The notes under the pieces are model-generated. The model saw nothing but the letters and a program-made list of their open reading frames with translations, did not search any database and had not been told where the DNA came from. Shown here one piece after another: positions 1-64,000 of a stretch of 64,000 nucleotides of DNA. The stretch comes from Vitrella brassicaformis CCMP3155 (taxonomy: Eukaryota > Protista > Chromerida): NCBI GenBank assembly GCA_001179505.1, contig CDMY01000343.1:48201-112200 (forward strand), written 5' to 3'. The translations under genes were made by a program, and so were the position numbers. Each line of letters begins with the position of its first letter. The first letter of the stretch is position 1.

Positions 1-193
1 TGGATGGCCAGGGAACGGCCAGTTCTGTGCGTTGTGGGGCAGCCCTATGTTTCTCTGTCATTTCTCTATCACATCTCGCCATACACGCACGCGTGGATCT
101 GACCGTACACGCATCTGGCAGTGCCAGCCATGCACGCACCCCAAAATATGCAGCCCCGCCACCACACACACACACCACACGCGCTCGCCTGAG

Positions 194-2385
194 TCATGCA
201 GTGGTCTTGATGAGATATCCCTCAGCCTTGAGAGCTTTCTTGGTGAGATGCACCGGCACAAACTCATGTGCCCGGGGCTCCGCGTCGAACCTGCCGGTGG
301 GGTCGGCGATGAACACGCCGAGCACCGTGCGGCCGTACTTGCGGTTGCGCAGACCCACCAGACGACCGTCGCCCATAACCTGCATTGCCATGGCCACGCA
401 AAGATGTCATCCACGTGTGGGTGCGCGTGTCCGGGTGTGTGTGTGGCACATACGGGCGGCAGGGTGCCGATCTCTGAAGGGTATTCGATGAGCACGATGG
501 TGTCCTCCTTGATGAGCGGGCTGGAGGCGATGCAGCTGACCAGACGGGAGTAGACCACCTCCTCGTATGGCGGGCACACAAACACCAGGTCAACCGCATC
601 ACGCAGGGCAAACCGACCCGGGTAGCGGAGCGTCTCCTGTTGACACCACACACACACACAGAGAGAGAGAGAGAGATTACACACAGTGCGTGTGTAGGTG
701 TCTGACGTTCCAATGCTGACCTCCACGTCTGCACGTATGACGCGGCCCTGTGGCTGAAAGTTGCACTGGCGCAGGTTGTGCACCACCGACTGATGAGAAG
801 GAAAGAGAGAGGGAGAAAGGAAGATGCACCACACGTGTCACCCACCACTCACCCAGGCATCCATCCTTTTCTCTGTGTGTCACTCACTGACCTACCTGGC
901 AGCATTCCTTGGAAAGGTCAACGAAGGTGCCCGAGGCCGCTCCCCGTGAGAGCGCCTCGATGCCAACCGCACCCGTGCCGCTGTACAGATCCAGAAAACT
1001 GATCACGCCCACGGACAGACACCCACGGACAGACACCCACGAACATATGCGTGGCTTCCGATTTTCTCTCTCTCCCTCCCTCCCTCACGTGATGGGCTCC
1101 TCTTGATCGAAGACACCAAACTGCGTCAGCATGTTGAACACCGCCTCCCGCACCTACACACGCAGATCGCAGAGAGATCCACCAGGCCAGAGCTCTCCTC
1201 ATGGGTCGGCTCACCTTTGCCATCATGGGCCGCAGGTAGACAGGCGGGGATGTGAGTTTCCGCCCCTTCATGACGCCCCCACCCACCCGCAGCATCGACG
1301 GGTTGTTGGTCCCCGCCTGCACACGGCCCTGAGTCCGCCGAGGGGAACCACCAGACTCTGCATATGCAGTCGCAAAACAAAAGCATGGCTGTGTGTGTGT
1401 GTGTGTGTGTGTGTGTTGGGGGCGTGGGGTGAGGGAGTGACCTTTGAGTGGTGGTGGCATCTTGAGCAGTTTGTATCTGGTCTTCATGTCGCCGCGGACC
1501 TGCCTGGACGCCACCAGTCGGCTGTCGGGCACACCCTCACTGTCCCTGTGTGGCGTGGTGTGGTATGCATGAGAGCAAGAAGGCACTGATGCGTCTGTGG
1601 AGTTACCGGGAATCTGACGGCTCACCTGGATATCTCTCGCCTCCTGGGTGGCTGCAATCAAGCCACACACACATGTGCACACACACCGTGCTTGCAAACA
1701 GAGGCCCCATTGCATCCCATCCCATCTGCCCTTCACTCACTGACCTGTTTTGGCTTCTCTCTCCTGTCGTCGTCGGCCACGTCATCTCCCTCAAACAGCC
1801 CAAGATCCTCTATGTCATCCATCATACCAATCTCGCCACCCTCCCCCCCGACACCCCCATCCACACCCACACCCACATCTAAGCCAGTCGGCGCCGCGTG
1901 CAGCCGACTGACCGGCAACGGAGGCCTGACAACAGACACCATCGCAGGCAGGCGTGGACAGGTGTGAGTCTGGCATGCTGTGCACTGACAGTAGTTGTAG
2001 CAGCGCGCCGGTGTTTGTGATCCTGCAGCACTTGAGCTCGAGCACGCGCAGCTGGCGCAAAGCGGGAGGAAACGCGAACGCCGACACCTGCAATCCAGTC
2101 GTCCACACACACACACACACACCATCCCGTGATGGACAGAGCTGCCATATATCCATTCATGCACACGCATCCCATCTCCCAGCTCACCGTGCTGTTGCAG
2201 CTGCCGCTACCGGCATTGCTTCTCGTCACGGCTCCCCTCCCCCGCCACGGTCTCTTCTTCAGCCTGTGGCGAACCAGATGCGGCCATGCGGGGATGGACG
2301 ACTGCAGATGCGGCCGATCTGGGCCGGTGGCGGCAGATGCTTCATGCTGCGATGACAGCACACCGTACAGCACGCTCCAAAACAT
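194..2385 (-). CDS. rsmD: RsmD-like 16S rRNA m2G966 methyltransferase, multi-exon, with a long N-terminal extension (possible organelle targeting)
   Basis: Spliced exons give MLRVGGGVMKGRKLTSPPVYLRPMMAKV-REAVFNML (~1120-1300), FLDLYSGTGAVGIEALSRGA (SAM-binding motif, ~920-1000), DLVFVCPPYEEV (DPPY-like motif, ~560-600) and RKYGRTVL (~330). Stop at 194. The start codon is uncertain. Confidence 0.8.
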
Positions 2386-2452
2386 GTTTTTCACCTTCTT
2401 CGTCGTAGAAGCTCGCGCTCGCTAAGCTCGCAGATTTCCCCCTTTTGATGGT

Positions 2453-5165
2453 GTGAAATCGGCGCCTATTACCCAGGAATCAGTGCATTCATCGCTCGTG
2501 ATCATCCCAGCATCCAGCCCAGCATCCCCTGCTCCAGCTGACTCATCGGTCATCCCTCATCTGCCAGCCATCAGCCGTCCTTCCGTGCTTCAGGACCAGC
2601 CACACAAGGTCAGTCAGGTCATGCAGCAGTTTGAAGTGGAAGATCCTTCCGCATCGGCGCGGGACGGTGCGGACGGTGCTGCGAGAGATGTGAGAGACGG
2701 CCGGACACGGGGAGGCGTTGAGGGGCGCTGGGGCTGGCTGCGGACGAGGCTGGGGAAGGTGTCGATTGCGGTGGTCATCGTGGCCTTTGTGGCGATGCTC
2801 TTGGTAATGGGTGTGTGTGTGCGGCCGGTCGATGAATGACAGACAGACAGACAGACAGACAGAGAGGCAGGCAGGCAGGCATCACAGTGCAGTGTGTGTT
2901 GGATGTGTGTGTGCTGTTGTTATCTGTTTGTAGAATTGGGGGTTCGAGGGTCGGGACCGTGAGGATGCCCATGACAGCGTGGCCCGCTGGGTGCGGCACC
3001 TCAGGCCCTACAAGACCGCATTCGCCACTCTATACCGTGAGACGCTAGACAGACAGACACGCACAGAGAGAGAGAGGGGGGGGGGGGAGAGAGAGAGAGA
3101 CGAGTCTGCCCATGTGTGTGTGGTGGGCGTGTCATGGACGGCTGAATGCAGTTGACCCCAGGCGTGCGCACCGTCTGCTGCTGCAGTTCCCTTTGCCCTT
3201 CCTCAAAGACCCCACCGCACAGGCAAGGCACACTCACCCACACACCCACACACGCACACACATACATCCATCCATCCATCCGGTGCCTCATGTGTGGCAA
3301 GTATGTGTCTGTGTGGGTGTGGGTGTAGGTGTTGGTGACGAGTGTGTTTGCCCGCGGCCCGTACTCGCACTACCCGGCCAGCTATGGCAGCGACATCGTT
3401 CTCGAGTTCAGACTCACTGCCGATGACACCGGTGAGTCAATGGGCACATGTAGTGGTCCAGTGGTTCATTGGTCCATTCCTTCAGCTGTGGAGGTGCGTC
3501 GTGTGCCGCTGGAGATGCGCACATCTGACCCACAATCGGTGTACACCGTCAAGAAGGCTCTATGGACAGGCAAGGCATGCACGGCACTGACCCACTCGTG
3601 TATCCATCCATTCCACCTTCTCCCATTCCTCGCAGGGTGGCTGGTGGATCTGCCGATATTGGCTCGAGGTCAGCCCTACGGCCCCCACACGCACACCCAC
3701 ACCCACACACAGCAGCAGCAGCAGCAGCAGAAGGGCGCCCCACAGCCGTATGCCAAAGCGGATGTGGTGCTGGTGGACGCCTGGGTGGGTGGGTGGGTGC
3801 GTGAGTTGATCAGAGGCACATGGAGAGTGTATGTCAGGCATGAGAGTGCGGTGTGAGAGTGTGTGTGTTTGTTTGGACAGGGATTGACGGCGAATGGGTT
3901 CTTTCAGTCGTCCGTGAAGCCGAGAGAGGTCGTAGGTACGTCAGCAGTCAGCCAAGGCGGATACCTACCAAGATGATTCTTTGCTCCATGGTGTGTGCGT
4001 GTGTGGGTGTGTGATAGGCGTGAAGGTAGACATGAACGACACGCGAGCGTACCACATCAACTTCGCCACCACCGTCCACCACCTCATGCAGGAACGGGAC
4101 AACAGATGTCAGCACACCCACAGCCGACACACACACGCACTGACCGATTGCTCGCCCATCCATCCATCCATCCATCTGTGTGAGCAGATCCCCTCTCCAT
4201 AACATACACAGTCTCTTTGCTTCCATACCCACTGCTGCCAGGGAGGGTGGCCGACGACAGGGTAAGCCTTTAAGCCAAGCGTCCACCATCGAGCCTCCGT
4301 CGGTGCGTGTGTGTGTATGTCTGTGTGTGTGTGCAGGTGGGATACTTCACCAGCACCTACTACGACGTCGGCTACCACCGGCCAATGTGGGAAGGGATGA
4401 GCGAAGCGAATAGCAACAACAGCAACACACGATGGGCCGGCTGTTGGTACGGGTAAGACAGTAGGTCAGAGACCACTCACTGCTCATGGCGGGTCGGTGC
4501 ACTCACTGTGGTCGTGTGTGTGTGTGTGTTGGGTGTCTGTCACCAGGCATGGCGAGGGCTACTATGAGTATGCCACCAGCAACAATGCCACGAGCAGCCG
4601 CATCAACTGCGTCAGGACCAAACGGCTGTCGGAATATGTCGACAGAGAGGTGTGAGCATTGACACACACACGCACACACACACACACACACATTTGTATG
4701 TCTGTTTGTACGGCGGCAGGTGACAGTAATCCAACGCCGCCGTCTCCTGCCGGCAGACAGCCAGAGAAACGTCTCATACCCACTGCTCTACTTCATTGGT
4801 ACACACACACACATAGACGATTTCCGGCGTCCGTGTCTGACGCGTTCTTCCTTCAGACCCCTCAGTGCCTGTCCGGTGGCGGCCCGCCATGTGTCGTGGC
4901 GTCGAGAAGTGGAACCAGGCCTTCAAGCTCCTGGGATATGACCCACACTATCAGAGCCGTCGCACCTGGTCAGTGAGTGACCAATGTTCTGCAGATGTGC
5001 AGATGCGCGATGGATGGATGGATGCGCGTGTGTGTGTGTGTTGGAGCAGGCGACGCACGGTGGCCGGCAGACTACAGTGTGGGCGACATGCGGTACAACA
5101 CCATCACCTGGGGAGCGGCACTCGACCGCATATTCGCAATCGGTACACATATATACGCACACACA

Positions 5166-5202
<37 letters not shown>

Positions 5203-8200
5203 GTGGTGTGGCCATTGTGCAGGTCCATCGGTGATAGACCCACGCAGTGGTGAGATCCTCAAGAGCGACATTTTCTTCACCGAGGGGTGGATCAAGTCAT
5301 TCATCAACCAGTTCGAGCGAAGATACCCTCAGATCTACACACAAGAAGAAGAAGGTCGGCTCACCCCTCCCCCCCCTCCCCCTCCCCTCCCCGAAACACA
5401 CACACATATGATGCTCTTTCTTCCGAACGTCCATCCGCCAGGTGATGACCGCCAGCAGTCGTCGTCTATCGTCGAGCATTTCATTTCCTCAATGCCAAAT
5501 GCCGACAGCGACGCGCTGAGGGGTCTGCTGTCCAACGCCCAGCTGACCGACAGGGAGCTCATCGAGGGCTTTCTGCGCGCCCACTCTAACACCGAGAACA
5601 CCGACGCACGGGGAACGAGATACACAAAACACGGTGCCACACAGAGAGAGAGAGGCGTGGGCGCACCAATGGTGGTGTGTGGGCGGGTGGGTGGGTGTGT
5701 GTGTGTGTAGCTGTCCCCGGACTGCACGAGCGCATGGCGCACGAGGCGCGTGACGGCTCCTTTGTGGCGCTGAAGCTGATGTACCACCAACACATGAAGG
5801 ACGAAGAGAGCAGAAGACAGCTGCAGAGAAAGAGTCAGTCAGACACCCACACACATACCCTCCCACTTATGGGACCCATCAGTACGTGTTGTGTGTGCGT
5901 GTGCATGTGATTGATGGTGGCATGGCAGGCGGCAACGTGACCAATGTCGTGAGGGATGCGGCCACGTCGTCACACGCGTGGATGCCAAATGATCAACGCA
6001 CCCTCCAAGGTACAGACAGAGCCAAGCGGCTTCCAAGCCTGTGTGTATGTGTCGGCTGACTGCAATGCTATCAACGCAATGCAGGCGGCAACTCGACGAC
6101 TGATGATGGTGTCGATGGTGCCGGATGGCCGAGTGGCAGCTGGAGTTGGTATGAGCGAATATTGGAGGCCGGGCTGGAAGACGTCGTCACACACGAAGTA
6201 AGCGACTCAGTGAGTGGATGGATGGATGGATGGCATCCAACCAGTACTTACCGACACACACGAATCGAATGCTGCGGGTGTGAACCGACAGGTCGGCCAC
6301 ACACTGGGGCTGCGGCACAACTTCAAGTGACTAGTGAATGAGTGAATGACGACATTCCGGCCAGACACACAAACAAATAAACTGCCCCCCTGTGTGTATG
6401 TTCCTCCCTCCCCCTCTGCGTGTCTGCCTGCCTCTGTGCGGGCGGTGTGTTGCGTCAGGGCGTCCACCACCATCCCGTGGGAGCAGCTCACCAACGCCAC
6501 ATACATCTGCAAACACGGGCAAGTTCGTCGGTGGCCTGCAGGCCCCACACCCCACGACGCATCCACGCGTGTGTGTGTGTGTGTGTGTGTGCAGGTTGGG
6601 CAGCAGTGTGATGGATTACACTGCGGTCAACATGGCTGCCGGGGTGGCCGACGACGCACTCTACTTCAGCCCCACTATCGGAGACTACGACAAACTCGCA
6701 ATACGGTCAGCCGGATATATACTACACAATCAACACACACGTAATAATCCTTCGCACGTGTGTGGTGTGCATCGCGTAGATTCGGCTACCGACGGCTGGA
6801 GGATGAGGTCAGCCATCACGACAGACACAGACAGACATGTGTGTGTTGTGTGATGGTGACGTTTGTCTGCCCTGCCTGTAGGTGTCGGGTGTGCCGCACC
6901 CCTCGTCCCTCTCGCTGCTGTCCTCTGAACCGATGGCGTTCGCCACTGACGAGGACGACCCCGACGCCAGCGGAACGGACCCATACAACAACGTGGTGAG
7001 CGTCGTGTGTGGCTGTCTGTGTGTGTTTGCATAGCATTCTGTGGTGTGCACTTGCTTGCTTTGGTTGGTTGGCTGCAGCGAGATCTCAGCAACCCGCTGC
7101 AGGTGTCTGTCCGCAGAGGATACAGAGGATCATACGTGTGCATCTATCCTTCGCATCTGTTTGTGTGCATGCGCCTTGCTCAGTTCTACTTGAACGAGCT
7201 CGAGTACGTCAAGGTACGGAGAACCAACACCAACACACACGTGTGACAAACACGCATCCATCGAGGGGCGAGTGAAGTGAGTGCACTCACTCACTATACC
7301 TACCGCAGAACATCCGTTCGGTGCTGCTGGAGAGTTCCGTGCTGCCAGGGGAGGATATGTCGCGCCTCGCAGAGGCAGAAATGACCATCCTCGGCAGAGT
7401 ACACCCACCCACCTCACCAAGCACACACACACACACACACACGAATGGATGTCTGTGTGGATGTCTGTGTGTATGTGTGAAGGTGATGACGGCTGGCATG
7501 TATCTCTCCAAGTTCCTCGGTGGTGTGGTGCTGACCAAGGATCCCAAACCAACACCAACACAGGCAAACGAGATGATGGCAGAGGCAACAGCCGCCATGG
7601 CCCCGCCCGCATTAGCTGTGGACGGCAACAGGCAGCAGGAGGCCCTGGAAGCCATCACCGAGGTTCGTATACACATCTGACCGACAGAGAGTGCACTGCA
7701 CCTGGGGAAGGAAACCAATACACACATGTGTGTGTGTAGTCAGATATTGACAGGTGTGCCTGCGCGTGACGATCGTCGCGGCAAGGGGAGCCGGGGGAAA
7801 AGGAAAAGCGGTGTGGATGGCCGGGGGTCGTCGCTGTACCCCTCACCCGAATCGGTGCAGTATCTGGTACGATGAATGCATAGCGACCACAGCCGCACAC
7901 AACACACGCGTTTCGGTGCCCATGTCATGTGTGTTTTGGTGTTGGTGTCAATCAATGTGTCTGTCAGGTGCGTCGTGTGGGCGTGTGCAGCGGCCCCACC
8001 CGCTTCTGCATGGGCAGAGAACCGCTGGACATCCTCGCATCAATCGACTGTATGCGACCGATCCACCACCCACACGGACAGACAGACACACAGGCAGGCA
8101 GACAGGCATACAGTCTATCCGTCTGCTGCTCATTCATGTCTGTATATGTGTGTTTGTGATTTGTTGGCTGATCGATCGTCCAGCGCTGCAGAAGCTGCTG

Positions 8201-8808
8201 CTGCTATTCATCTTCCTTCCCCGTCGCCTGGTCCGCCTGCGGACACTCTCCTGGCTCTCTGCCGACTATGGCAGTGGCTCTCGGGCATCGTCGCCACCCT
8301 TGGCCACGGCCCCTCCCCCAGCAACCATTCAGCCGGGCACACTCGAGCAGCCAGACGAGCAGCCGATGGTGACGCATACGGGCGGCAATGAGACGTTCTC
8401 TGCCGACTACATGACGACCGACGAGAGGCGAGAGCTGAGAGGGAGAGGCGGCAACGATCGGGAAAGTCCTTTCACGACAAGCAGACTTGTGAAAGAGGTA
8501 CACAGTACATGTTGACAGACCGACAAGCCCAGCATATGTGTACCTTCCATGTGTGTGGCAGCTTGGATCGTCTTTGTGGCCCGAGTTCCCTTCCCGTGGT
8601 GGTGCAGCGAGCGTTGGCCGCGAGCCGCTAGCCTTTCGCGCAGTGCGGTCGCCTCAACGATGGAGTCTGCAGATATTCTGGATCGAGCTGATGGGTGCTC
8701 TCGCTGACGGCCTTCTGCCTATCCAGGAGCTGCGTGCATCGGCCACTACAGAGCTATGGCGAATACAGGTCGGTAGAGGGATGGAGATGGCAAAAATGTC
8801 GTTTGGCG

Positions 8809-8846
<38 letters not shown>

Positions 8847-8992
8847 TGTGTATTCAGGCTGTGTTGACAAGTCTGAAGGACGATAAGCGGCTGATGAGCG
8901 GCCCTCTTGCCGACCTGCCGTCGCATTTGCGGCTGTGCGAGCAGACGCTTGATGAGACACTCGATCCGCTGAGGCGGGGCAGAGGGAGATGA
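2453..8992 (+). CDS. Bacterial-type zinc-dependent met-zincin (EcxA/DUF5117-DUF4953-like) with an N-terminal transmembrane anchor, about 20 exons
   Basis: TM segment VSIAVVIVAFVAMLLVM (~2760-2810). Motifs VGYFTSTYYDVG, CRGVEKWNQAF, GDMRYNTI and DPRSGEILKSDI. Zinc motif HE|VGHTLGLRHNF split by an intron (6192-6327). SSVMDY Met-turn and IGDYDKLAI (~6600-6700). TGA at 8990-8992. The first in-frame ATG is at 2621, so the start is uncertain. Confidence 0.8.
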
Positions 8993-9727
8993 CCTGGGTG
9001 GTGTATCTATCGATTGCATGGTGTGATGGCTGCATTCATATATGCATATGTCGATAGATATGATGTGATGACTAGGAGAACGACAGACTATATTTTGGCT
9101 ATCGTCATCTTTTGAATGATTGCTTTTCAGTGTGTTTCATGGGCGAGAGGGCATTGAATCAGCAATGAGACATGAAAAACATGAAGATGTAAAGAGGTCT
9201 GCATGAAGTGTATGACGATAAGCTATAATAAAATCTACTAGGACGGATGTCTGTTTGTAGCAGGATGCCTCGGCGAGATAACAGGAAAACATGTGCTCCG
9301 ACAATGCTTTCATTATGGGTTCGGTCGGACGGCGCCTTCTGGGGCGGCGACGGATCCCGTTCTTGTCCGTTGCCTGTCAAGTCACAGCCATTGACACACA
9401 TGCACAAGACGCACGGGTGTATAGTCAGCGACATGTCTCTTCACTTCGTGACTCTCTCTAGTTGTGCCTGGCTGGCTGCTGACTGGCTGGCTTGACTCGT
9501 GTTGCTCGGTCGTACGTACCTGAGGTCGGTCCCGTCGTCGACCTGCTGTTGCTCTGTGGTCTCGTCCGCTCACTCTGGCTCGTACTCGGGCTCGGCCCGT
9601 GTTCCTCCGGAATCATATCACATCACATCATGACTCATGCTTTTGGATTCGCTTTAGGTGTCAGCGATGACCTGGCTGTTCGTCACTCTGACTGTGTGTG
9701 TCTGACTGACTTGTTAATAGTACTCCC

Positions 9728-11782
9728 CTAAGTCAGCTCCCTAGTCTGATTGGGGTGATTTGGCTTGCCACCTGCTAGCCGTTTACCTCTAGGTGCCTCG
9801 TCGGATGGGGTTCTCTCGTACTCGCGCCACACGGCTTCAAAGTCGTCGAAATTGAGCTGGTTCCCCTCCCTCAGAAGCACCAGCCTCTTTCGGAGAGGCG
9901 TCCTCCTCAGAAGCACTAGCCTCTTTCGGAGGGGCGCCCTCCTCAGAAGCACTAGCCTCTTTCGGAGGGGCGTCTTTTCAAGAGTCCAACTCCATCTCTA
10001 CCTCGTCCACTATCTTCCTGAGCCTGTTCGCGCTGGCGATGGTCCTTGGCCCTCCGAGCATGGCTCGCACATACGTCTTGACTTTCTCGGCGTCCATTCG
10101 ACCGTCTATGGTGAAGAGTTCGTGAGTAACTTCGGCAGGTGCCGTCGGTGCCGTGTAGCCTGCGATGTTGTTGGCTATCTCGTTTAGAGTCGTCGGTACT
10201 GCTGTGGAGATTTTCTGGTCGCCACTCAAACGGGCTGCTGCTCTGAGCATGGCTTTCGTCTGCTCCAGAAAATTCGCGCCAGCCGGCTCGGCTCCCCCCT
10301 TCCTCTCGATTTCCGAGCAGTTCTTGAGCATGCCCACGCAACCCGCATCTGGCATACGCACACGCACACATGCATGCGTGCCTTCAGGTATCATGCTGCT
10401 CTGTATGTGAGTGAAGCTGCTTTGGTCGGTGGTTTACCTGCTGCAGCATACACCGGTTGTGAAGTGCGAAGTGCGAGGATGGTATTAGTCCAGCCACTGC
10501 TCCAGCTCGTGACAGAACTGTCGGTCAGTCATCTTCTTCCGTAGCTCCCGTCAGTTCAACATACCGTCATCATCACGAAGGCCACATAGCGAAAACACAA
10601 CCGGCACGCCACCCGTGAAGTCGCGAGGCAACTCGACCATTCACCAACGCTCAGGGTCCAAACGACTCTCGCCTACCCGCAGAAACGCGGTGGTATTGGC
10701 GTACTGAGACGCTTGCTGGCCGTGCTTCGGGTTGTGGCACAACTTGCACGGCGCATTGACCGTGATAGAGTTCTCTCCCTTGACACAATCGGTAACACCC
10801 ATGTCAATGGAGATCATCCTGTGGGAAAACACAAAAAAGAGAAAGACACACATCCAGGAGCAAAGCGCCTCGTCGGGTGGGGGGTTATTGTAAAGGTCAC
10901 TGTATGTGTATGAAGCGCACAGCGTCAGGCGTCATGAGAATAATCTGAGTGGAGAAACACACCCAGTGACCCACACACACACGGAGGAGCTGAGTCGTGC
11001 TTTTCCCTGACCTGCCCCTCCCCCACCATTCCTCCCTCCCCTGACAGGTGTCAAAGGGTACCTGCAGACCCGCATTGACGTAGCAAGTCGTCCCAAAGTT
11101 GTGCCAGCCTGGAGGTCCGATCTGGAGAGCAGGGGGTGGAGAGCAGGTCAGCGTCAGCGACCGACAGGTTGGTGCCCATGGTGTACCGAATACGCAACAT
11201 GCATGGTGCGTGCAGCCATGAGTACTGTTGAGGGTATAGAAGAAGGCAAGTCGCATATCCTGATTCAACTCGAACAGGTGTTCCCAGATGTGTAGCCGGA
11301 CAGGAGTCGCGGGGTTGCAGGTACCGTTGCAGGTGGGTGTAGGGAGAATGGCCGGGCCAGCGATTATTGCGACAGAGCGGCCTTGGAGACTGAGCCTCCA
11401 CACACCCGCGATGGACGGCCCAACACCCTCTTCACGCCCGGCTTATCAAACCTCCATCCAGACCCCAGTGCCTTCGCTCCTTTGCCCCGCGGCACTTGGC
11501 TGAATTCCCACTGGCCATCAGCAACTTCGAGCTGGCCGCTGATACCGCTGATGCTCTGCACGTCGTCACCGTCAGTGAATGATCTTGGTACCGCTTGGAG
11601 TAGGTCGAGGCCTGAATCAAGAGGGCGTCCTGTGGGTTGGTCTCATCGGGCTTGTCCCCCTCGTGGAACTGCAGCTTGTGAGCCTCCTGGGTTGGGATTA
11701 TGTCGGCGCGGTACAGCACGCCGTCCCAGGCATCTTGCATACGGCGCTCTACGTTGTCATTGTTCTGCTGGTTGGCCACCTG

Positions 11783-11813
<31 letters not shown>

Positions 11814-12030
11814 CACAGGACACGCCGTCATTGGTCGATGCGTCTTGGCAACATACCGGTGAATTCGGTGGGGGGCGCGCACCTGGAAGTCGGTGCCGAA
11901 CAGCCTGGAAGTCGGTGCCGAACAGCGATGGGCCGATAGAACAGGGATGCCATGCAGGACTTCTGATGCGAGGGATTGCATCTGTCTCGTCTCTCGCGAC
12001 TCTCCGACACTTGCAGCGAGCCATTGCGTC
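9728..12030 (-). pseudogene. Degenerate ubiquitin-specific protease (USP/C19)-like gene
   Basis: Cys-box-like PPGWHNFGTTCYVNAGLQ (~11060-11120) and a CxxC (CKLC, ~10740), with no His box. Lesions: a 22-bp direct duplication at 11882-11925, an in-frame TGA at 9978-9980 and a +1 G near 9866. Confidence 0.55.
9866..9973. repeat. 36-bp tandem repeat x3
   Basis: The unit (t/c)cctcctcagaagcactagcctctttcggaggggcg occurs three times head-to-tail. On the minus strand it encodes (D/G)APPKEASASEE. Confidence 0.95.
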
Positions 12031-12299
12031 ACTTGCAGAAGCTGAGAAGGCTACAGAGCGTTGTCAATGCTGCGCTATACGTCATGCTCGCCGAGAGAAT
12101 CCCAGCCAAATCGTAAACTAGCCTTGAGGGGCAATGTACTCTACTTGGATACGATAGCGTCCTCCTGTGTGCCTCTCTGGGTGTGGAGATCACATCACAT
12201 CATGACTCATGCTGTTTTGGATTCGCTTTGGGTGTCAGCGATGACCTATTGTAATGTGTGTGTGCCATGGCTGGATGTTGTAATCGTTTCTGTCAGACT

Positions 12300-13230
12300 C
12301 GATGACTGAATGGCTTCTCTCACATGAACGAGTGAGCGAAAAGCACAATTCAGCGGCAAACTGAAACTCGCTCCAGTGGTGTGGTTTGGTTTGGTGTGCC
12401 GGGCGGCTCGACACGCTGACGAACATGATGCACATGACTTGATGCGTTAAAAGGAAGTCACCACACACACACACACACACACACATCACGCCGTGCATCG
12501 CCAGACATGAGCAGGAGGCCGCCAAGGTTCTAAGAAAGGCCCATACGCAACAACCAGTCGAGAGGAAAAACCCATCGCCGATCTGTCTGTCTATCTGTCA
12601 CTCTTAGATAATAATGGTGTGCATCCGACACATCGCTCTCTCCTGGGCCTCAAACCGTCCCCCGTCTCGTAGCCGGTGAGCACCTCCTGCGTCAACAGGT
12701 CACGTCATCGATCACTCTTCATCAACAGACAAAGGACCCTCCCCGCCCGACGCCCTCACGACTCCCGAGGCAGGCAGGGCCGCGATGTCGTCGCTGGGAG
12801 GGCTTGAGGCCACTCGGCGATGTGGGTCGTTGGTGTGCGTGTCGGCTGGTTGATGTGACGGCGAAGAGCACCACGGCAGAGGCGGAAGAGGCAAACTAGC
12901 TGCCGGCGAGAACAAGGCCACCGCAGGCAGGCAGGCAGCACGGACAGCAGCAACAGATGGCTGGACAGATAGACACAGAAGAGACAGCGTCAGCAGCAGG
13001 CAGGCAGGCCGGCCGGCCTCACGATGAAGAAACGGCGGAGCGATGAAGTCAGTCAGTCACTCCAGTGGGTGCGTCCGTGAGTCTGCCGGCCTTCTTGTAG
13101 AGGAGGCAGTACGCCTCAGTCCGCTGCACCTCGGCTGCATTCATTGGACCCACACATACACACACACGCACATACAAATGTGCAATCGAGGTTTGCCTCA
13201 TACCAGCGTCTAATTCGTCAACAACTTGAC
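12300..13230 (-). pseudogene. Orphan duplicate of the last exons and 3' flank of the USP gene at 18810-19920
   Basis: 12486-12960 is near-identical to 19257-19790. It retains the exon EVQRTEAYCLLYKKA, against DVRRTKAYCLLYKKA in the full copy. No upstream USP exons are present. Confidence 0.8.
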
Positions 13231-13365
13231 CACCAAGAGATTCAAGACCTATGTACACAGGGCTTGTGCGTCTGCCTGACTGCTGGCGATCCCATATCAA
13301 TTGACAGCCGCCTCACACGCAAGAAGCCCTCCTTAACCGCAACAAAAAGTCACAGACCATCACAT

Positions 13366-14789
13366 TCACGCCTCTTCACCGTCCTCATCTGCGCAGGAAT
13401 GGATTGACACCAGCAGAAGAGCCCAATGTGTGCTGCACTCCTGTGTGTATGTGCGCGTGTGTGAGTGTGTGCCTGGATACATACCTAGGAACAGATACAA
13501 GGCGTCGTCCCACTTCTGGAACGGCAGTGTTGTGTCATGTCGATGAAGCAGCTCCACAATGGAGTCCACTATCGCCTGCGACTGCTTTGCCAGTCCAAGC
13601 GTCTCGCCGTGCACCAGTGCGCCGGCCTTCTCGTCGTATTTGTAGAAGTGGCAGCGACGTAAGGTGTCCACTATGCAGCCGTATCTCAAAGCCTGCTCAC
13701 ACACACACACACACACACACACAAATGCATAGAACAAGACCTCACCCCTCTGGCGTGGCGCGACCAATGGCGCGACCAACCTCTTTCTCGAGGCGCAACT
13801 TGAGGGCATCCTCCGGCTTCGCGTCCCGGTCAATGCCGACCAGCACCCACACCTTCCTCGGGTATTCATCTATCAGTTCTGGGGCGTTCGTGTCCTTCTC
13901 AATCAAAAAGGACACTGAGATGGCGTCATTGTCTTGGTCATATGGCCTGGCCCGAACACGCCAGTCGGTCTGGAGCTGCATCTGCTCGAACAGCGGCCAC
14001 ACATAGTAACACACCGTCAGCAGATTCCGCTGCTTCAGGTCTGCCTGCAAGAAGCTGCACATAATTAGACAGACAAACCACGCAGCACACACAGCACAGA
14101 GAAACCACGAGGCGGAAAGACAATGATGCTGGCCTGGCTGTCTCTCCCTCCCATGTCCATCTGCCTGCGTGTGTTGGTCTGTGACGTACTCTCCGCCGAT
14201 CCTGCCAGCCATCCATTGCCTGTTGACTAATTCGTCAGGGAGTTTGATCCTGGGCAGCGGTGGGAGGTGCTGCCGGACTTCTTCAGCACCACGCCCATAC
14301 ACAGCACCAGCGGGAGTGCCTGAAGCCACCGACACCCACGCATGGATACAGCACAGCACACGGATGTAATATATATCTGCGTGGCACGGACCCCGTTTCA
14401 TTTCATGCAGTGCAGTGCAGTACGTAAGTGATCTCACCCGGCGGCACACCATCTGGCTGTGGCTGCTTCGACGGCACAGCTGCTGATGTCACCGTCGCCG
14501 GCAGCACACTTGCCGCCACCGCTTCTCTTTTCCACCAATCTCGTGTGCCAGGTCTCTCAGGCACCGCCACGGGACCACCATCACTCTGATGGGAAAGAGA
14601 GAAGTCACAAAGATCTCCGTGTGCGATGCAGCCCTTGACCTGCTGGCGAACCTTTTTTGCCGCTGTCCGAAGCGCCCGGCGCGACGTCAGTGCGGTCTGG
14701 TGACCAAAGGGAGGCACAAACGAATGCACCCCCCTGACAACGGCGGCGGACGAACTCGTGAGGGAGAAGATGATGAGCAAGCAACCCAT
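13366..14789 (-). CDS. Hypothetical protein with bipartite plastid-type targeting (possibly thylakoid lumen)
   Basis: MGCLLIIFSLTSSSAAVVRG-VHSFVPPF (signal peptide, then Phe), followed by a basic Ser/Ala/Arg-rich transit-like stretch and KREAVAASVL. Downstream exons ADLKQRNLLTVCYYVWPLF..., ALRYGCIVDTLRRCHFY..., ending DEDGEEA*. Confidence 0.6.
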
Positions 14790-14899
14790 GATGAAGTTCC
14801 TGTCGGGCTGCGTTCGCAACGGAACCGAAGGGGTTTCTTTGACCACTACACTCAGAGAGAGAGAGAGAGAGCTGTGTGTGTGCATGACTGTGTCATTTT

Positions 14900-15420
14900 G
14901 CACTAAAGGGGCTGGTTACCATTGGCAGCGGCCGACGCGGCAGATGAAGATGGCTCGTCAGCTATAGAGTCACCGGCTCCTTCACAAGCAGCAGCAGAGA
15001 TAGTCACATCTGCGCACCTGCGAACAAACACAGGATGAACATCATACGAGTGAATGCGATGAATGGCGCCTCATCGATATGTGAGCCGCCGAGGGGCTTG
15101 TTTTTCGCTTGCCGTACCTCCGTTGGCTCCTCGACAGCTGCAGCCCTGTCAGCCATCGCCAGGCGTTGAACATGCCGGGGAAGGAAACGGCTGAACGGCA
15201 CTTGAAAGTGTCGGAAATCTGCGACAAACACACAGACATCACACACACTGTCACTGCTGATGCCAGTAGGCCCTCCTGCCCGCCCTATCTCACCTCAATG
15301 CGTCAGATCAACAGCACTCAGACAGATGGGCGGCGCCATCTCTGTGGATCGATGACATCACGACATCTCTTTGGGCATCTCCCACAGACTCTGCAACGCC
15401 CCGCTGTCGCAAAACACGGA
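14900..15420. repeat. Family-B 5' exon / bidirectional promoter module (homologs at 24350-24810, 25100-25420 rc, 28480-28900 rc, 56240-56730)
   Basis: Shared blocks include gttaccattggcagc, cagccatcgccaggc...gaacatgccg and cagacagatgggcggcg...gatgacatcacgac. The copies at 14.9 kb and 24.4 kb are near-identical over more than 100 bp. Confidence 0.85.
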
Positions 15421-15838
15421 GAGAGAGGGGGCCTTGCTGCCTACAGTCCAAGCTCGCAGGGACATTCCGTGAAACCGCTCTCTCGGCGAAGGGAGCCCCC
15501 GAAGCCACTCACTGGAGGGTAGGGTGACAGTCAGAGAGGCAGGAGAAGCCAAAAAATGCTTCAAACAGCGGTTTCTTTGTGCGTTGTGTTGCTGCAGAAT
15601 CTCTCGTTCGTCACGCCTCATGACAGCCACGACGTTCGTGATGGGCCACGCTTGCTCTGTGTGTCTGCAGAGTCACTCATTCACCGCGGCTCACTTCCCC
15701 CGCCTCTCTGCTGTGACAGTGTCTGTCTGAGGTCAGCAGCGCATCCCGCCCTCCCATGGCTCTCCTCTGACTGACTGATTGCCATTCACTCGTTTGTGTG
15801 TCCTTCCTCTTTGATTCATTCAGATCTCTCACTCGACG

Positions 15839-16925
15839 ATGGCGTCGTCGTCGCATCAGATGCCAACAACCACTCCCCAGCCTCCCGCCGCGCCTCCGGC
15901 AGTCCCGCCACTGCGCAGCATCGCCATCAGCAAGGCGGCAGACATGGCCATGTCACCCCACCCCGACAGACGCGCCAAACTCCGTCAGTGCATTGACAGA
16001 TTGCCGCAGGCTGAGGACAGCACCATGCTCACACTCGTCGAGCAGCGCATAGAGGAGGCCATCGGCCGTCTGGGGCTCGGGGACGTCCTGGTCTTCGACG
16101 TCGGTGGTCTGGAGGACAGCTTGAAGGTGGTGCATGTGCTGGAGCGGGGCAGTGGCGACGAGTGGCAGGCGATGGGGCGGTTCATTCGGCTGGCCGCCGT
16201 CTATCGGCTCACTCCCCGTGCCACTCTGCCCCTGCGGCTGTCGGCGGACAGACTGCCCTCCCCAACAGCCTTCCAGCAGCTGCCATTGGCATTGGCCATC
16301 TACAAGACCTTCTCTCTCCGCCATCGCCATATGCTCACCCACAAGGGACAGAGGCTGGCGCTGCAGCAAGCCGACAACCACGGTGCCTATCGGATCGGCG
16401 ATGAGTCGTTCCGTGTGGTGCCGAAAAGTGAGCTGCCGGCCGGCCATCGCTATCGCAGCGGGTACAAGACGGCGGATCCCGTCATCCGCCAACAGGTCTC
16501 TCTCCGTATCCTTCTCGTCATTCCTTCTTGACAGGCTGCTCTGGTGCTGGTGCTATGAGGAGGGGGTGGACCAAAGGATGGTGCTGTATACAACCATCGC
16601 CAACTTTGACCCCCGCTATCGCCGTCTGCTGACTGAGCCCATCAGCCAGCAGCAGGGCATCAGTGTGGACTACCGGCAGGAAAACGGTCGCCACGGCCAA
16701 CGTCATGTGGTTGTAAGCGGCTTTCGGCCAGGTGAGACCATCGCTGCCTATCTGTGGGTGGGAAATGGCCGCGTCGAACTGTGGACGACCGAGGCATCAT
16801 CTGCTACACATCGGTCTCATCCGCTGTTTGACCGCTTCCCCACATCGATGCCCCGCTGGGATGCCGTGCTGAGGCACTTCGAGCTGGCGGAGTACGTCAT
16901 CAACAGAGGGACGGTGATAGAGTGA
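15839..16925 (+). pseudogene. Subfamily-A member A1, intronless, with a frameshift near 16490-16500
   Basis: ORF 15839-16531 matches paralogs up to DPVIR. Homology then continues in the +1 frame (SFSSFLLDRLLW...EEGV...VSGFRPGE...WTTE) to the stop at 16925. An assembly error cannot be excluded. Confidence 0.75.
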
Positions 16926-17295
16926 GGGGGTGGAGGGAGGGGGCAGATATGTGTGTGTGGTGAGGGGGTATGACTGTGATGGTTGGGTGAAGTTCATGAT
17001 CGCATTCATAGACTGAAATGGCTAGACAGTCATCCCATTCATTCATGGAACATATGCACGGGGACTGTCTGGGTGCGTATGTGTGAGTGGAGGCGGATGA
17101 GTGAGAAAGAGTCTCAGATGTATTTTTCGTGTGCGTGACTGTCTGGTTGTTCGTGCATTCAATGAGTCTGTCCGTGTGATAGCAGCTGCTAGCGGACTCG
17201 ACTGATGCCGTTCACACACACACATCTCTCAATACATTCTCTCACATCGGTCACCGCCCGCATTCCCTCTCCTCGCCGAAGGTTAAGAGGAGGGC

Positions 17296-17351
17296 AACCC
17301 TGAACCCTGCAGAAACCCTTAACCCTAAGCCCAGCTGGCTAAACCCTAAAC
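17296..17351 (+). promoter_or_regulatory. Degenerate telomere-like (AACCCT/AAACCCTAA) cluster upstream of A2
   Basis: aaccctgaaccctgcagaaacccttaaccctaagcccagctggctaaaccctaaac. A homologous cluster lies at 63503-63566. Confidence 0.55.
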
Positions 17352-17598
17352 ATGGCCTCGCCGATTTTGGTGAGGGTAAGAGGACAGACAGAGAGGCAGA
17401 AGAAGCCTAAGGATGCGATAAACAGCAGCCATCATCAATTGAACAGCATCTTCGTGTGTTGTGTTCATGCAGATCTCTCGTACGTCACCCCCCCATCAGC
17501 AGCCACGACTGTTCGTTCATGTAGCCATCGCTTCACTCAGCCGCTGATGGCCATCGGTTGTCGTCGGCCTCTGCTGACTGACTCGTCGTGACTGATTG

Positions 17599-18600
17599 AT
17601 GGCGTCTTCGGTGCCTTCGGAGGTGTGGCGTGGGCGTGTGGTGGCGTGCCTGCAGCTGCCTGATGTGGCCTCTCTCCGCAACACCTCCCGCACCATCGGC
17701 ACGTCCATCATCACGGCCGCTCTGCTGGTGGAGCGCATCGACGGCTCCCTCGCCCGCCACTCCCTCACCGCCCTCATCGACATCGACCGCACCGCCCCTC
17801 TCCCATTCACCTATGTGCTGCGGGTGGCCTATGTGCTGGAGCAGGGCACCGAGGAGTGGCGTCTGATGGGGTGGTTCATCCGGCTGGCTGCCATCTATCG
17901 GCTCACTCCTGCCAATGGGCTGCCCCTGGTGCTGTCGGCTCAGTGGCTGATGGCCCACCTTCCCAGCAGGACGGCCTTTCACCAGCTGCCCGACGCCATG
18001 GCCATCTATCGACTACACGGCCACATGCTGACATACCAAGGGACCAGCCTGGCGCTGCAGCCAGATGACAACGGGGCCTATTGGATTGGCAATGAGTCGT
18101 TTCGTATGGTGCCTTTTGGTGATCTGCCGGGCGGCCATCGCTATGCTGACGGCTACAAGCGCACCGACCCCGCCATCCGCTGGGTCGACGACTGGCTCTT
18201 CCCCTCTTCCTCGGCATATCTGCTGGACATGGTGCTAAGGCGGTGGCGCTGCGAGGAGGGGGTGAATGAGATGATAGTGCTATATGCAGATATCGGCCGT
18301 GGTGACCCTCGTTATGGCCGTCTGCTGACATCGGCCATCACAGAGGATCTCGGCATCGCTGTGGACTATCGCAGGGATGGAGGCAATCTGAATGCTGCTG
18401 ACCAGACTGACTATCGTCGTGTGATAGTGAGCGGCTTCCGACGCAACGAGACCGTCGCCGCCTACCTGTGGGTGGCGGATGGCAGCATTTATCTCTACAC
18501 GACCGAGCCATCTGCTGCTGATGCGCCGGCACCAATCGCTCAGCTCTCTCCTGAGTCGATTTGTGCCGCGTCCGCCGCGGGCATTCGGTCTCCAGCGTGA
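17599..18600 (+). CDS. Subfamily-A member A2 with an F-box-like N-terminus, intronless, C-terminus frameshifted
   Basis: VPSEVWRGRVVACLQLPDVASLRNTSR resembles the F-box pattern LPxE...L...D...R.VS. Homologous to A1 and A3 along its length. A short deletion near 18570 shifts the AFGLQRDVIERG tail out of frame. Confidence 0.75.
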   Translation: MASSVPSEVWRGRVVACLQLPDVASLRNTSRTIGTSIITAALLVERIDGSLARHSLTALIDIDRTAPLPFTYVLRVAYVLEQGTEEWRLMGWFIRLAAIYRLTPANGLPLVLSAQWLMAHLPSRTAFHQLPDAMAIYRLHGHMLTYQGTSLALQPDDNGAYWIGNESFRMVPFGDLPGGHRYADGYKRTDPAIRWVDDWLFPSSSAYLLDMVLRRWRCEEGVNEMIVLYADIGRGDPRYGRLLTSAITEDLGIAVDYRRDGGNLNAADQTDYRRVIVSGFRRNETVAAYLWVADGSIYLYTTEPSAADAPAPIAQLSPESICAASAAGIRSPA

Positions 18601-19673
18601 CGTTATCGAGAGGGGGAGGTTGGGGTGAGTGGTGAGTGGTGTTGGCGGCTGCTGTCTGAGGGGCGGCTGGGTTGTTAACCTAGAGGGTGGGGAGGGTCTG
18701 TCTGTGTGAGCAGTGGTGGAAGGGGAGGGTGACTGAGGTGCATTTGAATGGACGACGTGTGTGTGCCATGGGTGGGTGGATGTTGTACTCGTTTTTGAAA
18801 GACTCACCGACTGCATGGCCTCACTCACATGAATGAGTAACTCAATGAAAAGCACAGTCCACAATTCATCGGCGAAATGGAAATTGGCTGAGTGGATTGG
18901 TTTGGTGTGCATGGGCGGCTCGACAAACACTGATGAGCATGATGCATATGAGTCGGTGCAGTCACAAGAAGTCACCCACAACACACAGTCACACACACAC
19001 AGAGAGACAGACAGAGAGATCTCAGAGTCCATTGCGCACATGGCTACGCCTCCCTGTGTGTGGTCGGCTGTAAAGAAACGACTCTTCTGTATGTGATTGA
19101 GGCCTGCACTGACAGACAGAAGGCTTATCGATGGATGGTGTGGATGTGCGGAGACGATGGTGTGCGGTGCGGAGGCTGTGTGTTAGTGTATGTGCATCTG
19201 ACTGATGTATGGACTCATCAGCATCAGTAAGTACCATTGACTGACACACACAGAAATCACGCCGTGCATCACCGAACATGAGCAGGAGGCCGCCAAGGTT
19301 CTAAGAAAGGGGCCCATATGCAACAACCAGTCGAGAGGAAAAACCCATCGCCGATCTGTCTGTCTGTCTGTCTGTCTCAGTCTCTGGCTTAAGTGTGCAT
19401 ATCCGACACATCGCTCTCTCCTGGGCCTCAAACCGTCCCCCGTCTCGTAGCCGGTGAGCACCTCCTGCGTCAACAGGTGACGTCATCGATCACTCTTCAT
19501 CAACAGACAAACGACCCTCCCCGCCCGACGCCCTCACGACTCCCGAGGCAGGCAGGGCCGCGATGTCGTCGCTGGGAGGGCTTGAGGCCACTCGGCGATG
19601 TGGGTCGTTGGTGTGGGTGTCGGCTGGTTGATGTGACGGCGAAGAGCATCACGGCAGAGGCGGAAGAGGCAAA

Positions 19674-22300
19674 CTAGCTGCCGGCGAGAACAAGGCCACC
19701 GCAGGCAGGGAGGCAGCACGGACAGCAGCAACAGATGGCTGGATGGGTAGACACAGAAGAGACAGCGTCAGCAGCAGGCAGGCAGGCCGGCTTCACAATG
19801 AAGAAAAGGCGGAGTGGCCTTCTTGTAGAGTAGGCAGTAGGCCTTAGTCCGCCGCACATCGTCTGCACCCACCCATGCGCACATACATTTGTGCAATCGA
19901 TGTTTGCCTCATACCAGTTGACACCAAATGGACTCGATCGTCGTCAAAGCAATACCACTGCGCACACAGCACATAGATATTTCCGTCCGAGACACATGTG
20001 TGTGCACATAATGACATACATACCCTCCCGTCGCGGAGGACGTAGGCCATGTAATGGCCTGCCTGGTGCTGGCCTGCACGAATGAATGAAGTGGGACAAT
20101 CAATGCTCAGACATGACATAAATGTGGCGTGGATGCGGTGTGCGTAAGTGAAGTACCGATGTGCCTCACGAGCCCCAAAAGGTCATATTCAGCGCCGCAG
20201 AAGAACCTGCACCGACCCATGTACGCAACGTCGTTTGGGTGTGGTGTGTGCAGATCGTTCGTTCTTTCCTCGGCCGGCCGATCTACTAACCTTGTGGCAA
20301 GCTCATTCTCGAGTCGCATCGGGAAGTCCAGCGGCGTGTGGACTTTGGACAGAGACGAGGAGAATCTACACACACACACGTGGATGGATGGCTGGAGGCA
20401 GATTGTATGAGGTACCGTTTGATGTGCAAGAAGAGCATCTCCGGCGCATGAGTGACCGACAGCTGCTTGGTCGCCTGTGTGGAGCACAGCACACACACGT
20501 TCGAGGTCATGTGTGCGTCAGTCAGTCGATCGTGTGTGTCATTCATTAGTGCCTTCTAAACGCACCCGCCTCTTTTCCTTGCAGGACACACAAAAACACT
20601 CCTGATGACCGGCCGGGTTGGTTGATCGAGACACACAGACAGACTTGTACTCTGTTTACCTCTTTCCCTTCGAGCGTCTCTTGCGCGAAGTAGCTCTCCA
20701 CACACGAAAAGAGCGACACAGTCTGCGACGACTGAACACACACACACACACACACACACGGAACAGGAAAACAAATCCACACACGAAGACGCTCACTCGT
20801 GGACAGACACCCATCCACCGACCCGTGCCAGTGGCAGCGAGAGGTCGAGAAAGGGCTCGAATGTGTCGCTGAATCTCCCACACACCGTGCACTTGACGCG
20901 CGAATGCAGCTGCACAAACAAACAGAGACACACAAAGACACACATGGGTGGGTGCCTGGGTGTGTGTGGGTAGGTCAGCCTGTAGATACGTACCTGCCCC
21001 ATGGACAGCTCGTTGACGAGAGTGCGCATATGCATGCTGTCGCCGTTGAGGTAATACATCCACCACGTGTGTGCCGCCTGCATTGCGTACACACAGTACT
21101 TACTCTTTGTATACACACATGTGCGCGTTTGGTCGTGTCTCGATGGATGGGCACCCAACCTGTTCCACAGAGGCGAAGCCCTGCTGCAGGCCGCGCTCGA
21201 GCTCGCTTTGGCACGTCAGGCAAGGCGGACCCAGGGCCTGTGTGGACACACGCACACGTGCACAGACAGTCAGTGTGTGTGTGTGTGCAATTCAATGCCC
21301 ACCTTCTTTAGGCCTTCGTGCAGCTGGTCGAGAAGCACACGGACGCACTCATGAGCATCTGCACACAAACAGACAGACAGACAGACAAACAGACCGACAG
21401 AGAGACAGACGTCAATGGCTTACTGACTGACTGCATGTCTCTCTCCGCATATATTCACGTGCACACGCTTTTAGATATACCTTGTTGGTTGGCGTCGAAG
21501 AGATAAGGCGCGACCGAGCGCAGTTTGGCATGCAATCCTGCACACAGACAGACAGACAGACAGACGCATCTGTATGTGTGTGTGTGTGCGTGATTCACGG
21601 CGTGTGCGAGGGCGTATACGTACCCGTGCACTCGAAAGCCGGATGGGGCCGCGGAATTCGACTTAGGTCGTTGAGGACCTTGGCGAAGCTGCGTGTGAGC
21701 TTTGGCGAGTTAGTTGTAACCCTTTACACACACAGAGGGATCGCACGATGAGCTCCGTTTGAGTGTGCATGGCATGCGCCGCGCCCACAATCTCTTTGTC
21801 TATTGTGCACACGTACTTACTTGTCCCGGAGACCGTTGGCAAACGAGGGAATGCCGGCGAAGCACTGCATACACGCACACCATAACGACACACACACACA
21901 CACACACACTCCTTCACAAAGACATACGTAGGTACTTACCTGCAGTGATGCGTTCAAGAAGCATGTGTTGTTGAGATTGACGAGACCGGCGGGCAGACGC
22001 GAGGACCCTGCCAGCGTCCACACACACAGACAAATCGGATCCAGCCTCCAATCCGCACTGTATCGATACCTGCGCACCCGGCGACTGTGGTGGCGAGGCT
22101 GGTGGTGAAGTGGGCGGCAAGCTCGGCGACTGAGTGCTTGCCCTGGTGCTGCAGCCACATACACCAACACCAGACAGACAGACAGACAGACGGACGGGCG
22201 GGAGACGCCATCAATGGTATCGGTATAAGGCAGCGACCTCGGCTTACGAGGCGCTGCTCGGAGACACTGCTTCGGTGCTTGACCTCTTTGACGTGGGGCC
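19674..22300 (-). CDS. Ubiquitin-specific protease (USP/C19), multi-exon
   Basis: Cys box AGLVNLNNTCFLNASLQ (~21945-21990), SRVKCTVCGRFSDTFEPFLDLSLPL, TKQLSVTHAPEMLFLHIKR, His box HIGTSL/AGHYMAYV, WYCFDDDRV and AYCLLY. The 5' end is unresolved. Confidence 0.85.
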
Positions 22301-22333
22301 TGTGAGAGCGACACAGACACGACCAGCTGATGA

Positions 22334-23756
22334 CTAACTTGGGACATGTATGTATTGTCCTGTACTTGAAGCCTTCTTCAACGCATCATCTACGCCAAGA
22401 CTCACGAGCCGAAACAGATAATCTCGCTGGTGGAGATCGGCGGGTCGTAGGACAGCCCCGTCGAAGATGAAATAGATTCCCGGCTCGCGAAGGACATAGT
22501 TGCAGCCTGCACACGCAAAAGAAGGACGTGACACCCACAAACAGAGAAAGAAAGAAAGAAAGTATTCAAGTTCGTCTTCATTCTTCATCCCACCTCCAAA
22601 GGCATGGTCCCAGCAGCCCTCTCCGTCATTAAAGACAAACTCGAGGCCCTGAATGAAAGCAAATCAAGCCGATCTATCAGACGAATGATGCATGTCTCTC
22701 CGTGTGATGTCCAGCTTACGTGTGACGGCACGGCCGCATGGAATACCCCGTCGGCACCAAACTTCGCACACCGGAAGCCGGGAGATGTTGTCCAGCCGCC
22801 CTTGGGCTGGTTGAAGTGGATGTGTGGTGTGGTCCAGCCGGTGAAGTAGATGATGTGCGTCCCTTTCGCAAGCCGCGCCGCCTGGTCGATGCCATACAGT
22901 AGATCTGAGGAAGAAAGGGAGGTCAGATTGCGACAGATTCCTCTTATGTGTTCATTCTACGGCTCTCTTACCAACAACACCGACATTACTCCAGTGCTTG
23001 AGTCTCCGTAGCTGTCCATCTCGCAACAGGTACACTCCCTTCTCGTCGATCTTGTAATTTCCTGAAAAGACAAAAGAAAGGAAGAGACGCACGATATCGA
23101 TTTCAACAGAGGCCCGCACTATCCCTCCCAAGCGCTCACTGTTTTCACCACCCGGCTTGTTGTCCCAATTCGTGTGACTCTTTTCACACACGACCAACTC
23201 GGTACTAGAGTCGGTAGCCTGCATGCATCGCATACACCAAACAAAACACACATCAAGCCATATTCCCGTGTCTTAACTTACCCGCTGTTCGATATCGATG
23301 TGGATATACCACATGTCTCCGCCCAACGCGACGCACTCCTCGTCGCTCCAGCGGCCCTTGTCGTTCCTGAAGTGGCACACGGGGGGGTGCCACCCCGACG
23401 AGTACAACTGAAAACAACCAACACATTCAGACAGATGGCTCAGCCAGTCTCCTCATTTCCCCCATGAGCTTACGAGATGGATCCCGGGGCTCTCGAATTC
23501 CACCTGCATGCAGAACACATCGAAACACGGTTTCATCTGGTCATTTCCGTCCCCCCTCGCTAGGACAGGTCACCTCATCGTCGTCGTAGTCGCTCTCGTC
23601 GCTGCGGAAGGTTTTAATGTCGCGCCAGACGTTGTGAGGCACGAGGGAGCCCAGCTGGGACAGTGTGCGGTTTCTGTGGTCTTCCAGAAGGGCGGCGACA
23701 TCGTCCCGGCTAATGAAGCTGGCGAGGCCTGGCATCTCCATCGCGGGAGGAATCAT
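22334..23756 (-). CDS. Protein with two tandem CBM25 starch-binding modules
   Basis: Module 2: IIYFTGWTTPHIHFNQPKGGWTTSPGF...LEFVFNDGEGCWDHAFGGCNYVLREPGIY. Module 1: YSSGWHPPVCHFRNDKGRWS...ELVVCEKSHTNWDNKPGG-NYKIDEKGVY. These match the recalled bacterial CBM25 pattern YYKTGWTHPHIHY..GAWTTLPG..AAFNNG..WDNN. Confidence 0.8.
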
Positions 23757-24092
23757 GATGGAACCGAGGGGAGAAACGCGATCGCCCCAAATTGCGAGCT
23801 TGGCAGGCCGCTCACTTTTTAGATGGCAGTCAGAGAAGCAAAGGTGGCATCCATGCTAGTAGCTCAATCCACCAGCCATCAATCCGACGGCACGAAGGGA
23901 TTGTGTGTGGCCCTTCCAATCAAATGACTCAACCCTGCACCAGTTGTTGGTAAACCAATTGACTAAAGATGCAGAGAGAGAGAGAGAGAGAGGGACGACA
24001 GAGCCAAGCGAGAGAAGCACGATCTGTGTCGTATGTCCGGCCAATCATCCCACACACGAGGTCATCAATCACATTGAATAAAGTATCGTCCA

Positions 24093-24300
24093 TCATACAG
24101 ACAAACAGACAGGTATGTCTTGCGTGCGTCCATGATGGCGGTCGGTGTCGATGACGCGGAAGTAGGCCAGCTGTGAGTAGCTCGTCACGTGTTGGGCGAT
24201 CCTCGGCATCAGCGTCGCGACCCCCAACACGTCTCTGAGAGTGATGTCCTGGTGGTGGTGGGGCTGCTGCTGCGACGATGCACTGCTGGCACCTACAACA
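24093..24300 (-). pseudogene. Divergent family-B F-box-like exon without the family body
   Basis: LRDVLGVATLMPRIAQHVTSYSQLAYFRVIDTDRH aligns with FAALPAEVTPAIAECLSSYADLCAFRRIDKSRH. It is spliced in phase to the upstream module exon (AAT G|GT GCC). It may instead be a live exon of a longer gene. Confidence 0.55.
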
Positions 24301-25185
24301 CAATCACACACACAATCACACACACAATCACCTGTGTGCCGGCATGATTGTGTCATCCTGCAGCCTCTCTGTTACCATTGGCAGCGGCCGACGCGGCAGA
24401 TGAAGATGGCTCGTCAGCTATAGAGTCACCGGCTCCTTCACAAGCAGCAGCAGAGATAGTCACATCTGCACACCTGCGAACAGACACAGCACGGACATCA
24501 TATCAGTGAATGTGGCGCCTCATCGATATGTGAGCCTCCGAGTGGCCTGTCATTAGCTTGCCGTACCTCAGTTGGCTACTCGGCTGCCCTTGACTGTCGC
24601 TCTGTTGCTGGACGGCACTTGAAAGTGTCGGAAATCTGCGACAAACACACAGACATCACACAGACTGTCATTACTGATGCCATCAGGCCTTGTCCTCTCT
24701 CACCTCACTGCGTCAGGTCACCGGGAGTCAGACAGATTGGCGGCGGCATCTGTGTTGATCGATGCATCACGACAGCTCTTTGTGCACCTCCCACACAGTG
24801 TACAACGCCCTACGCAAAGCTAGGGTGCTCCCTGAAACCGCTATTGGCGCACAAACGCCTCGCCAGAAGGATGGGTAACGTAGATAGTATAGTTCCTATA
24901 AGTCGAGAGGAGCTGGAGCGTGCTCGTCGTGTGTACCAGAAGCTTGAGGCCGTCCCACCGACCACTCTCTCCAAAGTGGAGCGGGCCGCGTACGGGCTAC
25001 TTCTCAGGGACCATCCGGTTCGTAGGAAAGATGCGCGGGGAGAGAGGGGACACCGCAATCGCGCCTCGTTCCTATGACGCCTCACTGGTCGGTTCGTCTG
25101 TGTGTGCAGCATCACAACAAGGCCCTCGATCGGCTGAGTGGAATAGAGTTCTTTGATTACCTCACCCGACGAGTGCTTCGCCGGC

Positions 25186-26484
25186 ATGTCCAGTGCCCGG
25201 CGATGGCTGACAGGCATGTTCACGGTGAGGCAAGCGAGGGAAGAACCACCACATGCACAACTGACGCCTGTCTGTGGGTGTTGATTGCAGACATCGGCTG
25301 CTGCTCGGGGTGAGGCTGGCACTTCTAGCACGTCATCGTCACTCGAGTCGGCCGCTGCCAATGGTAACCCAACATGTTCGCTGCAGAAAGGCAGAATGAT
25401 ACACCTGTAGTTCTGTGTGTGTGTAATGGTCACAGGTGGCGGTCAGAGAGAGGGCGTTTCGTTCGCTGCCCTCCCTGCTGAGGTGACGCCGGCCATCGCT
25501 GAGTGCCTCAGCAGCTATGCCGACCTGTGTGCCTTCCGCCGCATCGACAAGAGCCGCCATACCGCCCTCACCCCCACCGTCCTGCTGCCCATTCTGCAGC
25601 GTCTGTTGGTCGTCCTGCCCTCCGCTGTCGGCCTCGGTGTGTTGGTGGAGGTGCCCATCCCCCAGCTGCCGCTCCCTGCGGCACTCAGCCACGGCTGCTG
25701 CGTTACGGCACTCTTTGAACAGCTCAGCCGCCGGCTGTTCATTCTCGAGAAGGGCGGCAAGTGGGCCAGATGGAAACCTGTGCTGGAGATGCTGTATCTG
25801 CTGAGAGGCAAGAGGCCACTGGTGCTGGGGGATGACAACTTCGGCGTCTTCGGCAGCCGGGCGGCCTTCATGAGTGAGACGGAGGCGATCCGCCAGTGGA
25901 AGATGCTGAGCTGGGGGGTCACTGTCGATCATGGCGGCCGAGAGATGAGGCTGATGGTGCGCGATAAGATCCTCGAGCGCTCGTCTGCCTATCAGCTCCC
26001 CACCCTCGTCACCTCTGCCAGCCCCCTCTTCCGTCATGATGCATTCGATGGCACCGACCCGCCCACACAGCTGAATGGCTACCTGTACCCCACTTACACA
26101 TCGATGATGGCCTTCGAGCTGTTCCGCCGGCTGATCATGAGCGGCCCCATCTATAACATCAGGCACTGGTCGTCTTACTGTCGTGATACTGCTGCATTCC
26201 GGCGTGTGGGCGAGCTGCTGGCGGCCCCTCCCAGCGACGCGGCACAGTGGGGGGCGGCCGTATTCGACAAGAGGCCGGGATGGCATTATAGGCTGGTGGT
26301 CTTCGGCAGTGAGGCGATGGGCGAGGGGAATCTGGCAGTCATCGAGCTGGTGGGCTGGGAGAATGGACGGTATGTCATCGTGTTCACGACCGAGTCGGCC
26401 CCCTTCGCCCAGACGCGCACTGTGGCGATGAGAGTGCTGGGGAATCAGCTGGAGGGCAAGGTGTGGCGAAGGGAGAACGAATAG
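25186..26484 (+). CDS. Subfamily-B member B1 (F-box-like N-terminus): two small 5' exons plus one large exon
   Basis: Exon 1 MSSARRWLTGMFT, exon 2 ...SAAAN, then exon 3 GGQREGVSFAALPAEVTPAIAECLSSYADLCAFRRIDK...VWRRENE*. Confidence 0.8.
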
Positions 26485-26489
26485 AGGTG

Positions 26490-27060
26490 GATGGGTGACA
26501 GGATGCGTAGTTAAGACTACGATTGCTTGAGGGTGAGACAGACAGATGAATAGCCAAGCAACAAGTCTCCCTCTGTCTGTCTCTCCCTGCATGCGAAGCG
26601 CATGTCGTGTGTACTGTGTGGTGCGTTGCATTGTGTTGACTCTCTCCCGTGAACGGTCTATGGCATGTGTGAGGCTAATGTATGGCGTGACTTCCCTTCT
26701 CATCGCGTGTGCCTTTTCGTGTGTGCACTCATTCATGTGTGAGTGGACGCATTGGGTTAAAAGCTGATGTTTTTCCACCCTTATGCGCCGAAGTGATGTT
26801 CCGATGGATGAGCGTCAGGCTTGGCTTTGTGGCTGTGTGTTGTGAATGAATGAATGGAGACCAATTCATACAGATGTCTGAATCCAGTGTCTGCAGTTAT
26901 GCTCACGACGCATAAGTCGATCAACCACACGGCGCAGCCTGACGAACACTATGATCAGGCCTGATGCAGCCGCGTGTACCTTTCCACTCAATTGTTCACT
27001 CACCCGCCGCACTGCACCGACCCATTGATAAACAAACGCATTCACTTGGCTCTCTGCCTC
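26490..27060. repeat. Dispersed 3'-flank repeat of B and C genes (copies at 29980-30660, 37300-37480 rc, 59490-60140 rc)
   Basis: Shared core gcagcctgacgaacactatgatcaggcctgatgcagccgc, and gtgtgcactcatt..tgtgtgagtggacgcattgggtt. Confidence 0.85.
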
Positions 27061-27387
27061 GAAAACTATACAGTATATAAAGTAAAGAAATTCTGTCTGC
27101 ACTGTGTGGTACAGGGAGTGGGAAGGCAAGACAGCAGGACAGATTGTTCCACACTGATGCGATGCCACAAACACACACAAACCGAAAAGCCCGAGAACGT
27201 ATGGTCACACAGAACAACACAGGCTCGCAAGACGCTGATTCCGTCTCACCCCTTACGACATCAACATATATCATCAAAAGAGCGACGATGAAGTGCCTAC
27301 AGCCAGACATCGAGAGCAGAGAACGTGTGTTGTGAGTGAGTGAGTGAGTGAGATTTGTTGTTCCATCACTCACCTTTTGATGTGTGA

Positions 27388-28299
27388 TCAGGCGCTCACC
27401 CTGGCCATTCCCTCTATGGCCATTCCCTCTATGGCCCTCAGTCTCCTTCTCCTATCTGCATCGCCTATGGGCGGACAGTTGGTGATGGCCACAAACCCTA
27501 CAACGCCCGTCCCATGGCTCTCGTCCTTTGGCCTCAGGGATGCATATAAGCCATCCCCCTCAGACAGCTGCTGCAGGAAGGTCAGCTGCAGCCGACCCGA
27601 TGCGAGGGAGGCCCTTGGCGGAATCACCGTCTCAGAGGCATCCACTTGCTCGCCCTCATGCTCTATGGTCGCCACAAGGTCGAAGAGCAGGGGGTTGCTG
27701 AAAGTGAGCTGTACTACATTCTTCGTCGTCATCTTGAGGTTCAGTATCGAATCGTTGTCGGCTTCAGGGGCGATGGTGTACGTCAGACCGTTGACTGTCT
27801 GTCGGAAGACCTCTGTGCCGTTCGCCGCTGCGAAGATGAAGGTCATCTCATTGCTCGCATCAAAGGGCGTCTGACTGGTGAGCGAGTCGTCCTGTGAGAT
27901 GGTCGCAGATGAGACAATGCTGTTGCTCTCATCGACGGTCGTCAGGGAAACACTGCCCGGGCCGAAGTTCTGAATGGCATAAACCACATGACCCACATGC
28001 ATCCTGTATTGTGCCATGAGCCATGCCATCTGTTTGCACCTGCACATACAGGGAGAAGCTCCCGTCCGTTTTCATAATACCGATCACAGCGAGGTGGTTG
28101 AGAGAGCCTGGCGTGAGGCGCGAAACGGGCTGCATACAGCACACAGGACAAACATCACCATGCACATCAAGACACGTCGTGATCCCATTCGTACCGAGAA
28201 GGCCTGTGCTTGCGTTGAAGTCTGGGCCAGCACAGCAGACGGCAGCAGGGCAGGAACAGCAGCCAGGAGACTCAACACAACGCACACAGATGACACCAT
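27388..28299 (-). CDS. Unknown secreted protein, family C copy 1
   Basis: Signal peptide MVSSVCVVLSLLAAVPALLPSAVLA. The body NFGPGSVSL...LQLTFLQQL...DRRRRL...MARVSA* is homologous to 36001-36924. Confidence 0.7.
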
Positions 28300-28633
28300 C
28301 TTCCCTCACAGCAGCCACAGCACGCGTCTTCACTTCTGGACTCGGCAAACACGCTGGCTTTAGGTAACGAAAACGACATCTGATTGAGAGACAATGCGGA
28401 GCGGAGAGTTCTCTCCTCTCACTTGCGAGCTTGAAGAGTATCGACCCGCCCGAACTGATTGAACTGTCTGATTGATGCTGATCTGACGGGTGAGAGAGGG
28501 GGTGGCGAGGGCGTGAGGGATGACAGTCTGCGTGATGTCTGTGTGTTTGTGGCAGATCTGTCACTCAAGGACTGCTGCTCTCAATCTCGTCTGCGGCAGC
28601 GGGATGAACCAATCCCCGGGATGCTTCACCGGC

Positions 28634-29974
28634 ATGTCCAGTGCCTGGCGATGGCTGACAGGGCTGTTCACGGTGAGGCCAGCGAAGGCAGAAGCACCGC
28701 ATGCACAACTGATGCCTGTCTGTTGGCGTTGATTGCAGATGTCGGCTGCTGCTCCTGACGGGGCTGGCACTTGTAGCACATCATCGGCTGCGTCTGCTGC
28801 CAATGGTAACCCAACATGTTCGCTGCAGAAAGACACACGGTTGCCGATACACCTAATAACACTGTGTGTGTGTGTGTGTGTGTGTGTAATGGTCACAGGC
28901 GGCAATCAGCGAGAGGGCGTTTCGTTCGCTGCCCTCCCTGCTGAAGTGACGCCGGCCATCGCTGAGTGCCTCAGCAGCTATGCCGACCTGTGTGCCTTCC
29001 GCCGCATCGACAAGGGCCGCCATGGCACACTCACCCCCACCGTCCTGCTGCCCATTCTGCAGCGTCTGTTGGTCGTCCTGCCCTCCGCTGTCGGCCTCGG
29101 TTCTCTCGTCGTGTGTCTAATCCCCCAGCTGCCGCTCCCTGAGGCACTCAGTCACGGCTGCTGCATAACAGCACTCATCAAAGAGCTTAGCCGGCGGCTG
29201 TGGATGATGGAGAGGGGCGGCAGCTGGGCCAGATGGAAACCTGTGCTGGAGATGCTGTATCTGCTGAGAGGCAAGAGGCCACTGGTGCTGGGGGATGACA
29301 ACTTCGGCGTCTTCGGCAGCCGGGCGGCCTTCATGAGGGAGACGGAGACGATCCGCCAGTGGAAGATGCTGAGCTGGGGGGTCACTATTGGTTCCCATCA
29401 GAGACCCCTGATGGATGGCGACAAGATTCGCGACCGCTCGTTTGGCTATCGTCTCCCCACCCTCCTCACCAAACCCAGCCCCCATTTCCCCCATGACACA
29501 TTCGACCCCGCCGACCCGCCCACCGACGACTGCGGCACTTATGCCACCTACACTTCAATGGCTGCCTTTGTCCTGCGCGGCTGGCTTGGTGACGGCGGCC
29601 ACACCAGTTGCGCCAGATACTGGCTGTCCGACCGTTTCACTTCTGCTGCATCCCGGCGTGTGAGTGAGCTGCTGGCGGCCCCTCCCAGCGATGTGGCACA
29701 ATGGGGGGCGACCGTATTCGACAAGAGGCCGGGATGGCATTATCGGCTGGTGGTGTTCGGCAGTGAGGCGATGGGCGAGGGGGACATGGCAGTCATCGAG
29801 CTGACGGCTTCGGGGGATCTGACGGATTCGGGGGATTGGACGATGGGAGCTTGGCGCCTTGTGCACATCTACACGACCGAGTCGGCCCCCCACGACCAGA
29901 CGCGCTCTGTCGTGATGCGAGTGCTGGGGGACCACCTGGGGGGCATGGTGTGGCGAAGAGAGAGAGAGACGTGA
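28634..29974 (+). CDS. Subfamily-B member B2 (F-box-like)
   Basis: Same exon layout as B1 (MSSAWRWLTGLFT / ...SAAN / GNQREGVSFAALPAEV...), with a 413-codon open frame ending VWRRERET*. Confidence 0.8.
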
Positions 29975-30895
29975 ATGGGCGGCACGGTAGATGGAGTACG
30001 GTGTGCTTGACTGAGGGTGAGGCAGGCAGGCAGACAGACAGACAGACAAGCAACGGCTTTCCCTCTCTCTCTCTCTGCCTGTATGCGACCTGCGGGTGCG
30101 TCTGCGGTGCGGTGCTTTGCCTTGCCTTGCCTTGCCTTGTGTTGACTCTCTCTAGTGTGGATGGGCTGGCATGTGTGAGGCTAGCGTATGGCGTGACTTG
30201 CGTGCTCATCGCGTGTGCCTTGGCTGACTGATACGTATCAGTAGCAAGCAGTGATTCAACTCTTCGTGTGTGCACTCATTTATGTGTGAGTGGACGCATT
30301 GGGTTGAGACGACGGTCGTACGTCTTGCCTTTGTGATGGGACAAGGCTGATGTTTTTTCGTCGGTGCGCCTTTCTTTGTTCCTCCACCCTCATGCGCCGA
30401 AGTGATGTTCCGATGGAGGAGCGCCAGGCTTAGCTCTGTGTGTGTGTGTTGTGAACGAATGGAGACCAACTCATACAGATGTCTGAATCCAGTGTCTGCA
30501 GTTATGCTCACAACGCATAAGTCGATCAACCACACGGCGCAGCCTGACGAACACTATGATCAGGCCTGATGCAGCCGCACATACCTTTCCACTCACCCGC
30601 CACACTGCACCCACTCATAGATAAACAAAGGCATTCACTTGGCTCTCTGCCTCTATCTAAAGTACTCGTAGAGAGTGAATGTATACCAAAGACCGACAAG
30701 CATCGATCTTCGTTTTTACGGAGAGTGCTGGGGGATCAGCTGGGGGGCACGGTGTTGTAGCGCGGGTGAGAGACAGCAGACAGCTGTTCTGACGTGTCCC
30801 TTCCCCGGCTGCATGCATGAGTAGGAAACAAACACTGGTCGTAGTGGACGTCAGTTGATCTGCATGCATTGACGTCAGAGACACAACATTATGCA

Positions 30896-31854
30896 TCAAC
30901 TCGATGGATGGTCAAGTCCTCTGCCTCTGACGACGGCAGCATCAACGTTCGCAAAGGAGCACGCGAAGAGCGGACAATATCTCGGCAAATATAAAATGTA
31001 GACAGCGGTAGTCACGGCCTCCCTCCCGCCCCACTGCCCGACCGTCTGACCGTCCCAACAAAGAGGCCTGGTCACGTCTGTCGGGAAAGAGAGACACACA
31101 ACAAACAGAGACATGCGTCAAGGTATGTGTTGGCAACGATTAGCCACCTTCTTGGAGGCCGCCGGCTGCGCTGCATCGGGCCCGTCGGCAGGCGCCTCGG
31201 CCAGCTCGGGCGGCGACACGGCAGCCAGGGCGTTGGGCTGCACATAGGTGGCCATGTAGGCCTGCACGGACGCACGCACGAATCGATGACAGAGACACAC
31301 ACACATAGGCATACCATGACTGACTGAATGAGGACCGCCGGCCGCCTTCCTAAGGTCTCATTCTTCACTCACCTGGTGCTGCAGCACGAAGTCGAGGGAG
31401 ACCTCTTCAATAATGTTGACTTGGTCGTCAAACACAAGCCACTTGGCTGCATGCATGATTTGGATACATACATACATACATACGAGTGGACTGACTGCTC
31501 ACTTACATTGGCCGTTCGGTGCGATGTGTCGGTGGTACTCGACGTAGTGGCCACTGTGAAGGCTGCTGCCCCGGTGCTCAATGACAGCTGCGGTCAGGAG
31601 AGCACACAGACAGACAGACAGACAGACCCACACACACATCCATCCAACCATCGACCGTCTCTCTCTCCGTCCTGCCAGTGAGTGGCGCGTGTGTGGGTGT
31701 GGCGGGTGCACCCTTACGTACATGTCAGTATGTGTCCCTCCGTCTGCTTTTGGGCATAGGGTGAGACGTCGAGCTCCTCGGGAAGGAGAACGTGTGTCTC
31801 ATTCTGTTCACACACACACACACACACACAGAGCGGGTGTGTCGGTCAAACATG

Positions 31855-31889
<35 letters not shown>

Positions 31890-32000
31890 TGCTCGTGGCC
31901 CCCGAAGCGCTTGTAGTGGACGCAAAGGGCCGGTGGCACGGTGGCCATGGAGAGCCTTTTGGTTGCGTTGCACTTGTGGCCACACCGCTCACAGAAGTAC

Positions 32001-32036
<36 letters not shown>

Positions 32037-33698
32037 ACACATAGACACGTCACACGCGTGTGTCGCGTCACGTTGGCGTGTGTCGTGTCGCGTCCTAATC
32101 AATGTGTGTGTGTGGTATGTGCGTACTGTTCTCTGCCCTTGAGCTCCTCCGGTTTGAAGAAGGACTGCACACACTCCCGCCCGTCCGCGCTCGGCTGCTG
32201 GCCGGTCTCCTCAGTCAGGTCAACGACGGCCGCCTGCAAGTCATGTACGTACGTAGAGTACACACATTTCTTGCAGAAGGCCAATGGAATGGATAGGCGT
32301 TCGCTTGCTTACGGGTATCTGGACGCTGAGGGACCATGTCGCCTCTCTATCGGTGATGGAGACATGGCCGCACTCGTCACACGTCACAGTCGACTTGAGC
32401 TCGCCTGCAAGTCAAGTCTGTAACTGAGCTGGAGGGGGTTACGTCAACGCAGACACTCTCTGTCTGTCTGTCTGTCTGTCTGTGTCTGTTTGTGTCTGTG
32501 TGTGACGTACCTCTGGAGATGTCCGACACTGCCGTTCTCTTGCTCATGTCTGTCCCGGCCTGCTGCAGTGTCAGGTCGCGGGGTGCGTCGGTGTGCCTCG
32601 TCCTGGCCAGCTCCGAAGCTATAGCACATACATAGACACACACACACACACACACAAAGAGAGAGAGAGAGAGATCCATTCCGCAAACTGTCTCCCCAGT
32701 AAGTCAGTGACTACATGGATGAATTCGAATGCATACCGGCCACGAGTTCACAGTGCAGGTTCTCGAGGAGGCACTCGCGAGCGGCGTGGGCGTCTTCCAT
32801 GCGACCTATCACTGCATGGGACCCATGCACACACACAGATACACACGTGTATGTCGCAAAGAAAGGTGTTCTTTCTTTTTTGAGTGTGTGGCCGCGCACC
32901 GGAGTCGACCGAAGACCGCACGAGCGTTGTGTACATACTCTCGGCCCTCACAGCCAGTGTGTGCTCCTCCTTGGCCTTCTTCTTGCCCTTGCCCTTGCCC
33001 CTCTTGGCCTTCTGCTGCTCGGCCTCACTTGGCGGGTAGAGGTGTTTGGCCAAACAAAATCAGTGAGTGAGTGAGTGAGTGAGTCCATGGATGAGAGAAG
33101 GGCAATATATATGAGGTGCGTGCATCAGTACGCAATTCGTACGAGAGCAGGACGAGGGTCTCCCACAGGAGTGCCGTCTGTGGGTCGTCACGAGGGCTTC
33201 GCTCGAGCGTCCTGCTGATCTCGGCCTCTAGGCGTCCTGTACATATGTTGATCGAGGAACAAATAAATAGCCATATCATATATAGGAGCATGGCATGCGA
33301 CTGATGCATATCAGAGTCTTTCCATGCGTACTTACTTGTGAGGGTGTCATGATGATCCTCGTACCGCTTGACCAGCTCGGTCTTGTGCGTGGTCAGGTAG
33401 TCGCCGTCTGAACACACACATGCGGAGGCCGTAACCAAGGTATTGGACTCATAGATTCCTGCATGCATGCGCGTCAAGGCAACGCTCACGTTTGAGGAGG
33501 TACTTGACCAGCGGGATGACGCGAAACACCGACTGGAACGTCGCATTGGCGTAGCAGTCGTTTTTGCCGACGTTCTCCAGCAGGAACTTAGGAAACTACA
33601 GGACGAAGACACAAACCCACACAGCCACTCATACACTCGGCTGGTTATGTCAACTCTTGAGTGCATTTCTCCCTCCCTGTGACCTCTTGGAGGAGCAT
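30896..33698 (-). CDS. Divergent ubiquitin-specific protease (USP/C19), multi-exon
   Basis: Cys box LENVGKNDCYANATFQ (~33530-33585), GRMEDAHAARECLLENLH, YFCERCGHKCNATKRL, His box VIEHRGSSLHSGHYVEY, WLVFDDQV and AYMATY. The start is uncertain because of an upstream in-frame TGA at 33759-33761. Confidence 0.8.
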
Positions 33699-34641
33699 CT
33701 CATCGTAAGGCAGCGGCGCCTTCTCGATCGAGTGGACGATGAGCCTGTTCTTGGCTTCTCAGTCCCTGCCGTTCTTCGGTGGCGGTCTGTGGAACGGCGT
33801 CATGAACGGGGAATCACCCGGCACACCCGGTGGCCGAAAAAAGTGGCGGGTGAAATCCGGACGAGTTGGCAGGGGTAGAGGGACATGCGGCGGACAGCAC
33901 AAGCCAACAACCAGCCGAAAAGAAAAAGAAACGGAGGATCCGTGGCCGAAACAAGGCTGAAAAGCCGAACGCCGGTAAAAAATGGTGAGGTTTTTTCTTT
34001 TGGGGCGTCTCCGTCTCGTCGCGGGAAAATCTCGCCGCGCCTTTCTCCGGGTGTGTTCTCCGTCAGCCTGGGCCTAATCCATTCAGCGTGCTGTGAGTGC
34101 CTTCCGTCTGCACGTGCTGCCCTATGCCGTCGGCGCCGCCGCGTAGGTGTACTTCCGGGAGATTGCCCGCCTGTGCATCTACTGCAGTCCGAAGACTCAT
34201 ACACGTGGTGTGAAGACTGGTCGTCATACGTATGACTGAGTGGGAATGTCTTCATTTCCAACGTCACCCATTCAGACACAGCACAGCACATGCGTGGGGA
34301 TTTTTCGTGTGGTGCACTCCATGAATGTTTGTCGATGAGTGAGTGATGCCCGTGTACAAATGTGTGTATCTACCGGACCTGTTGTACTTTTTGGCGTCCT
34401 TCCTTTGTGAATGAATGAATGGTGACTGCTGATGCACACAACTGAATGACGTATGTATGTATGTATGCGTGTGTATGTATGTACATATGTACATACATAT
34501 GTACATACATACATCGACCCATCCCCTTTCTCCACAAGACTGCTCACAGCATCTCTGAATGAATGAAATGTGTCCATTTATGTTCATAATAAAGGTAATG
34601 TCTGCCACATCCACACACTGCCTGCCTGCCTGCCTGCCTGC

Positions 34642-35855
34642 CTAGCTGCCTACTAGATGCTCGCCTACTTCAACAGTGCCCGCAAGGGGCCCGCTATCTC
34701 CGTCTCATCCGGCCCCGCATAGGGCCCATAAAACCTGACGCCACGGAACGGCACACACACAGCAGTGTGAGAATGTGTCATGGATGCAGCTGCTGTGCTG
34801 ACCATTTCTTGAACTCCTCGATGGTGAGCTTCCCGTCACGATTGACGCCTGCCCGCCTGAAGGCATCCTCTGTCGTCTCACGCGCGAGATCGTCGGCCTG
34901 CCGTGAATCCATCCATCCATCCATCCATCCACATCAGCGTGACTGCACACATTTTTTGTACCGATTGGACGTTTTGCAGCTGAGCGTGTGACTCGATGAC
35001 CCTCTTGACGCTCGGCGTCAGCACCACCCGAAAGACTGCAGCAAGCGCACCAAGGCAGGCAGTCAGGCAATGTGTGTGTGATGGTCATGCACTTGCCTGA
35101 TGCGAGGAATCTGTGCATCTCGTCGAATGAGATGCTGCCGTCTTTATTGGCGTCGAACGCATCAAACACCGCTGAATGGAACACATGCGACGTCTGCCTG
35201 TCTGGCTGTCTGATTGTTATTCGTCCGAGCCATTCACGGCCTACCGTGCAGCTTATCGTGGTCGTCCCCCTGTGCCATGAGCGCCACGCCGCACACAATC
35301 TCCATCATATCCACCACGCCGTTCCCGTCCTTGTCGAACAAACCGAACAGACCTGCAGTGCACACGCGAAGCACCAGTCGCACCACAATGATGCGTCCAG
35401 CAGCGCACCTTTGACGATCTTCTCGGAGGGCGGCTTGGCGTGCTCGGAACTTGTGTGCTGTGACAGCAGCTCCAAATAAGCACTTCTGAAAGCGTCCTCC
35501 GTCAGCCGTCCGCCTGCTGCCTCAGCTGCCGATTGCAACGCCCGAGTGGCTGCCTGCAGCACACACAATGACAATGCCGGCAATGTGACGAGGTGCTTTC
35601 CGTTAAGCCCAATGTATCTTGTGCGTCTTGTGCTCGCTCACGCACGCGAACGGGAATTTGGTCCAGTCGTGATCTCCCTCTGATGTTCTTAACCCTCGAG
35701 AGCACCCTGTCCTCCTTCCCCTCCGCGTCAGGCTGTTGCTCTGGGTCAATCTGGACGAGTGATGCATCGTCAGATCTGCCGCCGCCGCCGTAAAATGGGT
35801 CCGATGAGTCGACAGCTTCCATCGGAATCTCACTCATGGTTGGTTCAGTCGCCAT
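34642..35855 (-). CDS. EF-hand calcium-binding protein (calcineurin-B/NCS-like)
   Basis: EF loops FDKDGNGVVDMME, FDANKDGSISFDE and AGVNRDGKLTIEEF in successive exons. Starts MATEPTMSEI, stop at 34642. Confidence 0.85.
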
Positions 35856-36000
35856 GATTTGTGAGATCTGCGGGATGCAGCAGCGGTTTCAATCAGAACA
35901 GGATCGCTTGCGAGCTTAGATCTCTCTCATGGTTCTCTCATAGCCTGTTGTCTCCCAGACCAGGAGGAGAAGGCGCGTGCTGTGGCTGCTGTCAGGAAAG

Positions 36001-36924
36001 ATGGTGTCATCTGTGTGCGTTGTGTTGAGCCTCCTGGCTGCTGTCTTCGTGCTGCTGCCGTCTGCTGTGCTGGCGCAGTCTTCAACGAGAGTACAAGCCA
36101 TCTCGGTACGAGAAGATATGTCATTCACCCTGGATTCACCCCTTGATGTGCATCTTGGCTGTTTGTCCTGTGTGCTGTGTCCATCAATGCAGCGTGTTGT
36201 ACCAGCCACAGCAGGCTCGCTGCCGTATCTCTTTGTGGTCGGCGGCATTGTGGCACAGGGCAAAAGCTCCCTGTCTGTGCAGGTACAACAAACAGATGGG
36301 ACAACACACGAGTGACGTCCCATGTGTGCTGCCCGTGTGTGTTGTCTGTTGTAGAATTACGGTCCCGGCAGCGTTTCCCTGACGATCGTCGATGAGGACA
36401 ACAACACTCTCTCAGCTGCGACCATCGCACAGGATGACTCGCTCACCAGTCAGCCGCCCTTTGATGCGAGCAATGAGCTGACCTTCATCCTCGCGGCCGA
36501 GAATGGGACAGAGGTCTTTCGACAGACAGTCAAGAACGATCTGACGTACACCTTCGCCCCTGAAGCCAATGAGATTATGATGCTGAAACTCGACGTGACG
36601 ACGAACAACGTCTTGCGGCTAACTCTCGGCAACCAGCTGACATTCGACCTTGTGGCAACCATGGAGCGACAGGGCGAGCCAGTGGATGGCTCTGGGACAG
36701 TGATTCAGCCGAGGGCCTCGCCCACATCGAGTTGGCTGCAGCTGACCTTCCTGCAGCGGCTGGCTGAGGGCGACGATTTCTACGTGTCAATGGTGCCAAA
36801 GGACGAGGGCGATGGGACGGGCGTCGTGGGGTTTGCGGCTATCACTTACTGGCGGCCCTTTGCGAACGCAGACAGGAGAAGGAGACTGAATGGCATAGGG
36901 GGAATGGCCAGGGTGAGCGCCTGA
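36001..36924 (+). CDS. Unknown secreted protein, family C copy 2
   Basis: Signal peptide MVSSVCVVLSLLAAVFVLLPSAVLA, three exons, ending ADRRRRLNGIGGMARVSA*. Inverted paralog of 27388-28299. Confidence 0.7.
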
Positions 36925-38189
36925 TCATACGAAAGGTGAGGGAACAACACTGCTTACCCACTGTCTCACTCACTCACTCACTCACTCACTCGGGCACACA
37001 CTGTCTCTGCTCTCGGTGGACGGCTGTAGGCAAGTTGTCGAATATCTACTTAGTGACCGTCGCTCTTTTTGATGATGTACGTTGGTGTTGTAAGGGGTGA
37101 GACGGAATCAGCGTCTTGCGAATCTCTGTCGTTCTGTGTGGCAGTACGATCTCGGGCTTTTTGTTTTGTGTGTGTTTGTGACATCCCATCAGTGTAGAAC
37201 AATCTGTCCTGCAAGACATGTCCTGCTGTCTTGCCTCTCCACTCCCTGCATCACATACAGTGCACTGCGTGCAGACAGAATTTCTTTACTTGTACTGTAT
37301 GATTTTCGAGGCAGAGAGCCAAATGAATGCGTTTGTTTATCTATGAGTGGGTGGGTGCAGTGCGGCGGGTGAGTGGAAAGGTACACGCGGCTGCGCCAGG
37401 CCTGATCATAGTGTTCGTCAGGCTGCGCCGTGTGGTTGATCGACTTATGCGTTGTGAGCATAAATGCACAGATGTCATTCAGTCATGTGATCAGCAGTCT
37501 TCATCCATTCGCCACACACACACACACACACACAGCACGCCCGGGGCCGCCTGGCGGTCATCCATCGGATCATCACTTGGGCGCACAACAGAGATGTAGG
37601 CATCACTACAGCAGCGTGCCTGTCTGCCTCTCTCGCTGTCTGTCTGTCTGTCCCTCGCGCAGACAATCGACAATCTCGACATGTACAGTTACTGACTGAC
37701 GTATTTGATAGCTGTTTTGATTTTTCAGATACGACAGCTGACATGGCTCTGTTGTTAATGAGGGAGGGGATCAGTCACTCTTACGTACCCCTTCCCGCTC
37801 GAACGGCTTTGCCCGATCGCTTTTGGTTAATCAAGGCATCCCTGCAGACAGACGGTCGGTCGGTCGGTCGGTCCATCAGACACGCACACACACGGTGCTC
37901 ATGACATGATGAAAGCATCATGGAGTCACACATGACATGCTCAGACAAAAATGCCTCGCCCCTATCTGTCCACTGAGTATGCAATCAAACTCATCCACTC
38001 AACTCATTATTCATCAACGCTAGCCATCCCTCGCAAACCCTCGATCTGATCTGCCGTCCATCACATAAGTGTACAACACACCCAGACACGCAGGCAGACG
38101 CACACGCACTCACGCAGCCATGCGTGTGTGTGTGCGTGTGCGTCCATCGTGCGTCTGTCATGTGTCTGTCTGCCTTTCTGTTTGTCTGT

Positions 38190-39348
38190 CTATGCGGCCT
38201 CCTCTTTGACAAACTGGTCGTATTCGTCGCGTGTGAGCATCCCCGACACCTATACACAGACAGACAGACATGGACACACAAGCACACGCCGATGGGCTTC
38301 GTGTGTAGACAGTCTGTGTGTAAGTGTGTGCGGCGTAGCGTACCTCTCCCTGAAATTCGATCTTGGCGAGCCAGCCATTGCTCTCAGGCTCCTTCACACA
38401 CACGCACCACGCATCAACGCGTCCGCCATCCCTTCCACACATGACTATGGTCAGCATGTGTGTGTGGGCTCACTGACAGACCTCGTTGACGAGTTTGGGA
38501 TTGTTTGAAAGCTCCCCGTTCTGCTCAATCACCTTGCCGTCAACCGGACTGCACACCACACACACACACACACGGATGGATGGATGGATGCGTGGAGCTG
38601 TGCGTATGGTATGGTGCCGCGGTGTGGTTGTCCGTGTACCTGTAGACTTCGCCCACGGCCTTGACACTCTCGAGTGACAGCAGCCCGCTGCCCTTGGACG
38701 CTGACTTGCCTGCAGACACAACACAATGGACGGTGTAGTGCAGTTGGATGGATATGCACTGCACTGCACCGCACTGCATAGATCGATCAATCACGTGTGT
38801 TGATAAGATCTGTGCGCACCAACGTCGGGCAGGTCCACGAAGACGATCTCGCCGAGTTGTTCCTGTATTGTGAACACACACACACACACACACCAGCGCT
38901 CACACAAATCGATCACCAACCACACACAATCGTATCGTGCATCCAGACGTACGGAACACACCTGTGCGTGGTTGGTGATGCCGAGTGTGCCCACCTTGCC
39001 GTCAACCTGAACACAGACAGGCATTTACCCACCACAATGAATGAATGAATGAATGAATGTTGTCCGGCCATTCATTGTGTGCACACAATTCCACCTTGAA
39101 CCACTCGTGGCTCTTGGAGTAATACCTGCACACACACACACACACACGCACAGGCAGACACGCAAATGAACGTGTGCGTTTTGTATTGGCGTGCATCCCA
39201 CGTACGTTGAAAAAGGCCGCCCCACAACAAACAGGCCTGCACACACACACATTTCACGCCATGATTTCATATCTCAGCTCTGGTCGCTGGGCTGACCTCT
39301 GTGGGCCGCACAAGTGGCGCGTCGCATCAACAGCCGGACGGGCAGCAT
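38190..39348 (-). CDS. gcvH: Glycine cleavage system H protein, mitochondrial precursor
   Basis: MLPVRLLMRRATCAAHR presequence, then YYSKSHEWFK, VDGKVGTLGITNHAQ, EQLGEIVFVDLPDVG, ESVKAVGEVY (lipoyl-Lys), SPVDGKVIEQN, GWLAKI, ending ...KEEAA*. Confidence 0.92.
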
Positions 39349-39415
39349 CCTGGACATACAGATCTATCCCTACCTGTGCACATACACACAGACGACAGAC
39401 CAACACAACTGGGGG

Positions 39416-42400
39416 ATGATCCGATTGCTGGTCCTTTCGCGCAACTGGTGCAATGCGCAGAGCTGCCTGCTCACGTCTGTCAACAGCTGCGTATTCACGG
39501 CAGCGCCCTCTTCTGAGCAGAAATTTGAGCTCGCACATCTCGGGCTCTTTCCGCAAGAGTCGTTTGCAAAGAAACGACAAGAAAGCACACAGAGAGGCGG
39601 CAGTTGGTGTGCACATCCCATCCTGCCAACAACGACTCAAACGATGTCGGTGCTGCTCGCAGCTGTCGAGCTGCTCACCATGGTAGGTAACACAGAGGCA
39701 GGGAGGAAGGAGCAGGCGCACATCACTCTCTGTGTGTGTGTTGTCTTTGTGTGTGTGTGTGTGTGTGTGTGTGTTCTACACATAGGTGTTGGTGCCGACT
39801 TTGACGACAGCGTACGGGTGCTACGTGTGTGTGCAGAAGGAGAAGAGCAAGACGCTCAGGCACGTACATCTGCAGACACAGACAGACAGACCTGTGCACA
39901 CAGAGGAGTCTGGGCAACAGACTCAGACACAGACACAGGCAGACGATAGGTACACACACACACAAGGCCTTCTCTCGGACACACACACGCTCACTTAGTG
40001 ACATCCACACACGTGCTCAATCTTCCGTGGGTTAGCATTCTGGTCGTGTGTGCTATATGGTCAACCAAGAGTCTCTCTCTCTCTCTTTCTCCGTGTGTGG
40101 GTGGGTGGGTGGGTGAGTGCAGGATGCGGCTGTTGGGTGGTGTGTCCGTGTCAATGCCGACCGACGCGGCGTCGATCACCCCTGCACAAGTAACCACAGA
40201 CACGCACACACGTTTGAGTGGCGGCAGCTATGTGTTGCGTGCGTTTGTGTGCTGCCTGCCTGGCTGCAGGCGTGGTTATTGCCCATAGCAGGCTCAGTGG
40301 TGTTGATACTGCTGTTCTTCTTCAAAGACATCATGATCTTCCTGACGCTGTACGTCCTGCTGCTGGTATACATCGCACATATGCGCAGAAGGACGGACAC
40401 ACGCAAGTCATTGTGAATCGTGTGTGTGCGTGTGTGCGTGTGTATGCGGATCTCATCTGCAGGCAACGATCAGCGTCCCCTTTGTGCTGGAACCGGTCTA
40501 CAGGTACACACACGTGTGTCCATCCATCCATCCACTGCTGTCTGTCTGTGTGTCGTGTGTGGTGTGCAGGGTGTCGCCCACCTACGGCCATGTTTTGGTG
40601 TCGCTGCTTTCCGTAGCCATGATCGTCCTCTGGCTGTGGACAAGCCACTGGGCGGTCTGCTCGCTCTTGGCACTCTCGATGGCTGTCCTCGCCATGGTCA
40701 TACTCAGAATCACCAACGGTAGGGTTTTGGCCGTCCAGTCCATGCAGAGATTCCACAGCTGCTGTGACGTGTGTGTCTGTGTGCAGGGTGGGCGATAGTG
40801 ATTCTTTTCTGCGGGCTGTTCTTCTACGACATCTTCTGGGTGTTCCTGTCGCCCTATGTGTTCCATTCCAACGTCATGGTGACCGTCGCGCAGCAAGAGG
40901 CGAACAACCCAATGTAAGCGAGGCTTCAAACACACACACAGGCGCCCACACGCGCCAGATGCTCCCATGTGTGTCTGTGGGGTGTGTGGATGTGACGGTG
41001 CAGGTACCATATCATGGCCTTTGTTGAGCACATGGGTGTGCCCCTCCCACAGTGGATGCTGCCCACTAAGATACTCAGCCTGCCACGTACCCACTCACTA
41101 CCCCCCCCCCCCCCCCCCCCCNNNNNNNNNNNNNNNNNNNNNNNNNNNNNNNNNNNNNNNNNNNNNNNNNNNNNNNNNNNNNNNNNNNNNNNNNNNNNNN
41201 NNNNNNNNNNNNNNNNNNNNNNNNNNNNNNNNNNNNNNNNNNNNNNNNNNNNNNNNNNNNNNNNNNNNNNNNNNNNNNNNNNNNNNNNNNNNNNNNNNNN
41301 NNNNNNNNNNNNNNNNNNNNNNNNNNNNNNNNNNNNNNNNNNNNNNNNNNNNNNNNNNNNNNNNNNNNNNNNNNNNNNNNNNNNNNNNNNNNNNNNNNNN
41401 NNNNNNNNNNNNNNNNNNNNNACCCCCCCCCCCCCCCCCACACACACATCCATCCATCCATCCACATGTGTGTGTGTGCAGTGAAGATCATGCTGCCCGT
41501 GGGCATGAAGGATGACGGCAGTGTGCACTACAGCATGCTCGGCCTGGGCGACATCATCGTGCCCGCATTCCTCGCCATCTATGTCTGCAGAAATGCCGTC
41601 GGCAACTACCTGGTATGGTTGCCCGTTGACACTTCTGCACACGTGTGTCTCTTGCCATCTGTGTGTGTGTGTGTGTGTGTGTGGACAGCCGCCATTGCGC
41701 GCGCCGTTGGTTTGCTTCTTCGTTGGCTATGTGGCCGGACTGGCCAGCGCATCGATAGCCGTAAGCAACTCAGACGGTGACGGATGCAATGCCTGCGTGG
41801 GCAGGGCATATGAGAGAGAAAAGATGGCTCTTTCTGCCTGTGTCTGTGCAGGTGGCCGTGTTTCACTACCCTCAGCCTGCTCTGTTGTATCTGGTGCCCA
41901 TGACCACAAGTGCGTCTGACGAGAATGAATGCACACACACAGCCTAGGGATGGCTCGGCTCTGTGTGTGTCAGTTCCCGTGCTGCTGGCCTTCTACCGCG
42001 AGAAGTCTCTGCTGCCCTTTTTGAAAGGACACACAGCCAGCACTGACGACGGTACACACACACACACGCATGGACGAATCGGCCGTCCATTCACACACAC
42101 GTATCTCTCTCTGCCTCTCTATATGTGTGCAGATGCTGACCTGGGTGACCTGGCTGGCGAGCAGCCTGGTGTGCCCCTCAACACCCACCAGGACGCCGGA
42201 AGCTACAGCAATGCGCCCATCGACGCCGAGGCGGGAAACCCCAGGCACAGCAGCAATGAGTGCGACAGCATTCGGACGGACAGCGGCAACGGCATTGGCA
42301 CACTCAACCACAACCACACACAGGCCGGTAGGTGTGTGTATGTCCACCCAGATGGATGAGTGGATGGCTGGATGTGTGTGTGCACAGAGAGGAGAGAGAG

Positions 42401-42484
42401 ACAGTCCGCCAGCCCACTGCGTGACAATGGTAGTGTACCCCACACCCACGCCTCAGAAATGTGTGTACACAAATTGGTCTTCTT

Positions 42485-42520
<36 letters not shown>

Positions 42521-42803
42521 TGTGTGTGGCTGCAGGTACCACCAGTGCCTCGCGTGAGCTCGTCGAGCGGCGGCCCTTTGCCAACGGTGGCAGTAACCCC
42601 CCACCATCCGCCAGCACCAGCAACGGCGTCCAACGACTCCCAATGGTTGGTGCACACTCTCACACACAAGACCTTCACCCACGCCCGCTGCGTGTGTGTG
42701 TGTTGTGGTCTTGCAGGCGTCGCAGGAAGGGCCTAGGAAGGCCGACAGTTCGTATGGCGTGCTGGGTGTGGGTGTCGGTGTCGGGGCGGCGATGGGCAGC
42801 TGA
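39416..42803 (+). CDS. Signal peptide peptidase-like intramembrane aspartyl protease (A22B)
   Basis: Catalytic [10 protein letters not shown] (~40820-40850), [11 protein letters not shown] (~41535-41565) and QPALLYLVP (~41875-41900), with multiple TM exons. The start may be 39416 or 39644. The gene spans the N gap. Confidence 0.9.
41122..41421. other. Assembly gap (300 N) flanked by poly-C runs
   Basis: A run of n from 41122 to 41421 inside the SPP-like gene. Exons may be missing. Confidence 1.
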
Positions 42804-43597
42804 TGCTATACCCAGTTGCGGAAACAATTAGAGGGACGAATGGAGGTCTTTTTGTGTGGCGAATTGAATTGAATGAATGAATGAATGGAGCTGAGCCTGG
42901 CGGCCCCTGTGTTTGTCTGCGTCTCGATTGCATGCTCAGGCACCGCATCGACAGACACTCGTGCTCAAGTGGAAGGGTGCGAGTGCGTGTGATGTAGTGC
43001 TTGAGCACGCAATGGTGACACAGTCGGCCGATGGCGCGCACGTCCGACTGACAGACTGCATATGCGCGACGATTGACACAAATGGTCGGTGGGTCATTTA
43101 TACACACACGACTGACTGAAAAAAGAGAGACGAGACCCTTCTGTTCTCTGTGTCTGCGTATAGACACCACCCTCCCTCCCTCAGCTGAACCACTGCAGCC
43201 ACAGCCAAATCATCACGCTGCTGCTGCTGCTCATGTCATCACCAACCGAGAGCTCAGCGACGAGAACACGATTGCACCGTCGTGTGCTGTGTGGCCGAGG
43301 CCTCGTCGGGCAGCGCCATACGTAGCAGCACACATACATCGACCCATCCATCCATCCATCCACGCGTCGAACAAAACGAGAGACAGGCGAGCGGTGCACG
43401 CGACGCCATCCTATCCCATCTGCAATGTCTGTCTGTCTGTCTGTCTCTTTTTCTCTCGCGCAGACACAGTGCACAGTTTGTTTCACCCACAAAGATGCAA
43501 ACGCGTTCGCGCGCCCCCTCTTTCTGTGTACACGTGTATCCCTCCAGCTGCGCAAAATGTCATCTGTCTATCTCTCTCTGGAGGGAGGCTGGCTGAG

Positions 43598-45381
43598 CTA
43601 TCCATCTCGCCCATTACTATTCCCCCCTTGGTGGTTTCCCGAGTTGGCCATTTTGCCGTACATCTCCCGCTTGTGCCGCTCCAGATCCTCGGACCACTTC
43701 GCCATGTGCCTACATGACATGCACACAGAGACAGAGAGAGAGAGGGAGAGAGACAGCAAGGGCCAATTCACACACATAATGTGTGTTGGTTCCCTTGGTG
43801 TGGGCGCATCGGCGGTATACACACCTGCGCCGCTCTTCCTCGGTCACGAAGAGGTCTGCCGTGTCGTTGGTGCCCGATGCTGCTTGTGGTGGTGGTCCTT
43901 GTGGTGCAGCAGCAGCAGCAGCAGCAGAGGCAGTTGTTGTGTAGACCCCATTGCTATTGTTGGCCGGCATTGGCACATTCAGCGGAGGCACAAAGGTGAA
44001 AGAACCTACAGCCCACACCACACACAAGCAGTGTGCAGTTGTGTGAGCTTGGATGAGTAGTGAGTGGACTCGCTCACCGTGGAGCGGCAGTCGATAGACC
44101 TCTACCGTGTATCGAGGTGACGGCAACGGCGAAGTGGGGCGAGACTTGAGCAAAGAGTCAGGAGCGTGCAGTTGCAGCTTACCACCACCACCACGAGCAA
44201 CATAGGCACCGTCTCGATTTCCCTCCTCTTTGTCTCTCTCAGGAGTCGTCCGCAGCGAATAACTCTGCTGCTGCTGCTGCTGATTGCCGCCCACATTCTG
44301 CTGAGGATGGTGCTGCTGATGATGATAAGGCACACCCACACCAACACGTGGCGACAGACACTGCAGCTGATGCACACGCGGCGACACCACCAGCTGCCCT
44401 TGCCCAGGCCCGTTGCGCGTCCGCACGGGCGAGCGTCTGCACATGACGAACGGTGAGCACGTGGGCGAGCACTTGGGCGAAGGGGGCGGGGCCGCCGGCA
44501 TCGCTGGCATCGTTGCTGCTGCTGCTGCTAGCGTCTGGGGGGGCGACTGCTGCTGCTGCTGATGGTGGTGGTGGTGCTGCTGGCCGGCCACACGCAGAGA
44601 GGCCGTCGCTTTGGCTGACGCAACGGCCTGCACAATACACTTTCAGTGGTTGTGTGTGTGTGTGTGTGGCTAATCACTCACCTGTGCCTGATTTGCGAGC
44701 AGGATCTGTCCCTGCACCGACTCGACCAGCTGCTGCACATGAAAGGCGCGGAAATCCATCAGCGGGGCGGGGTAGTTGGCCAATGGCATCCTACAAACAC
44801 ACACACGGACACACACACACACACACACACACACAGAGAGAGAGAGAAAGTGCACAATGCGCGTGTATATTGTGTGCATCCCAATGGACGTACCGAATCA
44901 GCTGTCGGTCCGTGTGCGTCTGTGTGTGGCTACTCGGGCTGCTTTGGTTGCTCCCAGACGAGCTGCTCTGCGGCGACCCACCACACACACCACCACCACC
45001 TGCACCATTCCCACCACCACCGCCACCACCACCGCCAGCGCCCCTGCTCGAATCTTCACTGCTCGACGGCGATCGCCGGTGCATCATTGAAGCGTGGGCA
45101 TGGTGGACGGTGTGGCCGGGCAGCTGCAGTGGGGGCACTGGTGGCGCCGATGGGGCCGAGAGAGCGGCGGCTTTCTTGTCGGCTCCTTCTGCTGCTGCTG
45201 CTGCTGCTGCTGTGTGTGGCGGGCCGTCCTCTGGAATGCGCGAAAGCGTATGTGCTGCTGACGGTGGGTGTGGGTGTGTGTGGGCAAGTGTGTGTGCGTC
45301 GCTGTTGAGCGAGTTGCTGGTGTGGGTGATGCTGGTGGCGACCTGGGTGGACGTGGCCGTCGAGGTGCGCAGCTGTCCATC

Positions 45382-45417
<36 letters not shown>

Positions 45418-45766
45418 TGGTGTGTCTGATCACAACGTCTGTGTGGTGTGGTTACGTGTTCATCGTTGTGAGTTTTCTTGACGACCGATGCGGCCGGGAC
45501 GCTCTCCAACACACGCTGCTGCTGCTGCTGCTGCTGCTGCCCATTGCCACCATTGCCATTGCTCTCCCTCTTCTCGGGCCTCTTCACCTGAACAAACCAT
45601 ACACGTGTGTGTGTGTGTGTGTGTGTGTGGAGGGGGGGAGGGCATCATTTGGCCTACGCGTGTGTCTCTGCGAGCGATGGACTGATGGTCCTGTTTGTAG
45701 GAGGACTTGGGCAGTATCGGCAAAATGCGCTTGTTGCCTTTGTGGTGCACACAATGGAACACAGAA

Positions 45767-45800
<34 letters not shown>

Positions 45801-47166
45801 TGTGTGGATGGCTTACGTGTGAGCGGCGGCCGTATGTCGATGTCAGGGAGGCCGAACAGCGTCCGCACAGTCACCGGACACTGCTCCCCCTTCAGCCATA
45901 TGTGGTTCTTGGCCTACACACACAAACAGACACACACACACTACATATCGCTGCGCACGAGTGCACGCACACACACGTCTGTGTGTTCTTAACTGTGTGT
46001 TCTTAATTACTTGTTCGAGGGAGAATCTCTGCTCAGGGTCTGGGTGCATCATGTTGAAAAGAAAGTGGTGGCAGTTCGGCTGCACACACACATAGATGCG
46101 CACAGACACATAGATGCACACACACAGGCGTGGCGAGCACAAACGTGTGACGGCCGACCGTGAGGTGGGCCCCGTTGCGCATGGTGATAAATTCGATGTA
46201 CCGGCGGGAAGCAAACAACGACCTGCAATCCAATGCATTGCACCGACACACACACCCATCCATCCATCCATCCATCAATGTGTGTGGAGGGGGAGGGCGA
46301 GGGGGAGGGGGAGGGGGGATGCCGACCAGTAGGGGTCCTCCTCTGTGGCCTTCTCGAACGGCTGGCACTTGGTCAGCACGTTCCACAGCATCCACCCTAC
46401 ACACATCACACACACACACACACATGCATGTGAATCATCATGATGTGTGTGAATCTCTCCCGGCGTACCGACCGATGCAGAAAGAGTCGACTTTGGTTGC
46501 GTCATAGGGCTTCGAATCATACACCTCTGGCGGCCGAAAACTGTAGACGGCCACACCACAGGATGATCAACGTCCAGGCGAGAATGTGCGAGTGCGGTCT
46601 GACGGACGGACCTTTTCCCAAATGACTTTTCGAACTCAGTTTTCTTGACGGAGCCGTCCGGCAACACCTCTATGTCGATCGCCTGCAGTGCGCGCACACG
46701 GCAATCCAGGGTGTGTATGTGTGAGTGCTGTCGGTGGTCACTTGGCCGGGGTCCGTTATCTTGGGGCAGACTGTGTGGTCCTCATTGAGAAAGAGCAATA
46801 TGTTCTCCAAAGAATGGTCACGGAAACTACGAAAGCACACAAAAGACAGACAGACACAAGGCGCCCCTCTCTCTCCCTCTCCCTCTCCCTCTCCCTCTCT
46901 GTGTGCGAATGGGCTCATTTCTCACCCAATGTTGCGATTTTTGAGAAACAGTGCGCCATCGATGATTTGAGAAAACAGACAACGCGCCTCGGGCTCACTG
47001 CATCCACACACACTCACACACACGTGATCGACATGCACACAAGTCTCGTGCGAGGCACTTACCTGAAAGCGCCGTCCCGTCTGCGCAGAACCTCAAACAG
47101 ATCGTCACCCTCAGCTAGTGGCCTGACAGGACAGCAGACCCCCAATCCACACACACACTCCGAAGG

Positions 47167-47200
<34 letters not shown>

Positions 47201-48223
47201 AGTGTGATTGTGTGTTTGTGATTGCTTACATGATGATGTAGACGTAGTCCGCGTCTTGTGCCACGTCGAAGAAGGTCAGCACATTGGGGTGCCCCTGCAT
47301 ACGCTGACAATACTTGACCTCTGCCCAGGGGTCCTCACTCGTACGCTGCATCGCATCCACACACGATGTGCCACACACACACAGACAGACCGTGACCTAC
47401 CAGTGACTCAAGCTGGTCCTCAATGGCCTGCTTGTCGACCACCTTGATGGCACACGGGGTCAGACTGGACCTACACACAGACACATAGACACAGACACAC
47501 ACGTCAAGGCAGATGGACGGATGCACACACACGTGTGTGTGTGCGTGTGTGTGGAGTGGTTGCCAACCCCACCGCGAGTAGCCCTGGAAGACGGCTCCAA
47601 AGATGGCCTTCTGCAGCATCAACTCGAACCGATAGTAATCCCTGATGGATGGATCAATGGACACACTCACACACGAGATGTGTGTACTCTCTCTCTCTCT
47701 CTCTCCGGTCCTTCTCTTACTTTGAGGTCTTGACGGTCTGCCCCAGCAAGTCGCCCAGCTCCTTCTCCTTACCCCTCTCGCCCACGCCCACACCAGGTGC
47801 ATGTCCGTGTGTGTGTGCAGTCACATTCCCATTGCCGTGTCCAGGCGCAGGTGCAGGTGCATGCGCATGCACCTGCTCCTTCTGCTGCTGCCGCTGCTGC
47901 TGCTGCTGCTGGTGCTGCTGGTGGTGCTGCTGCTGGTGGGAAGACGCATAAACGCCGCCGCCCTGCGCATACAAATACCCATGACTTTGAATGGCCACAG
48001 GCTGGTGATGGTGGATGCACGGCGCAGCGACGGGACAGCCAGTGTACACCGTGTGGTGCGTCGGATGGGCCGCGTGAGCCGCATGAGCCGCGTGAGCCGC
48101 TGGGGGTTGGTAGAAGACGCCCGCTGGGACGTACATGACACTTCTCTTCTTCAAGGGGCTCACATGACGACCAATTGGCGATGATTTATGGATGATTCGG
48201 GCACATGAGAGCTTCTCAGCCAC
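43598..48223 (-). CDS. Atypical Ser/Thr protein kinase (CAMK-like) with a long low-complexity Q/A/S/H-rich tail
   Basis: LQKAIFGAVFQG, CAIKVVDK, DPWAEVKY, GFRDHSLENILL, KITDPGQA, FRPPEVY, KVDSFCIGWML and HPDPEQRFSL. Last exon ...NGRDG* at 43598. Confidence 0.85.
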
Positions 48224-48598
48224 ACTCCTTCGCCGTTTCTTCTTCTCGCTCTCTCCTTGAACGCGAGCTTCATTGCGAGCTTTCGCGAAAACAGCGGAAG
48301 TGCAGTTGGAGTATCAGCAGTAGCTCGGGGTAGCGAGTAGGAATGTGACGAAGCCGAAAGAAGCATTCAGTGACGACGGAGGTCTCATGGACACGCAAGC
48401 TTGGGTCCACGCGCATCACAAGTCATGTCTCGTAGATCTCGCGCGTGTAACTCGGTCTCCGCTCTAACTAGTGCCTTTCGGGTTTTGGACGTTTCTTGCC
48501 TTGTTTGGTGCTGACTGAGGAGAGGGCTCGAGATCTCTTATTTTCAAGACCGAAGCGGTCAGCCCCTTTTGTTGTCACAGCGAAGAGAGTGATTTCAG

Positions 48599-50391
48599 AT
48601 GCAGTCGTCCGGGGCGGGCGAGGACACTGCCAGTGGAGAGGGCGGCGGTGGGAGCCCTAACAAGAACCAAGAAACCGTCGCACGACCAGTGATGCAGTAA
48701 GTGGATTGGATACGCAAACACTCTGCCATCTCCCTTCAGGTGAAGCTTGATGCGTTCGTGTGTGCTGTGCTGTGATGGTTGGTTGTGCCAGTCAATCTGA
48801 AGGGCACCAGGATCAGGATCAGGATGACGCCTCGTCTGCCCCGCCACTGCCGCCCCCCGCCGACGATGCGTAGGCACCCAAACACGAAGACGGAGAGAGA
48901 GGGATGTGGATCTATATGCGTCTGTGTGCAGAGGCCCCGCCCCTTCGTGTGCTGCGCCGCCGTCTGGCGGTGAGAGCGACTAGATCAGATCACATATTGC
49001 ATTGTATCTTGAGTGTCTGTGGGCCTTGTGTGAGTGCAGGTGGTGGTGGTGCCTTGGCTTCGCTGGCTGACGTCACCGAGGAGGACATCATCAATGTGGC
49101 CAATATGAAAGTGCGTGTGTGTATGCAGCCAGAGAGAGCATTCGGTGTGTTGTCATTCATGTGTTGTGTGCGCACTCGCTCTGTCAATCAGCATCGTTTG
49201 GCTGACGTATTGTCCCAATTGCCCGAATTCCCTGAGCTCAAAGGCAAACCACACACAGACAGACACACACACACACATACACATACACATGGATGGATGG
49301 ATGGATTGGTGGATGCAAGGATGCTTTCTCGTTCTGTGCATTATTTCCGTGCAGGCGACATCCGGCTGCTGCGGTTTCTCCGCGGCTACATGAACAATCT
49401 CGATGACGCAGAGAGCGCGTAAGCAACGAATGCCTTCTTGCGTGCCTGTCTGTCTGTCTGTCTGTCTGTCTGTCCATTGGACTGTGTGTGTGTGTGTGTG
49501 TATGGGTCTGTGCAGGTACAGGGCCCACATCGAGTGGCGAGAGCAGAACGGCGTCGACGAAATCAGACAGGTTTGTTTGTGTCCGTTTGCGCGTTCAGAC
49601 ATCCCGACACACAGTGCATCCTCACTGCATGTGTATGTGTGTGTGTGTAGGACGTCGCCGCGCGCATCGGCTGTCCCGAGGAGGTGCCGGGCTACCAGGA
49701 AGTGGTCAAATATCTGCCACTCAACCAAGCCCTCAGGTCGGTTCATCAGATCAGCAGACACACGAATGAACTCATCGGATCTCATGTGTCGGTGTCTGTC
49801 GTGTGTCGTGTGTGTCTACACACCCAACGTTGACAGAGACGAGAAGGGCGAGTACCTTCGGGATAAGAAGGGCAACCTCCTGGCCATCGACAGATATGGT
49901 AGCTAACCTACACACACAGAGACACACACACACACACAGGGAGGGAGGGAGGGAGGGATATATGGCCGTGTGTGCGCCGCGCCCCGCGTGCAGGTGAGTG
50001 GGACATCTCATCGGTGCTGACGAACGTGCCCGACAGTGTCTTCGACAAGTGGCACATCTACAGCATGGAACTCAGATCCGTCACACTCGACAGGTTAGCT
50101 GAGGGCCCACCCATCAGACCCACATACACATGCATCAAACAAAGAAGTACGTGTCTGTGTGCGTGCGTGCGTGTGTGTGTGTGTGTGTCTGTGTCTGTCT
50201 GTGTGTCTGTAGGCTGTCCCGTGCTGAGCGTCGAGTGGTCAAGGTGACCCTCATTCAGGACATGGCCGGTCTGTCAATACGGCAGATCTCGCGCCAGGCG
50301 CTTAAGTAAAGAAACCACACCCCCTGGCACAGACCCATTATCCATTATGTGTCCATTGTCCATTCATCCATCGCTCTCTCTCCCTCTCTCT

Positions 50392-50424
<33 letters not shown>

Positions 50425-51609
50425 GCTCTCTCTCTCTCTGTGTATGTGTGTCTTATGTGTAGGTTGGCCCAGAAGACCATGGGCACTGCGCGTGACAACT
50501 ACCCGGAGGGCGTCGCAAAGATACTCATCATCAACACACCATGGTGTGTACGTTAGCAAACTAACAGACATATAGACAGACAGACAGACAGGGGGAGAAA
50601 AAGGGGTAGACGGATGTGTATGCGTCTATCGTATCGGCTGCTTCTAGGATGTTTTCGACTTTCTGGAAGGGCATCTCGCGGTGGATGCGGCCGCGGACAC
50701 TCGAAAAAGTGGACAGACACAGATCCATCCATCCATCTCTGAGAGTGTGTGTGTGTGTGTGTGTTGTGTGTGCAGGTGGCCATTCTTGGCAGTGAGTTCG
50801 AGCAGACCGTCTTTGAGAGTGTCGACAGGTACACACACAGACACAGACACACACACACTTTTACACACTCCGTCCCCTGGGACGGGTCAACGCCACATTG
50901 ATTTGATTGCCTTCAGTGCCAACCTTCCCCCATTCCTCGGCGGCACCAGCACGTCGCCCCTCGCTGACGTGCCCAAAACCGGACTGCTCGAGGAAGACCG
51001 GTGGCTTAACACACACACACATCCATCCATCCATCCCGTCAATGTGTGTATGGTATGTGCAGGTTCGCCTTGGGGAGCGGCAAGATCACCGCCGAGATCG
51101 CCGCGGGCAAGAAGCTGCAAGTGCCCTACCAGGTGAGAATCACATCAGATAGACACACGAGTCAGTCGAGTCCACACATGCTCGCTCGTCCATCCTCTCC
51201 ATGTGTGTAGGTGCGTTCTGGGCACACGATTTATTGGGCGTGGGGCGTCATGGCCATGGACGTCGGCTTCACCATCAACATGAGAACCACCGTGAGTGCG
51301 CACTCAGACAACACACCTACAGCGCCCCACACAATCAGTCCCCTCTCTCTCTGCACCGATCAGGTGCCGGGCAGCATGTCTGTCGAGGAGAAAGCCCTCC
51401 TCAACTACGCCAGACACTCATCCGAAAGGTCTTCTCGCATCCCACACCACACACACATGAACATTGGTGTGTTGACGTTCGGATGCACCCAGGGCGTTGC
51501 GAGGCTCGCTGACGTTCGCTTCTGACGGCATTGTGACGTTCGTGTGGGACAACACATTCAGCTTCCTCAGGGCGAAACAAATCGCTTACAAGGTGGGTGA
51601 GAGGAACCA

Positions 51610-51644
<35 letters not shown>

Positions 51645-51747
51645 GCTGGCGTGTGTCGTTCGTGTGTGTGTGCAGATCGAGGTGGTGCGTCCCGAGGACA
51701 CCGAGCAGCTGGCGCAGAACCTCCGCGAAGAGTTCAACAACAGCTGA
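48599..51747 (+). CDS. SEC14-like CRAL-TRIO lipid-binding protein with a C-terminal GOLD domain
   Basis: DIRLLRFLRG, YRAHIEWREQNGVD, IQDMAGLS, RDNYPEGVAKILIINTPW and NLPPFLGGT. GOLD-like WAWGVMAMDVGF and VWDNTFSFLRAKQIAYK. TGA at 51745-51747. Confidence 0.88.
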
Positions 51748-52183
51748 TATGCCGATCGATCGATCGATCGGCATCTGTGTCCGTACGTACGAGATGTGTG
51801 TAGACATCTGACGTGATCGTTAGGGTGTTTTTGACCTACCGTATATTGATTGGCGTGAAAGACATACTTCAGACAGTTTTGCTGCCATCCTTCCTTGTCG
51901 TGCTGCCCTTCTTATTCCCTTGCCTGCCTGCCCTGCCCTGCCTGCGTGTACCATACATACATACATATCGTTTGCTCGTTCATTGCCACGACTTACAGTA
52001 CTTCCGTCAACGAACATCTTTACATCATAGCGCCGGCCCCAGTGCAGTGCATTCAAGAGTGTTTGAGGAAGGTAAGTGCTGCGTGACGTGAATGAAGTCG
52101 GCGCGAAGGTACATGCAGCTAGTAGCTCGTGGCTCACTCAATCAAGGCGAGACATCATCATCATCATGGTGCACACTACTGCC

Positions 52184-52805
52184 CTACTTGCCTTTGCTCT
52201 TGCCTGAGATGCCGATGCCTTCCTGGATGTGCTTCTTCTCCCAGCAGATCTGCTTGCCCTTGAGCCCCTCCTTGACCAGGCACGTCGACCCATCGCCGCA
52301 CCGGTGGCCGAATGGAGGCAACCCGTGACTGTGAGAATCCCGCCTGCGTCTCTCTCTCTCTGTCTCTCCCTCTTTCTGTGTGTGTGTGTCTGTGTGTGTG
52401 TGTGTGGTTGCAGGTACCATTCGTCCCCGGGATCTCCCTTCTCCTGCAGACAGACAGACAGAGCGACCGACCGCCCGACCGACAGACATGCACGAGAGAA
52501 AAAACGGCTCACCTTGCAGGCTTTTACGGGGCTCTCCAGTTTGCCGCCTGTTCCGAAGTCCCACAGCTTCTCGAAGCACTTTCGGCCCTTACCACAGTCG
52601 TTGTCCTTCTTGCACCCCTCTCCGGTCGTCAACGCCGCCCGCCGGCTGGCTGCACAGAAAATGCCGAGCTGTGACAGCGCATTGATGTGAGTGCCCACCT
52701 ACCAATATTCTTGACGGGGATGCGCAAGGAGTCACAGAGCCCCACAATGGCGGCCACATGTACAGTCACACAGGCAAGGAGGACCACGCGTGCCTTCGGA
52801 ATCAT
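52184..52805 (-). CDS. Small secreted cysteine-rich protein
   Basis: Signal peptide MIPKARVVLLACVTVHVAAIVG, then GEGCKKDNDCGKGRKC...KACK, EKGDPGDE, HRCGDGSTCLV...QICW, ending KSKGK*. Confidence 0.6.
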
Positions 52806-52916
52806 TGAGACGACCTGCATCAATTGCGACAGAGACGCAGGCAAAGACGGCACTTCTGCGTGTTGTGTACGTATGCGGGTCCGATGTGTTGTCACCATCA
52901 AGCAAGAGGTCAATGG

Positions 52917-54245
52917 ATGGGATGCCTTTGGGATCTTTGTGGATGCAAAATGAAAGACAAACCACGGGGGGAGCGGGGGCCCCGGGGGCCAAGGCGAGCT
53001 AAGACATCCGACTCATCCCTCGAGGCCAAGGTTCGTCATGCAAGGTGACACTGGACTTCCGCTTCGTTTGTCCAGACGTCCGCCCCTCTGTCTGCCTGTC
53101 TGTCAGTCAGGTTGGTTGTGGAATGAAGTAAGCCGCTCCGCTCCCAGGCATGCATGACCTGTTCGACGTGGTGAGAGCTGGGGATCTTGAGGTCCTCATT
53201 CAGATGCTGGACGTCCACGGCCTCAAAATCCTCGACACACGCGACGAAAGCGGCATTTTGCCCCTTGGATTGGGCTGCTTCCGCACAGCCTTTCTATGGG
53301 CTGCCGATAGAGGTCGTGCATGCTTATAAGAGATCGACAAACAAACCTTCCGCCGATGTGTGTGTGTCCTGCAGGTCATCTGGACATCATGCGTGAGATT
53401 GTCTCGCGATACGGCCTGAAAATACTGAAGCAGCTGAGTATTGTGAGCAGCCACCACTGAGCAGTAGGCAGCTGGTCGATTATGCACACGTGTGTGAGTG
53501 AGTGCAGAATGGCCGGACGCCACTGCACATGGCGGCGGCCAGCGGGAAGACTGCGGCTGTCGGTCGGCTGATGGCATGGGACGACAGCATGATCGATGCG
53601 CGGGACATTGTGCGTACGGAACAAACACACAAAGAATACGCCCGGCCCCGAATATATGTGTATGTGAATGTCTCGCGCATGGCATGCAGTATGGCTGCAC
53701 GCCATTCGGCTGGGCTGCCACGTTTGATCATGTGCCGTGCATGAAGGTCAACAGACATGCATCCTAGGCCTTCTCATGGCCGCTCTCTCTTGATTGATTG
53801 GATCGTTGACTTGGTGTCTCTCCCTCTGTCTGTCTGTCTGTCTGTTTGTCGTGCGTGCGTGCGCGCAGCTGATGTATGTCAACAAGGGGAAAGCTGCCGA
53901 GTTCCTAACACAACAAGACTTCGTAAGCCAGACCACAGCAGAAAGAGACATGACCGACCTGACCTCTCTTCTTGATCCATTTCTTGACAGGATGGCAACA
54001 CGGCGCTGCACACTGCAGCCCACTTCAACAACACAGCTACTGTAGAGCAGCTACTGAAGTGGGGCGGAGAACAAGACCTGCCTCTGCTCAGAATCAGCAA
54101 CCATGAGGTGCGCATCAATGCCATCCATCCATCCATCCATATGCAGACACATTGCTGCCTGTCGCGTCGCGTGTAGGGGAAGACTCCGTGGGATTGTGCT
54201 TTGGGCCACCCGCGCATTAGGCAGCTAATGAGGAGATACGGATAA
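52917..54245 (+). CDS. Ankyrin-repeat protein with an N-terminal MGC acylation-like motif
   Basis: Starts MGCLWDLCGC. Ankyrin repeats NGRTPLHMAAASGK, YGCTPFGWAA, DGNTALHTAAHFN and GKTPWDCA. TAA at 54243-54245. Confidence 0.8.
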
Positions 54246-55126
54246 TAGATAGATAGGTGCAGGCAGACAGGCAGGCAGGCAGGCCAGCAGACGGACAGAC
54301 GCCTGTAATGGATAATATGAGTTTCTGGGCGTTAGTTAGATGGGACTTTTGGGACAGATGCAATGCATGGATGTCTGTCTGTCTTCCGCAGAACACAGAA
54401 CTGGACACCTCGATTCAAGCCGAACTGGACCGAATCTCTGGCCAGAGTCGATGTCTTCTCTGTCTGTCCGTGTGTGTGTCTGTGTGTGTGTCTGTCTGTG
54501 CGACAGCAAGGGAAAGGAGAGAGAGAGAGAGACACGCACAGCCCGACAATACACAGCACACATAATGTGTCTCCTGCTTTGGTCTTTGTTTGTTCTCCTC
54601 CCTCCTATCTACTTATTTGTCCCTCAACCAGGCCTGATTGAAAGACACAGAAGCCCGTCGCTGAAGAGAGAGAGAGACACAGACAGAGAGAGGGCGTGCA
54701 GTGCGGGTGTGTGTATCTGTGTCTGTGCGTGTGTTGTGGGGGGACGGAGCGGTGCAGCCTACCTGTGTGTGCGTGTCGAGGCGGCAGATTCTACGCGCCC
54801 TATTCGGGGCCGTGTGCAGAAAGTAAACATCGAGCATCATATGTGCAGAAAGGGGATCGATGTCATGGATACAGTTTGACCGATGGACTGACTCATGCAG
54901 TACATGTACACCTAATTGTCTTGTGCATGAGCAGTCTTGATCACTTCACAACACACACACACACACAAACACGGGCATATGCTCTTCATTCAAGCGTGCA
55001 ATGAACACAGTTGACGTCACATGACGGGACGGCACATCGCCTGTCTGCCCGTCTCTCTCTCTCTCTCTCTCTCTCTTTCCTGCTTAAAAACGACGATCGG
55101 CACTATCTGTCTGTTTTGCTAGGCGT

Positions 55127-56456
55127 TCACGTCTCATCCTCCTGCCGCCACACCATGCCCCCCAGGTGGTCCCCCAGCACTCTCATCACAACGGTGCGCG
55201 TGTGGTCGTGGGGGGCCGACTCGGTCGTGAAGATCTCCACACGTCGTCCATTCGTCCGTGTCAGCCGAATGACTGCCATGTGCCCCTCGCCCATTGCCTC
55301 ACTGCCCAGCACCACCAGCCGGCGATGCCATCCGTCCTCCCACTTTTGGTCGAATACGGCCGCCCCCCACTGTGCCGCATCGCTGTGAGAGGCCGTCAGC
55401 CGATCACCCGCACGGAAGTACGCGGCAGAGGCACGACAGTAAGACGACCAGTGTCTGATGCGATTGATGTGGTTCCCTTCATCAAGCCGGTCGAACACAA
55501 TGAAGGCCACCATGGACGTGTAGTTGGGGTACGTCCCGCCGTCCAGCTGTGTGTGTGGGTCGGCGGGGTCGAATGGTGCATGAGGGAAGAGGGGGCTGGC
55601 AGAGTCGAGGAGGGAGGGGAGCTGATAGCCGGGCCACTGGTTTAGAATCGAGTCGCCGTCCATCAGGGGTCTCTGTTGGCCTCCCTGATTGACAGTGGCC
55701 CCCCAGCTGAGTATCTTCCACTGGCGGACCGCCTCCGTCTCACTCATGAAGGCCGCCCGGCTGCCGAAGACGCCGAAGTTGTCATCCCTCAGCACCAGTG
55801 GCCTCTTGCCTCTCAGCAGATACAGCATCTCCACCACAGGTTTCCATCTGGCCCAGCTGCCGCCCCTCTCGAGCATGAACAGCCGGCGGCTGAGCTGTTC
55901 GATGAGGGCCCTGGTCAGGGCCACCGTGACGGCCACACCCTGAGTGAGCTGTGGGACGGGCACCTCCACCAACACACCGAGGCCGAGTGACGCCGCCACA
56001 ATAGGCAGCAGACGGATCAGGATGGGCAGCAGGACGGTGTGTGAGAGGGCGGTATGGCGGCTCTTGTCGATGCGGCGGAAGGCACACAAGTCGGCATAGC
56101 TGCTGAGGCACTGGGCGATGGCCGCCGTCACTTCAGCAGGGAGGGCAGCGAAGGGAACGCCCTCTCGCTGATTGCCGCCTGTGACCATTACACACACAGA
56201 CACTTGTACATACAGACCATCACACATTATATACGTCTGCATGATTGTGTCTTTCCGCAGTGAACATGTTGGGTTACCATTGGCAGCAGACGCAGCCGAT
56301 GATGTGCTACAAGTGCCAGCCCTATTACGAGCAGCAACCGGCATCTGGCAACGCTCACAGAGTGGCACAGACAGGCATCAGTTGTGCATGCGGTGCTTCT
56401 TTTCTCGCTGGCCTCACCGTGAACAGGCCTGTCAGCCATCGCCAGGCACTGAACAT
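55127..56456 (-). CDS. Subfamily-B member B3 (F-box-like), head-to-head with A3
   Basis: MFSAWRWLTGLFT / ...SAAN / GNQREGVPFAALPAEVTAAIAQCLSSYADLCAFRRIDK...VWRQEDET*. Confidence 0.8.
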
Positions 56457-56943
56457 GCCGGCGAAGCATCCTGGGGATTGACCGTTCATCTCGCTGCCAC
56501 ACACGAGAGAGAGAGCAGCAGACCTTGTGAGTGACAGATCTTCCACAGACACACAGAGGTCACACAGACTGTCATCCCTCATGCATCAGGCCCTCTTGCT
56601 TGTCCTCTCTCACCTCAATGAGCCAGATGAGCATCACTCAGACAGATGGGCGGCGGCATCTGTGTGGACCGATGACATCACGACAGCTCTTTGGGCAACT
56701 CCCACACACTCTACACGGCCCCGTTGTCAGAGGAAATGTAGGGGAAAAGGGAGAGGCCTGCATGCTAAGCTCGCAGATGGATCAGCTCGCAGACGGAAGT
56801 CTTTGCAGCCTCTCGGTCCACTCAGTGAGGGTAAGATGGCAGCCAGAAATGCCAAAAACCAGATGCCTTTCTGTGTCTGCTGTGTGCCTGCAGATCTCCC
56901 ACGCAAATCACGCCTCTCTGAGACCTTTCCACAGCCACGACTG

Positions 56944-58053
56944 ATGCGGCCCACTGGTGCAGCGCCCTCGTCCCAGCCCCTCTTCCAGCCCGCCGAGCTC
57001 TTTGACATGTCATTGCCCATCAGCAAGATGGCCCGCATGGCCATGTCCACTGACGATGCCACGCGAGCCGCTCTCCGCTCACAGATCGTCACCCTCACTC
57101 GGCAGCAGGAGCTGCTGGGCCACACCTCGGCGACCGTCACCAGCACGCTGCTCAACGGCGTCCAGCGGCACATCAACAAGGCCATCAGTCGTCTTGGCTT
57201 GGAGGACGTCTTGGCCTTCGACATTGCTGGTGACGTGGAGGGCGGCTTGAGGGTCGTCTGGCTGCTGAAGCAGGGCAGCGGTGAGGAGTGGCGGGCGATG
57301 GGGCGGTTCCTTCGGCTGGCCTTCATCCATCGGCTGACCCCCGCCAACACGGCTCGGCCCCTTCAGCTGTCGGCCGACTCGCTGCCCACAGCAACGGCCT
57401 TGCACCAGCTGCCGATCGCATTGGCCATCTACAAAGCATTCGGCGACCTCCTCACACACGGAGGGACCAGCCTGGCGCTGCAGCAGGCCGACAACGGGGC
57501 CTATCGGATTGGCACTTTCACCTTCCGTGTGGTGGCATATGGTGATCTGCCGGGTGGCCATCGCTGCGCCAACGGCTACAGGGGGACCGACCCCGCCATC
57601 CGCTGGGGCTTTTTTCTGTACCCCTCATTCTCGGCATGTCTCCTGCACACGCTGCTGTACCGATGGGCCCACGAGGAGGGGGTGAATGTGAGGAAGGTGC
57701 TGCGGGCAGATATCGGCCGTCGTGACCCTCGCTATGGCCGTCTAATGATCGAGGGCATCACAGAGGATCAGGGCATCGCTGTCGACTTCCGTTTCGACTG
57801 GGGCGATCTGAATGCGAATCCGACTGACTATCGTCATGTGATAGTGAGTGGCTTCCGACCAAACGAGGCCGTCGCCGCCTTTCTATGGGTGGAGTCCGGC
57901 CGCATCGCTATGTGGACAGCCGAGCGATCTGCGGCCGATCGGTCTCATCCACTCGTTCAGCGCTTCCCCGAGTCGGTCGGTGCTGTCCGCCGTGTGCTGA
58001 GGGCATTCGGCGTCGAGCGTGACGTCATCGAGAGGGGGATGGTGCTACTGTGA
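56944..58053 (+). CDS. Subfamily-A member A3, intronless, apparently intact, non-F-box N-terminus
   Basis: Open frame with LKQGSGEEWRAMGRFLRLA, DPAIRW, VIVSGFRPNE and MWTAE, colinear with A1 and A2. Confidence 0.8.
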   Translation: MRPTGAAPSSQPLFQPAELFDMSLPISKMARMAMSTDDATRAALRSQIVTLTRQQELLGHTSATVTSTLLNGVQRHINKAISRLGLEDVLAFDIAGDVEGGLRVVWLLKQGSGEEWRAMGRFLRLAFIHRLTPANTARPLQLSADSLPTATALHQLPIALAIYKAFGDLLTHGGTSLALQQADNGAYRIGTFTFRVVAYGDLPGGHRCANGYRGTDPAIRWGFFLYPSFSACLLHTLLYRWAHEEGVNVRKVLRADIGRRDPRYGRLMIEGITEDQGIAVDFRFDWGDLNANPTDYRHVIVSGFRPNEAVAAFLWVESGRIAMWTAERSAADRSHPLVQRFPESVGAVRRVLRAFGVERDVIERGMVLL

Positions 58054-58439
58054 GGGGTGAGTGGTGAGTGTTGGTGGAGGAGGGTCTGTCTGTGTGAGCA
58101 CAGTGGTGGAATGGGACTAAGTGGGTTTGAATAGGCGACGTGACTGACTGGATTGTGTGTGTGCCATGGTTGACAGAGAGATTGGAAAGAAAGGATTGTG
58201 CAGCTGCCAGCCTAGGCTATTCCCAGGTTATAAGCCTGGCAGCTGGCTACGGGGCTGGTCGCCTGAGCAATGCATGCAATGCATGGTGGTTAGGTGGGAA
58301 GTACTTTTGGTGCCGACAACTGTTGACTATATATTGTCATGCATATATTAAAGGTTCAGCACTGTTCTTTCTCTCATTTCAAGGCCTCAAAGCGAGTTCG
58401 CTCGCAAAACGATTTGCTACCGGCCCCATTCGTGATTAT

Positions 58440-59150
58440 TTACGCTTGTCACTATAGCTTTCACAAGCCACCCACGGCCCATGCGGCGGCCTCGTGTGAC
58501 GGTAGTGGTAGTCAACAACCTGTCCTAATTTTCCAAGGTGCTGGTGTGAAGATACAATCGACTGGTACGCGGTGCCTCGACAAACAATCCTGCGTGTCTG
58601 CGTAATTCGCTGTTATCACTATGGCTTTCATAGGCAACTGCAGTCCATACAGGGCCTCGTGTGACCGTCATAATATTAAACAGCGTGTCCTTATTATGTG
58701 TTTGTCCGCCAAAGCTTCAATGCATACATGATCAGCTATAACGGTCAGTTCTACGGATAGCTGCCATTCGCTGCCTCGCGAGAATATGAAACAGCGTGTC
58801 CTTATTATGTGTGCACTTCGATGTGGGCACATATTTAAGTGGTATGCGTTGCCCGGTCAAACAATTCTGCGTCTCTTGGTGATTTACAGTTATCGTTGTC
58901 GATTTCACAGTCAACTACAGCCCATACGGGGACCTTTTGTGACCGTCATAATATTAAATAGCGTGTCCTTATTATGTGTGGACTTCAATGTGGGCACACA
59001 CTTCAGTAGTACGCGTTGCCACATCAAACAATCCTGCGTCTCTTGGTGATTTACAGTTGTTGTTGTCGCTCACAGGGAACTGCAGCCCATACAGGGGCCT
59101 CGCGAGATGGTGATGACATTAAACAGCGTGTCGTCTATTGACACACCGTA
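58440..59150. repeat. Imperfect ~165-bp tandem repeat (satellite-like), about 4-5 units
   Basis: The anchor a(c/t)agcgtgtc(cttattatgtgt) occurs at ~58515 (degenerate), 58680, 58791, 58958 and 59123. Spacings are 165, 111, 167 and 165 bp. The region is AT-richer and lacks microsatellites. Confidence 0.85.
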
Positions 59151-60142
59151 CAGCAAGCGCCTCTATCGCTGGCAGCGGCCCTCTGTGAAATCTTTCACGG
59201 ATCTAGCATTCTGTTGATGAAGGCAAGAAGTGACAGATAGAGGTTTTATCGGTGTATGCGTGTCGACGTCCGATGCTGTGCGGTGCAGGGTGTGTGGTGG
59301 TGTGTTCACTTGTATGTGCATCTGATCGTCCATCAAGAACGGCAGGCAGTCAAGAAGCGGACCATGCGGCAACCAATCTTTGTCTCCCACACATACGTCT
59401 GTCTGTCTGCATCTCTCTGTGTCTGTGTCTGTCCGTCTGTCTGACTGTCTGCCTGCCTGCCTGCCTGTCTACCTGCCTGCTCGTGTCTCTCACCCTCAGT
59501 GGCAGACAGACGAGTGAATGCGTTATTTATCAATCTGTGGGTGCAGTGCGGCGGTGAGTGTAAAGGTATATGAAGCCGCATCAGGCCTGATTATAGTGTT
59601 CGTCAGGTTGCGCCGATGGGTATGAGGTAGTCTACATTCATTCATTCACAACGCACACACACAAACCAATCCTGGCGCTTATCCATCGGAACATCGCTTC
59701 GGTGCATAAGGATAGATGGGCAAAGAAAAGCTCACAGACGGAAAAATATCAGCCTTTGTCCCACCGCAAAGACGAGACATACGATTGTCGTTTTAACCCA
59801 ATGCGTCCACTCACACATGAATGAGTGCACACACGAAGAGTTGAATCACTGCTTGTACTCCGAAGACTCCAGTGTTTGTTTGCTACTGTCCAGTCACATA
59901 AGGCACAGGCGATGAGAACGCAAGTCACGCCATACATTCGCCTCACACATGCCATTAACCGTCCACGGCAGAGAGTCAAGACAATGCAAGGCACCGCACA
60001 GTACACACAAGATGCGCTTCGCAGACAGGCAGAGACAGACAGAGGGAGAGTTGTTGCTTGGCTGTCGATATGTCTGTCTGTCTGTCTGTCTCACCCTCAA
60101 GCAATCGTAGTCTTAACTACCCGTCCTGCCACCCATTTCCCT

Positions 60143-60451
60143 CTATTCGTTCTCCCTTCGCCACACCATGCCCTCCAGCTGATCCGCTAGCACTCTCATC
60201 ATCACGACAGTGCGCGTCTGTTTGTGGGGGCCCACTCGGTCGTGGAGATCCAACCATGACGCAAAGCCCCCCAGCAATGCAGGCAAACGGTCGTCATGTG
60301 CCCCTCGCACCATCGCCTCACTACCTACCACCACCAGCCGGCAATGCCATCCGTCCCGCTTTTCGTGGAACACGGCCGCCCCCCAGTATCTGATGCGGCG
60401 GATGTGCCAGCCGTTCACCGCCACCCGGCATACCTCACCCAAGTTCGTCAC
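60143..60451 (-). pseudogene. 5'-truncated subfamily-B fragment B4
   Basis: Only the C-terminal ~100 codons remain (WGAAVFHEKRDGWHCRLVVVGSEAM...RVLADQLEGMVWRRENE*), with compensating indels relative to the paralogs. Confidence 0.8.
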
Positions 60452-61122
60452 ATGGCGTCACAGAGCGTCCAAAAAGAACTCCATCAGGCTGGAACGCCAC
60501 ACACACACAGAGAGAGACACACACACACACCCTACAAACACGCGAGAACTAGACACCCCCAGAGACAAGCCATATGCAATCAACTCATGAATACGCCAAC
60601 AATGCTGTGCACACACCTCAGCGCCCATCCCACCCCACAGACACGACGAATGATACAACAGAACATCTCTCTGATTTTGCCCGAGTGTGGGCGAAGCGAC
60701 ACACAAGAGAGATAGGAAAGTGGGTCAGCCATCAATCTCTGCTGCTGTGTACATTACATGCACGTAGCGATAAACCTGTCCCCCTCCCACACACGACCTC
60801 GCCGGACCACGGCTGATGGGCTGATGGATGGATGCTTTCGTGCCATCAACCTGCGCACCAAGCAGATCCAGATCCACACACATGCACGACATCGGCTCAA
60901 AAAACACGCACTTGCCTGCTTGCTGACAAAACACGACATGTCCCTTCTCGCTGCTTGCTGACTTTTCAAAACACGCCTGCCTTCCAAGGCGAGCAAAATC
61001 ACACACCACATTCTACCCATGTTTGCGACTAGCCAGTGTTGGAAGGATCGAACAGAACAGGCCAAAAAACTATGACGCCACGACGAGCGAGCGACACATA
61101 CATGCACACCGACATACACCCC

Positions 61123-63458
61123 TCAGGTCTTGTCCTCGGGTGACGGGACGTCTGACGGCGTTATGGAGCTGCTTTTGGACTGGTCGGCGACCCTGATGCT
61201 GCTGTTGCTTTGACTGAAGTTGATGTGGGGGTTGACTGCGCCCGGCTTGGCCTTGCAGAACATGCCACCGAAATGGGGCCAGTACTGTGGCAAAACGAGG
61301 AAGAAGGGCACGTATGTGCGACGACAAAAGAGACGTGAGGAAGTGGAGTGGTTGTTGTGTATGCATGTACCATCAGCGGCACTGTGAGTGCGATGGTGAT
61401 GACGCACAGGCCGTGAACCTGAAATGGGATCCGCGGGTCGTCCTTGATATACTTGTAGATGAAGCCTGCCAGCACCGCACCAAAGTGGCCACCCTGAAAG
61501 AACAAGAAAGACCAGCACAGAGAGAGACACTCACGAGAGGTGTGAGGCAGCTTTCGTGTCGTCTTCTTACGTACCGCGGCTACGAGCGCTGAGACAATGC
61601 CACGATGCTGGGGCATCATGAAAGGCACAATGCCGTAGCTAGTGCCCTGAGACGTCTGCATGCACACACACAGAGGGAAGGAAGGAGAGAGACCATCGAT
61701 GCAATGATCCACCCATCGACGTGCATGTCACTAGAGGGCAATCAGCTCTCACCTGGACGAACAGACCGAGGACGCCGAGGCATGTAATGGCGGCTTCGAA
61801 TTGGCCCTCCCTCCCGAAGGCGACGAGCATGATGCCCTCCACCAGCAGGCAAATAAAGTGAATCCACAAGCGGCCCCGCATGCCCCATTTTTTGAAGTTC
61901 AAGTCAGACAGACCGCCGCCCTGCACGCCAGCCAACACGCACCAAACAAACAGCACACGCAACACAGCAAACGGCGTGTTCGTGGGTGACTGCATGCATG
62001 TGTGAGTTGAGTGCATCCAACCCACTGACTCACGAGTGGTCCGATAAAGTTATCCAACATAACGGCCAAAGATACGCTGACAGCACGGCCGGAAAGCTCC
62101 ACGGGGAGCTGGAAGAAGTCGTGGAAGTAGAGCACCAGCTGGTTGTTGAGCTGCAGCTCAGTCCCGAAGTAAGCCGCATACTGCAGCATCATCAACACAA
62201 CACGGTAGTCCTTCAGAGCCCTGCAAGAAGAACACAACTGAACAACACAACGGACACACGGCGACGTCCCTCTCCCCCTCCTGCTTCGTATGCACTCACT
62301 CGACGTAGTCCCACAGAGATGTATTGGCCTTGCCGAGCATGGATGTATGAAATTTGCCGTGGGGCGTGTCTTGCGAGGAGAACCAGACGACTAGCGAGAC
62401 GAGCACAAAGATGACGCCTGGGACGACCATTGACACCCTCCACGCAATGCCTACGCTCAGCCCAGCCTCCACAAAGCCCGAGAAGATACTCGGCATCAAA
62501 AACTGGGTCACACCACCGTCCAACTTGCCCAACGCGGCAGCTGTATTCATGCAGCGCGAAACACACACACACACACAAACCAGGAGGGAATATTGCTGCG
62601 TGGAGGCTGGTCTCAGTCAGTGTCCATGTATCTCACTGACCAGTGGCATTGGCGGTCCCAACAACGCTGGGTGCGAACATGAGTGAGCACCAGAACTGGG
62701 TGGTCACAAAGGTGGCCCCCACCCCGCCGATGAAGAACCGCACGGCGACGAGGCCGGCGCCGTTGACGATGAAAGCCGCGCATAGGACGGGGATGGCAAA
62801 AAGGGCCATGTACACGGACTGCACGACGCGCGGGCCGAACTTCTCCAGCAGAAAGCCCGTCGCCACCGTCATACCAATCGTGGATGCAACAGAGCTGATG
62901 GACGACAACAACGGAGAAAGACATGACAACAGACAGACAGACAGACAGCAGACGTCCACGTGCGTGGATGCTCTGCTTGTGCTGCACAGCTCACCATATG
63001 TTTGCGTTCTGCAGGACGTCCCTGCACTTGGGACCGCACACGCACATCAGTTGTGTGCCATATTCGGTGTACTCGTCACAGATGCCGATGGAGTCCCGCA
63101 CGGCCGGCATGAGAGGCGCAAGTGCGAACCTGAGTGAATCAATGAGACAGGCGCACACAACCAAGCACGAAGATCTGGCATCATGCATCCCTGGTCCGAT
63201 GTCCTGCGTGCGGACCATCCGACGAAGGTAAAGAAGAAGGATATCGTCGCGGCCCAGAACGCACGGGCATGCGGGTTGGTCTGCTTGCGCTTGCCAAAGT
63301 TCCTGCAGGACACGCGCACACACAGACAGCTCAAGATAGATGTGCACAGATCGGCTTGCATCTCACCAGATGCGTAAGACAGTGGCCTTGTCGTTCTCAC
63401 CAACAGGCCAGTCAAACTGAGGCTTGCTCTCCTCCAGGGAAATGGTGGGTTCGGTCAT
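61123..63458 (-). CDS. NRT2/NarK (nitrate-nitrite porter, MFS) homolog with non-canonical substrate-binding residues
   Basis: FDWPVGENDKATVLRIW, PHARAFW, FGPR, RFFIG..GATFVTTQFWCSLMFAPSVVGTANA, YAAYFGTEL, GGGLSD..GMRGRLW and GTSYGIVPF. Twelve-TM-like layout with canonical splice sites. Confidence 0.9.
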
Positions 63459-63502
63459 CGCAGAGGAGAAAAGGACGGATCTCTGATGTCAAGGGTAGGG
63501 TT

Positions 63503-63566
63503 CAACCCTGAACCCTGCTGCAAGAAGAAACCCTTAGCCCTAAGCCCCAGCTCCTAAACCCTAAAC
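63503..63566 (+). promoter_or_regulatory. Degenerate telomere-like cluster in the shared NRT2-like / A4 promoter
   Basis: caaccctgaaccctg...gaaacccttagccctaagccccagctcctaaaccctaaac, preceded by the inverted agggtagggtt. Confidence 0.55.
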
Positions 63567-63832
63567 GGGATGGCCTCGCCGATGTTGACCGCTGTGAAGC
63601 CTTTGAAGCTCTCAAGCCACTCAGTGAGGGTGCGAGAAAAGTCAGACAGGCAGAAGAAGCCCAATCAGTTGAACAGCAGTGTTTTCTGGTCTTGTGCCTG
63701 CAGATCTCTCGTTCGTCAGCCCATCGACAGCCACGACGTTCGTCATGTAGCGGATGAGCCATCGCATCAATCAGCCGCTGATGGCCATTGGTGGTTGTCG
63801 GCATCTGGTGACCGACTCGTGGTGACTGATTG

Positions 63833-64000
63833 ATGGCGTCTTCGGTGCCTTCGGAGGTGTGGCGTGGGCGTGTGGTGGCGTGCCTGCAGCTGCCTGATGT
63901 GGCCTCTCTCCGCAACACCTCCCGCACCATCGGCACGTCCATCATCACGGCCGCTCTGCTGGTGGAGCGCATCGACGGCTCCCTCGCCCGCCACTCCCTC
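63833..64000 (+). CDS. Subfamily-A member A4 (F-box-like), running off the window end
   Basis: 168 nt identical to the first 168 nt of A2 (17599-17766). Confidence 0.85.
   Translation, partial: MASSVPSEVWRGRVVACLQLPDVASLRNTSRTIGTSIITAALLVERIDGSLARHSL

What the first reader, a model, noticed from the sequence alone, without database searches (positions are those of the whole stretch)
61123..63458. NRT2-like transporter with a charge-reversed binding pocket: both nitrate-binding arginines lost
Seen in sequence: TM2 reads STIGMTVATG..FGPR where NRT2s have TIxxRxxxG..FGPR (Arg to Thr, ~62865). TM8 reads MLDNFIGPL|GGGLSD where NRT2s have MNLFARxLGGxxSD (Arg to Gly, Asn to Asp, ~62035-62060). The first nitrate signature reads ATAAALGKLDGGVTQ instead of AAGWGNLGGGVTQ (Asn to Lys, Gly to Asp, ~62515-62545). 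Established knowledge: these two arginines (E. coli NarK R66/R305, Aspergillus NrtA R87/R368) coordinate nitrate and are essentially invariant in the family. Inference: the rest of the fold and all splice sites look intact, and the changes are concerted (two Arg lost, one Lys and two Asp gained). This points to a neofunctionalised porter for a non-nitrate, possibly cationic or zwitterionic, substrate, or to a sensor, rather than decay.
Basis: partly seen in the sequence, partly recalled or inferred. Interest (0 to 1): 0.8.

Follow-up and report, generated by a model that had tools for sequence, protein, structure and literature searches.

The report
Nitrate-transporter paralog with rebuilt binding pocket
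The alga Vitrella brassicaformis expresses an intact extra copy of a nitrate-transporter gene in which almost every residue known to hold nitrate has been replaced while the rest of the protein is conserved, so it probably does a different, still unknown job.

Summary
Window 61123-63458 (minus strand) is a 10-exon gene of Vitrella brassicaformis CCMP3155, Vbra_3602 in a 2019 survey. Its 509-aa product is database protein P0001.

Two full-length cDNA contigs from separate runs show all nine GT..AG splices and encode exactly this protein. It belongs to the NNP/NRT2 branch of MFS transporters, inside a well-supported chromerid plus dinoflagellate clade.

Among 171 full-length relatives, the TM2 and TM8 arginines (E. 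coli NarK R89 and R305) are invariant. Here they are T114 and G330. Also changed are:
- NS1: G192A, W193L, N195K, G197D
- TM8: F321L, G322A, N326D, A329I
- TM10: E391Q
- TM11: G414A, N418H

The aromatic site residues F57, F167, Y284 and F288 are kept.

Overall divergence is ordinary: 50.2% identity to the dinoflagellate consensus, against 50.1% for the canonical paralog P0269. The excess lies at clade-invariant columns, 14 of 64 against 2 of 64.

A closer canonical paralog, Vbra_21071 (about 78% identical), appears in a published supplement. At consensus positions, changes fall 26 to 3 on this gene's side.

Decay is unlikely, and canonical nitrate binding is very probably lost. A new substrate or a sensor role is plausible but untested. 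I found no paper describing this. It is a new variant of a known kind, of moderate interest.

The parts
60091..63499 (-). Transcribed unit of Vbra_3602. The 5' end lies at about 63493-63499. The 3' UTR runs from 61122 down to at least 60091.
   Evidence: cDNA contigs L056 (2597 nt) and L057 (2367 nt). All ten exons are contiguous in both contigs, and the UTRs are colinear with the window.
63367..63458 (-). Exon 1 (ATG at 63458-63456), cytosolic N-terminus.
63216..63302 (-). Exon 2, TM1 (F57 corresponds to NarK F49 and is kept).
62995..63129 (-). Exon 3, the TM1-TM2 outer loop with the clade-typical C..CxCG..C cysteine motif.
   Evidence: The cysteines are shared with P0269 and the dinoflagellate NRT2s.
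62641..62894 (-). Exon 4, TM2-TM4. T114 (62867-62869) stands in place of the invariant TM2 Arg. F167 (NarK F147) is kept.
62300..62540 (-). Exon 5, TM5-TM6. Nitrate signature 1 is altered: A192, L193, K195 (62524-62526), D197 (62518-62520).
62034..62220 (-). Exon 6, TM7 and the first half of TM8. Y284 and F288 are kept. Changed: L321, A322, D326 (62052-62054), I329, G330 (62040-62042), plus two inserted residues.
61753..61920 (-). Exon 7, second half of TM8 (the GGxxSD motif is kept) and TM9.
61575..61655 (-). Exon 8, TM10 into TM11. Q391 (61647-61649) stands in place of a clade-invariant Glu. A414 (61578-61580) stands in place of Gly.
61371..61493 (-). Exon 9, TM11-TM12. Nitrate signature 2 reads AAGGHFG, with H418 at 61485-61487.
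61123..61284 (-). Exon 10, the C-terminal tail and the TGA stop (61125-61123).

Best explanation
**What it is.** Vbra_3602 is a functional, expressed duplicate of a chromerid NRT2 (NNP-family MFS) nitrate transporter. Its 12-helix scaffold has stayed under constraint, while its central substrate site has been rebuilt.

**What changed.** The two arginines that bind nitrate and gate the NarK/NRT2 cycle are gone (T114, G330). The Asn that forms the third nitrate contact is now Lys (K195). Two Asp have appeared, on TM5 (D197) and TM8 (D326). The Glu that partners the TM8 Arg in this clade has become Gln (Q391).

**Shown.** Gene structure, expression, family placement, the substitutions and how rare they are, and how they are distributed along the protein.

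**Inferred.**
- It can no longer bind or translocate nitrate or nitrite by the canonical mechanism.
- It most likely carries a different small solute, for which the retained Phe/Phe/Tyr cage and the new acidic residues would suit a small cation or a polar neutral molecule.
- Less likely, it has become a non-transporting sensor or regulator.
For: **Real, expressed gene**
- Nine GT..AG joints are seen in cDNA contigs of three runs.
- L056 and L057 translate exactly to P0001.

**Family placement**
- TIGR00886 matches over its full model length, at 202 bits.
- The clade with P0269 and the dinoflagellate NRT2s has SH-aLRT support of 100.

**Pocket changes are unique among relatives**
- They occur in none of 171 relatives.
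- Of 47 columns that are at least 95% conserved, P0001 deviates at 10. All 10 lie in TM2, NS1, TM8 or NS2. P0269 deviates at 0 and the median relative at 0.

**The scaffold is constrained**
- Identity to the dinoflagellate consensus is 50.2%, against 50.1% for P0269.
- At clade-invariant columns the deviations are 14/64 against 2/64, Fisher p = 0.002.
- Relative-rate tests against P0269 are non-significant with all eight dinoflagellate outgroups.
- The AF2 model has pLDDT 88.9 and pTM 0.88 and shows an MFS fold.

**Close canonical paralog Vbra_21071**
- In the supplement of PMC6400420 it is about 78% identical.
- Differences at consensus positions fall 26 on this gene's side and 3 on the paralog's. 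This is my by-eye count, polarised against the consensus.
- 17 of 24 positions differ in the TM8 block, against about 20% elsewhere.

**Published mutagenesis**
- In NarK, R305K and Y263F are dead, R89K is weak, and G172 and G177 are needed. R305 hydrogen-bonds S366 (PMC4432589).
- In M. tuberculosis NarK2, R58S and R259G are inactive (PMC3445494).
Against: - There is no functional data of any kind.
- No ortholog carrying the same substitutions was found. Conservation of the new pocket therefore cannot be shown.
- dN/dS could not be computed.
- The asymmetry of change is also what relaxed constraint on a dead binding site would produce.
- K195 keeps one positive charge at a direct nitrate-contact position, so some anion binding is not excluded.
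- Pocket geometry and charge are inferred by homology only. The structure tool returns no coordinates.
- The comparison with Vbra_21071 was made by eye on a trimmed alignment printed in a supplement.
Confidence: 0.5

Rival explanations
1. It is still an anion porter (nitrate, nitrite, chloride, bicarbonate or similar). K195 would supply the positive charge that the arginines used to give.
For: - K195 sits at the NarK N175 position, a direct nitrate contact.
- The Phe sandwich and the Tyr are kept.
- A published survey counts the gene as an nrt2.
Against: - In NarK even R305K abolishes transport and R89K nearly does (PMC4432589).
- R to G at the TM8 site inactivates NarK2 (PMC3445494).
- Two new Asp and the loss of the G172 and G177 equivalents, both needed in NarK, argue against an anion site.
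Confidence: 0.15
2. It is a non-transporting MFS: a sensor, a regulator, or a partner subunit of the canonical NRT2s. It keeps the scaffold but not a working substrate cycle, as Snf3/Rgt2 do among the sugar porters (analogy from general knowledge).
For: - The scaffold is conserved while the catalytic pocket is changed.
- It is expressed alongside two canonical paralogs.
Against: - It has no added signalling tail or domain. It is 509 aa with a short, low-confidence C-terminus.
- Nothing links it to signalling.
- A nitrate sensor would be expected to keep the nitrate-binding residues.
Confidence: 0.15
3. It is a duplicate on its way to loss. The binding site died first and is now drifting, while the ORF and expression persist for the time being.
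For: - The 26:3 asymmetry of change after duplication and the heavy turnover of the TM8 block fit relaxed constraint.
- No ortholog is known.
- The gene lies 542 bp from a scaffold end, with a dispersed repeat in its 3' UTR.
Against: - The 1530-nt ORF is intact and its nine introns are correctly spliced.
- Change is strongly non-uniform. Outside the pocket motifs it is about 80-85% identical to Vbra_21071.
- Overall divergence equals that of the canonical P0269.
- Clade-specific loop cysteines and MFS glycines are retained.
- The R330G / E391Q pair looks compensatory.
Confidence: 0.15
4. It is an artefact: a wrong gene model, an assembly error or RNA editing creates the odd residues.
For: None found.
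Against: - The genome and two independent cDNA assemblies give the identical protein.
- No base differences were listed.
- I read the other two frames of the TM8 block by eye on the sequence. Neither resembles the canonical motif.
Confidence: 0.02

Closest known systems
Vitrella brassicaformis Vbra_21071 (canonical nrt2 paralog listed in PMC6400420)
   Same: About 78% identical over 443 printed alignment columns. Same length class, the same N-terminus, the same loop cysteines and the same C-terminal motif.
   Different: Vbra_21071 keeps the TM2 Arg, GWGNLGGG, NLFAR, the TM10 Glu and GAGGN. This gene has changed all of them and has two extra residues before TM8.
Dinoflagellate NRT2 transporters (Amphidinium, Symbiodinium, Durusdinium, Alexandrium) and Vitrella P0269 (CEL92091.1)
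   Same: Same well-supported clade, at 38-54% identity. The Cys-containing TM1-TM2 loop is shared.
   Different: All of them keep every nitrate-site residue.
E. coli NarK / NarU (PDB 4U4W, 4JR9, 4IU8)
   Same: MFS fold. F49, F147, Y263, F267 and G268 are conserved as F57, F167, Y284, F288 and G289.
   Different: R89 is T, N175 is K, G172 is A, G177 is D, R305 is G, the S366 position is Q and the S411 position is A. The Arg-Arg repulsion gating proposed for NarK (PMC4432589) cannot operate.
Aspergillus nidulans NrtA and M. tuberculosis NarK2 (mutagenised NNP members)
   Same: Same family. The homologous arginines are NrtA R87/R368 and NarK2 R58/R259.
   Different: In those proteins, replacing either Arg inhibits or inactivates transport (PMC3445494). 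Here both are naturally replaced in an expressed gene.

Membership tests
Major facilitator superfamily | 12-TM MFS fold and a Pfam MFS_1 match | tested here: met
   PF07690 at 58.1 bits against a cut-off of 33.4. AF2 model with pLDDT 88.9 and 12 long helices. Foldseek matches MFS structures at E about 1e-9 to 1e-10.
NNP / NarK-NRT2 family (TC 2.A.1.8) | Sequence homology to NarK/NRT2 over the whole length | tested here: met
   TIGR00886 aligns over model positions 1-368 at E 1e-59 and 202 bits. That is below the curated bacterial cut-off of 311.7, but so are the canonical relatives at 251-254 bits. The nearest relatives are named NRT2 and the clade support is 100.
NNP / NarK-NRT2 family (TC 2.A.1.8) | Two invariant intramembrane arginines (TM2 and TM8) | tested here: not met
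   T114 and G330, against R in 171/171 relatives at each site.
NNP / NarK-NRT2 family (TC 2.A.1.8) | Nitrate signature 1 in TM5 (G-x-x-x-N-x-G with a glycine run) | tested here: not met
   It reads AALGKLDGG where relatives have AGWGNLGGG. Four positions that are invariant or nearly so are changed.
NNP / NarK-NRT2 family (TC 2.A.1.8) | Nitrate signature 2 in TM11 (G-A-G-G-N-x-G) | tested here: inconclusive
   It reads AAGGHFG. The GG core is kept, while the first Gly and the Asn are changed.
NNP / NarK-NRT2 family (TC 2.A.1.8) | Aromatic cage and Tyr of the substrate site (NarK F49, F147, Y263, F267) | tested here: met
   F57, F167, Y284 and F288 are present.
NNP / NarK-NRT2 family (TC 2.A.1.8) | Nitrate or nitrite transport activity | not testable with these tools
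   This needs uptake assays.

The most novel reading that the evidence does not exclude
The nitrate pocket has been turned into its electrostatic mirror image.

- The Phe-Phe sandwich and the Tyr, which recognise a flat, delocalised ion, are kept.
- The Arg pair, one on the N bundle and one on the C bundle, is replaced by an Asp pair: D197 on TM5 and D326 on TM8.
- The protein would then carry a small or planar cation, such as guanidinium, an ammonium-type amine, or the guanidino or amino group of a metabolite. Urea-like neutral molecules are also conceivable.
- Closure would be gated by relief of Asp-Asp repulsion instead of Arg-Arg repulsion.

This would be a natural example of anion-to-cation conversion within one MFS family.
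Probability: 0.12. Interest if true: 0.85.

Novelty: new variant of a known kind. Interest (0 to 1): 0.55.

Why it matters
The two arginines are treated as the defining and 'perfectly conserved' feature of nitrate/nitrite porters from bacteria to plants. This gene is an expressed natural member that has lost both. It has also lost their Asn and Glu partners and gained Lys and two Asp.

It sits next to a roughly 78%-identical canonical sister copy in the same genome. That gives a compact natural experiment on how an MFS substrate site is re-specified, with only a few dozen candidate substitutions to swap between the two paralogs.

There is also a practical point. Surveys that count nrt2 genes to infer nitrate-uptake capacity count this gene as a nitrate transporter (PMC6400420), which is probably wrong for this copy.

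Tried and rejected
**Searches that found nothing useful**
- phmmer of single exons against PDB sequences gave only chance hits. A profile of alignment A1 was needed to reach NarK.
- The word-index protein search missed strong relatives. P0002 scores 452 bits against P0001 but was not among the 120 hits listed.
- A second search restricted to residues 1-110 and a metagenome scan did not return the close paralog Vbra_21071.
- Searches for Vbra_3602, or for NNP members lacking the arginines, found no paper.

I did not type it into any tool, so the script alignment, the formal relative-rate test and dN/dS against it were left out. Only a by-eye count on the printed supplement was made.
All whole-protein steps used the database protein P0001, after checking exon by exon that it holds each exon's translation.

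**Ideas tested and dropped**
- A second copy in the window: tblastn found none.
- A compensated frameshift as the cause of the scrambled TM8 block: I read the other two frames by eye, and neither resembles the canonical motif.
- Other hits that seemed to lack an Arg (P0013, P0018, P0094, P0006): these are gene models with non-homologous or missing C-terminal halves, not true variants.
- Pairwise dN/dS against P0269 or the dinoflagellates was not attempted. At about 50% amino-acid identity, synonymous sites are saturated.
- Foldseek gave only generic MFS matches and says nothing about substrate.

Full report
**1. What is at the coordinates**

Reading the minus strand gives a 10-exon gene with GT..AG introns of 64-113 nt:
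- E1 63458-63367
- E2 63302-63216
- E3 63129-62995
- E4 62894-62641
- E5 62540-62300
- E6 62220-62034
- E7 61920-61753
- E8 61655-61575
- E9 61493-61371
- E10 61284-61123

The CDS is 1530 nt, or 509 codons. Public run contigs laid on the region show exactly these nine joints, all CT..AC on the plus strand. They appear in three runs from different studies, and two contigs span the whole mRNA.

The same contigs, fetched as L056 (SRR646408) and L057 (ERR558152), carry an ORF that translates exactly to the database protein P0001. They contain the ten exons contiguously. The 5' UTR is 35-41 nt and the unspliced 3' UTR is 1032 nt.

I searched exon by exon (10/19). I then used P0001, which the representative search returned, after verifying that each exon's translation sits in it in order.

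P0001 is 'unnamed protein product [Vitrella brassicaformis CCMP3155]'. The gene lies 542 bp from the end of scaffold CDMY01000343.1 of GCA_001179505.1, so the window ends where the scaffold ends.

**2. Family**

- Exons 4, 5 and 6 hit NCBIfam TIGR00886 (NarK family) colinearly.
- The whole protein aligns over the full model at 202 bits. Its canonical relatives score 251-254 bits, and all are below the bacterial cut-off of 311.7.
- Pfam reports MFS_1.
- The nearest proteins are dinoflagellate NRT2s at 38-49% identity. A second Vitrella protein, P0269/CEL92091.1, is 50-54% identical.
- In a quick maximum-likelihood tree, P0001, P0269 and the dinoflagellate NRT2s form a clade with support 100. 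The end branch of P0001 is 1.04, that of P0269 is 0.92, and the median is 1.06.
- An AlphaFold2 model built on a 58-sequence alignment is confident (pLDDT 88.9, pTM 0.88). It is a standard 12-helix MFS that matches NarK among many other MFS structures.

**3.

I aligned P0001 with E. coli NarK (translated from L001) and 171-173 full-length relatives.

| NarK position | Relatives | This gene |
|---|---|---|
| R89 (TM2) | R in 171/171 | T114 |
| R305 (TM8) | R in 171/171 | G330 |
| N175 | N in 170/171 | K195 |
| G177 | G in 171/171 | D197 |
| G172 | G in 171/171 | A192 |
| NRT2 Trp (NarK L173) | W in 169/171 | L193 |
| F296 / G297 | F and G in 168/171 each | L321 / A322 |
| NRT2 Asn (NarK G301) | N in 168/171 | D326 |
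| NRT2 Gly (NarK S411) | G in 169/171 | A414 |

The NS2 Asn is H418. Within the myzozoan clade, Ala329 and Glu391 are also invariant (117/117) and are Ile and Gln here.

Kept are F57, F167, Y284, F288 and G289, which correspond to NarK F49, F147, Y263, F267 and G268.

The few other hits that seemed to lack an Arg are broken gene models. One unnamed metagenomic protein, P0125, was not pursued.

**4. What the literature says these residues do**

In NarK, the site is formed by F49, R89, F147, N175, Y263, F267 and R305.
- Nitrate is sandwiched by the two Phe.
- It is salt-bridged to R89.
- It is hydrogen-bonded to Y263, which is held by R305. R305 in turn bonds S366.
- N175 forms the third contact.

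R305K and Y263F are dead, and R89K is barely active. G172 and G177 are required. Arg-Arg repulsion, relieved by the anion, is proposed to gate closure (PMC4432589).

In M. tuberculosis NarK2, R58S and R259G are inactive. The homologous NrtA arginines R87 and R368 are likewise required (PMC3445494).

So three of the seven site side chains have changed here, along with two essential glycines and the partner of the TM8 Arg. Canonical nitrate handling is very unlikely. This is an inference from homology.

**5. Decay or re-specification?**

- *Overall divergence is ordinary.* Identity to the dinoflagellate consensus is 50.2% for P0001 and 50.1% for the canonical P0269. Deviations at columns conserved at 85% or more are 47 against 41 of 172. 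Tajima-type counts against P0269 are balanced with all eight dinoflagellate outgroups, and only one of six distant outgroups gives a clear excess.
- *The excess is at invariant columns.* P0001 deviates at 14 of 64 clade-invariant columns, P0269 at 2 of 64 (Fisher p = 0.002). It deviates at 10 of 47 family-wide conserved columns, against 0 for P0269 and a median of 0. All of these except position 133 lie in TM2, TM5, TM8, TM10 or TM11, the cavity-lining helices.
- *The scaffold is kept.* The other 37 family-conserved positions are retained, including the MFS glycines, GGxxSD and the clade's loop cysteines.
- *R330G is accompanied by E391Q.* The buried partner of the lost Arg is neutralised, which looks compensatory.
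- *A closer paralog exists.* The supplement of Ocana-Pallares et al. 2019 lists three Vitrella nrt2 genes: Vbra_21071, Vbra_3602 (this gene) and Vbra_691.
  - The printed, trimmed alignment shows Vbra_21071 to be canonical at every site above.
  - By my by-eye count it is about 78% identical to this gene, with 99 differences in 443 columns.
  - I polarised the differences against the majority consensus of alignment A1. Of these, 26 are on this gene's side and 3 on Vbra_21071's (binomial p about 1.5e-5, hand-calculated).
  - 17 of 24 positions differ in the TM8 block, where this gene also has two extra residues, against about 20% elsewhere.
  - These counts are manual and approximate. Vbra_21071 was not returned by any search. 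With no reference for it, I ran no script alignment or dN/dS.

Taken together, the intact 509-codon ORF, the nine correctly spliced introns, the expression and the strongly non-uniform divergence argue against a gene without function. They do not distinguish positive selection on a new site from free drift of a dead site in a protein kept for another reason.

**6. Mechanism (inferred)**

The formal charges I count at the site positions run from about +1 in canonical clade members (two Arg, one Glu) to about -1 here (K195, D197, D326). This assumes all of them face the cavity.

The retained aromatic cage plus the new carboxylates would suit a small cation or a polar neutral solute. D197 on the N bundle and D326 on the C bundle could play the gating role that the Arg pair plays in NarK. 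Alternatively, K195 and D326 could form an inter-bundle salt bridge. None of this is tested.

**7. Context**

- There is no nitrate-assimilation cluster here. The neighbours are unannotated ORFs, an ankyrin-repeat gene and a CRAL-TRIO gene. The survey lists no NAP cluster for Vitrella.
- No paper found mentions the altered site. The survey text holds no occurrence of 'arginine', and 'Vbra_3602' is in no paper's main text.

**8. Verdict**

This is a new variant of a known kind, and I score its interest at 0.55. The finding is real, clean and directly testable by swapping residues between two paralogs. Against that, it is known from a single species and there are no functional data.

Noticed in passing
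window 63495-63570: A cluster of degenerate telomere-type motifs (AACCCT / AAACCCTAA variants) lies directly upstream of the transcript start of this gene. A similar pair lies at 17316-17350. The window holds 3 matches where about 0.06 are expected by chance. This may be a telo-box-like promoter element or a relic of a subtelomeric position. The scaffold ends 542 bp upstream of the ATG.
   Followed up: partly
window 60091-60385: The distal 295 nt of the 3' UTR is a dispersed repeat. Copies at 69-76% identity lie at 26248-26536, 29702-29984 and 55146-55369. The last overlaps the C-terminal end of a 413-aa intronless ORF (55127-56368). The cDNA contigs may end here only because the assembly breaks in the repeat.
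   Followed up: partly
window 55127-58053: Two long intronless ORFs lie back to back in an otherwise intron-rich region: 413 aa on the minus strand and 508 aa on the plus strand. No family was assigned here. They are possibly parts of a mobile or repeated element.
   Followed up: no
P0125 (ENA metagenome contigs of 5-6 kb, 695 aa): Another NNP-like protein. It keeps the TM2 Arg, but it has Thr at the TM8 Arg position and degenerate nitrate signatures. Its organism is unknown. It may be an independent case of a re-specified NNP member.
   Followed up: partly
The search for homologous proteins: The word-index search did not list P0002, which scores 452 bits against the query. It also did not return the roughly 78%-identical paralog Vbra_21071. 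A blank from this tool for Vitrella paralogs is therefore not evidence of absence.
   Followed up: yes
window 62551-62589 and 62929-62948: Introns hold short simple repeats: a TG/CA run and a GTCT run. Several run contigs break there or join to unrelated sequence (loose ends and the 60834-to-62929 joint with only 20 letters on the shorter side). I read these as assembly artefacts, not splicing.
   Followed up: no
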